The notes below the pieces were generated by a model. That model worked only from the letters and a program-made list of their open reading frames with translations, searched no databases and was not told the DNA's origin. Positions 1-64,000 of a stretch of 64,000 bases of DNA are shown here, one piece after another. Made by a program: the position numbers and the translations under genes. The DNA is from a virus, in IMG/VR virus record IMGVR_UViG_3300046782_000129, positions 53,535 through 117,534 of that record. The stretch is one strand, 5' to 3'. Each line of letters opens with the position of its first letter. Position 1 is the stretch's first letter.

Positions 1-966
1 CTGACGCGCAAGCCACGCATCATGGACGAAGACGATGAGGTGGCCGACGAGGATCGTCCGTTGGTGGTGGCCGTCCCCGAAGAGTTCAGAACCGAGTTCG
101 AAAAGGATGTCATCAATGCGCTGAGAGAAATTGCAGGCGTGAGCACACTGGCCCGCCACCCCTTCTTCTTGGAGGTGGACAAGGTGCATCACTCCTTCAT
201 GGAACGAGAGTCGATCTTCAGCCAGCCTGTGGTGGACTTCGTGAACCAGCGGCTGACGCTCTTGAAACGCAACTTCTGGAACCCCGAGGTGCCGAGGTTC
301 GCGCATTGTGACTTAGCCCTCTCCGGAGATAGTGCAGGCTTAGCCATCGGCACGGTTACGAACTTCAAGAACGTGTCCAGCGACCAAGGCCAGCCCGCCT
401 ACATGCCGAACATCTGGATCGATGGGGTGTTGGAGGTCCGTCCCCCGAAGAACTGTGAAATCCTTCTGAGCAAGATCCGAGAGGTCATCATCGTCCTGAA
501 GAAGATGGGCCTGAACATCATCTGGGTGACGTTCGATCAATTTCAGTCGAGCGACAGTCAACAGATTCTCAGGCAGCAGGGATTGATCACGGGCCACCAG
601 TCGATGGATGAAGTGCCGTGCAGGCCCTATGATTTCTTGAAGACTGCCGTGTATGAAGGCCGGTTGAACGCCCCGATCATGCCGAAGCTTCAGCGAGAGA
701 TGCTGATGTTGGAGAAGGATACGAAGCACGGGCGAGTGGACCACCCACCGGGCGGGAGCAAGGACTGCGCGGATGCGTTGGCGGGTGTGGCCTTCGGCCT
801 GACTATGCGACGGGAACTGTGGGGCCTGTATCGGATCCCGACCCTCATGATCCCCCAGAGCGTCTACGCCAGCGTGGATAAGCTCAAGCCGAAGGAAGAC
901 CAGCCAGACTACCAGCCCGAGTTGAGTCTGGTGGCGACGGAGCGAGGTCTTACGACCCCGATGTAA
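1..966 (+). CDS. terL: Terminase large subunit, C-terminal RNase H-like nuclease domain (5'-truncated by window edge)
   Basis: Frame open from base 1; motifs HCDLALSGDSAG, VTFDQFQS and DHPPGGSKDCADALAG are typical of TerL nuclease domains. Confidence 0.85.
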   Translation: MTRKPRIMDEDDEVADEDRPLVVAVPEEFRTEFEKDVINALREIAGVSTLARHPFFLEVDKVHHSFMERESIFSQPVVDFVNQRLTLLKRNFWNPEVPRFAHCDLALSGDSAGLAIGTVTNFKNVSSDQGQPAYMPNIWIDGVLEVRPPKNCEILLSKIREVIIVLKKMGLNIIWVTFDQFQSSDSQQILRQQGLITGHQSMDEVPCRPYDFLKTAVYEGRLNAPIMPKLQREMLMLEKDTKHGRVDHPPGGSKDCADALAGVAFGLTMRRELWGLYRIPTLMIPQSVYASVDKLKPKEDQPDYQPELSLVATERGLTTPM

Positions 967-1264
967 GGCACCCCTCCTTGAGTGCCGTGCCGTACATCTC
1001 TTCGAACCCCTCCGGGGCTTCCGTGCAGACCACGGCCAGCTTGTTGCAGGTCACGCAGAACGAGTTCCACCGGCCAGCCGGGTCATTGGACCGACGCACC
1101 CACGAGCGCATGTCGTGGCCCAGCTTGCGGGCGGCAGCAGCAGCGGCCTTCTTGCGGGCCGACAGATCCCCGAAGTGATCGATGGCGTTGTAACGCTGGA
1201 CGATGATGCGACGTTTCCTTGGTGCCAGATTTGAAGAACGACGACGAGCAAACTTCAAAGCCAT
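950..1264 (-). CDS. Hypothetical basic Cys/His (probable Zn-binding) protein
   Basis: RBS (AAGGAGA on minus) before ATG; divergent TTGACA/TATGAT promoter at 1339-1310; GH..W..CxxC..C pattern shared with 40535..40846. Confidence 0.65.
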   Translation of the reverse strand: MALKFARRRSSNLAPRKRRIIVQRYNAIDHFGDLSARKKAAAAAARKLGHDMRSWVRRSNDPAGRWNSFCVTCNKLAVVCTEAPEGFEEMYGTALKEGCLTSGS

Positions 1265-1309
1265 GTTTTCTCCTTGGTTTGATTGCTCACTCCTTGAGCG
1301 TACACATGG

Positions 1310-1370
1310 ATCATATCATAGGCCCCTCAGGTTTGTCAAGTTTGACAAATCCCAAAGCTGTGTGATATGA
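1310..1370. promoter_or_regulatory. Back-to-back divergent sigma70 promoters
   Basis: TTTGTCAAG-TTTGACAAA inverted pair at 1332-1349; TATGAT -10 boxes on both strands at 17-18 nt spacing. Confidence 0.7.
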
Positions 1371-1416
1371 TCAGTAGAGTCGGAAACTCATGGAGGAGTT
1401 TCTGGAGGGAGAGACA

Positions 1417-1665
1417 ATGGCAAAGAAGAAGACGACAGCGGTACCCACCCCGGTGAAGTACGACAGCCGGATCTGTTTCGGGATTGCCTACTTCACGACG
1501 GAGGAAGACGCCATGGCATTCGACCGTCATGTGCGGGCACTAGGCATCACGTACAACGGCGGCTACTTTCACGGGATGGCCTGTGGCCGGGACAAGACGT
1601 GGGACCACGTGGACCAGTCAGGCGGCTATCTCCATGGCAAGAAGCTCTACGCGGTGACCCAGTAA
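1417..1665 (+). CDS. Hypothetical phage protein
   Basis: GGAGGGGAG RBS, ATG 1417, directly downstream of promoter. Confidence 0.6.
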   Translation: MAKKKTTAVPTPVKYDSRICFGIAYFTTEEDAMAFDRHVRALGITYNGGYFHGMACGRDKTWDHVDQSGGYLHGKKLYAVTQ

Positions 1666-1973
1666 TGGCGCGGCTCACCAAAGAACGTTACGAGGTCGAG
1701 TGGTGGGTGTTGACCGATGCCGCCAAAGCTCGGAAGGCCCGTGAGCAGACTGAAGCGGGTTACATCTACGAGCACGACCGAGACCAAGACGAGCAGTCGA
1801 TGTTCGAAGTCTTCCTCAAGGAGAAGGACGCTCTTGCCTTCGCCCGGAAGGTGGTGGACGAATATCAGACGGTCTACGGCCATGCGACGGTGACGAAGCA
1901 GCGACTGGAGAACGTGGAGGGCACACGGATGTGGGAGTGGGAAGACATCGGTGAACCCACCTACGTCGAGTAA
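1665..1973 (+). CDS. Hypothetical phage protein
   Basis: TAATG translational coupling with the upstream gene. Confidence 0.6.
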   Translation: MARLTKERYEVEWWVLTDAAKARKAREQTEAGYIYEHDRDQDEQSMFEVFLKEKDALAFARKVVDEYQTVYGHATVTKQRLENVEGTRMWEWEDIGEPTYVE

Positions 1974-1979
1974 ATCTGC

Positions 1980-2024
1980 TGCAATCGGTTGCATTTGACA
2001 AACCATTGGGGGGCGTGGTAGTAT
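1980..2024 (+). promoter_or_regulatory. Palindromic operator-like motif abutting a sigma70 promoter
   Basis: TGCAATCGGTTGCA 1980-1993, TTGACA 1995-2000, TAGTAT 2019-2024. Confidence 0.65.
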
Positions 2025-2085
2025 CCACGTCCCCCCTCTTTCTAGGGGAGGGGGTTCGTTCCCTAAGACAGAGGAGCAAGCACAC

Positions 2086-2889
2086 ATGAAGAAGACTCTC
2101 CAGTTCGTTCTTGCAGTGGCTATGGTAGGGATCTTCGCAGCGTCGGCATCGGCGGCGTCCATCACGTTCGTGGGTTCATCGGGCACCTTGGCAGCAGCCA
2201 CACGTATCACCGATCTTGGTGGTGGCCTGCTGCGGATCGAGTTGGGCAACTTCGGGAGCGCAGCGGTGATCCCGGTGGATGTGCTGACCGGCGTGTTTTT
2301 CGACGGGAACAACGCGGTGTTGTCCAGCTTGGGCAACGTCTCAGCGATCACGTCGGCCACGACGACCATCACGAATCCGAATAGTTGTGGCGCAGGCGCG
2401 GCAGCGTGCCCGAGTGGAGCCAACCTGAATGTCGGTGGCGAGTTCGCATCGGCGGCGAATCCGCTGGGCGTCTACGACTTCGGCATCAGTAGCTCGGGAC
2501 TCGGCATTTTCGGGAACGCCAATTTCCTTGGCCCCGATTTGTCCGACCCGGTTGCTGTCAACGGCCTGAACTTCGGCATGGTCAGCATCCCGAACGGCAT
2601 TTCGGGTGGGGCCAATCCGGCAGTCTTGGCTGCTCCGCTGCTCCGTGGCGTCGTGACGTTCACGTTGCAGGGGCAAGTCGGGTTCAATCCGGCGACGGGG
2701 ATCACCGGCGTTCGCTTCCAGTATGGGACGGCCCTGACGGATGCGAACTTCATCGGTACTCCGCTGCCTCCGGGTGTTCCAACGCCGTTCGACGTTGGTC
2801 CGACAGCGGTGCCGGAACCGGCATCGATGATGCTTCTCGGTAGCGGGCTACTCGCTGGTGCCCGTTACGCCCGTCGTCGCAAGAAGTAA
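2086..2889 (+). CDS. PEP-CTERM exosortase-sorted surface protein
   Basis: N-terminal signal peptide (MKKTLQFVLAVAMVGIFAASASA); C-terminal VPEPASMMLLGSGLLAGARYARRRKK = PEP + TM helix + basic tail; GAGGAG RBS. Confidence 0.9.
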   Translation: MKKTLQFVLAVAMVGIFAASASAASITFVGSSGTLAAATRITDLGGGLLRIELGNFGSAAVIPVDVLTGVFFDGNNAVLSSLGNVSAITSATTTITNPNSCGAGAAACPSGANLNVGGEFASAANPLGVYDFGISSSGLGIFGNANFLGPDLSDPVAVNGLNFGMVSIPNGISGGANPAVLAAPLLRGVVTFTLQGQVGFNPATGITGVRFQYGTALTDANFIGTPLPPGVPTPFDVGPTAVPEPASMMLLGSGLLAGARYARRRKK

Positions 2890-2995
2890 GTTCTCCCTGC
2901 TCGGAAGCGTACTGCCATTCGCTTAGCCCGTTGTTACGGCCCCGGCACAACGCCGAGAAAGTCCGGGGCAATTTTCCTTCCAGACTGGGCGACCT

Positions 2996-4105
2996 ATGAC
3001 ACGGTACACGCCTGACCAGTTAGCGCAACGAGCGAAGATCGAACCACGTGCCGCCGGGTATCGTTACGGCTGTTGCTGGAACGATGCAGAAACGCTGTTC
3101 ACGTGTGTGACCGGAGCCACCACTGAGGTCAAGGCCACGGATGGTCGCACGTGGACCGGAGTGCTGCCGCATGCGGCCATCTTCCAGAGCGGAGCATCGT
3201 CACACGGTACGTGGGCGGTGGCCTACGGTAGTTGGGACGATGACCAGTTATACGTGTTCGGCCCGGACAGTTTTGTGCAGGGCCAGATTCGTGTGGCGGC
3301 TCTCGGTCCCAAGTGGGGCAACAACACCACGTTCATCGAAGCCGCCGAGTGGGGCTTCACCGTCTACTGGATCAATGCCAGTGACATTTGGAAGTACACG
3401 AAGACGCGCCTGTCGTTGGCCCTTGGCGTGATTGGCACCGAGATGATCCCGGTGCCGGTGGAACTTGCGCCACCCGCAAGCGGATGGGCCGATGTCGTGA
3501 GCCACGAGCCGTTGTGGTTGGCCGGTCCCGTGGTCAATGGCACCGGCAGCTACGGCAACATGGCGACGACCGCCCCTGATGGCACGACGCATCTGTTTCG
3601 TCCGATGACCCGTGGACGTTTCACGTCGGGGCAAGCGGACAACACGGTGAGCGGTCTACCGGGAACGATCATCCTCGATGTGCCCACGGGAAAGATTTTG
3701 CGTGCGACCAACGTGGACTCGCAGATTGGACCCGTCCTCGCATGTACGCCGAGTGGCCGTGGAGTCACGGTGTCCCCCGGTCCAGAAGGTCCGTATCAGA
3801 TTCAGTTCTCGGAGCAGTGGACGCTGGAACCAGTACACTCCGTTATTACGCCGCCTACGCCGCCTGATCCAGTCAAACCGCCCAACCCTGTGGAGCCGCC
3901 CATGAACAAACCCGGTGTCAACATCACGTCCTACGACAAGACGCTCACGCCAACAACGAACTGGCGTGTCGTAGTTGAAGACCGCAACAATCCGGGCGTT
4001 AAGTGTGTCGTGGAACTGCTGCACGGGGATCTGCATGTGACGTTGGACAACCCTGCGGGAAGTGATCGGAGCGGACTGGCACGACCCATCGTCATTCAAA
4101 GTTAA
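2996..4105 (+). CDS. Hypothetical beta-rich protein with Pro-rich linker
   Basis: 369-aa ORF; PPTPPDPVKPPNPVEPP linker before a small C-terminal domain. Confidence 0.65.
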   Translation: MTRYTPDQLAQRAKIEPRAAGYRYGCCWNDAETLFTCVTGATTEVKATDGRTWTGVLPHAAIFQSGASSHGTWAVAYGSWDDDQLYVFGPDSFVQGQIRVAALGPKWGNNTTFIEAAEWGFTVYWINASDIWKYTKTRLSLALGVIGTEMIPVPVELAPPASGWADVVSHEPLWLAGPVVNGTGSYGNMATTAPDGTTHLFRPMTRGRFTSGQADNTVSGLPGTIILDVPTGKILRATNVDSQIGPVLACTPSGRGVTVSPGPEGPYQIQFSEQWTLEPVHSVITPPTPPDPVKPPNPVEPPMNKPGVNITSYDKTLTPTTNWRVVVEDRNNPGVKCVVELLHGDLHVTLDNPAGSDRSGLARPIVIQS

Positions 4106-4115
4106 GGAGCCTCAC

Positions 4116-4562
4116 ATGAAGAAGGACAATCCCGCGTCAGATGTTCCACCACCGGATGACCCGATGCACTTTCCGGCGAAGAAACCGCAGGCGAAGAAAG
4201 AAACACGCACCGTGACGGCGCAAGCTGGTCCGATGGCCGCGAGAGCCGTGTTCAACGCTAGCCAGTTGGTGGACCTGCACGATGGGTCGTTTGCGGTGCA
4301 TGTTGAAAATCCGCTCCGCTACAGTTACGACCAAGGTCCGGATGCTGGCACGACGCTCTCTGGACAAGGCGAATCACCACAGGGCACGGTGTTCTTGTCG
4401 ATCAATCCGCTCGGAGGGTGGGAGTGCCGTCCGAATGATCCCGCCGTGATCGGCGCGTGGGAACGTTTTTACAAGCAGGACGGGTTGATCATCGTGAAGC
4501 CGTCCGACTTCGATGCCAACCAGCCGCACGTGGCGTACGCCTTCATCTGCTCGGAGAAGTAG
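4116..4562 (+). CDS. Hypothetical protein
   Basis: AAGGAG RBS then ATG 4116; operon context. Confidence 0.65.
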   Translation: MKKDNPASDVPPPDDPMHFPAKKPQAKKETRTVTAQAGPMAARAVFNASQLVDLHDGSFAVHVENPLRYSYDQGPDAGTTLSGQGESPQGTVFLSINPLGGWECRPNDPAVIGAWERFYKQDGLIIVKPSDFDANQPHVAYAFICSEK

Positions 4563-4565
4563 GTT

Positions 4566-5651
4566 ATGAACACACGCATGGTTGCGGCGATGCGCCGTGC
4601 TATGGAACCGGGTCCCGGTCCGGGGCCGGGTCCGGGACCCCTGCCTCCGGTGATTCCTCCCACCGATCAGTCGATGATACGAGCGAACTTCTGTGGTCAT
4701 CGGGACCACGTGGGACGCATCGTCTTTGACCCGGCGTACTTCTGCGCGAATGAAGTGACGCCAGAGGATCGCAAGCAGACCTACGCCATCAAGAAGCGGA
4801 TGGGTCTGAACGCCATCGTGCTCCAGACTCCTGATGGACACGTGTATCCGGGGTACAAGGGCTTCTCGATCCCTGACTGGCGTCAGCGCATGGACCTGAT
4901 GAAGGCGTTGGTCGATGAGGTGATCGCCCATGGGTTCCTGCCGTTGGTGTTCCTGACGACCGGCAACAACGTGGACGACCTTGGCCTGTACGATGGAGAG
5001 CTACGCCGAAAGACCAGAGTCTTCGCAGGCTACGGCAAGGCCGCATGGTTCTCAGGTGGCTGGGAGATGACCGGGAGTCAAAACCCGACCATCAGCACGA
5101 AGCAGGTCAACGAAATGCTCAAGATCATGCACGAGGAGTTGGGTGACGGTGCCCTGCTGTTTGTGCATGGAGCGGACTGGGAGCGGTGTACTGCTGCGAG
5201 TTATCGAGGCAGTAATCCGGACATCCAACCCCCCGGTTGTATTTGGGTGAACGATACGTGGGTGGAAGCCGATGATCCCTCGCAGGGTGGAGAAATCGAC
5301 TGGTGGTACACGCCAGAAGCTCTGTGGTGCAAGGCGTGGTTCTGGCAGTCACGACACGGTGGAGCCGGTCCCAGTTACAACGATGACACTGAGTTGAAAG
5401 CGTGGCGGGGTCGTGCAATTGAGTGCCAAATCCGGTTCTTGGAGCCGGGAATGCGTCCACCACCGATGGTGGCGTACGAACACGGTGCTCCAGATTGGAT
5501 GGGGTCACGACACGGCAATCGCCCGATCTTCGTGGTGTTTGAACTCTCTCCATACGAATACATCCGAGAGTGGTGTGATGAAGCTCGGGTGCAATACGTG
5601 GCCAAGCTCCTGCACGATGACGGGTTCTTGCATCTGGGTAGCGGCACATGA
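4566..5651 (+). CDS. Possible glycoside-hydrolase-like TIM-barrel protein
   Basis: Alternating beta/alpha pattern, GWEM and VVFE candidate catalytic Glu motifs, Trp-rich; function is inference. Confidence 0.4.
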   Translation: MNTRMVAAMRRAMEPGPGPGPGPGPLPPVIPPTDQSMIRANFCGHRDHVGRIVFDPAYFCANEVTPEDRKQTYAIKKRMGLNAIVLQTPDGHVYPGYKGFSIPDWRQRMDLMKALVDEVIAHGFLPLVFLTTGNNVDDLGLYDGELRRKTRVFAGYGKAAWFSGGWEMTGSQNPTISTKQVNEMLKIMHEELGDGALLFVHGADWERCTAASYRGSNPDIQPPGCIWVNDTWVEADDPSQGGEIDWWYTPEALWCKAWFWQSRHGGAGPSYNDDTELKAWRGRAIECQIRFLEPGMRPPPMVAYEHGAPDWMGSRHGNRPIFVVFELSPYEYIREWCDEARVQYVAKLLHDDGFLHLGSGT

Positions 5652-5743
5652 CTGCTGCTGATGTGCTGATCCCAATTGCGGTTGCGCTGGTGGCGGCGTT
5701 AGTCGGTGGTGCTATTGGTTGGTGGTTTGGTCGGAGACGTTGA
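5648..5743 (+). CDS. 31-aa single-TM peptide (holin-like candidate), not in ORF track
   Basis: ATGA overlap; MTAADVLIPIAVALVAALVGGAIGWWFGRRR. Confidence 0.5.
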   Translation: MTAADVLIPIAVALVAALVGGAIGWWFGRRR

Positions 5744-5745
5744 TA

Positions 5746-5841
5746 ATGAAGCGCGACACGTTCTGGGCGACCGTGCTGTGGCCGTTCAACGTGTTGCGCG
5801 TCATTTGGAAGGCTCTAACTACTAGAAGGGACAAGACTTAG
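5746..5841 (+). CDS. 31-aa amphipathic/basic peptide, not in ORF track
   Basis: MKRDTFWATVLWPFNVLRVIWKALTTRRDKT; fills the gap up to the next promoter. Confidence 0.45.
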   Translation: MKRDTFWATVLWPFNVLRVIWKALTTRRDKT

Positions 5842-5882
5842 AGTCCTTGACAAATTAAAGCTGGGTGTGAGACACTAGGGTC

Positions 5883-6131
5883 ATGGATCGCACACTGACA
5901 GGCGAAGTGCTCTACAAAGAAGGCCAGTTTTTCGTGGTCAAGACGGATGGCCCGTCCCACCTGACCACGATGCACATGACCCCCCGAGAGATGAAGGACG
6001 GCGACGTCGGAGACGTGGTGGAGTTGAAGTATTTCTCCACAAACACCTACGGGTTCTGGTACGTCAGCCGGGTGGTCGATAAGGGGCCGGTTAGCGATGA
6101 AGAACAGCTTCTGAGTAGGTATCTGCCCTGA
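5883..6131 (+). CDS. Hypothetical protein (possibly leaderless mRNA)
   Basis: Promoter TTGACA 5847 / GACACT 5871-5876; ATG only 6 nt after the -10 box. Confidence 0.6.
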   Translation: MDRTLTGEVLYKEGQFFVVKTDGPSHLTTMHMTPREMKDGDVGDVVELKYFSTNTYGFWYVSRVVDKGPVSDEEQLLSRYLP

Positions 6132-6191
6132 TTTGACAAACTGCTAGGACCTGTGCGACAATGGGTTCCTGCTCATGGAGGAGCGAAATTT

Positions 6192-6458
6192 ATGGCCCTG
6201 AACCGATACGACGCTGACAAGATGACCCTCCCCCTCTGCGACGACTTTGAAGACACGCCGATCTTCGTCTCGTGCGAGAAGTGCGAGAAGCCGGTGGAGT
6301 CAGAGACGGTGGAAACGGTGGAGCTTCTGACGGAGCGCAACCCCGACGTCTACGAGGATCAGGTGTGGTGCATGACGTGCCGGGAGCGGGCGGAGTATCT
6401 GAGCGATCCGTTCAACGAAGCGTACGAGCGGGCACGGGCGAGAGGCTGGGAAGACTGA
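6192..6458 (+). CDS. Hypothetical Zn-ribbon protein
   Basis: GGAGG RBS; CxxC...CxxC; promoter TTGACA at 6133. Confidence 0.6.
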   Translation: MALNRYDADKMTLPLCDDFEDTPIFVSCEKCEKPVESETVETVELLTERNPDVYEDQVWCMTCRERAEYLSDPFNEAYERARARGWED

Positions 6459-6685
6459 TGGGATGGACAGCGATTGATCGGTATGGCCAGACGTGGTGTC
6501 TGGTCCGAGTGCAGCGACAGGACGGCACGGAGTTCGCGGACATCGTGCCCGGACCCGATGACGACCTTGCTATCATGGGAGTGTTTGCATGGGCGTTGTT
6601 CCCCCTCGCCAAGGAAATTCTGTACAAGGGTCAGCCACTGGTGAACCCGGTGAAGCATCAGGACGACGTGTCAAGCGGTGTCTGA
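6458..6685 (+). CDS. Hypothetical protein
   Basis: TGATG coupling with upstream gene. Confidence 0.5.
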   Translation: MGWTAIDRYGQTWCLVRVQRQDGTEFADIVPGPDDDLAIMGVFAWALFPLAKEILYKGQPLVNPVKHQDDVSSGV

Positions 6686-7038
6686 TTTGTGGGAAGACAT
6701 TGGAGCAGCACGACCGGGTGGATCTGCGGATCTGCCAGCGGAAAGCCGATGCCCTGAAGAACAAGGGAATGAAACGGGTGCGGCCAGAATCCGTGGAACG
6801 TCTCCTGATGGTGGAGCGTGAGGCCGAGGAGCGGGGATTTCAGCGGGGTCGGGAGGCCAGTCGAGCCATGGTGTTGAAGTGGGGCATCAAGCATGACTCG
6901 TTTCCCCATCCTAACGAGCGACCGCACTACCGCTGTCAGGAGTGCGCGGTGTCATGGTCAGGAGCGAGAGATGCCCACCCCCCTAGCGAAGGGTGTGCGG
7001 TGCAGCAGGCTCTTGCTAAGGTGGATGTCAGGTCATGA
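6589..7038 (+). CDS. Hypothetical Cys/His protein (start uncertain)
   Basis: CxxC..H..C and H..CxxC..H..C clusters; no clear start near the upstream stop. Confidence 0.4.
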   Translation: MGVVPPRQGNSVQGSATGEPGEASGRRVKRCLICGKTLEQHDRVDLRICQRKADALKNKGMKRVRPESVERLLMVEREAEERGFQRGREASRAMVLKWGIKHDSFPHPNERPHYRCQECAVSWSGARDAHPPSEGCAVQQALAKVDVRS

Positions 7039-7357
7039 GGCAACGAGAGTGGATGACGTTGATTCTTCTCGTGGTGGTGCTTACATGGTTTATTGCGAAA
7101 GCCATCGCATGGTGGTGGGGGTATCGATGAAGTATCTGGATCGGTTGGAAAAAGACAATGCGTATCGGGTGGCCGTGGAATTCGGCCAGCAGCAAGGTCA
7201 AGAAGACCCGGCGTCAGATGCCGTGGCTTTCTGGTCGGCATGGAGAGCGGCAAGGAACGCAGCAGCCGCCCTGTTGAACAAGGCGGAGGAACTGAACCTG
7301 ACGCCTGAGCAGATGGAGGCCCTGACCCGTGTCGCGGAAAAAGTCGCCTACGACTAG
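7025..7357 (+). CDS. Hypothetical protein
   Basis: ORF in + strand operon, overlaps upstream stop. Confidence 0.45.
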   Translation: MSGHEATRVDDVDSSRGGAYMVYCESHRMVVGVSMKYLDRLEKDNAYRVAVEFGQQQGQEDPASDAVAFWSAWRAARNAAAALLNKAEELNLTPEQMEALTRVAEKVAYD

Positions 7358-7465
7358 GCTGGAGCCGTGGTGGTTGATCTGGCCCCCGATGATCTTGCTG
7401 GCGGGGGTGGTGCTCGGCGTGTTCTGGGGCGTGGTCGAAGACCTACCGTGGTTGTGGAGGCACTG

Positions 7466-7621
7466 ATGGCGAAGAAGCGGATTCATCCGATCACGGAGAT
7501 GAACAACGAGTTCAGCAAGGCTATTTTTCTGGCCCCGTTCGGGTGCCTGTTCATTGGCCTGTTCTGGGGGCTGGTCTTCACGGTGCTGGGCTGGCTGGGG
7601 CTGATAACCGTCCACCACTGA
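7466..7621 (+). CDS. Small membrane protein
   Basis: GGAGG RBS; hydrophobic IFLAPFGCLFIGLFWGLVFTVLGWLGLI. Confidence 0.55.
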   Translation: MAKKRIHPITEMNNEFSKAIFLAPFGCLFIGLFWGLVFTVLGWLGLITVHH

Positions 7622-7676
7622 GTGGCAATCAAGTGCATTTGACAAACTAATCCTCCTGTGTCATACTGGTCTGGTC

Positions 7677-8012
7677 ATGGAGGATACATTGACTGTCAAA
7701 CACGCCACTCCCGAGTTCAACGCCGCCCTCGATGCCTTCGTCGCGGCCACGCAAGCCAAAATCAACGCGGACTTCGCCCACAATTACTCGCGGGTGACGC
7801 CCCCGGTCCTGACGGTGGAAGCCGGTCAGAAGAACGCCAAGATCGTCAAGACGGACAGCCAGCGGTCGGTGTTCTGCTTCGTCCGGATCGCGGACGGAGC
7901 CATCCTCAAGGCGGCAAGCTGGAAGGCTCCTGCCAAGCACGCCCGAGGGTCCATCTTCGTGAACGCCGGTCAAGACGCGGTGACCACCTTCGGCGCGAAC
8001 TACCTGCGCTGA
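7677..8012 (+). CDS. Conserved phage hypothetical protein
   Basis: SVFCFV...GAILKAASWKAPAKHARGSI pattern familiar from phage early proteins; promoter TTGACA 7639 / CATACT 7662. Confidence 0.7.
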   Translation: MEDTLTVKHATPEFNAALDAFVAATQAKINADFAHNYSRVTPPVLTVEAGQKNAKIVKTDSQRSVFCFVRIADGAILKAASWKAPAKHARGSIFVNAGQDAVTTFGANYLR

Positions 8013-8115
8013 GCCTCAAAAAGGGCCAAATTCCCTAGCAAAAACAGGGGAATTTGGTCCTTGACAAACTGGGCTAGTGGTGTCATACTGGGTGGGTAAG
8101 GTCATGGAGGATTCG

Positions 8116-8274
8116 ATGGTAGCAACAATTCGCCCGGTCCACTTCGTCCCCGATGTTCGTCGGCCCTTCAAGACGGCGTGCCAAGCTGGGCGGCACACAA
8201 AGCGGTGGAGGTCGGTGGATACGACCACGGTGAAGGCCGCAGTGACGTGCAAAAAGTGCAGGAGGGTGGCATGA
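8116..8274 (+). CDS. Small Zn-binding protein
   Basis: Promoter at 8061, GGAGG RBS, H..C..CxxC. Confidence 0.5.
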   Translation: MVATIRPVHFVPDVRRPFKTACQAGRHTKRWRSVDTTTVKAAVTCKKCRRVA

Positions 8275-8441
8275 AGGACATGGTACAGCATCACACTGAC
8301 ATCAAGAAGCAGGGCGTAAAGCCAACTACGTGGGTGGTCGTCTGCTCCTGCGGCTATCAGAGCCGTCCCTACGAACGCAAGCGGGACGCGGACAACGACG
8401 AAGGCGAACACGTTCGCCTGATGACCTACGTGAAGGATTGA
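8271..8441 (+). CDS. Small Zn-binding protein
   Basis: ATGA overlap, GGAGGG RBS, H..CSCG..H. Confidence 0.5.
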   Translation: MKDMVQHHTDIKKQGVKPTTWVVVCSCGYQSRPYERKRDADNDEGEHVRLMTYVKD

Positions 8442-8761
8442 TCCAAGTGAGAAACTTCACGCACGAGCGGGACAAACGCTGCACAGAGACCGTGTTCAGA
8501 CGGGGCCGGGACGGGCAGGGGTTCAAGCGGTGTGCATTCAGCACCCTGATGCACCTGTCCCCCCAGCGGTGTGGGCGTGTGGCCCCTGAGGGGCGGAGCA
8601 AGTGCTGGCAGCACGACCGGGAGCAGTCGAGGCGGCGGCGGCAGGCCCACGTCGAATTCCCTGACTCTAAACCCTTGAGAAATAAGGGGTTATAGACCAC
8701 TTGACAAATGGAGTGATTGGGCGTATACTTGTTCTGTAAGGTCATGGAGGACAACAAAGTT

Positions 8762-9616
8762 ATGGCACACACACCCACGGTCCACAATCCGACGCACTTC
8801 GAACCCGCGCACTACGAGGTCGTAGACTATCTTGACAACAAGCGTCCCGCCTACTACGGGCAGGGCATCGAAGCGTTCGAAGCCGAGATCAAGTTCTGGC
8901 AGGACGAGATGATCGCCACCTTCGGCGCGGACTACGCGAAGAAGATTCACCACTGCGTTCACTGCGGCAACGGTCGCGTGCGCTGGATCACGGCGACCAA
9001 GCACCTCCCCACGGGCGACGTGGTGGTCTTCGGGTCGGACTGCACGGCGCGTCTCGGGTTCCGCAATCAGGTCGCCTTCAAGCTGGCGCAGCTTCAGGCG
9101 AAGGCGGAAGCCGGTCACAAGCGGATGAAGATTTGGGTCGCCCGCACGGCGTTCCTCGCGGCGAATCCGGAGTTCGCGGCGGCGGTCGAGCAGGCGAAGA
9201 ACGAAGTCCACGCGAAGAATACCTTCGTGGCCGACGTCATCAGCAAGCTGAACCTTTACGGAAGCCTCTCAGAGCGTCAGGTGGCGGCGGTCATCAAGTC
9301 CATCGCCCGTGACATCGAGATGGCGTCAGGCAAGGCGGCAGAGGCCACCGAGGTCAAGGGAGACGCCCCCACGGGTCGCCAGACGGTCACCGGGGTCATC
9401 CTGAGCATCAAGCAGGTCGAAGGCTACTACGGCTGGCAGTCGAAGATGCTCCTCAAGCTGGAGAACAACGCCCGCGTGTGGCTGACGGTCCCCAGCAAGG
9501 CGGCGGTGGAGGTCAAGAACACCATCACGGTGACGGCCACCTTCGAAGTCAGCAAGGATGACAAGTCCTTCGCCTTCGGTAAGCGTCCGAGTCTGGTCAG
9601 CGTCAAGGCGGCGTGA
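8762..9616 (+). CDS. Hypothetical protein with Zn-binding segment and C-terminal OB-fold-like domain
   Basis: Promoter TTGACA 8701 / TATACT; GGAGG RBS; CxHC..H..C; GRQTVTGVILSIK...ITVTATFE OB-like pattern. Confidence 0.7.
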   Translation: MAHTPTVHNPTHFEPAHYEVVDYLDNKRPAYYGQGIEAFEAEIKFWQDEMIATFGADYAKKIHHCVHCGNGRVRWITATKHLPTGDVVVFGSDCTARLGFRNQVAFKLAQLQAKAEAGHKRMKIWVARTAFLAANPEFAAAVEQAKNEVHAKNTFVADVISKLNLYGSLSERQVAAVIKSIARDIEMASGKAAEATEVKGDAPTGRQTVTGVILSIKQVEGYYGWQSKMLLKLENNARVWLTVPSKAAVEVKNTITVTATFEVSKDDKSFAFGKRPSLVSVKAA

Positions 9617-9700
9617 AATCGATTGCAGGGGGAGGGGGTTGACAAACTCCTCCCCCTCATGCGATACTGGGTGGGTAAGGTAGTCCCAAAGGAGTTGGGT

Positions 9701-10057
9701 ATGACAGACATGACGGTCGCAAAGACGATTCTGGAACAGCTTGGTGGGCGACGGTTCTCGGTGATGACCGGAGCCAAGAACTTCATCGGCAGCGAAAACA
9801 CTCTGTCCTTCCGTTTGCCCGGTAGCGGCTTCGCCAAGGATGGCATCAACGCTGTTCGGGTCACGCTCAATGGGCTGGATCTGTATGACGTGGAGTTCTC
9901 GCGGGTGCGTGGGGCCAAGGTCAAGGTCCTGCACACGGAGACGAACATCTACGGCGACAAGCTGGCGGAGGCGTTCCGTCTCTGCACGGGCCTGAACACG
10001 TCGCTGGGCACCATGGGTGGCGAGATGCGGCGGTTCAACAACCGCCACGAGGATTAA
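9701..10057 (+). CDS. Conserved phage hypothetical protein
   Basis: VAKTILEQLGGRRFSVMTGAKNF pattern; AAGGAG RBS; promoter at 9639. Confidence 0.7.
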   Translation: MTDMTVAKTILEQLGGRRFSVMTGAKNFIGSENTLSFRLPGSGFAKDGINAVRVTLNGLDLYDVEFSRVRGAKVKVLHTETNIYGDKLAEAFRLCTGLNTSLGTMGGEMRRFNNRHED

Positions 10058-10061
10058 GGCC

Positions 10062-10295
10062 ATGGCGTTCAAGATGCCGTGGGGGCGGGAAGAAACGGCG
10101 GAGCGGCTGGCCAGAGCCTTGATGTCCACTGGCGACAGCTACCGCAGGGGGTGCATGTCCAGACTCACCTACCGGTCGCATATGGCATCCTTGTGGGGGC
10201 AGGCACGGGTGCATGGGGTGATGGCAGAAGTCGAGGCACAGGTGGACCCAGCGTTGGTGGGTCTCCGGCCACTCGGGGAGCAGAGGATCGCATGA
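10062..10295 (+). CDS. Hypothetical protein
   Basis: GAGG RBS, operon context. Confidence 0.5.
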   Translation: MAFKMPWGREETAERLARALMSTGDSYRRGCMSRLTYRSHMASLWGQARVHGVMAEVEAQVDPALVGLRPLGEQRIA

Positions 10296-10747
10296 AACCG
10301 CATCAGTGTTTTAGTCGTTCAGGATGGTGGCAGACGCTGTGTGGACTCGATGCCGCCAATCAAGGGTTCGGGTGGACGTCGGTGCCGGGTAACGTGGGTT
10401 GCATCGAGTGCAAAAAGCTGATTCAAAAGGGTGAGCACTTGAAGTGGACAGAGAAGCACATTCTTGTCTCGATGCGAGTGAGGGATCGAGCAGAGCAGTT
10501 GAAGCCGTCTCCGACATCGGAGACGTGTCAGGCACTGGTAGCGGCAGGCTACAAGCCCTACGCCAAGCGATGGGTGCGGGGCAAGCTGATGGAGGTCATC
10601 TCCCTGCCGTTCGTGCAGGACGGCCACACGAAGGGGTGTGGCATCGGGTTGATGGTGCGGGAGCCGGATGATCCGACCACGATGGTCGAGTGGTCCATCC
10701 CGGTGGTGGAAGTCAGGGCAGCATTACAGCAGAAAAGGAGCCGGTAA
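10292..10747 (+). CDS. Hypothetical protein with N-terminal Zn-binding motif
   Basis: ATGA overlap; H..C..CxxC. Confidence 0.5.
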   Translation: MKPHQCFSRSGWWQTLCGLDAANQGFGWTSVPGNVGCIECKKLIQKGEHLKWTEKHILVSMRVRDRAEQLKPSPTSETCQALVAAGYKPYAKRWVRGKLMEVISLPFVQDGHTKGCGIGLMVREPDDPTTMVEWSIPVVEVRAALQQKRSR

Positions 10748-10751
10748 GCGC

Positions 10752-11318
10752 GTGAAGAAGACAGTGTGGTGGGTGGTGGTGAGTCTGGCCATGGCGGGGG
10801 CCAGTCTGGTGATGGGTCGAGGGACGGCGTGGGCGCAGGAGACGCAGGAACCAAGAGCCGTTGTCCTGTGTAACGGGGACCTGACCAAGGTGTCGGTGAC
10901 GGAGGCCGAGTGGGCACGGATGGACTTTCTGGAGCAACACACGGAGTGCTTCAATACGTGGATCCGTAAGAATGTGGCGCAGGCGCAACCGACTCCGGTT
11001 GCTCAGGAACACGGTCGAAAGCTAGCCATCGCTGGATTGGTCGTGACACTTGCTGGCGTGGCATTGGTTCTCCCGCAGGGGCACAACGATTACATTCTCG
11101 GAGATACGTATTGCGTGCAGGACACCACGTCCAGCGTGAGCGTGGACTACGGAAGCTGCACGTCAGTGGCTCCGAAATACGGAGCTATCGCGTTGGCGGC
11201 AGGCGTGACGATGATGGCCATCGGATTCCATCAGATGAGCGTGTCGCCTGAAATCACGCCGACGAGCAAGGCCATCAAGGCCACCATCAAGTGGGGAGGA
11301 TCACATGCCAAACGTTGA
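10752..11318 (+). CDS. Exported/membrane protein
   Basis: Signal peptide ending AWA; two further hydrophobic segments. Confidence 0.6.
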   Translation: MKKTVWWVVVSLAMAGASLVMGRGTAWAQETQEPRAVVLCNGDLTKVSVTEAEWARMDFLEQHTECFNTWIRKNVAQAQPTPVAQEHGRKLAIAGLVVTLAGVALVLPQGHNDYILGDTYCVQDTTSSVSVDYGSCTSVAPKYGAIALAAGVTMMAIGFHQMSVSPEITPTSKAIKATIKWGGSHAKR

Positions 11319-11535
11319 AGACGACAACCTGTTGAAGTGGACGGCAGAGGCCAAGACGGTCGGCATCCACGTGGACGAGACGCTGAAGTTCAGTTCTCGG
11401 CACTGGCCAGACACCTTCCAGTACGAGGGCATCACGTGGAAGAAGGACAATGCTCTGACGGCGGCGAACGGCGAAGTCCAGTACGTTGAGTACACGGACG
11501 GCAACGGCAAGTGGCTGGTGGTCTACCGGGACTAA
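11305..11535 (+). CDS. Hypothetical protein
   Basis: GGAGG RBS, overlap with upstream gene. Confidence 0.55.
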   Translation: MPNVEDDNLLKWTAEAKTVGIHVDETLKFSSRHWPDTFQYEGITWKKDNALTAANGEVQYVEYTDGNGKWLVVYRD

Positions 11536-11565
11536 CGGTGCAATCAGTTGCCAAGGAGGGCGGCG

Positions 11566-11907
11566 GTGTTGAAGAAGATCGTGTCATTCGGGTTCCGCCA
11601 CAACGGCGGGCCGGTGGCGGTGGCAGGGATTGTGGTGGTGGATGTCCGGAGGATGTTCAGGAATCCCTTCCACGATCAAACGCTCCGAGACAAGAACGGC
11701 ACGGACCCTGACGTGCAGGCAGACGTGATGAAGACGCCGAACTTCGACGCCAAGTACGCCCACGTCAGGGATCAGGTGACCACACCGGGCATCGAAGAGG
11801 CGTGGATCGGGTGCTCAGGGGGCCATCATCGGAGTGTGTTTCTGGCGGAGAAGTTGGGGCAGGAGTTGGGCGTCACGGTCGAGCACCGGGACATCGAGAA
11901 ACCGTAA
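11566..11907 (+). CDS. Stand-alone RapZ C-terminal-like domain protein
   Basis: IVSFGFRH, VVDVR..RNP, IGCSGGHHRSVFLAE match the RapZ/YhbJ C-terminal signature; AAGGAGG RBS. Confidence 0.8.
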   Translation: MLKKIVSFGFRHNGGPVAVAGIVVVDVRRMFRNPFHDQTLRDKNGTDPDVQADVMKTPNFDAKYAHVRDQVTTPGIEEAWIGCSGGHHRSVFLAEKLGQELGVTVEHRDIEKP

Positions 11908-11918
11908 AGGAGAACGTG

Positions 11919-12170
11919 ATGCTGATCAAACTGCGACCGATGCAGTTATCGGAACAGGAACGTCAAGAGTTGGTGCGGCTGCGTGGGGAAGTGGCCAAGC
12001 TGAAGTCGGAGCGACGGGGGTCGAGGGCGAAGGGATCGCATCTGCACAGTCGAGTGTGGACGATGATGGAGATGCTGGGCGAGTTGGTGGAGCCGGGGTT
12101 GAAGACGATTAAGAAGCGTCGGTATGACGATGCCGTCGAGCCGGTGAAGCGTCTGTTGGGCTGGGAGTAG
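11919..12170 (+). CDS. Hypothetical protein
   Basis: AAGGAG RBS. Confidence 0.5.
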   Translation: MLIKLRPMQLSEQERQELVRLRGEVAKLKSERRGSRAKGSHLHSRVWTMMEMLGELVEPGLKTIKKRRYDDAVEPVKRLLGWE

Positions 12171-12182
12171 ACGCCAAGAGCC

Positions 12183-12428
12183 ATGAGCTACAAGGATGAA
12201 CAGGATCTGCTCTTCCAAGAGATGGAAGACCGGCAGCGGCTGGCAGAGAAGGTCGAGCGAGAGCGGGTGTGGAAGTACGAGTGGGTAAGTCTGGGGTATC
12301 CTGAAGCCGGGTTTGAAGCGTGGTTCAAACTGGTGCAGGATCTGGTGAAACTCGATCCCCAATACACGTCCATTGTGGACTACATGGAGTCGTTTTTCGA
12401 AAATCGCAAGGTGGCGAAGAAGAAATAG
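12183..12428 (+). CDS. Hypothetical protein
   Basis: ORF in operon. Confidence 0.5.
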   Translation: MSYKDEQDLLFQEMEDRQRLAEKVERERVWKYEWVSLGYPEAGFEAWFKLVQDLVKLDPQYTSIVDYMESFFENRKVAKKK

Positions 12429-12437
12429 GAGAGGGCC

Positions 12438-12653
12438 ATGGAGGGCGACGTGAAGGGCAAGTTTTGTGCGGAGTGTGGGTGGCCGGATTTTTGTCGGACG
12501 GATTGCCGAAGGACGACGGCACATGACCGATACCGGCAACGGCAGGCGTGGGTGGCCACGGTCATGCTCCAGACGGCGGGGAATGAGGAACAGCGGGGAT
12601 ACTGGAAAAGGCAGCTAAATTGGGCCGAAAAAGCCCAAGAAATGGCCGCTTGA
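12438..12653 (+). CDS. Small Cys-rich protein
   Basis: AGGAG RBS; its TGA stop lies inside the next TTGACA box. Confidence 0.5.
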   Translation: MEGDVKGKFCAECGWPDFCRTDCRRTTAHDRYRQRQAWVATVMLQTAGNEEQRGYWKRQLNWAEKAQEMAA

Positions 12654-12727
12654 CAAACCACCCCCTGACATGAGACAATGGTCTTACGTCAGCCGCCCAA
12701 CGGAGTGAGCGGCACCCAAGGAGCCTT

Positions 12728-13735
12728 ATGAACCTCAACGAATCAGTCGCCAAGCTGCACAGTCTTCTTCCCTCCCTCTCGGCCCGTGACGCCAAGTTCG
12801 CGTCCGACCTGATCGCGTCCTACAAGAAGTACAACGGTCTGACCCCCAAGCAGGAGCCGTGGATCGGTCGCCTGATTGCCCGTGCAACGATCCCAGCGTT
12901 TCAGGTGGTGGCGTCGTCTCCGGTGGTCGCAGGTCCGGTGGTCAGCGTCGGCGGGTTCGAAGGCGTCATCGCCCTCTTCAACGCGGCGAAGGCGCACCTG
13001 AAGTTCCCGAAGATCACGCTGGTCTGCAACGGCCAGACCATCAAGTTGGCCCTGCTCGGCGCGAAGTCGAAGCACGTCGGCGCGGTGAACATCACGGACG
13101 GCGGCAAGTACCCGCACGCGGTGTGGTTCGGTCGCGTGACCCCCAACGGTGAGTGGACGCAATCGTCCAAGACCGCCCCGGAGTTCACAGCCGCCCTGAC
13201 GGCTCTCCTCAAGGAGTTCAGCGAGAACCCCGCCCGTGTCGCCAAGGAGCACGGCAAGCTGACGGGTCTCTGCTGCTTCTGCAACAAGGCCGTGGGCTAC
13301 GGCGAAGACAAGCGGTCTATCGCGGTGGGCTTCGGTCCGGACTGCGCGAAGAACTACGGTCTCAAGGCCGAGTGGCTGGCGGGCGTGGCCAAGGCGGAGG
13401 CGGGGATCACGGAGGTCCCCACCCTGACGGCCAGCATCGCAGCGGTGGACGCGGCGGTGGCGGGGGCAGTGACCCCCGCCCCGGTGGTGGAGAAGCTGGA
13501 AGAGAAGCTGGCGGTCATCGACGCGGCGGCTGATGCCTTCTTCGGGGGCGACACGGCGGCGGTGGTCGAGGCCAAGGCCGAGAAGATCGCGGCGGCGAAG
13601 ACGGACAACGAACTTCTCGCAGCCATCATCTTCGGTGAGCCAGTGAAGTGCTTCTTGTGCGGCGAGGAAGCGCATGAGACGAAGGAGCTACACGGTCTCA
13701 AGGTGTGCTTGGACTGCGTGAAGCAACTGGTCTGA
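12728..13735 (+). CDS. DUF6011-like Zn-finger protein
   Basis: HGKLTGLCCFCNKAV...SIAVGFGPDCAK; C-terminal CxxC..CxxC; promoter 12650, AAGGAG RBS. Confidence 0.7.
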   Translation: MNLNESVAKLHSLLPSLSARDAKFASDLIASYKKYNGLTPKQEPWIGRLIARATIPAFQVVASSPVVAGPVVSVGGFEGVIALFNAAKAHLKFPKITLVCNGQTIKLALLGAKSKHVGAVNITDGGKYPHAVWFGRVTPNGEWTQSSKTAPEFTAALTALLKEFSENPARVAKEHGKLTGLCCFCNKAVGYGEDKRSIAVGFGPDCAKNYGLKAEWLAGVAKAEAGITEVPTLTASIAAVDAAVAGAVTPAPVVEKLEEKLAVIDAAADAFFGGDTAAVVEAKAEKIAAAKTDNELLAAIIFGEPVKCFLCGEEAHETKELHGLKVCLDCVKQLV

Positions 13736-13774
13736 AGTCCTTGCCGTCGAGATGGGAGTCAAAGCGGCAGGGCA

Positions 13775-13820
13775 GGGGTGGCGCGGGGCGAATGTCCCGG
13801 CCATCCCGGTTCGTTTTTTT
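13775..13820 (+). terminator. Probable intrinsic terminator
   Basis: GGGGTGGC...GCCATCCC stem around an inner hairpin, followed by T7. Confidence 0.45.
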
Positions 13821-13831
13821 GTGGAGGATGA

Positions 13832-14077
13832 ATGGCTAAGCGAAAGCACTGGACACAAACCCCGGCAGGCAAGAAGAAGATCGCGGCGGCAAAGAATTGG
13901 GGACGGCCCAAGAAGACGGAACCCACCAAGAAGAAGATGACGAACGGCAGCGGGAAGAAACCGGCCAAGGCCGAAGTGATGGAATTGGCGAGAGCGGGGG
14001 CACGTCAGCGGTTACAGGATATCGAGCGGGAGCGGCAGAAGCTGTTGATCTTCTTGGACGAGCCGCACGATGCCTAA
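13832..14077 (+). CDS. Lys-rich basic protein
   Basis: GGAGG RBS; basic N-terminus, coiled C-terminus. Confidence 0.55.
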   Translation: MAKRKHWTQTPAGKKKIAAAKNWGRPKKTEPTKKKMTNGSGKKPAKAEVMELARAGARQRLQDIERERQKLLIFLDEPHDA

Positions 14078-14297
14078 GCCTCCGCGTCGGCGGCAGATTG
14101 CCCCCCGCATGGCGGGCGGGTTGATCCGAGTCAGCATTGGCCACGGTCTTCCGCCACAGGTCAAGGAGGGGCTGAAGATGCTGGCCTACAAGCGGGGCCA
14201 GTCGGTGAGTTGGGTGCTGGAGCAGGTGATCATCGAGTATTTTGACCTGCAACGACCGGTCTACATCCAGCCGAAGAAGAAACCCGTGAAGGACTGA
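14070..14297 (+). CDS. Ribbon-helix-helix DNA-binding protein
   Basis: beta strand RVSIGHG then LPPQVKEGLKMLAYKRGQSVSWVLEQVIIEYF helix-helix pattern. Confidence 0.65.
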   Translation: MPKPPRRRQIAPRMAGGLIRVSIGHGLPPQVKEGLKMLAYKRGQSVSWVLEQVIIEYFDLQRPVYIQPKKKPVKD

Positions 14298-14321
14298 GTG
14301 GGTGGTATCATCTGATACCAC

Positions 14322-14681
14322 ATGACGGCGGTCTGGATAGTCGTCGGCATTTTTGTTGGCTGGGGATTGGCCGGATGGTTGACGGGGCACAAGAATCCGT
14401 GGACGTCGTTGTGGCATTGGATGCGTGGACATCCCATCAAGGCGACGACCGTGATCGTGGCCATCATACTGGTCACCGGCCAGTTACTGTTCGGGTGGTT
14501 CGTACACAAGAAGTCGGAGACCTCAAATGATCCCTGCACTGGGTATGTTGTTGCTGATCGCCGTGCTGATACAATGGCCGAAGTGGAAACGACAACGCGC
14601 CGAAGTTCACATGTCACGCGATTGGATGCGAGAGCACGTGTATCGAGCCGGAATAGAACGGTATCGTTGGTAAGTCATTAA
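14322..14681 (+). CDS. Two-TM membrane protein
   Basis: Two hydrophobic segments at the N-terminus. Confidence 0.55.
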   Translation: MTAVWIVVGIFVGWGLAGWLTGHKNPWTSLWHWMRGHPIKATTVIVAIILVTGQLLFGWFVHKKSETSNDPCTGYVVADRRADTMAEVETTTRRSSHVTRLDARARVSSRNRTVSLVSH

Positions 14682-14851
14682 AAAATAATTGATCGCCGGA
14701 TTAAAATAATGGGTCGGCCCCACGGATCGCTGGGGGGGAAGAGAGCGATTCAACGAGCACCTTGCACCAACAAAACTAATCGTGGGTCAGGCCGGTTACG
14801 GTATACTTGTGCTTTGCTGATACCGTTCCGCGTGAAGGAGTCCGCCTGCCG

Positions 14852-17800
14852 ATGGACGATTATCAGAATCTTGCTGTTGGGGTTGTAGAGGTTCCCCCGT
14901 CTCCCGCCCAAACGGGGAAGACTGTTCGTCTGAAGACCGGTCACGGTCAGCGATTCCCCGATCCTCCGTTCAACGTCACGGCGTGGCCGAAGATCGGCAT
15001 GCCCAATCCGGACAACGCTGAGATTGCTCGATGCACAGCCGTCGAAGGCGATGACCTGACGCTGGAGATACGTGGCTATCAGGACACGGTGCCACGAGCC
15101 ATCCAATCCGGTGACTGGATCGCGGCGACGATCACGGATGAAACGATCATCGAACTGCACCGGCCAGTCTTTGCTAAGTATCTGGTCCAGCAACCGTACA
15201 TAGACCTGCCCAACGCGCAAGCTATCGGAGACCTAGAGACCGGCTACCTGAAGGGTGAGACCAGCACGGGTATCGTCAGTTCCGTGCAACTGATTGCCAC
15301 GACGGACTTGGAACTGCCCCACGATGATTCGGTCTACCTGAACGGCGAAGGTGAGTTTGTCGAACCCCCACCGGGGCCAGATGGTCCTCCGGGGCCTGAA
15401 GGTCCGCAGGGAGAACAAGGAGCACAAGGCGTCCAAGGCCCTCAGGGTATTCCGGGACCCACAGGTCCACAAGGCCCAGTCGGTTCAGAAGGCCCCACCG
15501 GGGAGACCGGGGCGGATGGACCTGAAGGTCCGCAGGGGGTGCCCGGAGTGACGGGTCCTCAAGGGTCCACCGGGCCAGCCGGTCCTCAGGGTTCGCAGGG
15601 GGTGCCGGGGGCGGTTGGAGCCACGGGACCTCCCGGAGCTACCGGAGCGACGGGATCGACCGGCCCAGCCGGTCCTATTGGCCCACAGGGTCCTGTGGGG
15701 GCCACGGGGCCGAAGGGGGCGACCGGAGACCAAGGTATCACCGGTCCACAGGGGGAAATGGGGGTTCCCGGTCCAGAAGGCCCACAGGGGACCACAGGAG
15801 CCACCGGGCAGACCGGACCACCGGGACCTCTTGGCCCAGCCGGTCCTACGGGATCGACCGGCCCAGCGGGTGTCCAAGGGGCGACAGGAGCTACGGGGGT
15901 GGCGGGGCCAGTCGGTCCTCAAGGTCCGCAAGGACCCATCGGCACGACCGGGCCAGCCGGTCCACTCGGTCCCAAGGGAGACAAGGGTGATACGGGAATT
16001 CAAGGCGTGCCGGGTCCGCAAGGATCACCGGGTGATACCGGTTCCACGGGTCCCGTAGGACCAGCCGGTGCCCAAGGAGCCAAGGGGGATCAGGGCGTGC
16101 CCGGTGTGCCGGGGCCAGAGGGTCCGGAAGGTCCAGCGGGAGCCGGGTTAGAAATCAAAGGCACGGTGCCAACAGTTGGGGACTTGCCACCAACCGGGGT
16201 GCCCGGAGATGCATGGCTGGCCGCAGATACTGGCCATTTGTGGGTCTGGGACGCAGAGACGAGCACGTGGATCGATGCGGGTCAGTTGCAAGGGCCAGCC
16301 GGTCCTCAAGGCCCACAAGGTGTGGTCGGTCCTCAAGGCATACCGGGTGCGACAGGTCCTCAAGGGACGACCGGTGCCCAAGGCGTTGCTGGTCCTCAAG
16401 GTTCGAAGGGCGATGTTGGCGCGACGGGTCCACAAGGGACGCAAGGTATCAAAGGGGATCCCGGAGTTGCTGGACCCTCAGGTCCTCAAGGACTCGATGG
16501 TCCGACAGGTCCGCAAGGCGCACAGGGAGCGAAGGGAGATACTGGTGCGACAGGACCGCAAGGGACGAAGGGTGATCCGGGTACGCAGGGCATCCAAGGG
16601 ACACAAGGCCCAGCGGGAGCTACCGGAGCCGATGGTCCAGCCGGTCCAGCAGGGTCTCAAGGTACGCAGGGGGTGCAGGGTCCGAAGGGAGACACGGGAG
16701 CCACTGGCACTACTGGGCCACAAGGTGATCCCGGACCCATTGGCAGCACTGGTCCGAAAGGTGATCCGGGTTCACAAGGTCCGATTGGAACCACAGGTCC
16801 TCCGGGGCCGCAAGGAATTCAGGGTCCGCTAGGTCCAGCCGGTCCAGATGGTCCGACCGGTCCCAAAGGAGATACGGGAGCGGCTGGACCACAAGGTTCC
16901 CAAGGCATTCAAGGAGCGACGGGAGCTACCGGTTCAACTGGAGCGACAGGTCCCGCAGGACCCACGGGGCCACAGGGGAATGATGGTCCACAAGGTGTGC
17001 AAGGGTTACAAGGATCCAAGGGGGACACCGGAGCCACCGGATCCCAAGGTCCAGCCGGAACTGATGGCGCACCGGGGGCCAAAGGAGACAAAGGGGATCC
17101 GGGTCCAGTTGGTCCAGAAGGTCCAGAGGGGCCACAAGGCCCACCGGGCACGGGTACAGGTGGTGGAGGCACGGACCTAGAGTACTTAGGCGATTACGTC
17201 TCGACCACGTATGACGATGGTGACATCGTGGTGGCGTCGGACGGAATCGCGTACATGTGTGTCAAGGATGGCGTCACGACGCCGCCTGAACCATGGCCGG
17301 GAACAGGCATCATTTCAGCGGTCGGTCCTCCGGGACCCACAGGACCGGTGGGACCACAGGGATTGCCGGGGCCAACAGGCTCAGCGGGAGCTACAGGAAG
17401 CCAAGGACCCGCAGGATCCAAAGGGGATCCGGGGCCACAAGGTGATCCGGGACCCAAGGGAGACACAGGACCGACAGGACCACAGGGATCACAAGGTACG
17501 CAAGGCACACAGGGTCCGCAAGGATCACAAGGGAGTCAAGGGACGGCAGGTACGCCCGGAGAAAAATGGTACTCAGATACGGGTGCGCCAGCCGGGGCCA
17601 CAGGAATTGTTGGAGACTGGTACCTCGATACGGCGACAGGAGATTTTTACGAGAAGACCGCCACGTCAGCGTGGACGAATCGCGGCAACCTCAAGGGGCC
17701 GCAGGGTGCGGCAGGTTCACCGGGAGCGCAGGGCAATCCCGGCATTACACGTCCATTCAGACTCGGCCACACGTGGGGACTGGTGGGTGATGTCTCTGGC

Positions 17801-18079
17801 CTGACCACGTTGCCGTCGATTTTCATTCCGTTCAACGGGACGCAAGCCGCCACGTTGGTGGGTTTGCGTATGAAGATCGCCACGGGAACGAGCGTGGGCG
17901 TGCAGTTGAAACGCAATGGAGCCAATGTGGGAAGTGTGGTCACGGTGACCACGACCGTAGCGACGACCACGCTGAGTCAGGTACTGGCCGCAGACGATGA
18001 ACTCACCATTGTGTTGTCGTCTCCGGTCGGCACCCCAACGCATTTGACGGCGACGTTGTATATCGAGCACACACCCTGA
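14852..18079 (+). CDS. Collagen-like (Gly-X-Y) fibre protein
   Basis: Several hundred residues of GXY triplets interrupted by small globular modules; AAGGAG RBS. Confidence 0.85.
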
Positions 18080-18816
18080 TGGCAACAACCTCAGCGGTGC
18101 TCACGACGGTCGGGTCTCAGACGTGGAATTGGCCTGCGGGCGTGACGTCCGTGATTGCTGAAGCGATTGGTGGTGGAGGGGGCAGTGGATCTGCCAATGC
18201 GAATCCCTCGACGGGTGGAGGCGGCAAAGGTGGCGGCTATGCCAAAGCGACCATCACCAAAGGGGCAGAAGCGTTATTGACCGTGGTGGTGGGAGGACCG
18301 GGACCGGCTGGAGCGGTTGGACCGCCATCCACCGTGACGCAAGGGGCTACTGTCGTCCTGTGTGCGGTCGGGGGTGGATTCGGAGCGACAGCGACGGTCG
18401 CTAGTACCAATGGGGCTGGAGCGACGACGGATAATGGTGGACCAGCGGTTGGATCAGTGACGTTTTCTGGAGGCAATGGCGGCACGGGGAATTACACGTC
18501 CGGTGTTGCTGGTTCAGGGGGCGGAGGCGGGGCAGCAGGACCTACGAGTGCAGGGGGAGCCGCGAATGTGAATGTGGCAGGCACGGGAGGTACTGGGACG
18601 TTCTCTGACGGGAATAAGTATTCTGGAGCGGGTGCGGCTGGGGTTGGGAATAGCACGCAAGGAGCGGCTGCGCCGTCTGGAGTGTCCAACAGTGGAGGAG
18701 CCGCATCAGGAGGTAAAAGTAATTCAGGAGCCGCCAAAGGTGGGTGGTCAGGACGGCAGGGTGTTGTGGTTTTGACGTGGACGGTGTATCAGCAACCGAT
18801 GGGAACGATCACATGA
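18079..18816 (+). CDS. Glycine-rich fibre-associated protein
   Basis: [20 protein letters not shown]...[10 protein letters not shown] typical of phage Gly-rich domains. Confidence 0.75.
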
Positions 18817-20585
18817 GCGGACCAGATCCAGCCACTACTGAATGGGTTCCGATTTGGAACTCGCAGACGTCTGGACCTGCGGGACCTCCGGGTCCACCCG
18901 GTCCTGATGGACCACAGGGTGATCCCGGTCCTACGGGACCTGTGGGTCCCCTTGGTCCGAAGGGAGATGCTGGTCCCACGGGAGCGACGGGAACTCAAGG
19001 CGCGTCAGGACCACAAGGCGTACAAGGCTCACAGGGTGTGCCGGGTCCTACGGGATTGCCGGGACCCACGGGTCCGACCGGACCAACCGGACCGCAAGGT
19101 ACGACTGGACCCCAAGGACCTATTGGAACCACGCCAGCCCTGACCGAAACGTTTTTGACGTCGGGGGCTGAGCCAGCCCTGCCCAATTCTCGGAAATTGA
19201 TTGCAGGCGCGAACATCGTCCTCGATGCGACGACCCCCGGTCAGTTAGTGATCAACGGTGGCGGGGCGGGAGGCATGGATCTGGAGTACTTAGGCGGGTA
19301 TGTCACGCCTAAGACGTATTTCGATGGCGATATCGTCATCGGAGACGATGGGGTCGCCTACATGTGCGTGGTGGACGGCACGACCACGCCACCAGAACCA
19401 TGGCCGGGAGTCGGCATTGCCACGTCCGTAGGTCCTCCGGGACCACCGGGGCCAACCGGACCACAAGGTACCGTAGGCCCAGCCGGTCCGACCGGCCCAG
19501 CAGGACCCACGGGATCGACCGGCACTCAAGGTCCACAGGGTGTGGTAGGACCCACGGGTCCGAAGGGTGACACGGGACCGCAAGGCGTCCAAGGTATTCA
19601 AGGCCCACAAGGTGTGCAAGGCCCTGCGGGGGTGAGTGCGGCGGTCGATGCGACGTACTGGGTAGCGTCGGCCCACCCCACGTTGACCAACGAGCGAAAT
19701 CTCGGGTCATTGGCGAATGGCTACGTCAAGAGTACCGGTGGGGAACCCAGCACGGTGGCCGTCATTCCCATTGCGGATGGCGGCACGGGAGCCACGAGCG
19801 CATCCGTGGCCCGGACGAATCTCGGACTTGGATCGATGGCCATTCAGAATTCAAACAGTGTGGCCATCACGGGCGGCACAATAGCCGGATCGCATTCAGG
19901 CGATGGATCAGGACTGACGAATCTTCCAGCCGGTCAGTTGGTGGGTACGATACCCATCGGATCGATTCCCGCAGGCGTGGCCCCCTTCAGCGGCATGATC
20001 GTGTTGAGCTTGTCTCCCTGTCCAGCGGGATGGACCCGCATTGCATGGATGGATGGCTATTTCCCGCGTAGCAATTCAGTGGCAGGAGGGTCAGGCGGAT
20101 CAGGAAGCCATCAGCACGGAGTGGGGAGTTACGCAGCCCCAAGTCACGCGCACGATGCCGGGTCCCTCGTGACGGCCAGCCACAGCCACGGTGGCCGAGT
20201 TGATATCAACCTGAACACGAATAGTTCAGGGTCGCATGGCCATTCATTCAGCGTAAGTCTGACGGCCAGTGCTCACGTGGTGGCAGACACGAACAACGGC
20301 AGCAACAGCACGAACAACGTGCAGGGCGGATCGATTAGCGTGTCCAGTTGGGCGCACTCGCACCACATTGATACGAACGCTGACGTACCGATCAACTACA
20401 ACGGCAGCACGGCGGGGGTCGGAGACCACTACCACAACGTGACAGGTTCGGCTGGAATCAGTGGAGATGCCCCTGCGGTGTCTGGATCGACGGGCGTGGC
20501 CGGTGGACTCGCCATCACGGGTGCCTCAGATGTGGTGTCCCATTTGCCGTACTTCGTAGATTTCTTCTTCTGTCAAAAGAACTAA
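18813..20585 (+). CDS. Collagen-like tail fibre with His-x-His needle tip
   Basis: GXY repeats; collar-like [17 protein letters not shown]; seven HxH motifs; C-terminal [12 protein letters not shown]. Confidence 0.8.
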
Positions 20586-20588
20586 GCC

Positions 20589-20957
20589 ATGATTCTGAAC
20601 TTCGAAGACGAGTTGGGGAAGCGGCACTTTGAGTTCTGTTTTGTGGGCTTCGTGTTGGGCGGAAGCCTCCAAAATCAGAAGGGCATGCAAGTCCTCAGAA
20701 CCGAAGTGGGCCTCTTCGAAAAGCTGGAGAGTATCAGCGAGTTGAAATCCTGCGGCAAGAAGATGGTGAACGGGGAACCCGAACGCCAATTGAAGGCCGA
20801 AGGCAATGGGAGCCGCCAGATTCAAATCACCGTGCATGAGTTCGACTTGTTGTATAGCTACGTGACTACGACACCATGGCAGTCAGGGACGCCCGCCAAG
20901 ATGGCGGTGGAAACAATTGATTGGCTGGAGAACGCGAATCGTTCCAGCCGGGGGTGA
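20589..20957 (+). CDS. Hypothetical protein (possible fibre chaperone)
   Basis: Position directly after fibre gene. Confidence 0.55.
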   Translation: MILNFEDELGKRHFEFCFVGFVLGGSLQNQKGMQVLRTEVGLFEKLESISELKSCGKKMVNGEPERQLKAEGNGSRQIQITVHEFDLLYSYVTTTPWQSGTPAKMAVETIDWLENANRSSRG

Positions 20958-20960
20958 TGG

Positions 20961-21362
20961 ATGCCTATTACGGTGACGCTTCGTGCGTTGTTAGAAGCCC
21001 AGCCTGCATTGGTCCGACTGAGCAATGAAAAATTGCCCGTCAAGCTGGCGTATCGTGTGGCGAGACTGATGAAGGTGGTGCAAGTCGAGCTAGATGATTT
21101 TCACAAGCAACGTATTGTGCTGGTGAAGCAGTACGGAGCCACACGACCGACAACTGAAGAAGAGCGTGCCATTCATGGCACGGAAATCACTGAAGTGACC
21201 CCCGACAGGATGGTGGAGTTTCGGCAAGACGTTGATGATCTGGCGGATGAGAAGGTGACATTGGAGCGTGAGCCGTTGAAGCTTGAAGACAACTTTCCGG
21301 CCATTACGCCAGCCGATTTGATTGCGCTCGGTCCATTGGTGGCCGATGAAGAGGATGTATGA
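20961..21362 (+). CDS. DUF1617-like helical protein (possible fibre chaperone)
   Basis: [17 protein letters not shown]...[13 protein letters not shown] pattern. Confidence 0.55.
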
Positions 21363-22720
21363 GTTTTCCTGATCCCGCCACTACGGAATGGGTCCCTATC
21401 TGGAATCCGACGAGTCAGGGACCAGTTGGACCGGCTGGACCAACAGGACCAACGGGTTCACAAGGTACTCAGGGTATACCGGGGCCAACAGGACCCACAG
21501 GTCCTACAGGATCTACAGGCCCACAAGGACCTATTGGAAATACGGGACCGCAAGGACCACAGGGAGCCACGGGTCCACAAGGCCCACAAGGTGATCCCGG
21601 TATCGTTGGCATTCATCACACCACGCATCAGCCGGGGGGCACAGATATTTTGACGCTCACCGGAGGTTCCCTGCTTTTTGGCCGGGGCAGTAGTGGTGCA
21701 GGCGCAATGCAAGAGCTTTCGTTGGGTACTGGATTGGCGATGACCGGCACGGTCTTATCAGCCACGGCCCAAGGGATGGTGGCGCATCACGCGACCCACG
21801 AGCCGGGTGGAACGGACGTTTTAGTGAACTCCGTGTGGTCGAACGTCGCCAACACGTTCACGCAGAATCAACTGGTCAACAAGGCTTACCCAGAATGGAC
21901 ACTGCGACACAGTTCTGACGCAACTAGAGGACGACTGCTATTGCTTGCTAGTGGTCAGATGTGGGCGTCGAGCAACTTGAGTTATAACGGCACGACTTGG
22001 CTCCTCGATGATCCAGCACTCAAGGGCCTGTTGTATGGAACGGACGGTGCTGGAAGCTTCTTCATCTACACATCTACTAGCGGCACGGTAGCGTTGACGA
22101 ATGTGTTCTCAGTAAGCAGTGGTGGGAATGTTTCGGTAGCTGGCACGCTGACGATGGCTGGCGGGTTGACCGTGACCGCAGGCGGTGCGTCTATCACGGG
22201 CGTCACCACGATCAACTCACTGATTTCCAACGGTGCTGCGCTGTCTCAATTCGCTGGACCACTCTACTGCAACTCTTACATCTACAACGCAGGCGTGATG
22301 TATCCGGGCAGGATCGACAACGGCGCAGCGCAGACGAATTGGTATCTCGCCGGTCACGGCAGCTATGGCATCTATATCAACACCGGGTTGTATGTCGCTG
22401 GCGGTATCTGGGTCAACGGTGTCGCAGCAGCCGTGGCAGCTAATCCAAACTCACTTATGCTGCGAGACGCGAGTGGGTTCTGCAACTGGGTGTATGGGTA
22501 TGGGAGCTACGTTAATACGACTGACGATCCCAGTGCTGGAACCATCTCGTATGTCATGGCGAAGTTCGGGGATAACTACCATCGCTCCGCATCGCAGGCG
22601 AAGCTCCGAGAGTTTATCGGTGGATTGACTGGCAATTTGGGATCGACGGTTATTTATAACGGATACTATGCATATCTGTCGTTTACCAACGGGATTTTGA
22701 CGGGTGCGACCCCAGCATGA
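21359..22720 (+). CDS. Collagen-like tail fibre protein
   Basis: N-terminal [13 protein letters not shown] shared with 18813; GXY run; HHxTHxPGGTD repeats; beta-rich C-terminus. Confidence 0.75.
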
Positions 22721-22729
22721 GGAGGCACG

Positions 22730-23092
22730 ATGCCTGAGGAACTGATTCTCACGACGCCAATTACACCACCGGCACCGACGCCGACGACGAAGTATCGCGT
22801 GTCGGCGTTCACGATGGACTTGGAGACCGCCGTGCCGCCGACTGGATCTGCCATTCCTCCGGACGTGCCGCCTCCACCAGATCCCGGCTTTGTCAACATC
22901 AAGCTGAAGGACGACGCGGGTAACTATAGCGTCTATCAGTATACCGGCAAGAAGGCGGTGCAGATGATTCAGCAGTTGAACACCGCGAATCTCACGCAGA
23001 AGTCCATGCAGAAGCGGATCTTGGAAAAGCTTTCTGCGGATGGTTTGTTGCCCGGTACGGTGCAAGGCACACCCGATCCGGTCGTGCCGTAA
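22730..23092 (+). CDS. Hypothetical protein
   Basis: GAGGAGG RBS. Confidence 0.6.
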   Translation: MPEELILTTPITPPAPTPTTKYRVSAFTMDLETAVPPTGSAIPPDVPPPPDPGFVNIKLKDDAGNYSVYQYTGKKAVQMIQQLNTANLTQKSMQKRILEKLSADGLLPGTVQGTPDPVVP

Positions 23093-23101
23093 GAGTAGAT
23101 C

Positions 23102-23584
23102 ATGTCCGTCAATCTCGTTGGTGGACTCTATCCGGGCCTGTATGACTGGCTGACAGAAGTCCCAGTCATCCCGGTCTTTCCACCGGGCACGTGTGTCACC
23201 AGCGGAATTACTGTTAGAAATTGTGTGGCCGCAGACGCCATCGAGTGTGGCACGACCGTCACGGCCTGTGTGAAGGTGACGGCCACCACAGGAACCGTGG
23301 TGGTGAAGACGCAGACCGTCACGTGTCATATCCACGTGCTGAACCGTGTGCAGTGTGACACCATCGCGTGTAGTGAGCGAGTGGTGGGATGTGTGAAAGT
23401 CAACATGCTGGAGCCACCGAGTGGTATCATAGCCCCGACCGTGTGTGCAGATGTGAGCTTCCGGTACGCATGCATCGCGGAAATTGATTGCACGGTGGGT
23501 GTGACAGCCGAGGTCACAGCACGCACGAGGGTGACGGCAGATGAGAGTCTGATGTGCTGTTGTAAGGAGACGACCCATGGCTAG
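23102..23584 (+). CDS. Cys/Val/Thr-rich protein
   Basis: Repetitive beta-strand composition, many Cys. Confidence 0.5.
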   Translation: MSVNLVGGLYPGLYDWLTEVPVIPVFPPGTCVTSGITVRNCVAADAIECGTTVTACVKVTATTGTVVVKTQTVTCHIHVLNRVQCDTIACSERVVGCVKVNMLEPPSGIIAPTVCADVSFRYACIAEIDCTVGVTAEVTARTRVTADESLMCCCKETTHG

Positions 23585-23894
23585 AATCGTCTTGAAGCGT
23601 GGCAACGATCAGGTGGTGACGCTGACGGGTCTCCGGACCACGGATCCCACCCCGATTTATTTGAACGCCGCCACGGTCAAAGCCACGTTGTGTGATAGCA
23701 AAGGCCAGCCGCTTCCAGATTTCTCTGATGTGGTCATGCCCTACGTGGATGGCAGCGAGGGCAACTACGAGTGGGCCATCGAAGCCGACGCCATGATGTT
23801 GCCTAAGAGCACGGAGTACTCGTTGATCCTCACGGCCCAACAGGACGAACTGGATTATCGAGCGGTCCACGCCGTGTCCGTGGTGGATGGCTAG
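23577..23894 (+). CDS. BppU-like Ig-fold virion protein
   Basis: IVLKRGND..TLT...PIYLNAATVKATL pattern; AAGGAG RBS. Confidence 0.5.
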   Translation: MARIVLKRGNDQVVTLTGLRTTDPTPIYLNAATVKATLCDSKGQPLPDFSDVVMPYVDGSEGNYEWAIEADAMMLPKSTEYSLILTAQQDELDYRAVHAVSVVDG

Positions 23895-23896
23895 CC

Positions 23897-24043
23897 ATGG
23901 CTGAAAAAGAAAAGTTTCTGACGTACGCGGACATCTTGCGGAAGAAGCCCAAGAAAAAGAAGCTCAGGGGCGGGCAAGAGGTCCCGATGGACATCGACAA
24001 AATTAACGCATCGATGGCGGCAGCGAACCCGTCAAAGGAGTAG
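23897..24043 (+). CDS. 48-aa basic protein, not in ORF track
   Basis: MAEKEKFLTYADILRKKPKKKKLRGG...; fills the gap exactly. Confidence 0.5.
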   Translation: MAEKEKFLTYADILRKKPKKKKLRGGQEVPMDIDKINASMAAANPSKE

Positions 24044-24045
24044 TC

Positions 24046-24420
24046 ATGCCTGCTTACGGATCGAGTACCCCCGCCACGCTGGAGTCGGGACGGCCCACGC
24101 TGGTGTGGAACAATGAAAACGTGCCCACGTCCGGGGCCGCGCAGATGAGTCAGGCGGTGTGCCTGCGACGGAATCCCAACCTGCCGAACTGCGTGTCTGT
24201 GGAGGTGATCTTCGCGGCCAACCCCGGCACGTTTGGCGTGGACCTGCAAGCCGCTGATACCGATCAGGACTCGTTCTACGTGACGAAGGCCACGTTGAAC
24301 TCGGGACTGAACGGGACCTTCGCGGGCCGCATTGAAGCCACGAATTTGGTAGCAAAGTTTCTCCGACTGAGGATGGCGACCCTGACCAACAACGTGAAGG
24401 TCACAGCCAAGTTCTTCTGA
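24046..24420 (+). CDS. Beta-sandwich virion protein
   Basis: AAGGAG RBS; AKFLRLRM C-terminal strand pattern. Confidence 0.55.
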   Translation: MPAYGSSTPATLESGRPTLVWNNENVPTSGAAQMSQAVCLRRNPNLPNCVSVEVIFAANPGTFGVDLQAADTDQDSFYVTKATLNSGLNGTFAGRIEATNLVAKFLRLRMATLTNNVKVTAKFF

Positions 24421-25178
24421 TGGCGACCGATGCCGTTCTCTCGTTGCCGGTTCCTTGTGCGAACGTCACGTACCCGTATCCGGTGTTGACCTTGCCGGGA
24501 GAGTGCGCGGGTGGAGGTGGGGGTGGTCCACTTGCCCGTGTGCAAGCGACCCCCAAGGCGACGGCCACCAGTACCGCATCCGTCGTGATGGTGTTTGCGG
24601 CTCCGCCCACGGTAGGCAATGGAGTCGTGGTGGTGGTGGCCAGTAACTCGCCAACACAGGGTGTAACGAGTTGCATTGACAATTTTGGAAACGTGTACAC
24701 GTTGACCAAACGTCAAGGTGGACCATCAGCAGGCACTGCGGTGGACTTCTGGTGCTGTCCGAAGATTGCGGCCACAGGAGGGTCGTTCACCATCACAGCC
24801 GCAGGAGCCGCTGGTATCAGTCGCATGGGCGTGGCCATCGAGGCATCGGGAGTCGGGGCAGGATTAGTTGCCGATCAAAATGTGAGTGCAGAGACCGTGG
24901 CCGTGGGATCTTCGATTGGTCCAACACCAGCACTGACGGCAGATATCGTCTTACTTCTGGCGGCGACTGGAGTCGGTGCTTCATTACCTGCTATTACCGT
25001 GGGGGTGGTGACGCCACCGTGGCTTCAGGAAGCTGAGGCACTGAGCACGACGCCAGTGACGGCAGAGATAGATAGCCGTGTGCTGACGGGAGCACTCGGG
25101 ACGACACAAAGTGTGTCATGGACGTGGGGCGGGGCAACGTACGCGAACTCGGCACTGGTTGCCTTCAAAGCCAGCTAG
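24420..25178 (+). CDS. Beta-rich fibre-tip/adhesin-like protein
   Basis: TGATG coupling; Ala/Thr/Val-rich beta pattern ending ALVAFKAS. Confidence 0.6.
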   Translation: MATDAVLSLPVPCANVTYPYPVLTLPGECAGGGGGGPLARVQATPKATATSTASVVMVFAAPPTVGNGVVVVVASNSPTQGVTSCIDNFGNVYTLTKRQGGPSAGTAVDFWCCPKIAATGGSFTITAAGAAGISRMGVAIEASGVGAGLVADQNVSAETVAVGSSIGPTPALTADIVLLLAATGVGASLPAITVGVVTPPWLQEAEALSTTPVTAEIDSRVLTGALGTTQSVSWTWGGATYANSALVAFKAS

Positions 25179-25180
25179 TC

Positions 25181-27025
25181 ATGTACCTCCGGGCGTTGAA
25201 GTTTGATCCCAGTGAACCTCGTGATGAACGAGGACGCTGGGTCCATCAGCGGATGGCGGAACTCAAAGCCAAGTACCCCGTGGTGGCTTTCAACTACCCA
25301 CGATCCAGCCACACCGAGATGGGCACCATCGAAGCTCACACCAAGGACGTGGGCCGCGAGTGGGAAAAGCAACTGACCCACGAAGAACTGGTAGGCATCT
25401 CTGAGCGATTCGGCAGCGACGTCGAGAAGTTGATGGCGTCCACCGTGCCCCTCCATGACATCGGCAAGGCCCAAGCCATGGAGTCGGGAGCCGGGAGAGA
25501 ACGTCAGCACGAGTACACCACGCCCATCATGCAAGACGTCCTTCGCAAGGAAGGCTTCAGCGAGAAAGACGTAAGTCTAGCCACTGAATTGACGAACCAT
25601 GACCTGATAGGTCCTTTGTTCAGAGGCTATGAAGGATTCTCGGCCAAAGAAGCTGTGGTGGTGGACAAGCTCAAGGAGAAAGCCCAGAAGGTCGGGATGA
25701 ACGTCCCCGACTTCGTGAAGCTCCAACTCGCCTTCTATCAAGCCGATGCCTCCGCGTATCCGTACATCACGCAGTTCATGACGCAGGAGCCATCAGGGAA
25801 GTGGACGTTCACGGGCAACAAGAAGATCGCGGCCATCGAAGCGTTGATCCACCCTCTGCAATCAGTTGCCAAGTTCGTGGACATCCTGAAGTACGACCCC
25901 AATGAACCCCGCAACCCCAAAGGCTCCCCACTCGGAGGCCAGTGGGTGGGTGCTGGGGGTCGTCAATTTACCAGTGAAGAAGGCTATCAGTGGCACGAGA
26001 CAGGGCCGGGACGTGAGTGGGCTACCCACACGATGTCGCCCGAAGACCATCGAGCGTTAGATGCTTATGTGGGATTTGGTTATCGGCAAGTGAATGAACT
26101 ACGGCGAGGGATCCAACCGACACGGGAAGTAAAGATCAGGAGATTGACGCCCGAAGAATACACAGCAGTTCAAGCGGCTGAGAGTCACGAAGACATTCAA
26201 AAAATGGTGCCCCCCGAAGGTCAGGGGTTCCGATACAGATCATCGTATGAATACGCGAAAGACGTGCCGTCAGGCCCGGATAAATTGGCCGCGCAATGGG
26301 CTGTCGTTGGGCCGAAGGTCGATACGGAACGACTGGCGGATGTGACGCAGGAAGCGAATCAACTGGATGACATGATCGCCCATCGTGGACTGGTGCTGGA
26401 CGAAGCGATAGAAGTACAACGAGGGGCCTATCTTCCCGGTGTGTCGGTAGAGGATTTGAAGACGCTGGAACAGTATCCAGATGACCACGTGTGGGAAGAG
26501 AAGGGGTTTACCTCCACGTTTCTGGGAGAGGCTGGAGGACGGGCCAAAAGTTATCCGGCCTTGGGGAAGTGGGAGAGCCTTCACCAGCGATACGGCAGCG
26601 GCAAGCTTTTTGAACATCAAGACGACGTGGGCACCGCTGTGCGTTTCTATATCACGTTGCCGAAGGGAACGAAGGTGGCGTCAGCGGAGGCGGCACGACG
26701 GGTGGACGTGATCTATCCGCGCACTCAAGATCCGGCAGTATTTCAGCATCCTGAGTGGACGGCGGATGGGAAATTGAAACCCGAAGACTTTACGATACCG
26801 GATCTGACCAAGAAACCCACGGTGCGAACACGGGATCTGGACGACAAGGGGCAACGTTCTGAGAGCGAAATCCTGTTGGGCAGTGGGGCACGGTTCCGGG
26901 TGACGAAGGTCAAGAAGGGGTATACGTACCAGACGGGAGACACGACCCTCAAGCCGGTAGATGTATATGAGGTCCATATGGAGTATATTGGTGGGGGTAG
27001 TAGTGACTCCCATGGAGGGATGTAA
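25181..27025 (+). CDS. Tagged effector: HD phosphohydrolase + R-S-E (VIP2/Alt-like) ADP-ribosyltransferase
   Basis: KFDPSEPRDERGRW tag; H..LHDIGK..HE..NHD..AD (HD); KYDPNEPRNPKG tag; YRQVNELRRG, VQRG, GFTST, SESEILL (ART). Confidence 0.8.
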   Translation: MYLRALKFDPSEPRDERGRWVHQRMAELKAKYPVVAFNYPRSSHTEMGTIEAHTKDVGREWEKQLTHEELVGISERFGSDVEKLMASTVPLHDIGKAQAMESGAGRERQHEYTTPIMQDVLRKEGFSEKDVSLATELTNHDLIGPLFRGYEGFSAKEAVVVDKLKEKAQKVGMNVPDFVKLQLAFYQADASAYPYITQFMTQEPSGKWTFTGNKKIAAIEALIHPLQSVAKFVDILKYDPNEPRNPKGSPLGGQWVGAGGRQFTSEEGYQWHETGPGREWATHTMSPEDHRALDAYVGFGYRQVNELRRGIQPTREVKIRRLTPEEYTAVQAAESHEDIQKMVPPEGQGFRYRSSYEYAKDVPSGPDKLAAQWAVVGPKVDTERLADVTQEANQLDDMIAHRGLVLDEAIEVQRGAYLPGVSVEDLKTLEQYPDDHVWEEKGFTSTFLGEAGGRAKSYPALGKWESLHQRYGSGKLFEHQDDVGTAVRFYITLPKGTKVASAEAARRVDVIYPRTQDPAVFQHPEWTADGKLKPEDFTIPDLTKKPTVRTRDLDDKGQRSESEILLGSGARFRVTKVKKGYTYQTGDTTLKPVDVYEVHMEYIGGGSSDSHGGM

Positions 27026-28150
27026 GTGGCGTTGAAGATGATCGTGAAACAGGAACCGCGTCTCCCGAAGGGCGCGGATCGGTTTCTGTGGAACGAACTC
27101 CCCCTGATGGTTCCGGCCAGTCAACGACCCGACTACGGCCACATTTTGAAGTTTGATCCCAGTGAAGCACGCAACCCCAAGGGGTCAGGACGAGAAGCAG
27201 GACGCTGGGCACGGTCTCCGCTGGAACAGAAGCGTCGAGACTTCATGGCGTTGATCAAGCGTGAGGATCGCGGCGAAGGGCAGCTTGACAAGTTACGTGC
27301 GGGTTTGAACGAGGCGTGGAAGGCGTGGGCCGACGACACGAAGAACCGAAAGAAGCCACTCAAACCCGATGGGGCGGCAGCGAAGAAGTTGGAGTCGTAC
27401 AAACGAGCCAAAGCCTTGGAAGATACGTTTCATGCTCAGTTTGCGGCGACCAGTGAGAAGAGACGGGCCTTTGAGAAGCAAGCGAAAGAAATGTTGAAGG
27501 TACCGGTGGATCAACGGTCACCCGTGCTGTTCAAAGAGGATCCCAAAGCTCCACTTCACCCGGCAGTCGTGACACGAGCGAAACAGATTTTAGAAACCTT
27601 CAAACAGTTTGACGGATCTGGAGCGTTCATACCGCTGTCATTCCCTGCGGACAAGGTGCAGGCATTTCGTGATGCTTTTGGTGACGATACGCCCCTCGTG
27701 CAGAACAAAGATGGCACCTACGCACTTGAGTCCAAGCTGCGGTTGAGCAAATCAGAGTCAGGACGGGCGCATGCGACGATTCAAGGCATTGCGGTAGGCG
27801 GGAGAGATTTGGAGCGTGAGGTGAGCCACGAGGTCGCCCACCACATTGAGTTCAAATCACATGCGGTGCTCCAAGCCGCCGTGGCTCTCCGTGAGTCGCT
27901 GGCGAACACGCCGCGTGAGGTCTATAGCCTCTATGCCAACAATAAGGCTCTTGAGCAAGATGAAGTCGCGGTGCGTGGAAATTTTCCCGATCCGTATTCT
28001 GGGAAAATCTATCCACAGGACATCTCCACAGAGATGGTTTCGACGGGGGTCGAATCGTACCTGTCTGATCCCGTGCATTTTGCTCGGACGCGGCCAGAAC
28101 ATTTCAATTTCATTTTTGACGTGATGCACGGAAAGTATCGGGGACAATGA
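27026..28150 (+). CDS. Tagged effector with zincin-like HExxH domain
   Basis: KFDPSEARNPKGSG tag; HEVAHHIE, PYSGKIY, TEMVSTGVE. Confidence 0.7.
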   Translation: MALKMIVKQEPRLPKGADRFLWNELPLMVPASQRPDYGHILKFDPSEARNPKGSGREAGRWARSPLEQKRRDFMALIKREDRGEGQLDKLRAGLNEAWKAWADDTKNRKKPLKPDGAAAKKLESYKRAKALEDTFHAQFAATSEKRRAFEKQAKEMLKVPVDQRSPVLFKEDPKAPLHPAVVTRAKQILETFKQFDGSGAFIPLSFPADKVQAFRDAFGDDTPLVQNKDGTYALESKLRLSKSESGRAHATIQGIAVGGRDLEREVSHEVAHHIEFKSHAVLQAAVALRESLANTPREVYSLYANNKALEQDEVAVRGNFPDPYSGKIYPQDISTEMVSTGVESYLSDPVHFARTRPEHFNFIFDVMHGKYRGQ

Positions 28151-28380
28151 TTACTCTCAAACTTACGACCGGAGAAGAAGCGACGGTCAACAACGGGGTG
28201 TGGACTGTCACAGACAATGCCGAACTGACTCGGGTGTTAAACGATCCCGATATGCAGCCCCCGGCCAATGGTCCGTATGCGCCGACTGAGGATGCCCGGA
28301 AGGCCGCGTACGTGATGGCGACGTGGGGCGCGACATGGGTGAGTACTGACGAGCACCACCCACCGGGAAAGCTGTATTGA
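28147..28380 (+). CDS. Small protein downstream of effector (partner candidate)
   Basis: ATGA overlap; TGA stop inside next TTGACA. Confidence 0.55.
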   Translation: MITLKLTTGEEATVNNGVWTVTDNAELTRVLNDPDMQPPANGPYAPTEDARKAAYVMATWGATWVSTDEHHPPGKLY

Positions 28381-28472
28381 CAAACGAAAGGCACCTATGC
28401 TAGGCTAGAAGGACTCGGTAGCACGGTCAGGCCACGAGGTCTTGACAAACGGTAGGGCAGTCGTGCTACAAT
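28377..28472 (+). promoter_or_regulatory. Tandem sigma70 promoters
   Basis: TTGACAAA 28377 / TGCTAGGCT and TTGACAAA 28442 / TGCTACAAT. Confidence 0.7.
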
Positions 28473-28517
28473 GGGTCCAGTTCGAAGTTCGGTGGCCAAT
28501 GGAGTGGGGGAGCCAAA

Positions 28518-30488
28518 ATGCAGTTTTATCCTTTCGGGCTTGAGAAAAACGAAACGACCGGTTCTACGGAATTGCTCGGCGGCAAGGGAGCGGGTCTCCT
28601 GTGGTTGGCCAATCAGGGTGTGCCGGTGCCTCCGGGGTTCGTGATCCCGACGTCGGTCTGGGCCGAGTACGACAAGAAGCCCAAGTCCACAATGAAATTG
28701 ATTGCCAAAGAGTTGCCCGCGTATCTGGCGAAGCTGGAGGCCCACTTCGGGTATCTGCCGCTCCTGTCGGTCCGCTCCGGTGCCCGCGTCTCGTGCCCCG
28801 GCATGATGGACACGATCCTGAACGTCGGGCTGGACGAAAACAACCTGACGGCATGGGCCAAGCGTCTCGGCCCCAAGTGCTTCGGAGATAGCTTCTATCG
28901 GCTGGTCCTGATGTATGGATCGGTGGTGGCCGGTCTCCGCCGTGAATCACTCGGCGTCAACCTGAAGTCCGCGTTGGATGGCTACCGGGAACAGACCGGT
29001 CAGGATTTCCCCACGGCACAGGCTCAACTTCTCGGCGCAATCGAAGCCGTCTTCAAGTCATGGGATAACAACCGGGCCAACGAGTACCGGAAGATGCACA
29101 GCTACGCTCGGGAGTGGGGCACGGCGGTCACGGTGCAGGCCATGGTCTTCGGCAACCTGAACGATCAGTCTGGCACGGGCGTGCTCTTCACGCGCAACCC
29201 GGACACGGGCGGCATGCTGGTCACGGGCGAGTTCCTTGCGAACGCGCAGGGGGAAGACATCGTGGCAGGCATCCGGACCCCGATGCCGTTGGACGAAATG
29301 AAAACGTGGAACCTCACGGTCCACGATCAACTGCTCTCGCAGGTCATCGGGCTGGAAAATCTCAAGAAGGACATGCTGGACATCGAGTTCACGGTCCAAG
29401 ACGGGAAGCTCTACCTTCTGCAAGTTCGCACGGGCAAGCGGAGTGCGACAGCGGCGATCAAGATCGCGGTGGACATGGAGAAGCAGGGTCTGATTGACGC
29501 CAAGACGGCGGTCAAGCGTGTCACGCTGAAGCAGTTCGACTTGGCACAGATGGCCACGCTGGATCCGAAATTCACGAAGGCCCCGGCCTTTCAAGGGATC
29601 CCGGCGTGCTCGGGTGTCGTGACTGGCAAGCCGGTCTTCACGAAGGAAGACGCGATTGCCTGCAAGGAACCGTGCATCCTCGTGACACACGAAACGACCC
29701 CGGATGATATCGCAGGCATGAAGGCGGCGGTGGGCATCGTGACGATGAACGGCGGCATGACCAGCCACGCGGCAGTGGTCGCACGCGGGATGGATCGCGC
29801 CTGCATCGTGGGTGTCGGTCAGTCGGTCGAATCCTTCAAGGACATCGAAGTGCTGAGCCTTGACGGCGCGACGGGCCGCATCTGGACTGAGAAGGTCGCC
29901 ATCGTGGGTGGCTCCGCGAATGGCCTGATCCACGAGTTCAACGAGATGGTGTGCAGGACGCTGGGCGTTGTGCCGGTCATCTTCGACGTGCCGACCCAGA
30001 AGATGGACGAAGCTCTGCTCTATCTCGGAGACAAGATTCTGAGAGACGATTGCCGGGGCACGTTTGCTCACACGCTGAACAAGGTGAATCACTTGTATCT
30101 GGATCTGGTGCCGTCCGAGGAAGAAAAGCGATATTTCGGTATCGTGGGCGCACACAATCATGTGGGCCGGTTTCTGGTGTGGTTGGAAGCCCTGTATGGG
30201 AAGGCATCCGGCAACCCGAAGTTTTCGAAGATCACGTTGATCGCCACGTCCGAATACGTGTCGAGTTTCAAGCGGATCGCTCCGGGCACGGACCTGCGGT
30301 CGATTGTCCTGTCGGACAAAGAAGTCATGCTCGATGGTGTGGACGTGAACGACCCGGCCATCAAACGTGTGCTTTCGTGGAAGAAGGCCGAAGGCACCAC
30401 GGTGGTGTCGCTCGGGAAGTATCTGGCGGATGTCAAATCGATTGTCTCTGTCCAGCAAGCAATGCATCTGTTGGGGGAGGTATCGTAA
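28518..30488 (+). CDS. PPDK-like protein: ATP-grasp + phospho-His swivel domains, lacking the pyruvate-binding barrel
   Basis: LLGGKGAGL, PVPPGFVI, LLSVRSGA, PGMMDTILNVG, QAMVFGN, AQGEDIVAGIRTP, DIEFT, LQVR, GGMTSHAAVVARG; unrelated ~190-aa C-terminus. Confidence 0.85.
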   Translation: MQFYPFGLEKNETTGSTELLGGKGAGLLWLANQGVPVPPGFVIPTSVWAEYDKKPKSTMKLIAKELPAYLAKLEAHFGYLPLLSVRSGARVSCPGMMDTILNVGLDENNLTAWAKRLGPKCFGDSFYRLVLMYGSVVAGLRRESLGVNLKSALDGYREQTGQDFPTAQAQLLGAIEAVFKSWDNNRANEYRKMHSYAREWGTAVTVQAMVFGNLNDQSGTGVLFTRNPDTGGMLVTGEFLANAQGEDIVAGIRTPMPLDEMKTWNLTVHDQLLSQVIGLENLKKDMLDIEFTVQDGKLYLLQVRTGKRSATAAIKIAVDMEKQGLIDAKTAVKRVTLKQFDLAQMATLDPKFTKAPAFQGIPACSGVVTGKPVFTKEDAIACKEPCILVTHETTPDDIAGMKAAVGIVTMNGGMTSHAAVVARGMDRACIVGVGQSVESFKDIEVLSLDGATGRIWTEKVAIVGGSANGLIHEFNEMVCRTLGVVPVIFDVPTQKMDEALLYLGDKILRDDCRGTFAHTLNKVNHLYLDLVPSEEEKRYFGIVGAHNHVGRFLVWLEALYGKASGNPKFSKITLIATSEYVSSFKRIAPGTDLRSIVLSDKEVMLDGVDVNDPAIKRVLSWKKAEGTTVVSLGKYLADVKSIVSVQQAMHLLGEVS

Positions 30489-30754
30489 TGGCTTTGAGCA
30501 TCGGCGTTTCAGTCGGGAGTAAAATTGATATCGGGGGACACCTGTTACACGTCAAGGCGTTGGTGCATCCCAATATCGTGGTGGTGACGGTGGATCGGGG
30601 TCCTGAAGTTGTCATCAGTGAAGATCAGGCGGTGGACATCCTTCCGGGCGTGAAAGTCCAGTCCGGACTGGGTGGCAACCGTCTGGCCTTCCAAGCGGCC
30701 AAATCGATTCGTATTTCGCGGGTCGAAGGGGCAGAAAAAGAACGGAGGAAATGA
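30488..30754 (+). CDS. CsrA-like protein
   Basis: TAATG coupling; MALSIGVSVGSKIDIG...RLAFQAAKSIRISR resembles the CsrA ends with an internal insertion. Confidence 0.5.
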   Translation: MALSIGVSVGSKIDIGGHLLHVKALVHPNIVVVTVDRGPEVVISEDQAVDILPGVKVQSGLGGNRLAFQAAKSIRISRVEGAEKERRK

Positions 30755-31083
30755 CCGTGCAGATCAGTACCAAAGTGCTGAAGGTGCTCAAGGCTGAGAA
30801 CATCTCAGCGGAAGAACTCCGGCGCATGCTGAACAAGATGGCGTTAACGTCCATCCGTGGGTGCAACCGTCGATACTTCCAGTGGCTGTTCCAGATGAAT
30901 AGCACCAACACGGTGCTGTCTGACATGCAGCGACTGGACGTGGTGGAGATTGGCCGTGGACAGAACCGCATGCTGGAAGAGCACGAGGAATGCGGCGGCG
31001 AGGGCTGTCGGACGTGCGGCTGGGTCGGACAGGTATCGAGAGCGGTGCAGGACGCCACGGCAGTGGCCATGAGTGGTTCTTGA
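30751..31083 (+). CDS. Hypothetical protein with C-terminal CxxCxGxG-like Zn motif
   Basis: HEECGGEGCRTCGWVG; ATGA overlap. Confidence 0.55.
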   Translation: MTVQISTKVLKVLKAENISAEELRRMLNKMALTSIRGCNRRYFQWLFQMNSTNTVLSDMQRLDVVEIGRGQNRMLEEHEECGGEGCRTCGWVGQVSRAVQDATAVAMSGS

Positions 31084-31126
31084 CAAACGGTAGACTTTAG
31101 GTGTAAGATCCGGTGAGGGGTGGGGT

Positions 31127-31660
31127 ATGGCAGGTCTGGGGCAGTTGAAGATTCAAGTCAACAAGCGGCAGTTCTTCGTGGTGACGGGCGGTCCCTTCCG
31201 GGAGTGTCCCCCGTCGATGAAGGGTGTCAAGATGGCCAAGGAGATTGCGGCGGTGTGTGCCGTGGATATCCCGACCCAAGATTTCCAGACCCCCGACCGG
31301 AGAACCCTCTACCGGGGCCTGAGCAAGGCGATTGACCTGTTGCTGGCGGGTGAACCCCTCTACGTGGGCTGTATGGGCGGCAAGGGGCGCACGGGCCTGT
31401 TCCTTGCAGTGCTGGTGAAGGCGTTCGGCGTCAAAAAGCCGGTCGAGTACGTGAGGGCCAACTACTACGCGCATGCCGTGGAGACCCCGGAGCAGTACAA
31501 GTTCGTGAAGCAGTTCACGATCACGCCGCCCATCAAGCGGAAGGTGAAGCTTCTGCGCCGATGGTCGTGGCTGAAGTTCTGGAAGACCAACCTGACTCGG
31601 TTGCCGATGGAGGCCCCGAAGGACAAGGTGCTCCTCCAAGTAGGCCAGAAGCTGATTTGA
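31127..31660 (+). CDS. Cys-based protein tyrosine/dual-specificity phosphatase
   Basis: YVGCMGGKGRTG (CX5R), DIPTQDF, AVETPEQYKFV. Confidence 0.85.
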   Translation: MAGLGQLKIQVNKRQFFVVTGGPFRECPPSMKGVKMAKEIAAVCAVDIPTQDFQTPDRRTLYRGLSKAIDLLLAGEPLYVGCMGGKGRTGLFLAVLVKAFGVKKPVEYVRANYYAHAVETPEQYKFVKQFTITPPIKRKVKLLRRWSWLKFWKTNLTRLPMEAPKDKVLLQVGQKLI

Positions 31661-31721
31661 CAAATCCCGTAGGGTTTTGCTATACTGGGTGAGTAAGTTT
31701 CGCTCAAGGGAGTGGGCAGAC

Positions 31722-32831
31722 ATGAAGTTCTTACCGAAAAACACGCTGGCATACTTCAACGATGCACCTCAGGTGCATCAGCACGATTTCTCGGAGTTGC
31801 CGACCGGAGTCTTTGCGGAGTCCACGGGGATCTACAAAAAGGACTGCGACCAGACGTCGCCCAACAATGACGCGGTGACGTTCTATGCGCTGAATCACTG
31901 CGCGTCGGTTGTCCGGAAGATGTTCACGCAAAACGAAGTGCTCCCGGCGTGGGCACTGAAGATCATGACGATGTACACCGACGTGTGCATGTCGCAGGGA
32001 GAGCGCATCCTGCATTACATCCTGTGCATTACGACACGGGAGACCCGCCATCTGAAGTCCTGCACACCGAAGTTCTGGGCTGACGTGGCGTCGAAGTTCG
32101 ACCAGAAGTCCGTGAACATCCTGAAGCACATTTCCAGCGATGGCGACGAAAACACGGCGATGAACAAGTACATCAAAACGCCTCCGGACATGACCATCGG
32201 TCAGTTCGTGAACACGTTGTCGTATGCGTTTCATCATGCGGGGTCGCATGGCTGGAACGGCAGCTACGGCGGTCATCCGTGGGGTCAGGTGACGGATGCG
32301 GTGATCAGCTACTTGCATGGCGTCACGTCGATGGAGATGCTGGTGGATACCGGCTACACGCTGGCTCACAACGGTGGTCCCATCTTCAACAAGGGCATGA
32401 TGTATGGCCATCAGGACACCAACAAGCTCTTCACGGTGCTCGATGTCCAGCGTAGCGGCCAGATGTTGGACTTGATCGTGGCGACGGAAACATTGGGTGT
32501 CAACAAAACCGTGGAGGCTCTTGAAGCGGTAGCGTTGATCAAGGAACATTGCCCTACGGAATTTCAGGGATACGTGGACTGGAAGCTGGTCGATGACCTG
32601 CGTCCTGCGAAGGACAAGGCCGCGAACCCCCACAAGTACCAGAAGCAGACCACGGCACAGAAGCAGCCGACGAAGGTCGCCAAAGCGAAGGCCGCGAAGG
32701 CTGCGGCGGCGGCAAGTGTGACGGCTCCGTCAACGATGACGACGTTGCTCGGGAAGAAGATCAAGGTGACGGGCACGTTCCAAGTCTATCCGCACCAGAA
32801 CGTCAATATCGTGGAACGGGTGGGTAGCTAA
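31722..32831 (+). CDS. Hypothetical helical phage protein
   Basis: 369-aa ORF, own promoter 31657; motifs YGGHPWG, LAHNGGPIFNKG, LDVQRSGQ. Confidence 0.7.
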   Translation: MKFLPKNTLAYFNDAPQVHQHDFSELPTGVFAESTGIYKKDCDQTSPNNDAVTFYALNHCASVVRKMFTQNEVLPAWALKIMTMYTDVCMSQGERILHYILCITTRETRHLKSCTPKFWADVASKFDQKSVNILKHISSDGDENTAMNKYIKTPPDMTIGQFVNTLSYAFHHAGSHGWNGSYGGHPWGQVTDAVISYLHGVTSMEMLVDTGYTLAHNGGPIFNKGMMYGHQDTNKLFTVLDVQRSGQMLDLIVATETLGVNKTVEALEAVALIKEHCPTEFQGYVDWKLVDDLRPAKDKAANPHKYQKQTTAQKQPTKVAKAKAAKAAAAASVTAPSTMTTLLGKKIKVTGTFQVYPHQNVNIVERVGS

Positions 32832-33572
32832 GTGTGGGGCGAGAAGAAGGGCGACGAGAAGGCGTTCTCGGGCACGGCACTGACGGTGCGGTGCTACGAG
32901 AAGCATCCGGCCATCAAGATCGGCAAGGGCAAGTTGTACGGGGGCAGTGCCAGCCACCCGGTGATGGAAGACGCGGACATCTACGTGGCGTTGCAGAGTG
33001 GCAGCACGAGCGGGCTGTCGTCGGACCCATGGGAAAAGGACAAGGTGGTGGAGATTCACTACTCCATCACAGACATGCACGCGCCCAAGGACGTGGACCG
33101 GTTCAAGAAGCTGGTGACGTGGCTCTGCACTCAGTTGCAAAATGGGCAAACGGTTCACGTGGGGTGCATCGGGGGCCACGGGCGGTCAGGGCTGTTGATT
33201 TCATCCATCGTGGCGGAAGCCTTGGAGAAGAAGGACGCCATCCAGTGGGTGCGGAAGCACTACTGCAAGAAGGCGGTCGAGTCCAAGGCGCAGATCCAGT
33301 TCCTGATGAAGCACTACGGGGTGACGGAAGCCGACCCGACGAAGGAAAGCTACACCAAGCCCAACGGCCACGGCACGAACTACACGAGTTGGGGGAGCAA
33401 GTCCTTCCAGTCGATTGAGAAGTTCATGACGAGCGGTCACCAGCCTGAGTCGTGGGTGAGCGAGACCAAGGGCAAGCAGATTGTCCCGGAGGGCGTCTCG
33501 GCGTCCACGCGGTCCTTCGTGCCAGCGGCATCGTCCCGGAACCTGTGGAAGGTCCGGAAGCGGAAGATTTGA
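32832..33572 (+). CDS. Cys-based protein tyrosine/dual-specificity phosphatase
   Basis: VHVGCIGGHGRSG (CX5R), ITDMHAP, AVESKAQIQFL. Confidence 0.85.
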   Translation: MWGEKKGDEKAFSGTALTVRCYEKHPAIKIGKGKLYGGSASHPVMEDADIYVALQSGSTSGLSSDPWEKDKVVEIHYSITDMHAPKDVDRFKKLVTWLCTQLQNGQTVHVGCIGGHGRSGLLISSIVAEALEKKDAIQWVRKHYCKKAVESKAQIQFLMKHYGVTEADPTKESYTKPNGHGTNYTSWGSKSFQSIEKFMTSGHQPESWVSETKGKQIVPEGVSASTRSFVPAASSRNLWKVRKRKI

Positions 33573-33633
33573 CAAATTCCTAGACCCCGTGCTACAATGG
33601 TCTAGTTGAATTTTGTCCAAGGAGTGGGCTGAG

Positions 33634-34602
33634 ATGGCATTCAAATTGAGTTCAGACGCGCAAACGGTGTTCTTCGCCAAGGTCTTCGGAGACACCCATC
33701 CGGTGACGGAGCAGGTTAAGGCCCTCGTGTTGGCGGGCGTCACGTTCGAAGTGGGCCTGTACAGCATTACGGCGACCGCCAAGGGACTGGGCGGCACGGC
33801 GTCATCCAAGGCATCCTCCGTGACCCTGACGGCGGGGTCCACGTCGCTGATGAAGGGCACCGTGGCTCCCATGATCGCGGAGCAGAACAAAACGCTGATC
33901 GACCAGTGGGTGTCGGTTCTCGGCATTGGCGTCAAGCCAGAGCCGGTGGAACCGCCCAAGGTCACGCTGACGATTCTCGGGATTCCTCCCGGTGACAGTC
34001 AGCCGAATCTCATTGTGCTGATCAAGGCGATCCGCACGGTGACGGAGTTCGGACTGGCACAGGCCAAGAAGCTGGCGGAGGATGTGCTGGCGGGCACGTC
34101 CGTGACGGTGGAAGTGGTGCCCTCGATGACAGCCACGGCAGTGATGACGTTGCAGAAGGCAGGCGTGAAGCTGTCCTTGACGGCGCAGGCCCCCACGGTG
34201 CCGGATGTTCTGCACCAGACCATCCCGCCACCGAAGTCCGTGGCCAAGCCCATCAACACGGTGATGAATCTGAAGGATGCGGCGGCACTGGGCCAGAAGG
34301 TTCACGGCACGAGCAACGGCAGCATCTACTACACGATTGCCCTCAGCAAGCAGGGTCTGAAGTTGGCGGCACGTCTGACCTCAGGCGGGGCCATCTCCAT
34401 CCGGGCCGAGTGGCAGGGCCAGCCGACTGCGGAACTGAAGAAGCTTCAGGAGTCTGGCGTCTCGATGAAGACCGGGTACGGCAGCATTCACTTCGATGGC
34501 GCGGGTGTGCCTCTCCAGAAGGTGGTCGGAGCGTTCTTGTTCGGCACGGGGATCGACTGGGCCGCGATGGTCACCAACGGATCAGAACTGGTCGTGGCGT
34601 GA
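33634..34602 (+). CDS. Protein with internal ribosomal bL12 C-terminal-like domain
   Basis: LIVLIKAIRTVTEFGLAQAKKLAED...LQKAGVKLSL; own promoter 33569. Confidence 0.65.
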   Translation: MAFKLSSDAQTVFFAKVFGDTHPVTEQVKALVLAGVTFEVGLYSITATAKGLGGTASSKASSVTLTAGSTSLMKGTVAPMIAEQNKTLIDQWVSVLGIGVKPEPVEPPKVTLTILGIPPGDSQPNLIVLIKAIRTVTEFGLAQAKKLAEDVLAGTSVTVEVVPSMTATAVMTLQKAGVKLSLTAQAPTVPDVLHQTIPPPKSVAKPINTVMNLKDAAALGQKVHGTSNGSIYYTIALSKQGLKLAARLTSGGAISIRAEWQGQPTAELKKLQESGVSMKTGYGSIHFDGAGVPLQKVVGAFLFGTGIDWAAMVTNGSELVVA

Positions 34603-34862
34603 TGTTTCATCATGACTTCATGCGCCATGACGTGCCAGCGGCCAAGGCCGAGATGGACCTGCTGAAGACCACGAAGGTCGGGGACATCCGTCGAGGGACG
34701 TTGTTCCCCGCCTTGGACGTGGGCATGGAATGGATCTGCCGGGTGGCCAAGGACCCCGTGTGGGAGTTCGAAGGGCTGTTCTTCGGCCAGCCGGTGTACC
34801 ACGTGGTCATCACTTCGACCCCCGAGTCTGTGTCGCTGGACCTGAAGGAGCTACAGCCATGA
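34602..34862 (+). CDS. Hypothetical protein
   Basis: TGATG coupling. Confidence 0.55.
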   Translation: MFHHDFMRHDVPAAKAEMDLLKTTKVGDIRRGTLFPALDVGMEWICRVAKDPVWEFEGLFFGQPVYHVVITSTPESVSLDLKELQP

Positions 34863-35257
34863 ACCTTGGCTTCTTCGCGGCAGACACGTTGAACATGACG
34901 TTGTACCAAATCCAGAACCGTTTGAAGGCGAGTGAGATTCACCAGCTACGGCTGGGGCCATGGAAGATCGAGATGGACATTGACGTGGAGTCCGACATCA
35001 TCACGAACACGGAACTGGCGTTCTGGGTGACCATCGCCAAAACCCTGCGGCTGTACCTGATCGTCAGGGAGAAGGAAAGCTGGCTCTTCGTGCTCAACGC
35101 GGCGGCATTGAAGAAGTGTGGGGCCAAGACCGGCTTCGCGGGCCAGAGCAGCAAAGAGCGAGTCAACGAGTTCAAGCCTGCCATCAAGGGTCTGTTCCGG
35201 TGGCGTGATGGTCGCTGGGAAAAGATTCAGCACGAGGGATGGCAGGAGAAGCCGTGA
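34859..35257 (+). CDS. Hypothetical protein
   Basis: AAGGAG RBS, ATGA overlap. Confidence 0.55.
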   Translation: MNLGFFAADTLNMTLYQIQNRLKASEIHQLRLGPWKIEMDIDVESDIITNTELAFWVTIAKTLRLYLIVREKESWLFVLNAAALKKCGAKTGFAGQSSKERVNEFKPAIKGLFRWRDGRWEKIQHEGWQEKP

Positions 35258-35491
35258 GTGACAAGTGGTTCGCACGAGCGTTAGTCTTCGGTCTCACGGT
35301 CTGGATGGGCATCGTTCTGTTAAGCTGGTGGGTGATTCACAATGGGTGACTCTGGTGTCGGTGACGTGATGCTAGGCATCGCAGGCGTGGCTTTCTTCGT
35401 GGCCCTCGTGGCGTTTATTGGGTGGGCCATGATCAGTCTCGGAGTGTGGCGCGGCCAGTTGAAGTCGTGGAATCGGGCAAGGAAGCAGGTA

Positions 35492-35925
35492 TGAGCGACG
35501 TCGAATCTCACGAAGTCGATGAACTTCGTGCCGAGATAGCACGGCTCAAGGCTGAACTCAATCGAGCCGCTGCGCTTGTCGAAGCCATCGGTCGCACCTC
35601 TGGTTGGCGCGAACAAATGCGTGAGGCCCGAGAGCAGGGCCAAGCGCAGTTGCGGGAGGAAATCGCCACGGTGACGAAGGAACGGGACGACCTCAAGGCT
35701 TTGCATGAGCGGGTGCTAGGACGCTGGACGAATACTAGCGACGAACTCACTGAGGCCCGCGCCGAACGGGACAAGTGGCAGACGGACTGGGAGCTATTGA
35801 AGTCTGACTACCAAGCCTTGCAACGCGATTTGGTCGGGACGTACGCAAAGATTCAGCGGCTCAAGGAAGAAGTGGACGAGTTAAAAACGACGCTGGCGGT
35901 TCACACCGACATGGATCCGCGATGA
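35492..35925 (+). CDS. Coiled-coil protein
   Basis: Heptad-rich ELRAEIARLKAEL pattern. Confidence 0.55.
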
Positions 35926-36155
35926 CTGACGAATTGACGGCGTTTCTGAAGGCGGCAACATCGCACTACATGCAACACGGGATGAAGACTGAATCGTGGA
36001 TGCGTGTCGATGAAGCCGTTCGCGTTCACAACGACTTGACCGCATCTCTTCGTGCCGACCGTGATCGCCTGCGGGAGGAACTGGCGAAGCAGAAAGCTCG
36101 GTATTGCTCGATCTGTGAGTTCGGCCACGAGGGAGAATGCCGTGAGCACCGATAA
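35922..36155 (+). CDS. Small coiled-coil/Zn-motif protein
   Basis: ATGA overlap; CSICEFGHEGEC. Confidence 0.5.
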   Translation: MTDELTAFLKAATSHYMQHGMKTESWMRVDEAVRVHNDLTASLRADRDRLREELAKQKARYCSICEFGHEGECREHR

Positions 36156-36312
36156 GCGATTATACGAGGCGCTTGAACTAATTGACCGGCTGGAGCGCGA
36201 GTTGGCCAAGTTGCGGGAGGAGATCGCCGCGAAGGACGCCGAGATTCAGCGGCTCAAGGATCAGCACCAAGAAGATTTGGAACTCATGCGTGATATGCGA
36301 GAGCGGCTGTGA
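36142..36312 (+). CDS. Small coiled-coil protein
   Basis: GAGGGAG RBS before GTG; shares IQRLK segment with 35492 gene. Confidence 0.45.
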   Translation: MSTDKRLYEALELIDRLERELAKLREEIAAKDAEIQRLKDQHQEDLELMRDMRERL

Positions 36313-36477
36313 CTCTCGTTCGTTATCCGGGGGTTCTGTACATCAAAGACATCGCAGACCTGCGTCAGCAGTTGCTGGAGGCCGCAGATACTATCGAAGC
36401 CTTCGGTCGCAAGTTGGCGGAGCAAGGTCAGCAATTGATCGAAGCCAAGGCCGAAGTTGCCCGGTTGAAAGAGAAGC

Positions 36478-38859
36478 ATGCGACTCACGATCTGGTCCAA
36501 GACCATCCCCGCCAAAGTCCTGCGAAACCTGTCGCCCGTCCTTCGCACCGCAAACGTAAACGCCACGGTCGTCGCTGACCATTCGGTGCCTGAGGGCACG
36601 ACGGTCATTCTCGCACTCGGCACGGAATCCCTCAAGAAGCTGCAAGAGCACAAGGTCCTCGCCAAGAACCGCACCACCACGTCCTATCGCACGATGCCCC
36701 ACATGCTGGGCACCACGCCCGTGTTGGTGAGCTACAGTCCGGAGATAGGCGAGATAGACCACGGCTACTATATCGATCTGTTGACCGATGTCAGCTTGGC
36801 CATGCGCTACTGCCTGACGGGCAAGTGGCATCCCATCTACGGCAAGTATCGGTACGTCAAAGACTTTTCCGAGTTGTGCCACGCGATTGAGCAACAGCAC
36901 GCCGACACCGGCCAGCCCGTGGACGTGGCGAAGGACTTGGAAACACTGGGGCTGGATCCCTACGCTGAACCAGAGCTAGGCTTCCCCGGTGCCTACATCG
37001 TCTCCATGCAGGCGTCACACCAGAAGGGCACCGCTGATGTGGTCCGGTTCGCTGATCGGATGCACGAGAGCCAGCGATTATCTGACCCAGCCTTCAGAGA
37101 GCAAGTGGAGTTTCTGTTGCGCTGTCCCTATGTCCGGTTGAAGGGCGCGAACTTCAAATACGATCTGCACTGGCTGTGGAAGCGTGGCGGCTTTACGTGC
37201 AGCACGTTCACCTTCGATACCACCATCGTGGGCAGTTTGCTCGATGAGAATCGTAGCAATGCGCTGGATGTTCACGTCAAACTCTACGCCAACACGCTGG
37301 CCGGGTACTCCGACAAGTTTGATCGTGAAGTGGACAAGAGCCGCATGGACAAGGTACCCCCCGATGCCCTGCTCCCCTATGCTGGCGGCGATGTGGATGG
37401 GGGCCTGCAAGTGGCCGAGGCCATGAAGCAGGAACTCCTGCAAGACAAGCGGCTGACCAGTTTCTATGTGAACGTCCTCCACCCCGCCGCCAGAGCCTTT
37501 GAATGGGTCGAGCAGGGGGGTGTGGTGATTGACCCCGAAGCCTTCAAAGAACTGAAATCTGATTTGGAGACGGAGCACGCCAGACTCGTGAAGGAAGCCA
37601 GCAGGATCATGGGGGGCCGCATCGTCATCAAGCATGCGTATAACAGCTTGATCGGGATGGGGGCCATGAACCTCACCAAAGCGTCCATGCTGGTGGACTT
37701 CATGTTCACCACGATGGGTCTCAATCTCAAGCCTAAGATGTGGACCCCGAAGCCCGACAAGGATGGGATCAAGCGACCATCAACAGCCATGGAACATCTG
37801 GAGATGTTTGCGGCCCTCCCAGAGGCCAAAGCCTTCGTGGACATCATCCGGCAAGACTCCAGCGTCATGAAGACCTACAACACCTACGTGGTGGGCTTCT
37901 TGGAGCACCTGAGGTCGGACCATCGTTTCCACCCATCGTACTGGCTCTTTGTGGGCAACAAAGAAGAGGGAGAGGGTGGCGCGAAGACTGGACGATTGTC
38001 TTGCACTGGACCCGCTTTTCAAACCGTACCCAAGCACACGGCATGGGCACAGAGAATCAGACGATGCTATCCGGCTCCACCGGGCTACGTGGTGGTCGAG
38101 CGAGACTATGGACAGGGTGAACTCCGGGTGGTGGCGTGCATTGCGAACGAGACGAACATGCTCAACGTGTTCAAATCGGGCAAGGACATACACGCGGATA
38201 CGGCAGCACCGTTCGCAGGGTACACCTACGATGCGCTGATGGCGTTGGAGCAGACGGATACCCACAAATTCGAAGAGACTAGACAGCTTGGGAAGGCGGG
38301 CAACTTTGGGCTGGTGTTCGGCATGCGTGAGGATGGCTTCGTGGCCTACGCCAAATCCAATTACGGCGTGGAGCTAACGTGGGAGGATGCCCACACCTTT
38401 CGCAACACGTTCTTTAAGAAATATCCCCGCCTAGAGGTGTATCATAGGTCCGCGATTGAGTTTGCGAAGCAGTACAAACACGTGAGAACGCCACTCGGCA
38501 GAATCCGGCACCTCCCGTTGATCACGTCGCCCAATCGTGAGGTGGCCGCGAAGGCGGAGCGACAGGCCATCAACAGCCCGGTTCAAGGTACCCTCACGGA
38601 CATGACCCTCTGGACCATTGCATTGGAGCACAAGTGGGGACTCGCCAAGATCGCGCCTTGTTTTGGAGCCTGCCACGACTCCATTCTGAATTATGTCCCC
38701 GAGGATCAAGTGGACAGCATCGTGAATCAGCAACTCGATCAGATGGAATCCCTGCCGTTCCACGAGGTTGGCTGGTCCCCGCAAGTGAAGTTCGTGGCCG
38801 AGGCCAAGGTGGGAAAAAATTGGGGCGAGGTCAAGAAGTTTCACAGGAAAGCCTCATGA
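36478..38859 (+). CDS. polA: Family A DNA polymerase with 3'-5' exonuclease and degenerate UDG-like N-terminus
   Basis: Exo I DLET, Exo II GANFKYD, Exo III YAGGD; TGRLS; motif A DYGQGELR; motif B RQLGKAGNFGLVFG; AINSPVQG; motif C HDS. Confidence 0.92.
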   Translation: MRLTIWSKTIPAKVLRNLSPVLRTANVNATVVADHSVPEGTTVILALGTESLKKLQEHKVLAKNRTTTSYRTMPHMLGTTPVLVSYSPEIGEIDHGYYIDLLTDVSLAMRYCLTGKWHPIYGKYRYVKDFSELCHAIEQQHADTGQPVDVAKDLETLGLDPYAEPELGFPGAYIVSMQASHQKGTADVVRFADRMHESQRLSDPAFREQVEFLLRCPYVRLKGANFKYDLHWLWKRGGFTCSTFTFDTTIVGSLLDENRSNALDVHVKLYANTLAGYSDKFDREVDKSRMDKVPPDALLPYAGGDVDGGLQVAEAMKQELLQDKRLTSFYVNVLHPAARAFEWVEQGGVVIDPEAFKELKSDLETEHARLVKEASRIMGGRIVIKHAYNSLIGMGAMNLTKASMLVDFMFTTMGLNLKPKMWTPKPDKDGIKRPSTAMEHLEMFAALPEAKAFVDIIRQDSSVMKTYNTYVVGFLEHLRSDHRFHPSYWLFVGNKEEGEGGAKTGRLSCTGPAFQTVPKHTAWAQRIRRCYPAPPGYVVVERDYGQGELRVVACIANETNMLNVFKSGKDIHADTAAPFAGYTYDALMALEQTDTHKFEETRQLGKAGNFGLVFGMREDGFVAYAKSNYGVELTWEDAHTFRNTFFKKYPRLEVYHRSAIEFAKQYKHVRTPLGRIRHLPLITSPNREVAAKAERQAINSPVQGTLTDMTLWTIALEHKWGLAKIAPCFGACHDSILNYVPEDQVDSIVNQQLDQMESLPFHEVGWSPQVKFVAEAKVGKNWGEVKKFHRKAS

Positions 38860-39131
38860 CCCCCAGTGGTGAGAGCAATATCCAATTCGTCCCCGAGCAT
38901 CAGTGTCCTGCCTGCAAACGGACCATGGATGTGGTGATGATCTTAGAAGACGATGAACCGTATCTCCCCGAGGCAGGCGACATCACCATCTGTGGGTTCT
39001 GCCTGACCGTGAACGTCTTCAAAGAGGATGGCCAGCTACGGTTTGCCACCAGTGAAGAGTGCGAGAAGATTCCTCATTGGGTAAGAGTCAGGATGGCCGA
39101 GGAACAGAAGAGACGACAGCGGGTGTTCTGA
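38856..39131 (+). CDS. Small Zn-ribbon protein
   Basis: CPAC...PEAGDITICGFC; ATGA overlap. Confidence 0.6.
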   Translation: MTPSGESNIQFVPEHQCPACKRTMDVVMILEDDEPYLPEAGDITICGFCLTVNVFKEDGQLRFATSEECEKIPHWVRVRMAEEQKRRQRVF

Positions 39132-39139
39132 TCGCACAG

Positions 39140-39170
39140 TTGACAAATCGTGGCGGCGCGTGTTAGGATC
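39140..39170 (+). promoter_or_regulatory. Sigma70 promoter heading the Tas-like operon
   Basis: TTGACAAA 39140, extended -10 TGTTAGGAT. Confidence 0.65.
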
Positions 39171-39199
39171 CACCCAGTCAATGGAGTGTTGTAGATCCC

Positions 39200-39373
39200 A
39201 TGTGGAGAATTCGCTCACTCACCGAGACGGATAACAAAGGCCAACCCAAGTACTGGTCCACCGATGTGGGCTGGACGTGGAAGACCTTTGCTGACACGTT
39301 CACACAGGAAGAAAAAGATGCCGTGATGCTGCCGAAGCACGCGGTCTGGGAAGCAATCACAGAGCAGGAGTAA
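39200..39373 (+). CDS. 57-aa Trp-rich protein, not in ORF track
   Basis: MWRIRSLTETDNKGQPKYWSTDVGWTW...; stop 3 nt before the Nop-domain gene. Confidence 0.55.
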   Translation: MWRIRSLTETDNKGQPKYWSTDVGWTWKTFADTFTQEEKDAVMLPKHAVWEAITEQE

Positions 39374-39376
39374 CCA

Positions 39377-40249
39377 ATGGCAGAAGAGAATTTCGATGAT
39401 CAGCAGTTAGACCCCATCAAGCGGCTCAACAGGGACCTGAAGAAGGCGGCGGCGACCCTCTCGGCTAATGAAGCGAGATTCCTCGTGGATGCATATTATC
39501 AGATGCAAAGAGACCGCATCCGAGCCGCGCATCAGGCGAGAACGTTGGAGGAGGCAGGAGAGCCGAATCAGATTCTCGGTTGGTTGTTCGACAACACCGA
39601 AACCCTCGAAAGAAACATCAAATCTGCCTTAGGCACTTACAGCAAGCATCACCCAGTCGGCAAGTGGGCGGAGTCCATCGTGGGCATCGGCCCCGTCATC
39701 AGCGCAGGTCTCTTGGCCCACATCGATATCCAGAAGGCCCCTACCGTGGGCCATATCTGGAGGTTTGCTGGTCTCGATCCTACCGTCGTGTGGGGCGAGG
39801 GCAAGAAGAGACCTTGGAACGGTGCTCTCAAAAGACTCTGCTGGATCATCGGAGAGAGTTTCACGAAGCAACAGAGCCACGAAGAGGACACCTACGGCCA
39901 GTTTTACGTGGCCCGCAAGGCCCAAGAAGAGACCAAGAACGCCAACCATGACTTCGCAGACCAAGCGAAGAAGTCTCTCTCCACCAAGAACTGGAAGAAG
40001 GACACTCAGACCAAAGCGGCCTATGAACAGGGGATGTTGCCGCAGGCCCGCATCCATCTAAGAGCACAGCGATACGCCGTGAAGCTCTTCCTTAGCCACT
40101 GGCACGAGGCCGCATTCTTCAACCACTATGGTGTCCTCCCTCCAAAACCCTACGTGATCCAACACATGGGCCACGCACACTTCATTCAGCCCCCAAACAT
40201 GCACTTGATTGCCGGATGGGCGGAGGCCAGAGCCAAGGCAGGCATCTAA
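39377..40249 (+). CDS. Nop-domain RNA-binding protein, TasA-like (IS110-related, no RuvC/HNH nuclease)
   Basis: Coiled N-terminus (LVDAYYQMQRDRIR), IVGIGPVISAGLLA, IWRFAGLDP, PWNGALKRLCWIIGESF, HLRAQRYAVKLFLSH; no DEDD domain, no SG catalytic loop; upstream of 36-nt dual-repeat array. Confidence 0.85.
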   Translation: MAEENFDDQQLDPIKRLNRDLKKAAATLSANEARFLVDAYYQMQRDRIRAAHQARTLEEAGEPNQILGWLFDNTETLERNIKSALGTYSKHHPVGKWAESIVGIGPVISAGLLAHIDIQKAPTVGHIWRFAGLDPTVVWGEGKKRPWNGALKRLCWIIGESFTKQQSHEEDTYGQFYVARKAQEETKNANHDFADQAKKSLSTKNWKKDTQTKAAYEQGMLPQARIHLRAQRYAVKLFLSHWHEAAFFNHYGVLPPKPYVIQHMGHAHFIQPPNMHLIAGWAEARAKAGI

Positions 40250-40554
40250 TGGCTCAGCAGTGGGATGAGTTTGAAGGCCGGTTCATCGAGATAGAGGAAA
40301 ACATCAAGCCTTCATTAGCGGTAAGGCGTGGGGCATCGGTGCCCCCGCCCCAAGCAAGCACAAGCAAGCACAAGCAAGCATTCCCCAAGCAAGCACAAGC
40401 AAGCACAAGCAAGCATCCCTCACCGGGCACTCCAGAGGGCAGAATGAAGGGTGGCAAGGCCAGATTGAGGGATGATCCGAAACGCCGTAGAGAGATTGCC
40501 CTCAGAGCCGCAAAAGTGCGTTGGAACAGAGGTCATGACACCAAGGGGTCGTAA
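40249..40554 (+). CDS. Small basic protein with internal tandem repeat and KGG-type C-terminus
   Basis: TAATG coupling; GRMKGGKARLRDDPKRRREIALRAAKVRW. Confidence 0.55.
   Translation: MAQQWDEFEGRFIEIEENIKPSLAVRRGASVPPPQASTSKHKQAFPKQAQASTSKHPSPGTPEGRMKGGKARLRDDPKRRREIALRAAKVRWNRGHDTKGS
40351..40415 (+). repeat. Tandem repeat (CAAGCAAGCA)3-TTCCC-(CAAGCAAGCA)3
   Basis: Read directly: 40351-40380 and 40386-40415. Confidence 0.9.
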
Positions 40555-40846
40555 ATTGTTGGCGGCGGCTCTGGAAGCCAAGAAGATGGTCATAGGCAGG
40601 GGCCACGTTCTGGGTAAGTGGAAGTCACAGGTGGGTGGGGATATGCACCCATCGAAGGCGCAGATTCTTCACGTGCAGTGTGTGCAGTGCCAAGCGTGGC
40701 TCAATCTTGAACTAATGGTGGACGAGACCATCCACGTGGGTGGAGCAGCCTACAGACGGCCCTGCCAAGGTATCATCAGAAGCAGGAAGCGGAAAGCCGC
40801 CAAGCAACAACCGGTGAATGAAGAGCGTGCCGTGCAAGGAGAGTGA
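40535..40846 (+). CDS. Basic Cys/His protein; 3' end overlaps first array unit
   Basis: GAGG RBS; GHVLGKW..CVQC..GGAAYRRPC, similar to 950..1264. Confidence 0.55.
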   Translation: MTPRGRKLLAAALEAKKMVIGRGHVLGKWKSQVGGDMHPSKAQILHVQCVQCQAWLNLELMVDETIHVGGAAYRRPCQGIIRSRKRKAAKQQPVNEERAVQGE

Positions 40847-42926
40847 GCCGCTAAGGTGGGAGAGTGCCGTGTGCTCAGAGCGATCCGGGTAGCACGAGCG
40901 CACCGATGTTGGAGAGTGAGTCATCATCAATGAGGCGCACCGTATCTGCTGAACGAGTCGTGACATGTGAGGGTGCCAAGGTAACGAAACGAGTCTGCAC
41001 AAGTGAGCGTACCGAGTACAGTGAACGAGTCTGAGGCGAGGAAGGGTGCCGTGAACCGTGAACGAGTCTAGGTCAGAGAGCGCACCGAGATGTTTGAACG
41101 AATCGTTCCAACGGAGCGTGCCGTCCATTGCGAATGAACCGAAGCCTCCTGCCCGGAGGCCGCAGAGCGTACCTGAAGGGCGTTGAGTGAGCCGCTGAAC
41201 TACGAGCGCACCGTAGCAGTTGATCGAGTCGTGCTTCATGAGCGTACCGAAAAGCTTGGAACGAGTCATGTTGAGCGAGAGGACCGTTAGCCATGATCGA
41301 GTCGAGTTGAACGAGCGCACCATACTTGGTGAACGAGTCGTGTGGCCCCGAGGGCACCGTGATTGTTGAACGAGTCGAGAGACGCGAGAGCACCAGAATA
41401 ACTGAACGAGTCTCTTTCGGAGAGCGTGCCGCAGTATCGGAACGAACCACATGCGACGACCGCACCGAATCACACGAGTGAGTCGTTGAGTGCGAGTGGA
41501 CCGTTGTTAACGAACGAGTCGTCTAGTAAGAGCGCACCAAAATACAGGATCGAGTCGAGCAGTAAGAGCGTACCGTGGCTTAGGAACGAGTCGTAAGGAG
41601 AGACATCACGAAGCATCTGAACGAGTCGGGGCAATTGAAAGTTACGTACGGATCGAACGAGTCGTGAATGGTTAGCGTACCGAAGCATCTGAACGAGTCC
41701 TGACAGCAGTGGGTGCCGTAATGACAGAACGAGTCGTATAGGGTGAGAGTACCATCAGACGAAGAACGAGTCGTGAACGAACGAGCGCACCGTGGGAGTT
41801 GAACGAGTTGTGTCAAGCGAGGGTGCCGATCTTCTTGAACGAGTCGTGTTGACCGAGCGTGCCGTGGTTTGAGAACGAGTCTCCTATGTAGAGCGTACCG
41901 AGCCTGTTGAACGAGTCGGAATTGCGGAGAGTGCCGAGTTGTTTGAACGAGCCGCACCGATTGAGGGCACCTTAGACGTGGATCGAGTCGGGCAAAGAGA
42001 GCGTGCCGTGATAGAGGAACGAACCAAGCGTACTTGAGCGCACCGTGATCTAGGAGTGAGTCGAGCCACTTGAGTTACCCGCGAGGTTCGAACGAACCGC
42101 AAATATTGAGAAGGCCGGGACATGGGAGTGAGCCGAGACAGCCGACCAGTCACGAGATGAAGTAGCGAGTCGCTGACATACGAGGGTGCCGCGCAAGGTG
42201 AACGAGTTGGAAGCTTCAGAGGGCACCGAGACGGACGAACGAGTCGAGCCACGTGAGTGTACCCTGAGGTTCGAACGAGTCGAGACTACTGCGAGTACCG
42301 AGCTAACGGAACGAGCCATGCGAGACGAGCCGGGGATCATGATCCCACGTTGGCCATGAGCGAGTCGTGCAAGTGAGGGCATCGTCCTAGAAGAACGAGT
42401 CGTGACAGTCGAGCGCACCACCCGCAAAGAACGAGTCGAGATTTTTGAGCGTACCAAACTCATGGAACGAGTCGAAGGGTACTGAGCGTACCGATGGTAG
42501 AGAACGAGTCGAACTCACAGAGGGTACCGAGCACCACAGAACGAGTCGCATTGACTTGAGGGCACCGTTGACCGGGAACGAATCGATGAAGAAGAGCCTC
42601 CCGTAAGTGTTGAATGAGTCGAAGAGTCTGAGCACTCCGTAAGAAGCGAACGAGTCCGTGAGCAGAAGAGCGCACCGATCAAGATGAACGAGTCGTTATG
42701 GAAGAGTCCCCCGAGCTATGTGAACGAGTCGTGCCACTCGATAGTGACGAAGACACAGAACGATCCGTTGCGTTGGTGAGTGCCGGTACGTGTGAGTGAA
42801 CCGGAGTGTATGAGAGCACCGTGCTGTACGAGTGAGTCGTGTCTTAGGAGAGTGCCGACACAGTGGAACGAGTCGTAATCCGCGAGAGCACCGGGGTAAT
42901 CGAGCAGCCGCGACCACAGTGGCACC
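40823..42926 (+). ncRNA. TIGR-like dual-repeat guide-RNA array (~56-57 units, 36-nt period)
   Basis: Alternating 9-nt repeats GAACGAGTC and GAG(C/G/A)G(C/T)(A/G)CC separated by unique ~9-nt spacers, e.g. repeat starts at 40951, 40987, 41023. Confidence 0.9.
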
Positions 42927-42955
42927 GAAACTAGAGAGCGTGAAATTCATCAAGG

Positions 42956-42982
42956 AGGGCCAGCCAACGTGCTGGCCCTTTT
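42956..42982 (+). terminator. Intrinsic terminator closing the array
   Basis: AGGGCCAGC-CAACGT-GCTGGCCCT perfect 9-bp stem then TTT. Confidence 0.75.
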
Positions 42983-43081
42983 CATTGATACTGACCCTCA
43001 GCTTCCCATTGCAATCAGTTGCCAGAGGTCGTAAACTACTGACCATCCGAAATCCAAGTGTCCTCTTTGTCAAGAGGTTGT

Positions 43082-44977
43082 ATGTTGAAGCTCATAGGCG
43101 ACGGCACCACCAAGACGGAGCGGCCCGAACACAAGATCACATTCATCCAACAGGTGATCAAGGGTGAGACGTGGCTGGTCATGGCCCACTCAGCGGTGGA
43201 GCTAGAGGACGAATTTACCAGTCTGTACTATACGGCGGGCCAGCAGAACAACCTGTTCCTGATGCCGCCCTTCGAACCAAATGTGCTCTTGAATCTGGTG
43301 CAGACGAATAACGTCCTGAACCAGTGCATCGAGGCCATGGAAGTGAACATCGATGGCACGGGCCACGAATTCGTCCCCTCAGAAGAGGGGGAAGACATTG
43401 ACAAGGAAGAAGAGAAGATCGCCAAGTCGTTCTTCGATGAACCTTACCCGAACATCAGTATGGTGACGATCCGCCGCAGGCTCCGTCGCCAGATGGAGTC
43501 GGTGGGCTACGGCTTCTTGGAAGTGCTCAGAAACCTGAAGGGCGACATCGTAGGCTTGAGAACGGTGGAGACCGCCCACGTCCGCATGGTCAAGCTCGAT
43601 GCGCCCATCCAAGTCCAGAAAACCATCGAGCGTGATGGCAAGGACGTGGAGTTGACGTTGTGGGTCAGAGAACGACGCTTTGCCCAGACGGTAGCTCTCA
43701 AGCAGCAGATTTACTACCGAGAGTACGGCACGACACGAGAAATCAATCGAGATACGGGCGACTGGGAGACGGATGACAAGAAAGTGCCACCAGAGAAGCG
43801 GGGCACGGAGTTGTTCTGTCTGGGCATCAACCCTGATGTCACCACGCCCTACTGGCTCCCCCGGTGGATCAATGAACTGCCTTCGGTGGTTGGGTCACGA
43901 GCCGCCGAAGAGCAGAACCTGCAATTCTTGGACGCCGGGGGATTGCCGCCTGCCATCGTGTTCATCCAAGGCGGCACCCTGATCAAGGATACGTCTGACC
44001 AGTTGCGGATGTACCTCAGCGGCATGAACAAGAACAAGAATCGTGCGGTGGTGGTTGAGGTGCAGTCATCTTCGGGATCGTTGGATGCGGCAGGTAAAGT
44101 GGACGTGAAGGTCGAGCGTTTTGGATCGGCCCAATCACAAGACTCGATGTTCACCAACTACGATGAGGTGACTGAAGAGCACGTGCGCGTGGGCTTCAGA
44201 CTGCCACCCCTGTTCCTTGGTAAAGCGGCTGATTATAACTTCGCCACGGCACAAACGGCCTACATGGTGGCCGAGGCGCAAGTTTTCCTGCCAGAGCGTG
44301 CCGAATTCGATGAGTTGATCAACAAGACGATCATCAAAGAACTGAAGCTGAAGACGCTGAAGTTCAAGTCCAAGCCCATTACGTTGAAGGACGTGGCCAC
44401 CCAGATTCAGGCGTTGACGCTGGCCGCGCCGATGGCCACCCGAGAGTCCTTCCTGAAGGACGTCAACACGGTGAGCAGTTTGAATTTGGAGTTGGCGGCG
44501 ATGCCTCATCCGAACGTGGCTCCCGGACAGACGGCTCCCGGAGATACGATTGCGGACATTCCGCACGAGCAGCTACCTGCGGGCATGGCTCCGCCAGTGA
44601 TCACGTCTCCGCAGCCTGAACCCAAGGAACCCGAGCCACCGAAGGAGAAGGAAGAGACGCACGTCATCCTGAAGCCGGGGGATCAGATGCATCCCATCCC
44701 CAAGAAGAACCAGACCATCAAGGTGCCGCCCAAGAAGGAGAAGAAGGCCGCGAGTGAACTGATGGCGTTGACCAGAGACTACGCGGTGATTACGGGACTG
44801 TTACCCAACCTCGTGCAGAAGCAGGAGATTTCTGTGGAACGTGCTGCTGAGGTGGCCGAGGCCGTGAAGAGCTTGACACCTGATGATGCGAAGTCCTTCA
44901 ACAGTCTGTTAGCGATGTACGTCTTCGGATCAGATGATGCAGACTTGGCGACCATCGTGGCGGCGAGTCGTGGCTAA
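43082..44977 (+). CDS. Portal protein (PBSX-like) with Pro-rich C-terminal extension
   Basis: NVLNQCIEAM, GYGFLEVLRN, PYWLPRWI, NLQFLDAGGLPPAIVFIQGG, FRLPPLFLG, NFATA; head-module context. Confidence 0.88.
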   Translation: MLKLIGDGTTKTERPEHKITFIQQVIKGETWLVMAHSAVELEDEFTSLYYTAGQQNNLFLMPPFEPNVLLNLVQTNNVLNQCIEAMEVNIDGTGHEFVPSEEGEDIDKEEEKIAKSFFDEPYPNISMVTIRRRLRRQMESVGYGFLEVLRNLKGDIVGLRTVETAHVRMVKLDAPIQVQKTIERDGKDVELTLWVRERRFAQTVALKQQIYYREYGTTREINRDTGDWETDDKKVPPEKRGTELFCLGINPDVTTPYWLPRWINELPSVVGSRAAEEQNLQFLDAGGLPPAIVFIQGGTLIKDTSDQLRMYLSGMNKNKNRAVVVEVQSSSGSLDAAGKVDVKVERFGSAQSQDSMFTNYDEVTEEHVRVGFRLPPLFLGKAADYNFATAQTAYMVAEAQVFLPERAEFDELINKTIIKELKLKTLKFKSKPITLKDVATQIQALTLAAPMATRESFLKDVNTVSSLNLELAAMPHPNVAPGQTAPGDTIADIPHEQLPAGMAPPVITSPQPEPKEPEPPKEKEETHVILKPGDQMHPIPKKNQTIKVPPKKEKKAASELMALTRDYAVITGLLPNLVQKQEISVERAAEVAEAVKSLTPDDAKSFNSLLAMYVFGSDDADLATIVAASRG

Positions 44978-45485
44978 GTCTACGTTCGTCAAAGCGTTGA
45001 AGTTCAATCCCAACCACGACAAGTTGGGGTTGTTCACGTCCACAGAGGGTGGCGGTGGCGGAGCCGCCCCACCGAAGAGTGCGGCCTACAATGCGTACGT
45101 TGCCAGATACCCAAACTACCAGCCTGAGGTGGATGCATTTCTGGCGAAGAACCCTCGAAAGGGCCAGATGGATCTAGAAGTCCGAGCGCATCCAGATGGC
45201 ATCCCGAGCTACGAGTTTCAAGTGCAAGTCGAGCAAGCGGCCCACAAGCGTCTCTTGAAGGAACGTCGAGAGGCCAAAGCGGTAGACAAAGCGAAGAACA
45301 AACCCATCATCCTAGCCCAAATGAAAGAGAAATATGGGTTGGCGGTGGGGGATGCGGTCTTTGATCGAGAGACCGGAGCCAAGGGCATTGTTCGGTGGGG
45401 GAAGGATGGGCAACCCCACGTGGAAACCGCAATGGGTAAGCATCTGGTAGGCGTGCGGTGGACGAAGACCAGTGGCAAAGATTGA
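44970..45485 (+). CDS. Small tagged virion protein
   Basis: GTG overlapping portal end; ALKFNPNHDKLGLFT tag; SH3/KOW-like C-terminus. Confidence 0.6.
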   Translation: MAKSTFVKALKFNPNHDKLGLFTSTEGGGGGAAPPKSAAYNAYVARYPNYQPEVDAFLAKNPRKGQMDLEVRAHPDGIPSYEFQVQVEQAAHKRLLKERREAKAVDKAKNKPIILAQMKEKYGLAVGDAVFDRETGAKGIVRWGKDGQPHVETAMGKHLVGVRWTKTSGKD

Positions 45486-48150
45486 CCTGCGGACATACGT
45501 CCTCCTAGAGCGGTCGTTTGTCAGGCGTCTCCAACGATCATGGCGGCAGCTTTCGGCCCCCACCTACGAAGCGATTACTCAAGCCTGTACGGAGCATCAG
45601 TGGGATAAGGCGAGACGTCTCGTCCAAGACTTGGATATGACGGAAGTCGGTACCCAGAACCGCGAGTGGATTACGTACATGTTGTTGTCCTGTGCGGTCT
45701 TTGGGGCCAACATCATTGCGAAGAAAACCCCGAGCTTTGTGGGTGTCGGCAGCTTCGATACCTTCCTCAAGCAGACCACCAATAACATGCTCCAGTATCT
45801 GGAGTATACCGGCACCAGTCAGGTCCAAGCCGAAGCTCTGCAATCGATTGCCGAGGATGAAGCCAAGACCAAGGCGATCAAGCGTGATGTGTCTGGTGAG
45901 GCCCGAGATGCCCGAGGCCGCTGGACCGTTACCGGTACCTCCGAGTTCAAAGCGTGGTTCAAGGATTCGAAGGTAGTGGATGATCACGGCAAGCCACTGG
46001 TGGTCTATCACGGGAGTTTCACCGGAGGCATCGAAGCCTTTGATCCTCAAGCGACCAGTCGCTGGGGCAACAATGCGTTGCATGGGCACACGGGAGCCGT
46101 GTGGTTCTTGTCGAGTCCTGAAGCGTCGGCCCACTTCGTGGAAGACACACGCGGAGCCATTTACCCGGTCTATTTGTCTCTTCAGAATCCCTTGATCGTG
46201 GATGCCTCAAAAGAGGCGCAAAGCGACCTGTTTTTCAAAATAAAAGGTGAGAAGGTCTACGACATCACGTACATCAAAACCGATGCCCTGCGAAGAGCAA
46301 AGCAGGGTGGGCACGATGGCATCATCTTTACCCATGCGTATGATGGTGCGCCTGCGGCCCACGGCAAAGTCTATGTGGTGTTCAAGCCCGAGCAGATTAA
46401 ATCGGCCACAGGTAACGTGGGTGCGTTCGATCCCAAAGATCCACGCATCACCAAGTTCGATACCGGTCAACCCCGTGCCCCCAAAGGCTCCTCGATTGGT
46501 GGCCAGTGGGTGGGGAAGGTGGGCATTCACGATGATGGGACGGTGACGCTCCTGCATGGCACCTCTGACCTGAATGCCCGCGCCATTTTGAGAGAAGGCT
46601 TCAAGGCAGGCCAACCGCAAGCGGTGGCCCGCGCCATCGAGCAGGAGTACCACCTCCCTGAGAACTCCGTCCTGCACAACGAAGCATTTTCGTTTGCGAG
46701 GCATCGCCGGGATCTGGACAATGCGTGGTTTACGACTAACGAATGGACGTCTGATCAGTATACGGTGCCTGAGGTCCTTCAAGATGCCCTGACCGCTGCA
46801 TGGATCGTGCAACACCCACAGGATGAGGATGCCCTAGAGAAGGTCGTGGGACCCTCCCGACGAGAGTGGGTGAAGCGAGAGGCCGCACGCCTGACTCAAC
46901 CCAGAACGCTGGCCATCACGGTCCCGTGGGACGTGGTGGGCAAGCATGCATTTGGTCGCGTGTTGACGTTGGAGGAATTCAAGAAGGCTGGGCTGACGAG
47001 CGAGGATCTGTACAACGTCTCCCTCCCTGTTACGGCCCTGAAAAATATCAAAGCCAGTGTCTATAAGTTCGATCCTAGTGAACCACGAGATGAAAAGGGA
47101 CGATGGTCTATTGAAGGCGGAGGTCCAGAGCGGGCCAAGTGGGCAAAGCTGAACCAAGCGGCGATTGATGCGGGTGACGCAGAGTGGGAGGCACGAGACA
47201 CCCACGTGAAAATAGCAACCGCCCTAGAACAGAAGTACCCCGGCGTGAGATATACGGATTATGAGAACGTAGATTTCGAAAAGTACCACACGTCACAACT
47301 GAAGGCATTACAAGCCGCGAGGGCGTTAGAGAAAGCTGAGAAGGCTGTCAAGATTCAAGAAGTTCCCATGCAGGAAGAAGTTGTTCGAAATCTTGCGTCT
47401 GGGGTAGCGAATCAACTGCACGCCAATCCGTCAATTATCGACGTGGTTCACAAAGATCCCCGAGAATTCGCGGTGGGAGACAAGACCTTTACTGAAGGCG
47501 GGCACTTTACACCAAGCACGGGACGCATTGAATTGAATGCTCAGGTCATTTCCTATGGGGATGCACCGGGAGTGAAGGGTATTGCGGCCCACGAGTTATC
47601 TCATGCGATGTACGATGCGTTGAGAAAAGCTCATGATGCAGAGTTCAGTCGGTATCTCGAAAAGGCCACCACGCCTGATGGTCAGCATCATAGTGCGTGG
47701 TACCATGAACGTTTTGAAAAAATTCCCGGCACGAATTGGTCAGACCTCAAACCTCAGTATCGTCAAGAGTTTGAACAAGATTACCCCGCGACTGCGGTGC
47801 TCTCAAAATTATCTGAAGGCAAATTCTTTACGGGCATTGCTCAATCCATGGTCGATGAGAATGGCCACAGTGCCTACGCCAAATCCTATTGGACCCCTGA
47901 AGCCCGAGCCGCCCGTGGGCATACCTACGATTCGGCCATTAACGAGACCGTGGCAGAAGTGACTCGGTATCTGACCTACCCCAAATCATGGAGTGAAAAG
48001 ACCACGCCCTCTCCTACGTCTCCATGGGTCGATTTTACTAAAGCGTTGCATGCGTGGTATGCGGAACGGCAGGACAAGGCGAAGGCCCAACGTCAAGTGG
48101 ATCTGGACAGTTGGAATGCCATTCTCAGGAGAATGGAGGCCAATCCATGA
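45472..48150 (+). CDS. Multi-domain effector: helical N-terminus, ART-PolyVal-like domain, second ART-like domain, zincin
   Basis: FKAWFKDSKVVDDHGKPLVVYHG...VYLSLQNP...GHDGII...FKPEQIKSATGN; LLHGTS..ILREGF; HELSH; three tags. Confidence 0.8.
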   Translation: MAKIDLRTYVLLERSFVRRLQRSWRQLSAPTYEAITQACTEHQWDKARRLVQDLDMTEVGTQNREWITYMLLSCAVFGANIIAKKTPSFVGVGSFDTFLKQTTNNMLQYLEYTGTSQVQAEALQSIAEDEAKTKAIKRDVSGEARDARGRWTVTGTSEFKAWFKDSKVVDDHGKPLVVYHGSFTGGIEAFDPQATSRWGNNALHGHTGAVWFLSSPEASAHFVEDTRGAIYPVYLSLQNPLIVDASKEAQSDLFFKIKGEKVYDITYIKTDALRRAKQGGHDGIIFTHAYDGAPAAHGKVYVVFKPEQIKSATGNVGAFDPKDPRITKFDTGQPRAPKGSSIGGQWVGKVGIHDDGTVTLLHGTSDLNARAILREGFKAGQPQAVARAIEQEYHLPENSVLHNEAFSFARHRRDLDNAWFTTNEWTSDQYTVPEVLQDALTAAWIVQHPQDEDALEKVVGPSRREWVKREAARLTQPRTLAITVPWDVVGKHAFGRVLTLEEFKKAGLTSEDLYNVSLPVTALKNIKASVYKFDPSEPRDEKGRWSIEGGGPERAKWAKLNQAAIDAGDAEWEARDTHVKIATALEQKYPGVRYTDYENVDFEKYHTSQLKALQAARALEKAEKAVKIQEVPMQEEVVRNLASGVANQLHANPSIIDVVHKDPREFAVGDKTFTEGGHFTPSTGRIELNAQVISYGDAPGVKGIAAHELSHAMYDALRKAHDAEFSRYLEKATTPDGQHHSAWYHERFEKIPGTNWSDLKPQYRQEFEQDYPATAVLSKLSEGKFFTGIAQSMVDENGHSAYAKSYWTPEARAARGHTYDSAINETVAEVTRYLTYPKSWSEKTTPSPTSPWVDFTKALHAWYAERQDKAKAQRQVDLDSWNAILRRMEANP

Positions 48151-51100
48151 CTCCTGAACCCATCACTATCGACGGACGATCAGGTACGGTGGTCTATTTG
48201 GACGCCGACTGGCACCCTGTGTCGCCCGAGCAGGCGACGATGGCGAGAGTGCTGTTCGATGATGGTGGCAGTGCGTTTTATGTAGCCCAAGAGCCGAAGA
48301 CCCAGCCCGAAGGTCTCGGGGGCATCACCAGAAAGTTCGATGCCGCCCTCCACCCCCGAGGGGAGGATGGACGATTCATCGAGGCTACGCAGCCACGCAT
48401 CTTCAACAAGACTTCAGACGTCGGGTCGTACATGAGTTGGGGTGAGAAGAAGTGGGGGTGGCTCCCGACTCAGGAAGACATTGAAAAGTTTGGCTACCCT
48501 CCGGGTCAACCCACTGGGAGGTTACTCACAGGGGTGCCCTTGTCTCGTGAGCAGCTTCCAGAGACGCTGTACCACGTGACCACCAATGCTCCAGCCGTCG
48601 AGTCGTCTGGCGTGCTGTTGGGGTTGTTGGAGAGTGGAGGACTGGGAGGCGGGCAGGCTCAAGGCGTGTCCTTCACCACCAGTAAAGAAGATGCCCGAGT
48701 CATTCAACGAGAATTGACTCGATCTGTAGCCATTGCCCGTGGTGAGGTGGACGAGAAGGCATTTGAACAGTGGGCACGAGCGGATGAAAAGGAAGCGGGA
48801 TTACCAGAGGGTTCGCTAGACTACGCGACGAAAAATGCCCTGCAACAGTGGGAAGGTAACAAGCACATTTTGCGAGGGAACTACGTTTCAGGAAAGGGCT
48901 ACACGGAAGAAGCTCCCTACACACCAGAGGAACACGAGCGCATTCGTCGCAGTGTGATGAAGGACGTGTTCAATTCATATTTGTGGGCACGAGAAACCGC
49001 TGCTGAAAAGGCCACAGGCCACAAGGTGGAAAGTCTCAAGAACCCCATCTTATTTGGGCAGCAGGAGCATTTGGCCAAACTCAAGCCAGAAAATGTCCAG
49101 ATCCTAGAAATCCCTTCGGCTCAAATCCCTGCCGGGGCACTGGTGACCACAGGATCCGACAAGTTTCTCCACGAGGTGCGGGCGTACTCGGATGTCCCCT
49201 TGTTAAAGAAGCTGCACTCAATTGCCAAGTTTGATCCCAATCAACCTCGTGATCCCGCAGGCGTGCCAACTGGCGGGCAATTTACGAAGGATATCGCGTC
49301 TGATCCGGCTCTTGCTGAGCAGGCCACGGCGGGCATCGCAGCGGTCGAGAAGTTGATTCCACAAGCCACGAAGTCGGTGGGACAGCCAAACGACTGGACT
49401 GAGTTGAAAGAGGATATGAAGACCGCCGTCTATCAGAAGTGGACAACAGACACCTTAGCTTCACATCCCCAGATGTCCGATGACGATGTGTATGAGGAGT
49501 GGCACGACAGATATAGCAACAAAGACAAGTGGGATATTGCTCAAGATTATCTTGGGAAAGGCACGATTACACTTCCAGAACTCAAGGGGCCTGAACGTTG
49601 GGTGACCGGAGTGGAGACGGGTTCGAAGAACGATAGTAACTACGCTCTCACCCATGCTATCGCGGTACGACTGACCGAACTCCGCACGGATGAAATTCGA
49701 AAAGAACGTGGATTGTTAGGACAGCCCACAGAGACGCCGAAGTATTCATATACGATTGTTGACCAGTCGGTGGAAAAGGGGCCGCTCAAGAAGTTGAATT
49801 TTGTCATTTACGATGAAACAGGTAATGCCATTGGGGCCTCTAATACGATGGAGCAAGCCAAAATCAACGCCGAGGAGTGGTTAAAAGGCACGCACGGCAA
49901 TCCCCCACAATCTCCTATCAGTTCACGAGAACTGATTTCTGATGTGTGGGAAGCGTGGAAGACAAAATCGAGTGAAGGTTTGGGGCTGTCTTTGCAGTTG
50001 GCGGCAGCACGAGAACTTGGTGGTGTCCATCGAATGACCCCGGAAGAAGTGAAGGATGCTGAGGACTATGCAAGTTACCACGGAGGGATGGCCACCCTTC
50101 AAGCCTATGTCCGAGCGCAATGGGAAGTCACCCAGACCGTCATGAAGAAGGCAGGCGAAGACAAGCTCGATGTTTATCGAGCGATCATGTTGCCGGGAGA
50201 GAAAGTCAATAATACGACCAATCTTACGCTAGATTTGAACAAGAGAGCGGCCCCGTCCCCGCCTTCAGACATCAAGGAACTCATCAATCCGACCTCGCAG
50301 AGACCCGTGGTGCAATTTAATTTTGACGGCGAACGTTTTGCTGTGCAGAAGCTACAGATCGCCCAAAGATGGCAAGACCTTGAGAAGCCGGTGCAAGAAA
50401 AGGTCTTTGAACAGTGGATGAAGGATGCGTCAAATGTGTCGGTGCAGGGGGTGACTGCGGAAAAGGCGAAGAGTTTGAGTCAGCACCTCTTTGAAAATTT
50501 GTCTGGAGAGCAGAAGTTTGGACTCGTCAACGTGTATATCAGCCGTGGGGACATTGAGGGGCCAGAACGACCACTCTATAGGAATGAGAGTACGGAAGAA
50601 GCGATCAAACGTCGGGTGGACAAGTACCTTGAAACTGCCCACCCCCCAAACATCGCCACGAAATTACCTGACCTTCAGTTACAACGAGCAGGCGCACAGT
50701 CCACAACAGGGACCAGATCGGTGGCCAATGACTGGCAGGGTGTGGGGAGTCTTCCTCCTGATCCAGTGCGTGTCGTCCTTCGCATCGAGGCCCCATCTAC
50801 CTCCGTTTTATCCTTGCCGGTCTACGGCAAGAACATTGTCGGAGAACACGAATCTGTGGTCGTGGGTACCAAGGATAAATGGCTCTGGGATGCTTGGCGG
50901 AACCAAGCTCCGTCTTTTATGGATGTGTCAGTGACAGGCAAACCAATTGAGAAGGGTCCGCTGGTGATGGATTGGGGGAAAGCGGTGGATTACGATACCC
51001 AAGAAGCTCTCAAGGCTGAAAAGACATCGTTGGTGGTCGATCTGCAAGCCGAGGATCGTGGCAAACCCCACTGGATGACTGGTATAGACTGGGGCAAACC

Positions 51101-51797
51101 CAGCTACGCGGCCATTTTGACAAATGGCGGGTCTGTGGTAAAATGGGACGAGGGCAGACACCCACGTGAGGCCAAGGGAGGGCCAAAAGGGGGAGAGTTT
51201 ACCCGTGTGGCCATGACCAGCCAGCGGGCACCGGGGGATCCGGGGCACCAGTCGAACAAAGTGGTCTTCCAGCACATGCGGGAGTTCCAAGGGCAGTTGG
51301 AGGCCCTGAAGGGCGTCTCCCACGTGTCCGTGAAGCCCGGAGTCGGGGGCTGGGAGGGTGGATCGGAGTCCATGTGGCAGATTTACTACAAGGGCAACGG
51401 GGAAGCCCGGAAACTCGTGGCCCGGACGGCGAAACAGTACAATCAGGATGCGGTGCTGATCCTGAACAAGTGCCACGGGAAGGACTGTCAGCCTGCGGTC
51501 GAGTTGTCGTTTGAGGGGGGCGTCACACCCGCCGCCCGTGAACATGTCCATCAGGTGCTGGTCGCCCACGGCATCGGCGGGTGGACGTGGATGAAGCGAG
51601 ACGGGAAGACGGTGCTTCGTATGGTGAGTGTGCCGCAGTGGGGCGGCGAAGGGATGAAGCATCAGCAAGCGACGACGGCAGTGAGCCAAGAGTTACGAGG
51701 GGGTGGGCTGGCGAACCGTCGAAGAGTACATCAGGTGGCCGTGTCGGTGATGGAACGTGAAGGAAAAAACAGTTATGACTCAGTTATCGGAGCGTGA
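48147..51797 (+). CDS. Multi-domain effector with two ART-like domains and an unknown C-terminal domain
   Basis: GGAGG RBS; LYHVT..GVSFTTS..HEVR; VYRA..QSTT..VANDW..EHESVV; three tags. Confidence 0.72.
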   Translation: MTPEPITIDGRSGTVVYLDADWHPVSPEQATMARVLFDDGGSAFYVAQEPKTQPEGLGGITRKFDAALHPRGEDGRFIEATQPRIFNKTSDVGSYMSWGEKKWGWLPTQEDIEKFGYPPGQPTGRLLTGVPLSREQLPETLYHVTTNAPAVESSGVLLGLLESGGLGGGQAQGVSFTTSKEDARVIQRELTRSVAIARGEVDEKAFEQWARADEKEAGLPEGSLDYATKNALQQWEGNKHILRGNYVSGKGYTEEAPYTPEEHERIRRSVMKDVFNSYLWARETAAEKATGHKVESLKNPILFGQQEHLAKLKPENVQILEIPSAQIPAGALVTTGSDKFLHEVRAYSDVPLLKKLHSIAKFDPNQPRDPAGVPTGGQFTKDIASDPALAEQATAGIAAVEKLIPQATKSVGQPNDWTELKEDMKTAVYQKWTTDTLASHPQMSDDDVYEEWHDRYSNKDKWDIAQDYLGKGTITLPELKGPERWVTGVETGSKNDSNYALTHAIAVRLTELRTDEIRKERGLLGQPTETPKYSYTIVDQSVEKGPLKKLNFVIYDETGNAIGASNTMEQAKINAEEWLKGTHGNPPQSPISSRELISDVWEAWKTKSSEGLGLSLQLAAARELGGVHRMTPEEVKDAEDYASYHGGMATLQAYVRAQWEVTQTVMKKAGEDKLDVYRAIMLPGEKVNNTTNLTLDLNKRAAPSPPSDIKELINPTSQRPVVQFNFDGERFAVQKLQIAQRWQDLEKPVQEKVFEQWMKDASNVSVQGVTAEKAKSLSQHLFENLSGEQKFGLVNVYISRGDIEGPERPLYRNESTEEAIKRRVDKYLETAHPPNIATKLPDLQLQRAGAQSTTGTRSVANDWQGVGSLPPDPVRVVLRIEAPSTSVLSLPVYGKNIVGEHESVVVGTKDKWLWDAWRNQAPSFMDVSVTGKPIEKGPLVMDWGKAVDYDTQEALKAEKTSLVVDLQAEDRGKPHWMTGIDWGKPSYAAILTNGGSVVKWDEGRHPREAKGGPKGGEFTRVAMTSQRAPGDPGHQSNKVVFQHMREFQGQLEALKGVSHVSVKPGVGGWEGGSESMWQIYYKGNGEARKLVARTAKQYNQDAVLILNKCHGKDCQPAVELSFEGGVTPAAREHVHQVLVAHGIGGWTWMKRDGKTVLRMVSVPQWGGEGMKHQQATTAVSQELRGGGLANRRRVHQVAVSVMEREGKNSYDSVIGA

Positions 51798-51960
51798 AGA
51801 GCGGAACAAGGCCCTACGAGAGTTGCTGGCCAAAGAGAAGGCCGAGGAAGAGGCCACGGGTGTGCCACGAGATACCTCGTGGACGGATGACCTTCCGAGT
51901 GACCCTCTTCCTGAAGAAGAGGGCGAGACCTCTGTGGTGTTCGTGAAGAAATCTGAATAG
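51775..51960 (+). CDS. Small acidic protein (partner candidate)
   Basis: AAGGA RBS, overlaps upstream gene end. Confidence 0.5.
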   Translation: MTQLSEREERNKALRELLAKEKAEEEATGVPRDTSWTDDLPSDPLPEEEGETSVVFVKKSE

Positions 51961-51967
51961 AGGAGCC

Positions 51968-53740
51968 ATGGCCCTCAAGTTCACTCGGCAACTGATTGCA
52001 GCGATTCGGCGTCCGTCCCACGTCGCCATCCTCAAATGGGATCGCAACCAGCCCCGTGCCCCTAAAGGATCCGGGGCCGAGAGTGGGCGGTGGGTGGCGG
52101 ATGCCAGTCAGGGTCTTCAGGGCGAAGAGGCCGGGAAGACGAAGGAGCAATCACTAGAGTCGGCGTTGGCGTCTGTGGCGGGAAATGCGTTTCATCCTCA
52201 GGCGTCATACGCGGCCATCATGAATGCACCTTCGGGCACCGGCTTTGCGAACGTGCCACGCATCACGGGCGATCCCGAGATGGTGAAGCGGTTGACCACG
52301 CCAGTCGCCACCGAATCTGATGCCTATACGGCCTTGAAAACGGCCAATCTTGATGATGTCGAACCCAATTCTTCAGGAGCCACTAACAAGTCCTTCCACG
52401 TGACGATGGACGACGCCAACCACACCGAAGCCATCATGAAGCCCGAAATCGGAGAGACGTGGGAGGCGGGGTTCGTCAACAGGGACATCGATAAATACGT
52501 CACCAATCGAGACTTTTCGCTGGCCGAGCGGGAAGAGTTTGCCTATGACGTAGGCGTAGCTCTCAAGATCCCCTTCGTCCCGGCCACCGTGATGCGAGAG
52601 TCGTTAGACTTGGCGTCTCACGGGGTAGAAGCAGGTGACGAAGGGGGCGGCAGCGGCTACGATTCCTCAGACCTCCGGGACATGTACGACAAGTACCGAG
52701 AAAAGGCCCAAGAAGACGCCATGGATGCGGTGGGCGACCAGATGGGCCAGATGTTTCGTGAGGCCCAAGATCAGCACGTGCAAAACATCAAAGACCGGGC
52801 CGATGAGGTGACCGACATTTGGAACGAGTTGATTGACAAAGAACATCCTATCGATACTGACTTTGCGGCCCAGAAAGAACATCCCGTGCTGCCGATGGGT
52901 TCAAAGCCGCCCTTTGAGCGGCGAGACCCAGCCGTGATCGATCCGCTGGAGGTGTTGGACGAAGCCGAAGTCGGGAAAAACTGGGGTAATCCCGAGGAAC
53001 AATTTTCCGGACCACTAAAGCCTGCTGAGGAAGAAAACGTGCGGGCCGTGCTGCGTAAGCACCTACAGGAAGGTGCCCAAGAACTCGGAGACGTGGACGA
53101 AGATGCCGCCAAAGAACATCTGGACTACGACAAGTGGATGGAGAGCCATCAGGATACCGAGAACCGCATGTACGAGAGCAAGATTCAGACCTTTGATGCG
53201 TGGCGGCAGAGCAAAGGCTATGGGAGTGGAGGCGGAGGAAACTTCCAGAACAACGATCAGGCTCCTCACCCGGATGGAGCCTCCCTCCAGCATTTCATCC
53301 ACGGCACCTATGGGTCTCCCTCAAAAATGGATGGAGCCAAGATGGCTATCCTCGATTACGTCATCGGAACGATGGATCGCCACGGAGGCAATCTGATGCT
53401 GGCCACGGATCCCAAGGATGGACTGGTCCACCCAGTGGCGATTGACAATGGCTATAGTATGCCAGCGTCTCCCACGCCTGATGGGTTCAAGTTTCGATCA
53501 TCGGCGGTCGAGCACTGGAGGAATGGATCAGACAAGCTGGTCCTCAAACCTCTGAGAGACACCACGCTGGAAGCTCTTGAGAAGACGGATTGGCAGGCGT
53601 TGATCGCCCGCCATCCCGGCATGAACAAGTTGGAGCGGGATGCCCTGTTTGGCCGCATCGAAAACATGAAAGGGGCCATGAAATACGATGCCGGATTGAA
53701 GGACCTGTGGAGCGGGCAGGACCTGATGGGGCAGTGGTAA
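51968..53740 (+). CDS. Tagged HipA/PI3-PI4-kinase-like effector
   Basis: KWDRNQPRAPKG tag; GATNKS, AIMKP, EREEFAY, VPATV, DYVIGTMDRHGGN, AIDNG. Confidence 0.82.
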   Translation: MALKFTRQLIAAIRRPSHVAILKWDRNQPRAPKGSGAESGRWVADASQGLQGEEAGKTKEQSLESALASVAGNAFHPQASYAAIMNAPSGTGFANVPRITGDPEMVKRLTTPVATESDAYTALKTANLDDVEPNSSGATNKSFHVTMDDANHTEAIMKPEIGETWEAGFVNRDIDKYVTNRDFSLAEREEFAYDVGVALKIPFVPATVMRESLDLASHGVEAGDEGGGSGYDSSDLRDMYDKYREKAQEDAMDAVGDQMGQMFREAQDQHVQNIKDRADEVTDIWNELIDKEHPIDTDFAAQKEHPVLPMGSKPPFERRDPAVIDPLEVLDEAEVGKNWGNPEEQFSGPLKPAEEENVRAVLRKHLQEGAQELGDVDEDAAKEHLDYDKWMESHQDTENRMYESKIQTFDAWRQSKGYGSGGGGNFQNNDQAPHPDGASLQHFIHGTYGSPSKMDGAKMAILDYVIGTMDRHGGNLMLATDPKDGLVHPVAIDNGYSMPASPTPDGFKFRSSAVEHWRNGSDKLVLKPLRDTTLEALEKTDWQALIARHPGMNKLERDALFGRIENMKGAMKYDAGLKDLWSGQDLMGQW

Positions 53741-53784
53741 TTATTTGTCAATTGTGGTATAATAGAGACGAATGGAGGTGTCCT

Positions 53785-54018
53785 GTGTATGTAAAATTGC
53801 TCGATTATCGGGAGTTTCAGAACGAACGGCTGATGGGCACCGTCCGCATGGTGGGCGGTCAGCTTCAGGTAGAGGGCGACGTCCCACCAATCATCCAGCA
53901 GGATCTTCAGAACCATGTGCGAGAGATGGGGAAGGTCAACGATGAAACCTACCTCAAGTCGTTGGAGTTGGTGTTCAGTGGAGCGTATCTGAAGGCGAAG
54001 TTCATCCCCGAGGGCTGA
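53785..54018 (+). CDS. Small protein with own promoter (partner candidate)
   Basis: TGGTATAAT at 53755-53763, GGAGGT RBS, GTG start. Confidence 0.6.
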   Translation: MYVKLLDYREFQNERLMGTVRMVGGQLQVEGDVPPIIQQDLQNHVREMGKVNDETYLKSLELVFSGAYLKAKFIPEG

Positions 54019-54020
54019 AC

Positions 54021-57000
54021 GTGCTCAAGTTCCTGCAATCAGTTGCCAAGTTTGATGAGGCGAAGCACCCTCGTCACCCCGGAGGTACGTCTGAGGGGGG
54101 AGAGTTTGCGGCGAGTGCAGGCCCCTACTATCACGGCACCTCCAACGAAATTGCCGCCAAAATCCTGAAGGATGGACTTCTTCCTCTCAGCGATATGGAC
54201 TTCAGCAGTGGAATCACTCGTGGAAAGGGTTTTGCAGCCACCAGTGAGAAGGTGGCGATCAGCTACGCCGGGATGGCATCGGATGACTCCGTGGACACGA
54301 TCACGGTGATCGTGTTCAAGCCCGAAGCCTCTAAGTATTTCAAGCCTGCCCAGAAACATGCTTTTGGCCCACCGGGATCGTGGCCGCATGCAAGGGGCAC
54401 AGAGATGTCGAGCACGGAGACCGTGCCCCCCAGTTTGGTTCAAGAAGTGCGTCAGTACAAGTTGTCTGATGTGTTGGCGGCGTTGGGACCGAACAAAGGC
54501 AAACAGTACGCTGATTGGGAAACTCCACTAGAAGACGAACTGGAACCTGTCAGTGTGGTGCGGAAGAGCCAGACGATCTATGTGGCCATTCTGACGAAGA
54601 GTGGGGACCAGAAGTGGGATGCGTCTCAGCACCCTCGTGATCCCAAGGGAGAATTTACGGACAAGGCTGCGGCCACCCTCGATGCGGTGGATGACCTCCC
54701 GGTCTCTCCAGAGATTCAGGAGCTAGAAGAGGCATGGGTGGGCGGCGTAGCTGACTTCGGAGATGCCCGAGCCGCTGAGGCCATCCAGAACGTCGAAGGC
54801 TACGAAGAGTATCGGCAATCGATTGCAGACACGTTGCGTAAGCATCTGGGTGATTCCATCACGGCGTATCGTTCGATGAGTCCAAACGAGTACGAAGACT
54901 GGACACAAGGAGGCGGGCCGCAGGGGTTGGTGGGCGTCACGTTAGACCCCGAGGTGGCCAAGCACTGGGAGAAGTTTGCCCTGAACACCGAGCCACGGAC
55001 GGTGGCATCCTTCCAGATCGATCCGGCCCATGTGGTCATGCGTGGGAGCCGCAACGAGTCAGAAATCGTAGTGGATGCGGACTGGATCGAACAGAAGCAG
55101 TTGAGGGCCGTGAAGTGGGATGAGAGTCAACACCCTCGTGATTTGACGGGCAAGTTCACCTACACTCCCCAGCATGAGGCTCCAGAAAAGGGCGAATGGG
55201 ATTATACAGGCGTCGATCCGAACGCTATGGTTGGTCCCGGTCCGAAGTGGGTCCAACAGCACCGTGAGTTGGTCAGAGAAGCTCTGTATTCGTGGTTGGG
55301 GGATCCGGCAGCGATGCGTATCCATGCGTCTGATGCACTAACCGGGGCCTACACGCCGGGGAGTGGGTCAGGCAAGCAGATGCGGGCACAGGCCGAAGCC
55401 CTGTTGTGGGAACTTCAATACAATTCCAAGCCCATTCCCATGTCCCTCTATCGTGGGTCAGGGGCCAAAGGGGATCGTCCGGGCAACCCATTTTCGTGGT
55501 CGGAAGACCGAGCCATCGCCAAAGCCTTTGCCAAGCGATACGGCGGCACTGTGCAAGTCCTCCCAGCCGGAACGGCCCGAGGACTGCGGGTCCGTGACTA
55601 TGTGGGAGGCATGATCGAAGAGAAGCAGTGGATCGTCCGGGCCGGAAACAATCCGCTGACCAAAAAATACGACCCCAGTGAACCCCGAGATGACAAAGGC
55701 CGGTGGACAAAAGATGGCGGTCAGTTCACGACCTTCTATCACGGCACACTGCAAGAGCAATTGGATTCGATCAAAGCGCACGGGTTGAAGACGGATTATT
55801 CAGGATTGGCGTGGCCGGGGTTGAGTCAACCGGGGACCATTTATCTAGCCCGTACTAAACATGATGCCACAGTGTGGGCCGAATCGTCAGCCATTCGGTT
55901 GCAGTGGAAGTACGATAATCCTGTTGCTGTCGTGTTGGAAATACGAGTACCCAAGGAGGTACTGGCAAAGTCACAACGGACGACAGGAATCATTCATACA
56001 GGAGAGCCGGAGGGTAATTTGCGGGTGTTTCAGGACATTCCACCGGAATGGATTCGAAGCGTTACGGTAGGCCGTTCTTACGATGTAATTCAAGGCCGTC
56101 CTGATCGGCCCCCGAGAACGCCATCTCCGGTTGTCATTCCTCCGTTCATTCAGAAGCAGGAGTCTACGACGTTCTATGTGGGGTTGGTAATGGAAGGGGC
56201 GCGTGTTCAGAAACAAGAACATGACTACGGCAACACCCATATCATGATCGATCCTTGGTCTGCCGCCGCATCGTCCTTGAATACCGCCCGGAACCTGATC
56301 CGGGACGAGGATCGGATGGGCGTCGGCAAAGACGTGGACCCCAACCACATTACGGTGCGATACGGCCTGTTGAACGAGGATCTGGATACGCTTCGCACAT
56401 TCATTGCCCATCAACAGGCGTTCGAAGCTCAGGTGATCGGCATCGAACTGTTTCCGCCGAGCGAGTACAGCGAAGGGGCGGTGCCCGTGGTGGCCCGCAT
56501 CTCCAGCCCGGAATTGCATGCGGTGGAGGCCGAGATAGGGAAGTACGCCGACTTCAAAGAGAAGTCGTTCCCAGAGTACAAGCCTCACTGCACGCTGGCC
56601 TACGTGTCGCCTGACGCCGCCCCGCAGTACGCCAACCTGCCTGTTTACGGGAACTGTCTGGTCCACAGCATCACGATCAGCCATGCTTCAGGTGTGCAGG
56701 AGACGATCCCCTTTGGCATGACGAAGAAGTGGGATGAGATTTTGCACCCCCGCGATCAGGAAGGGAAGTTTACGGAACGAGAGGCGTTTGTTCAAGCGGC
56801 CATTCAGCGTGGAGAGGCGCATCTAGTTTCTGAAAAAGAATTTCTGAGCTACCACTTTACTGGGCAGGTTCCTTCGGATGCGTACGAGAAGTATGAAGCC
56901 GGGGATATGAACTTCATTCACCGGAAGGATTTTGACACGCTCCTCAGCACCCACCAAGTGGGTGATGAGACGGTCGAACTACGGGTGCAAGCGGAACCAG

Positions 57001-59360
57001 CGAGATACCCTAAACAGACTGTTGCGGCTAGTGATGAGGAGCGAAATCGTCTTTATGAGGAATACGAGCAGGCGGCAAAGCGTCTAGGGACGGATCCGAT
57101 GAGTGCGGGCATTGATCTTGGGCGGGATTCAGAGGCGTACAAGTCGTTAAAGGTACATGAACAGCGTTGGTTACGGAGTGGTTCGGATTACGTGCGTGAT
57201 GAGCACGGTGATTTGGTGTATTTGACCCCGGAAGAAATGAAGGCCAAAGGGTTGTCCCCGACGACGTACACCGTGGGCGCGTTTGTGGGGGACAAAGCGG
57301 TTGGGTATGCTGGTGACGAGTTTGGTGCGTCTGGGGTGTACATGGCTCGTGGGTACCAACATCACGGGTTAGGGCTAGCGTTATTGAAGACGTACTTGGA
57401 AAAGAGTGGACGGCTAGCCAAGGGTAGGCAAATTGGCCAGATGACGAACGCTGGAGAGAATGTCGTACGGGCACTACACCGTCAACTGGTGAAGGAGGCG
57501 GCGAGTAAAGTCCAGAAGCGTCAAGGCAAACTCTGGGACGAGAGCAAGCACCCCCGCCACCCCGGTGGGTCTTCACAAGGCGGCGAGTTCGAAAGTGCCC
57601 CACGAGATGCCCTGCAATCCATCTTGAATGGAGAGCGGGCGTCGATTGATCCCGGTGACCTTCGTAAGTTCATGGAGATGGCCCGCGATCAGCCTGAGGA
57701 TCCGAACCTGCTCCATTTGCACGTGGATGGGTTCAAAGTCTTTGATCAGACGGGTCTCGGCATCAAGCGGGAGGACATGCCTCAGATCCCGAGAGAGCAT
57801 CGAGAGAATTTTCTGAAGGAGATGAAGGCGGCAGGCGTCATGGTGGAGAAGCAGTGGGTGGATCCTCTGTCGTTGGCCCCGTCACAAGATGAGATTTCGG
57901 CACGTAATGCTGGCGAGAAGCTGCTCAAGTATGAAACAAAGGATAAAGAGTTTCCTCCTTTGTTGGTGTCTCAAGAAGGTCGTGTCCTCGATGGTCATCA
58001 CCACTGGGCGATGATGGCGGCACTGGCGATTGATGCGCCCCACGTGAAGGTGCCGATCTATCGGTTGAATGTCCACGTGCGTCAGGCACTGGCCATGATG
58101 AAAGCGTACGACCGGAAGTACCACATCAAGCCGAAGTCTCTGACCACGAAGGCCGACCCAGTGTCGGGCCGCTACGTCACGCCCTTCGTGTCCTTCGACA
58201 AGCAGGGCGATGACCAGCTACGCATGATCGCCAGCCTGAATTCCAGCCGGTTGGCGACGTGGGGATTTACGGCGGAGGCCGAGGTCCGAGGCTTCGCTCG
58301 GTATCGCATTACCGCCGTACTCGATGGCCGCACCAGTGAATTCTGCCGGTTTATTGATGGGAAGATTTTCGATGTGACGGATGGCCGCGAGAAGGTCATC
58401 GAAGCGTTGAACGTCCAGAATCCTGATGACCTGAGGACCGTGCAGCCATGGCCCAAGCAAACCAAAGCCGCGATGGCCGACTTCAGAGAGATGAGCAATG
58501 ACGATCTGGTGGAGCGGGGGCTACAGATCCCTCCCTACCACCCGTACTGTCGAACGTTGTTGCGCCCCGTCACCTCCAGCGGAGATGAACTTGACGCCGA
58601 AGACATTGTGCCGACCATTCCGGAGGACGTGGAGACGTTTCAGCCCGTGACGTTGGCTGATTTGCAGGAGCTAGGCATCGACGCCACCCAAGAAGACGTG
58701 GACCAGTGGAACGCCCATGTGGGTATGAGTCCCGTGGAACTCTTGTCCAAGCTTTCTGGGATGGAGCCACGAGATGTCCTGACCGATGGCGTGGGTTCCA
58801 ATCCAGTTGGGTTCGATCAGGATGGGAACATCGCCTTCAATTCACGAGGGGAAGTGAACGGCGTCGAGTTCAAGCTGGGGGCGTTGTTGGATCCCTTCAC
58901 GGGGATTTACTACTTGACACAGGCCGACCTAGCGACAGGTACACCAAGTGCTGAAGCGGCATTCTTGAAGAAGATGTTCTCGGCCCTGATTGATATGGGC
59001 GAATCCTCCCCTACGGCCACGGCCATCGCCGTAGGCGTGGCGGGCAATGCGGCTTACTACGCGAAGTTGGGATTTCTTCCGGACGAGATTGAGTGGGACA
59101 CGATTCGTCAGTTTGCGCTCGATGAGTTGGAGACTTCGCTTCAGCCCATGCTGGAGTCGCTGGCCCCAGAGGATCAGGAGTTGGTGCGCCATCTATTGCA
59201 AGACAGTTCCGTGGGGGCCTTGTCGGCACTGGTAGACTTGCCCTTCGAATACGAGGGGAAAACGATAGGTGAGTGGATTCTGGAAGAGACCAGTGGCACG
59301 TGGGAACTGGACTTGACAGATGATGCCATCATTGAACAGGCGAAGGCATACCTGTCATGA
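54021..59360 (+). CDS. MuF (head morphogenesis) polyprotein: four ART-like domains, 2H phosphoesterase, GNAT, ParB-like, MuF
   Basis: YHGT x2, YRS/YRG..S..E x2; HITV and HCTL (2H); YQHHGLG (GNAT); PSQ..LLVS..LDGHH (ParB-like); LDGRTSEFC..DGKIF..PPYHPYCR (MuF); six tags. Confidence 0.85.
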   Translation: MLKFLQSVAKFDEAKHPRHPGGTSEGGEFAASAGPYYHGTSNEIAAKILKDGLLPLSDMDFSSGITRGKGFAATSEKVAISYAGMASDDSVDTITVIVFKPEASKYFKPAQKHAFGPPGSWPHARGTEMSSTETVPPSLVQEVRQYKLSDVLAALGPNKGKQYADWETPLEDELEPVSVVRKSQTIYVAILTKSGDQKWDASQHPRDPKGEFTDKAAATLDAVDDLPVSPEIQELEEAWVGGVADFGDARAAEAIQNVEGYEEYRQSIADTLRKHLGDSITAYRSMSPNEYEDWTQGGGPQGLVGVTLDPEVAKHWEKFALNTEPRTVASFQIDPAHVVMRGSRNESEIVVDADWIEQKQLRAVKWDESQHPRDLTGKFTYTPQHEAPEKGEWDYTGVDPNAMVGPGPKWVQQHRELVREALYSWLGDPAAMRIHASDALTGAYTPGSGSGKQMRAQAEALLWELQYNSKPIPMSLYRGSGAKGDRPGNPFSWSEDRAIAKAFAKRYGGTVQVLPAGTARGLRVRDYVGGMIEEKQWIVRAGNNPLTKKYDPSEPRDDKGRWTKDGGQFTTFYHGTLQEQLDSIKAHGLKTDYSGLAWPGLSQPGTIYLARTKHDATVWAESSAIRLQWKYDNPVAVVLEIRVPKEVLAKSQRTTGIIHTGEPEGNLRVFQDIPPEWIRSVTVGRSYDVIQGRPDRPPRTPSPVVIPPFIQKQESTTFYVGLVMEGARVQKQEHDYGNTHIMIDPWSAAASSLNTARNLIRDEDRMGVGKDVDPNHITVRYGLLNEDLDTLRTFIAHQQAFEAQVIGIELFPPSEYSEGAVPVVARISSPELHAVEAEIGKYADFKEKSFPEYKPHCTLAYVSPDAAPQYANLPVYGNCLVHSITISHASGVQETIPFGMTKKWDEILHPRDQEGKFTEREAFVQAAIQRGEAHLVSEKEFLSYHFTGQVPSDAYEKYEAGDMNFIHRKDFDTLLSTHQVGDETVELRVQAEPARYPKQTVAASDEERNRLYEEYEQAAKRLGTDPMSAGIDLGRDSEAYKSLKVHEQRWLRSGSDYVRDEHGDLVYLTPEEMKAKGLSPTTYTVGAFVGDKAVGYAGDEFGASGVYMARGYQHHGLGLALLKTYLEKSGRLAKGRQIGQMTNAGENVVRALHRQLVKEAASKVQKRQGKLWDESKHPRHPGGSSQGGEFESAPRDALQSILNGERASIDPGDLRKFMEMARDQPEDPNLLHLHVDGFKVFDQTGLGIKREDMPQIPREHRENFLKEMKAAGVMVEKQWVDPLSLAPSQDEISARNAGEKLLKYETKDKEFPPLLVSQEGRVLDGHHHWAMMAALAIDAPHVKVPIYRLNVHVRQALAMMKAYDRKYHIKPKSLTTKADPVSGRYVTPFVSFDKQGDDQLRMIASLNSSRLATWGFTAEAEVRGFARYRITAVLDGRTSEFCRFIDGKIFDVTDGREKVIEALNVQNPDDLRTVQPWPKQTKAAMADFREMSNDDLVERGLQIPPYHPYCRTLLRPVTSSGDELDAEDIVPTIPEDVETFQPVTLADLQELGIDATQEDVDQWNAHVGMSPVELLSKLSGMEPRDVLTDGVGSNPVGFDQDGNIAFNSRGEVNGVEFKLGALLDPFTGIYYLTQADLATGTPSAEAAFLKKMFSALIDMGESSPTATAIAVGVAGNAAYYAKLGFLPDEIEWDTIRQFALDELETSLQPMLESLAPEDQELVRHLLQDSSVGALSALVDLPFEYEGKTIGEWILEETSGTWELDLTDDAIIEQAKAYLS

Positions 59361-59542
59361 AGAAAATTCCCAAGCCCGTCCGACTGCTCAATCGTCCAGA
59401 GACCCCGGCCCTCCGAGCCGTGGTGGAGACCTCCAAAGCTCCGAGAGAGCGATTAGTGGAGCGGTCCTACCAGCAATTGGTGACAAGCCAAAACGTGGAT
59501 CCAGATCGCGCCAAGCGGTTACTCGGCACCACCGAAAAGTAG
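59357..59542 (+). CDS. Small basic protein
   Basis: ATGA overlap. Confidence 0.5.
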   Translation: MKKIPKPVRLLNRPETPALRAVVETSKAPRERLVERSYQQLVTSQNVDPDRAKRLLGTTEK

Positions 59543-59618
59543 TTGTTGCATTCTCCGGAGTCCTGCTACACTTACAGCGGGAATCCCTGCAATCGGTTGC
59601 ACCCGTGAGGAGAGCGAC

Positions 59619-60221
59619 ATGCCCCTGCACATGACCGGGTTAATCTCCCGGCACGAACTTGACCACCCGAACGAGAAACCCCTCAAAAAGCCCGAGCCGC
59701 CACTGAACTATGAACGGGTGCTGAAGTTCAACCCGAACCATGGAGCCGATGGCAAGTTTTCATCGGGAGGTGGGGGCAGGAAGGGCGGCACAGCCGGTGC
59801 CCCCACCGAAGATGCGATGGGGCGTCCGCTCAAAAATCGGAAGGTCCCAGCCGCCGCACTAGAGTCATTTTTGGGAATGATGGGTGGTTCTCGTGAGACG
59901 CCACAGCAAGCACTACGTCGGGTGGTGAGTGGTTCTGGTAAGCCACCCATTGTGGAGCAACCCTCTGGTGGTCGTCGTAATCTGCCTGAGCGACAGGGTG
60001 GGGTGTTTGATAACAACCCTGTTGGCACGATTTACGAGAATGACCAGTTTATAGTACCCACCAATGAAAGAGTCAAGGTGGATCCCAAGTACTATGACCA
60101 AAAGAATCATCCTGACGGCACGATCTACTCCACTAACGGCACCACGATGATCCCTAATGAAGGTGGGTATTTCGACCTTCAGACGGGAAAAGTCTTTAAG
60201 GCGTATCGGTACAAGAGTTAG
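59619..60221 (+). CDS. Tagged virion protein of unknown function
   Basis: GAGGAG RBS; YERVLKFNPNHGADGKF tag. Confidence 0.65.
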   Translation: MPLHMTGLISRHELDHPNEKPLKKPEPPLNYERVLKFNPNHGADGKFSSGGGGRKGGTAGAPTEDAMGRPLKNRKVPAAALESFLGMMGGSRETPQQALRRVVSGSGKPPIVEQPSGGRRNLPERQGGVFDNNPVGTIYENDQFIVPTNERVKVDPKYYDQKNHPDGTIYSTNGTTMIPNEGGYFDLQTGKVFKAYRYKS

Positions 60222-60230
60222 GGTGGCGTC

Positions 60231-60485
60231 ATGCCCATCACGTCAGGCTTCGCCAGTCGCACCTCCACCAAGGGTGAAGGCCACATCCACACGGACAAGT
60301 GGCACAGATGTGTAGACAAAGTGCAGGCCAAAGGTGGCGGGTATGAACCGCATGCCGTGTGTACCGCCAGTATCGGCTACTCCGGGTCCGTGAACCCCGA
60401 GCATCGGACCAAAGGGCCACACGACTCCACGAAGCATCGCAAGAAGAAGATTGAATCCTACGCACAGGTACTGAAGGCCAAGTAA
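60231..60485 (+). CDS. Small basic protein
   Basis: WHRCVDKV...HAVCTAS; ends SYAQVLKAK. Confidence 0.55.
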   Translation: MPITSGFASRTSTKGEGHIHTDKWHRCVDKVQAKGGGYEPHAVCTASIGYSGSVNPEHRTKGPHDSTKHRKKKIESYAQVLKAK

Positions 60486-60487
60486 CC

Positions 60488-61549
60488 GTGCCCTTGACCG
60501 AAGGCTTCGCCAGTCGCAAGATGTGTGTTGGCCCGCCGAAGCAGGGTCATCTGGAGAAGCGTCTCAAGAACAAACCAAAGATTCCGAGATACGGATACGA
60601 TCCGAAGCTCCGGGGCGGTGGCGAAATTGTCCCTCCGAAGTCTTCGGCGGCATCGTATGTGGCCGTGTTGAAGTGGACGGAGAGTGAACATCCTCGTGTT
60701 CCTTCAGGATCAGCCACCGGAGGAGAATTCGCGTCGAGTCGAGCCGGGGGAACGGGAAGTACGGGAACCGCGTCGGTGTCAGGCACGGTCCCACGATTAG
60801 GATCAACCAAACCCAAGCCGAGACTGGTCAGAAACATCAGCGAAGCCGTTTCCCGCATTCTCAAGGGTGAAGTGATTGAACTGGCGGATGTCAGTCAGGT
60901 TCACACGGTCTTGGAGAAGCTTGCCGCCATCTCTGAAGACGCCAAGAAGAATGGATCGAAGGCCCCGAACTACGACCTGTGTAACGTCACGGTGGCCCGG
61001 ACGAACATCTTCTGTGGATCCGCTCTCAAGACGAAAGAGTTTCCGAACGGAATTCCCCGCATTGAAATGCCGCAGTTGTCGGGCACACCCGTGCCGGGGT
61101 CTGCCGCCGACAAGCTGCCCAAGAACAAGGATGGCGAAGTCAATGCGTCCCAAGCGTTCGTGGATCATCTGGTGGAGTTGGGCGTCAAGGTCAGCAGCAT
61201 CAAGCAAGTTCCTGCGGCGTCCCTGAAAGCTAGTCAATCTGAGTTGGTCGGACCCAAAGTGGCCGGGATGATGACCAACAAGAGCTATGATCCGTCAGCC
61301 GAACCCATCTTCGTGTCCAAGGATGGGTACGTGCTTGATGGCCACCATCGTTGGGCCGCTGTGGTGGGACGAGATTCAGAAGATGGTAAACTGGGACAAT
61401 CCAAGATGAACGTCCGAGTGATTGATCGACCGATGTCGGAACTGTTGTTCCGGTCGATCTACTGGACGGAAGAATTTGGGATCGCTCCAAAGGCGGCGGG
61501 AGCGAAAAAACTGGACCACTACTACGCCGCTTTGCTGAGATTTGGGTAG
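60488..61549 (+). CDS. Tagged ParB/Srx-like domain protein
   Basis: KWTESEHPRVPSG tag; IPRIEMPQ, LKASQSEL, PIFVSKDGYVLDGHHRWAA. Confidence 0.75.
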   Translation: MPLTEGFASRKMCVGPPKQGHLEKRLKNKPKIPRYGYDPKLRGGGEIVPPKSSAASYVAVLKWTESEHPRVPSGSATGGEFASSRAGGTGSTGTASVSGTVPRLGSTKPKPRLVRNISEAVSRILKGEVIELADVSQVHTVLEKLAAISEDAKKNGSKAPNYDLCNVTVARTNIFCGSALKTKEFPNGIPRIEMPQLSGTPVPGSAADKLPKNKDGEVNASQAFVDHLVELGVKVSSIKQVPAASLKASQSELVGPKVAGMMTNKSYDPSAEPIFVSKDGYVLDGHHRWAAVVGRDSEDGKLGQSKMNVRVIDRPMSELLFRSIYWTEEFGIAPKAAGAKKLDHYYAALLRFG

Positions 61550-61563
61550 GGAGGACAGTCACT

Positions 61564-62235
61564 ATGCCAACGAGAAATGTCACGATTGTGGGAACGATGA
61601 CGTGGGACGAGACCGGAGGAGGCGGGCCGACGCCGCCACTCGGAATCTGGGGACCGACTGATCCTCGTCCGTCGTATCCCATCTACTGGCCGGGATTTCC
61701 CAATTGGGGGGGATGGCCGACACCGACACCGCCCAATCCGAACCCGCCGTACCCGGACGCAGGTCTGCCGTTGTTTCCGTTCCATCCGATTGTGGTGCCT
61801 CCGGGAGGCGCGTGGCCGTCACCGCCTGATCCGAATGCCCCTCGTCCGTCGCACCCCATCATGCTGCCCGGAATGCCGGGGTGGGGCGCGTGGCCGAACG
61901 TGCCGTCACACCCGATCATGCTACCGGGGATGCCCGGTTGGGGACAGTGGCCGAACATTCCGACGCATCCCATCATGTTGCCGGGAATGCCCGGATGGCC
62001 GACAACGCCGCCACCGCAGCCACCGTCGATTGAGCATCCACCGGAGTTCTCACCGATTCCCGGTCAGCAGCCGGGACCATTCGGAAAGTACCAGTGGTAC
62101 TGGTCACCGACCTACGGCTGGGTGATGGGCGTGCCCGTGGATGAAGAGACGTCACCTCCGGAAGGTGAAATCCCACCGGGCGCGTGGAACAAGCCCGGAC
62201 CTTCTCCGCTTCCGGTACCGCCGTCGAAGAAGTAG
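61564..62235 (+). CDS. Pro/Gly/Trp-rich repeat protein
   Basis: GGAGGA RBS; P[ST]HPIMLPGMPGW three times. Confidence 0.65.
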   Translation: MPTRNVTIVGTMTWDETGGGGPTPPLGIWGPTDPRPSYPIYWPGFPNWGGWPTPTPPNPNPPYPDAGLPLFPFHPIVVPPGGAWPSPPDPNAPRPSHPIMLPGMPGWGAWPNVPSHPIMLPGMPGWGQWPNIPTHPIMLPGMPGWPTTPPPQPPSIEHPPEFSPIPGQQPGPFGKYQWYWSPTYGWVMGVPVDEETSPPEGEIPPGAWNKPGPSPLPVPPSKK

Positions 62236-62268
62236 TTGCAGTCAGTTGCACGACGGGGGCGTATACTT

Positions 62269-62865
62269 ATGGCCATGAAGCAGCGTCGAGGACTCGTCAT
62301 CAAGTCTGACGACCAACACCTGATCTTTGGCGAAGTGTACGCCCCCAATCGTCCGGATGCTCAAGGCGAGTACATGACCGCCATGGACATCCAGAAGATG
62401 GCCCACGAGTTCATTCGCAGTGGCAAGATGGGCCAGATCGACATGATGCACGCCAACAAAATTGTGTCGGGGGCGAGTGTCGTGGAGTCCTTCGTGGCCG
62501 ACGAGTCTGACACAAGATTTTTGCCGGGGGCATGGGTCATCGGGGTCCACATCCCGGATCCTAAGCTCTGGTCTGCCATCAAACAGGGTGAAATCAACGG
62601 GTTTAGTATGGAAGCCTTGGTCACTCGGCACGATCAAGAGGTCGAGGTGGAAATCCCTCCCATCGTGACGGGCTTGACAAGCAAGCAAGAAGACCACCAG
62701 CACAAGTTCTTTGTGGCGTATGATGAGAAGGGTCAATTCAAGGGAGGCGTGACGGATACGGTCAATGGACATTTCCATTCGATTGTGGCAGGCACGCATA
62801 CCCAAGACTCGCAGGGTCACCGACACCGCTTTTCTAGCGTGGACAGCGTGAGGATACTAGGCTAA
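62269..62865 (+). CDS. XkdF-like prohead protease with His-rich C-terminal extension
   Basis: IFGEVYAP..DAQGE..IQKMAHEF..IDMMH..VVESF..GAWVIG..LWSAIKQGEINGFS; HQH/HFH/HRH tail. Confidence 0.85.
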   Translation: MAMKQRRGLVIKSDDQHLIFGEVYAPNRPDAQGEYMTAMDIQKMAHEFIRSGKMGQIDMMHANKIVSGASVVESFVADESDTRFLPGAWVIGVHIPDPKLWSAIKQGEINGFSMEALVTRHDQEVEVEIPPIVTGLTSKQEDHQHKFFVAYDEKGQFKGGVTDTVNGHFHSIVAGTHTQDSQGHRHRFSSVDSVRILG

Positions 62866-62869
62866 GCTC

Positions 62870-64000
62870 ATGGCGAAAATGAAGTTGAAGCAGCTACGGG
62901 ATGCCGACGTGCGGTACATTTCGTTGGTAGACCGAGCCGCCACCCGCATCCCTTTCCGAGTGTTGAAACGTGAGAAGGAGAACATGATGGGCATTGATCT
63001 GACGAAGGTGTTCAAGTCGGAGAACGCCGAGAAGCCCTACGTCTCTGCCTTGGTGGTCTTTGCCCAGAAGGACGAGGCGGCGGCATCTCAGGTGACAGAC
63101 GCCATCAGGGCGCACGGATTCAGCGTGAATCGTGTGCAGAAATCTGACAATGGCGAGACATTGGTGTACGCACAAACCGATCAGCCGAAGGACATCACCA
63201 TCGTCCGTCTCAGCGATCAGGTGCTGGTCAACGTCGCCAACCTCCAGACCCCGAGCGGCTGGGTGGGTGAGATGGTGAAGGAGCACGGCTTCTTCCCCGA
63301 TCTGAAGACGGCGACTGCGGCCATGTACGAGCAGGTCGTGGCCGTATCCAAGGCTGAGGATCCACAGGAAGAGGCCAAGGCCGCACTCACCAGCTACGGC
63401 GAGTATCTGAGCCAGATGGTGGTCCTCCCCGTCAATTGCTACAAGTTGGACGATGCCATCACGGAACTCGTGACCAAGGGCAAGAAGAAGCCCGCCGAGG
63501 GTTCGGCAGAGGAAGAAGCCACCGAATCGGCAGAGGAAGAGAAGGTCGAGGACGCGAAGAAGAACGAGACCGAGGAAGAGCGCAAGAAGCGCATCGCGGA
63601 TCATCCTCCCGCCGAGATGGCCCCGGCTGACGAAGACGACGATCAGAAGGGACCGCCCGAGGACGTGATGAAGGGCGAGAAGCCTGCCAAGAAGGTGGAA
63701 GCCAAGCCAGAAGTCGTCAAGAAAGACGATCCCATCCTGACGATGCTCAAGGGCATCGAGACCACGGTCAAGGGGCTGGCCACCAAGCTCGATGAGGTGG
63801 CGACCGAGCAGACGTCCCAGAAGAAAGTGCTTGACGGGGTAGTCCAGAAGACTGACACTTTGGACACCACGTTGAAGGCCACGGTGACCGCTGTTCCACA
63901 GCCTGAAGATCGTCCCGGTCCCGTCCGGATGCGCGTCGAGAAAGATGACGACCCGCGTCGGGGAAATTTCGATACGGCGTTTTTGCGTCGGCGTCGGTAA
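62870..64000 (+). CDS. Scaffold-like head assembly protein
   Basis: ISLVDRAA motif typical of the XkdF companion segment; acidic low-complexity middle; coiled C-terminus; follows protease. Confidence 0.65.
   Translation: MAKMKLKQLRDADVRYISLVDRAATRIPFRVLKREKENMMGIDLTKVFKSENAEKPYVSALVVFAQKDEAAASQVTDAIRAHGFSVNRVQKSDNGETLVYAQTDQPKDITIVRLSDQVLVNVANLQTPSGWVGEMVKEHGFFPDLKTATAAMYEQVVAVSKAEDPQEEAKAALTSYGEYLSQMVVLPVNCYKLDDAITELVTKGKKKPAEGSAEEEATESAEEEKVEDAKKNETEEERKKRIADHPPAEMAPADEDDDQKGPPEDVMKGEKPAKKVEAKPEVVKKDDPILTMLKGIETTVKGLATKLDEVATEQTSQKKVLDGVVQKTDTLDTTLKATVTAVPQPEDRPGPVRMRVEKDDDPRRGNFDTAFLRRRR

Follow-up and report, generated by a model that had tools for sequence, protein, structure and literature searches.

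The locus, which lies between the genes for DNA polymerase and portal protein (the latter starting at 43058, downstream of the array terminator), is very probably a dual-repeat TIGR-TasA system of a tailed soil phage of ~117 kb, this being the best explanation overall. Positions refer to the window, i.e. the whole stretch of 64,000 nucleotides analyzed (53,535 to 117,534 of IMG/VR record IMGVR_UViG_3300046782_000129); the phage genome of 117,534 nt is nearly complete. TIGR-Tas systems were described in 2025 as compact RNA-guided DNA binders or cutters that need no adjacent motif (PMC12045711). The TIGR-Tas reading is supported by sequence, predicted fold, array anatomy, and comparative genomics, and the original prediction of a TIGR-Tas-like layout, consisting of a nuclease-less Nop protein and a dual-repeat array of ~57 units, was borne out on these counts. 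Faure et al. 2025 (PMC12045711) list the identical 290-aa protein, with the same contig coordinates, in their Table S1, and the locus is therefore already known; it is an ordinary example and no new kind of system. The accompanying hope that the set of repeats, the size of the array, and the layout of accessory genes might be new found no support. The repeat GAACGAGTC recurs in L017, L038, L067, L093, and L105, the repeat family being common to related loci; at least 8 related loci have arrays of ~45-60 units; and the two intervening open reading frames have no relatives in the 80 related loci.

The tasA gene (39377..40249, + strand) encodes 290 aa, for which sequence and predicted structure indicate a coiled-coil hairpin and a Nop domain and no nuclease domain. 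Transposase_20, a C-terminal family, was the sole Pfam family matched (E 1.8e-4), and the PHROG match was phrog_4285 (E 5.4e-47), which is named transposase. Comparison with PDB sequences by phmmer retrieved TasR (9mty, E 5.9e-15) and TasH (21kl, E 2.3e-7). When the AF2 model (pLDDT 87.3) was submitted to Foldseek, the best 10 matches were all TasH or TasR (E about 3e-7). With VIA-align, residues 28-277 of the model aligned with residues 66-309 of TasH (Z 18.5, 220 residues) and 112-322 of TasR (Z 18.1, 193 residues); ISCro4 was the runner-up (Z 12.8), and the remaining matches listed (Z <=9.4) covered the coiled-coil hairpin alone. Structure prediction, which had been proposed as a check, therefore revealed a Nop fold with TasH and TasR as its closest matches. 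In the model, residues 1-7 are disordered, helices start from residue 13, and no domain precedes the coiled coil, whose long helical hairpin (30-59 and 65-90) aligned with the coiled coils of TasH and TasR, the domain that would make the dimer. The alignments begin past the HNH domain of TasH and the RuvC domain of TasR, respectively, and no HNH or RuvC family was found in TasA with Pfam at E up to 1; the claim that this 290-aa protein has neither a DEDD RuvC nor an HNH domain thus holds. The predicted GIGP and RFAGLDP motifs are both present and conserved (residues 103-106 and 129-135). Tyr259 and His266 of TasA align with Tyr289 and His296 of SpTasH, the numbering having been checked by hand on the printed SpTasH sequence; PMC13421893 describes the latter two as the pre-tigRNA processing pair. 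In dual-repeat systems, this pair is conserved and lies on a C-terminal loop. Among 30 relatives, His266 is invariant and Tyr259 is conserved in at least 90%. As judged from the alignment, the Tyr/His pair needed in TasH for autonomous pre-tigRNA cleavage is kept in TasA.

The dual-repeat TIGR array (40823..42892, + strand) was parsed by dynamic programming into 114 repeats of 9 nt, in which an A type (GAACGAGTC) alternates with a B type (GAGCGCACC), yielding ~57 tigRNA units of 36 nt, close to an earlier hand count of ~56-57. Self-matching of 40800-42960 peaked at lags 18 (0.370), 36 (0.428), and 72 (0.368) over a level of ~0.22-0.29 at other lags; the first two peaks had been expected, and the example quoted at 40951 in the original prediction reads as written. 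Of 113 repeat-to-repeat intervals, 89 measure exactly 18 nt and the others 16 nt (1), 17 nt (5), 19 nt (14), 20 nt (3), and 32 nt (1). Throughout the 117,534-nt genome, exact GAACGAGTC occurs 28 times and exact GAGCGCACC 9 times, and every copy lies within the array. The two alternating kinds of repeat are 9-10 nt long and the spacers 8-9 nt. We designate GAACGAGTC(G) as the edge repeat, on the basis of the CGAG core common to the TaTIGR, ParTIGR, and SpTIGR repeats in Table S1 of PMC12045711, and GAGCGCACC(G) as the loop repeat, following the statement in the same paper that the A-rich repeat is the loop repeat. Edge and loop repeats of TIGR arrays have their end motifs in common (box D at the start, box C at the end), and these covary between the two; here, GA opens both repeats, and C followed by a purine closes them. 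Among the regular 18+18 units taken for the logos (29 of 44 A-then-B repeat pairs), the base after the repeat is G in 23 of 29 cases for A and 21 of 29 for B, in line with the claim that most spacers start with G. Since each repeat is followed by a conserved purine, the variable part comes to 8+8 nt, as in SpTIGR. No spacer of the parse is identical to another, in line with the claim that nearly all spacers are unique. The 9-mer GAAGCATCT stands directly before two different edge repeats (41610 and 41682), and one or two more degenerate repeats may be discerned beyond 42892, to ~42944.

Two stretches of the array are irregular. The first (41132..41204, + strand) contains degenerate repeats, with repeat scores of 2-3 of 9 at 41149, and a short GCCTCC/GGAGGC hairpin; it folded no better than its shuffles (z -1.01, 33/200). 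The second (42309..42358, + strand) was evident from the parse as a 32-nt repeat-to-repeat interval holding GGGATCATGATCCC, and it likewise folded no better than shuffles (z +0.37, 123/200). Tandem Repeats Finder reported 2.4 copies only (42391-42475) because the array copies are too dissimilar. A search of 38800-43200 for Rfam families at E up to 1 gave none. A CRISPR array was considered and rejected, as two 9-10-nt repeats alternate here, whereas CRISPR arrays have a single repeat of 25-36 nt with spacers of similar size.

A relative was encoded in 276 of 289 candidate viral stretches, and 80 related loci were kept as the comparative set. A 36-nt dual-repeat array with the same two repeat types was parsed beside tasA in 73 of the 80. 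Across 956 distinct units of these related arrays, a purine comes first after both repeats in 96-98%, and the base after A equals the base after B in 78% (47% expected), which fits a symmetric dimer reading both repeats.

A sigma-70-type promoter of the tasA-array operon is predicted at 39140..39169 (+ strand), where one had been proposed: TTGACA-18-TAGGAT with an upstream TG, i.e. 10 of 12 matches and an extended -10. It carries the extended -35 word TTGACAAA, of which the + strand has 24 copies genome-wide where base composition would predict ~1.07, and is one of 8 + strand TTGACAAA sites accompanied by TGnTAnnnT at promoter spacing. By its sequence, the tasA promoter is thus a member of the phage's own promoter family. 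Among the matches listed, the next TTGACA does not occur before 43398. The array transcript would be closed by an intrinsic terminator (42953..42986, + strand), for which a 12-pair stem (42953-42982) is followed by the T-run TTTTCATT. The stem folds with -22.9 kcal/mol (z -3.24), and 1 of 200 shuffles folded as well. This hairpin, which corresponds to the terminator predicted at 42956, was missing from the list of the terminator scan and was found by folding.

It is improbable that the array is a decaying relic from which useful guides are no longer made and which is carried along with an intact gene. The degenerate repeats at both ends and at about four internal places, the two irregular stretches, the targets not found (see below), and a lag-36 self-match below that of many relatives (best value 0.58 here, up to 0.71 in relatives) point in that direction; the array is indeed rather degenerate, and therefore some units may yield no working guides. 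However, the tasA gene is intact and retains the conserved core and the Tyr/His pair, promoter and terminator are both intact, and 28 exact copies of the edge repeat are kept. Moreover, the arrays of the syntenic relatives L004 and L006/L008 are similar in length and have different spacers, which suggests turnover under use rather than decay.

For a functional TIGR-TasA system, the mechanism may be outlined from relatives. TasA itself would cleave a transcript of ~3.8 kb midway through each edge repeat (GAACGAGTCG) to give 36-nt tigRNAs, one of which would be held by a TasA dimer. Spacer A would pair with one strand of the DNA and spacer B, at an adjacent half-site, with the opposite strand, so that the sequence along one strand would be spacer A and then spacer B in reverse complement. 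The complex would bind and bend the DNA without cutting it, and transcription or replication would be blocked. Processing of tigRNA and tandem-spacer targeting are reported in PMC12045711, and TasA is presented as an RNA-guided transcriptional repressor in a preprint (10.64898/2026.09.09.750476). The idea of binding without cutting, put forward in the original prediction, agrees with that preprint, and we infer it for the present locus. More tentatively, the 57-guide array could constitute a multiplexed silencing program, expressed during infection from a promoter for the host RNA polymerase and directed at many sites on the host chromosome or on co-resident prophages or plasmids, and not at the phage.

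The targets were sought by sequence. Their geometry was taken from two statements in PMC12045711 (8-nt 3' overhangs and the C-5 rule), while a third sentence there ("cut 3' to the nucleotide") agrees with the other geometry; both were searched because the three statements disagree. With the array masked, none of the adjacent spacer pairs matched the 117,534-nt genome perfectly. For 18-nt sites with <=3 mismatches, the two real geometries gave 13 and 12 matches in the phage's own genome and control joinings 7 and 11; for 16-nt cores with gaps of 0-2 and <=2 mismatches, the figures were 15 and 11 versus 18, 23, and 12. The best 16-nt-core matches had 1 mismatch; there were 2 of them in the real geometry, compared with 2 and 1 in controls. 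No targets exceeded the control geometries in related phage DNA (821 kb) or in the reciprocal search. The search for spacer pairs as bipartite targets, which had been suggested as a check, hence gave no targets above controls in this phage and in related phage DNA. Since no target was found in any DNA searched, the target class, most likely the host or competing mobile elements and not the phage itself, is a guess. Guides aimed at the phage's own genes, as a self-directed RNA-guided repressor timing the viral program, are considered possible in the discussion sections of PMC12045711 and the preprint 10.64898/2026.09.09.750476, and the promoter family of the operon also drives many other phage genes. 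Nevertheless, self-regulation of this kind is very unlikely in view of the missing perfect spacer-pair match in the phage's own genome and of imperfect matches at control level.

Translation of the periodic region into a repeat protein, with a period of 12 codons, has a negligible probability: open frames on the - strand reach 228 codons in the array, and the list of open reading frames contains one of 253 aa at 40712-41473, but the number of stops per frame is 33-39 on the + strand and 9-16 on the - strand, 24 of 113 intervals differ from 18 nt and thus shift the frame, six - strand open reading frames have no Pfam family at E <=0.01 (sole match DUF2695, E 0.046, below its cut-off), the spacers are unconserved with no 20-mer common to this array and any of the 80 loci, and a low T content of the + strand (17.3%) is in keeping with long frames on the - strand. 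It is most unlikely that the protein is a remnant of an IS110-type transposase with unrelated repeats: Transposase_20 and phrog_4285 both name a transposase, and IS621 and ISCro4 come next after the Tas proteins in structural likeness, yet a DEDD/RuvC-like domain is missing from the 290 aa, the model aligned with residues 125-321 of ISCro4 only, TasR/TasH lead in sequence (E 5.9e-15 versus 0.29) and in structure (Z 18 versus 12.8), and gene and array occur together in 73 of the 80 related loci. IS110 recombinases (IS621, PDB 8wt6; ISCro4, PDB 9t56) have an RNA-binding Nop-like domain in common with TasA (Z 12.8 over 178 residues), whereas their DEDD domain, single bridge RNA, and transposon ends are missing here and a guide array is present instead.

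As a TIGR-TasA system, the locus most resembles those of FpTasA (Flavonifractor plautii, Faure et al. 2025, PMC12045711) and MbTasA (Xu et al. 2026, 10.64898/2026.09.09.750476), which likewise have a solo Nop-domain Tas protein, an adjacent two-repeat array of 36-nt units, a terminator after the array, and a phage location. Nothing categorical differs from the accounts available of these two systems; distinctive here are the long array (~57 units) and the gap of ~570 nt between gene and array. According to PMC12045711, TIGR arrays have "most often 5 to 15" units, and 65,635 tigRNAs in 4,126 arrays correspond to a mean near 16 per array. SpTIGR-TasH of Salicola phage CGphi29 (PDB 21kl, 9w03, 9w04; PMC13421893) has the same Nop and coiled-coil fold (Z 18.5), the Tyr/His processing pair, ten-letter repeats, a variable part of eight letters, and CGAG as the core of the edge repeat (AAGCGAGCCA in SpTIGR, GAACGAGTCG here). 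Identity in the structural alignment is 17-20%, and SpTasH has an N-terminal HNH domain, whereas TasA does not and is therefore not expected to cut. TaTIGR-TasR (PDB 9mty) is the best sequence match among solved structures (Z 18.1, rmsd 2.5, 193 residues, 27% identity). Its edge repeat, TGCGAGCCA, contains the same CGAG core; residues 1-111 of TasR (RuvC) have no counterpart in TasA, and the repeat ends are GA...(T/C)C-purine here and UG...CCA in TaTIGR. Archaeal and eukaryotic box C/D snoRNPs (Nop5, Nop56/58) agree with Tas systems, according to PMC12045711, in the Nop fold, in the coiled-coil dimer, and in an RNA layout with two guides, whereas a fibrillarin-recruiting domain and a K-turn/L7Ae partner appear to be absent here and the targets would be DNA. 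A Nop5 chain was absent among the Foldseek and VIA-align matches listed; likeness to Nop5 may still exist.

Immediately upstream of tasA lies a small open reading frame of 57 aa (39200..39373, + strand). By tblastn it was found in 5 of 80 related loci (L004, L006, L007, L008, and L050; 53-62% identity), upstream of tasA in all five, and its conservation is limited to syntenic phages. It has no family in Pfam or PHROG, and nothing ties its function to the TIGR-Tas system. The gap between tasA and the array holds two orphan open frames, both on the + strand, neither of which had a tblastn match in the 80 related loci or a family in Pfam or PHROG. ORF101 (40249..40554), the coding status of which is doubtful, overlaps the tasA stop in TAATG and contains a 35-nt tandem duplication (2.0 copies, 40348-40416); its best ESM Atlas score was 0.80 and the Atlas model had a pLDDT of 0.41. 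ORF103 (40535..40846) overlaps the first degenerate array units with its 3' end, and in a collection of 5.8 billion proteins its sole match was itself (1 protein of 4 candidates).

The value of the locus is that of a test case rather than a discovery: it is a long, well-formed example, its promoter and terminator are clear, and the phage genome is nearly complete. Small facts of use are guides that have no match in their own genome, the stability of the array, and a variant with fewer units. At least 4 further studies of soil and rhizosphere have metagenomes that contain the same phage with the same spacers; there were no RNA runs among the listed sequencing runs holding the locus. This recurrence, together with the variant, could help to find natural TIGR targets and to watch the loss of units; genomes assembled from samples that hold the phage might be searched for such targets. 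The array was unchanged in several soil samples. In one soil run, a variant lacked exactly two units between identical edge repeats, a loss expected from recombination between repeats.

Direct reading of positions 39000-43200 showed that, from about 40823, short conserved words alternate with variable stretches. The self-match profile of 40800-42960 had peaks at lags of 18 (0.370), 36 (0.428), and 72 (0.368) versus 0.22-0.29 elsewhere, so that both periods expected in the original prediction, 18 and 36, were present. A dynamic-programming parse resolved 40823-42892 into a dual-repeat array of 114 alternating repeats (~57 units), in which an A-type repeat with the consensus GAACGAGTC alternates with a B-type repeat with the consensus GAGCGCACC; the unit count previously made by hand, the example quoted with it, and its coordinates were right. 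The interval between successive repeats was exactly 18 nt in 89 of 113 cases, the others measuring 16 (one), 17 (five), 19 (14), 20 (three), and 32 nt (one). Exact copies of GAACGAGTC (n = 28) and GAGCGCACC (n = 9) in the 117,534-nt genome, a single contig, all lie inside the array. In the 29 fully regular units, every position of the A repeat was conserved and letters four, six, and seven of the B repeat were unconstrained; the base just after the repeat was G in 23 (A) and 21 (B) of them. Two stretches, 41132-41204 and 42309-42358, are irregular, and their small hairpins folded no better than shuffles. No Rfam family matched within 38800-43200. Two further regions with lag-18/36 signals (genome 68781-71277 and 72284-73323) are accounted for by a collagen-like ORF and are therefore not further guide arrays. 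This 1090-aa ORF (window 14807-18079, + strand) carries long Gly-X-Y runs, seen also at 18744-20585, and is probably a tail fibre.

The 290-aa product of the gene at 39377-40249 (+) matched Transposase_20 in Pfam (E = 1.8e-4) and PHROG 4285, annotated 'transposase' (E = 5.4e-47). Among the sequences of solved structures, the best matches were TasR (9mty, E = 5.9e-15) and TasH (21kl, E = 2.3e-7), the Tas proteins bearing RuvC and HNH nuclease domains, respectively; IS621 gave E = 0.29. An AlphaFold model was built with 30 relatives (mean pLDDT 87.3). The first ten Foldseek rows for this model were TasH and TasR chains (E = 3e-7 to 3e-6), and ISCro4 and IS621 came after, near E = 1e-2. Alignment with VIA-align, a search independent of Foldseek, gave Z 18.5 for TasH (220 residues, rmsd 3.6), Z 18.1 for TasR (193 residues, rmsd 2.5, 27% identity), and Z 12.8 for ISCro4; every other row had Z ≤9.4 and was confined to the helical hairpin 29-90 of the model. 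Of the structural comparisons proposed beforehand, Tas proteins matched best and the IS110 proteins ISCro4 and IS621 next; no Nop5 chain was among the Foldseek and VIA-align matches listed. Because the alignments begin at residue 66 of TasH and residue 112 of TasR, past the HNH and RuvC domains, we deduced that the protein is TasA, which bears out the proposed nuclease-less Nop protein. The array parse and the TasH/TasR fold together support the reading of the locus as a TIGR-Tas-like system. SpTasH is reported to self-cleave its precursor RNA via Y289 and H296 (PMC13421893), and this Tyr/His pair is a mark of dual-repeat systems according to Xu et al. (10.64898/2026.09.09.750476). In the sequence alignment, Y259 and H266 of the window TasA lie opposite Y289 and H296; among the 30 relatives, H266 never varies and Y259 is almost invariant. 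A Cys-rich insertion of ~35 residues past the GIGP helix (alignment columns 134-170) was seen in the TasA relatives P0013, P0020, P0046, and P0094, the subset including loci L013, L018, L022, and others; two of these relatives carry a second insertion, and the window TasA has neither.

Faure et al. 2025 (PMC12045711) list, in the ProteinInfo sheet of their Table S1 ('all TIGR systems'), one protein that matches all 290 residues exactly. It is placed at 92910-93783 (+) of its contig, the position of tasA (window 39377-40249 corresponds to genome 92911-93783), and the branch motif GHIWRFAGLDPT occurs at least 794 times in the same table. Thus, the branch is large, and the locus had already been catalogued; it is an ordinary representative of a family described only recently. 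A single-protein query of viral contigs found no relative; with an alignment as query, a relative was encoded in 276 of 289 candidate stretches. At E ≤0.001, 4,680 TasA relatives were found among 5,832 candidates. A 36-nt dual-repeat array adjoins the gene in 73 of the 80 related loci kept, as judged by the parser, and a 38-nt period was present in three of the other seven.

The original prediction had held that the repeat set, the array size, and the accessory-gene layout might be new; this was not supported. Two repeat types, GA-N-CGAG-N-C and GAG-N-G-N-ACC or similar, are common to these loci, five of which also contain GAACGAGTC. By a stricter per-locus measure, the window array has 53 parsed units; L017 and L031 have 47, L021 46, L045 46.5, L036 45, and L105, on a bacterial chromosome, 46.5. 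L006 and L008 have 50 (~58 by span) and L001 has 42 (~63 by span); L053 and L057, both of which hold several arrays, total 57 and 74. With several relatives at ~45-60 units by parse or span, the window array therefore stands at the top of the range and is not exceptional in its branch. L041, L047, L053, and L057 have between four and six separate arrays, scattered across >10 kb around tasA. Two ORFs of 101 and 103 codons (ORF101 and ORF103) lie in the ~570-nt unique sequence between tasA and the array. Neither had a relative in any of the 80 related loci or a Pfam or PHROG family; ORF103 retrieved itself alone from a 5.8-billion-protein collection, and ORF101 gave a poor model with no credible neighbour in the ESM Atlas. 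Judged by these comparisons, ORF101 and ORF103 are not conserved accessory genes.

The TIGR locus is preceded by a DNA polymerase gene (36478-38859, +) and followed by a portal protein gene (43058-44977, +). All long genes of the window are on the + strand, and the 64-kb window contains no tRNAs. The promoter-like site at 39140 (+) has 10 of 12 matches, with TG, and contains the extended -35 word TTGACAAA. A terminator hairpin at 42953-42982 (+; -22.9 kcal/mol, z -3.24), followed by a T-run, ends the array, so that the locus is bracketed by promoter and terminator as had been proposed. No TTGACA occurs after 39140 before 43398. The simplest reading is a single transcript of ~3.8 kb comprising a small ORF, tasA, the unique sequence, and the array. 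The genome has 24 copies of TTGACAAA on the + strand versus ~1 expected, and six on the - strand; in eight of the 24, including 39140, TGnTAnnnT follows at the spacing of a promoter. TTGACAAA marks a promoter family that occurs throughout the phage genome, with window examples at 1342, 1995, 28377, 28442, 31657, 33569, and 39140.

The order polymerase, tasA, array, portal is common to five related loci, L004 and L006/L007/L008/L050, which represent two distinct phage lineages, the latter four parsing identically. None of the five had a 20-mer in common with the window array, and spacers are wholly replaced between relatives whose TasA proteins are 68-71% identical. Isolated phages yielded one distant TasA-like match alone, in Microcystis phage Mvi-JY20 (25% identity). 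By portal protein, the closest isolated phages are Stenotrophomonas phages DLP_5 and Summit, and their identity of 48-49% is too distant to name the host.

In Table S1 of PMC12045711, TGCGAGCCA alternates with TGAAACCCA in the TaTIGR array and AAGCGAGCCA with AAGACAACCA in the SpTIGR array. The A-rich repeat is the loop according to that paper, and the CGAG-core repeat is therefore the edge, the site of processing. By likeness to the TaTIGR and SpTIGR repeats, GAACGAGTC(G) was assigned as the putative edge repeat and GAGCGCACC(G) as the putative loop, which fits the unconstrained middle of the B repeat. Across 956 distinct regular units of the related loci, a purine directly followed either repeat in 96-98%, and the base after A equaled that after B in 78% versus 47% expected. 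Thus, the first base behaves as part of the repeat, leaving 8+8 variable letters, like the 16 variable nt of SpTIGR (PMC12045711). In the systems described, transcripts of the array are cleaved midway through each edge repeat, which yields 36-nt guide RNAs (tigRNAs); one tigRNA is bound per Tas dimer, its spacers pair, on opposite strands, with two adjoining half-sites, and nuclease-free TasA binds and represses (PMC12045711; 10.64898/2026.09.09.750476). By homology, the window transcript would be cut within each edge repeat, with tigRNAs starting inside GAACGAGTCG, and a TasA dimer with one tigRNA would place the spacers on opposite strands, bind, and repress. Because PMC12045711 reports 8-nt 3' overhangs and a 'C-5' rule, we derive that one target strand would correspond to spacer A plus the reverse complement of spacer B. 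One sentence of the same paper fits the other joining, and both geometries were therefore searched.

Adjacent spacer pairs were compared with the phage's own genome, with the array masked, in both geometries and in control joinings. No perfect site was found there, and matches at 1-3 mismatches equaled those of the control joinings. Against 821,123 nt of the 80 related viral loci, window guides gave 2 and 0 matches at ≤2 mismatches versus 1 and 2 for controls. When 933 guides from related arrays were searched against the phage genome, with 16-nt cores, gaps of 0-2, a perfect match in one half, and ≤1 mismatch in the other, 12 and 5 matches were obtained versus 9, 9, 14, and 8 for controls, and the sole exact match was in a control. 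The bipartite search advocated in the original prediction thus ended at control level in the own phage and the related loci; self-regulation and mutual targeting among the examined relatives are therefore not supported, and the targets may lie in the host or in other mobile elements. By arithmetic, an 18-mer has ~17 chance occurrences expected in 596 billion bases of genome contigs; the same argument is made by Xu et al. (10.64898/2026.09.09.750476).

In the 956 units, the final base of one spacer did not covary with that of the other (identity 0.236 versus 0.251 expected; complementarity 0.246 versus 0.250). No spacer matched the array's own repeats or their reverse complement at ≤2 mismatches. 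Enrichment for promoter words was rejected: TTGAC/GTCAA occurred in 4 of 114 spacers versus 1.3 in shuffles, 98 of 2000 shuffles reached 4, and a six-letter word was present in one spacer alone. An excess of near-duplicate spacers was likewise discarded (29 pairs at ≤2 mismatches versus 21.7 ± 4.7, reached by 38 of 500 shuffles). G+C periodicity over joined half-sites, a test for coding targets, gave no lag-3 signal and a single lag-6 value of 0.052 among 28 tests. Reuse of guide halves was observed within 41584-41700 and 42054-42290. The 9-mer GAAGCATCT stands before the edge repeats at 41610 and at 41682, each time paired with a different spacer, and units 42054 and 42237 are near-duplicate in both halves (GAGCCACTT/GCGAGGTTC versus GAGCCACGT/CTGAGGTTC).

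One soil run contained 99% of the sampled locus words and may be the origin of the locus; six more runs from soil or rhizosphere, one per study, contained 21-44%. No RNA run with the locus was among the sequencing runs listed, and a 30-nt ORF103 word retrieved no near-identical copy from the viral or metagenome contigs searched. Contigs of four of these runs, from four studies, were ≥99% identical to 38000-44000 in 53 of 56 pieces, some array pieces showing zero differences. A perfect, CAAGCA-rich tandem duplication of 35 nt was noted at 40348-40416 within ORF101, an orphan frame. At 40350 and 40405, contigs from runs X2 and X4 stop or diverge from the window, and this spot may reflect population variation or the attraction of unrelated contigs. 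In one contig of run X4, 41258 was joined to 41331, so that 72 nt, exactly two units, were absent between two copies of the 9-nt edge repeat. In another, the letters past 41409 resembled 41446 onward, one unit apparently being absent. The other three runs had the window form wherever these places were covered. Because the X4 contigs have low depth (~3x), the unit loss is taken as a lead; it fits recombination between repeats.
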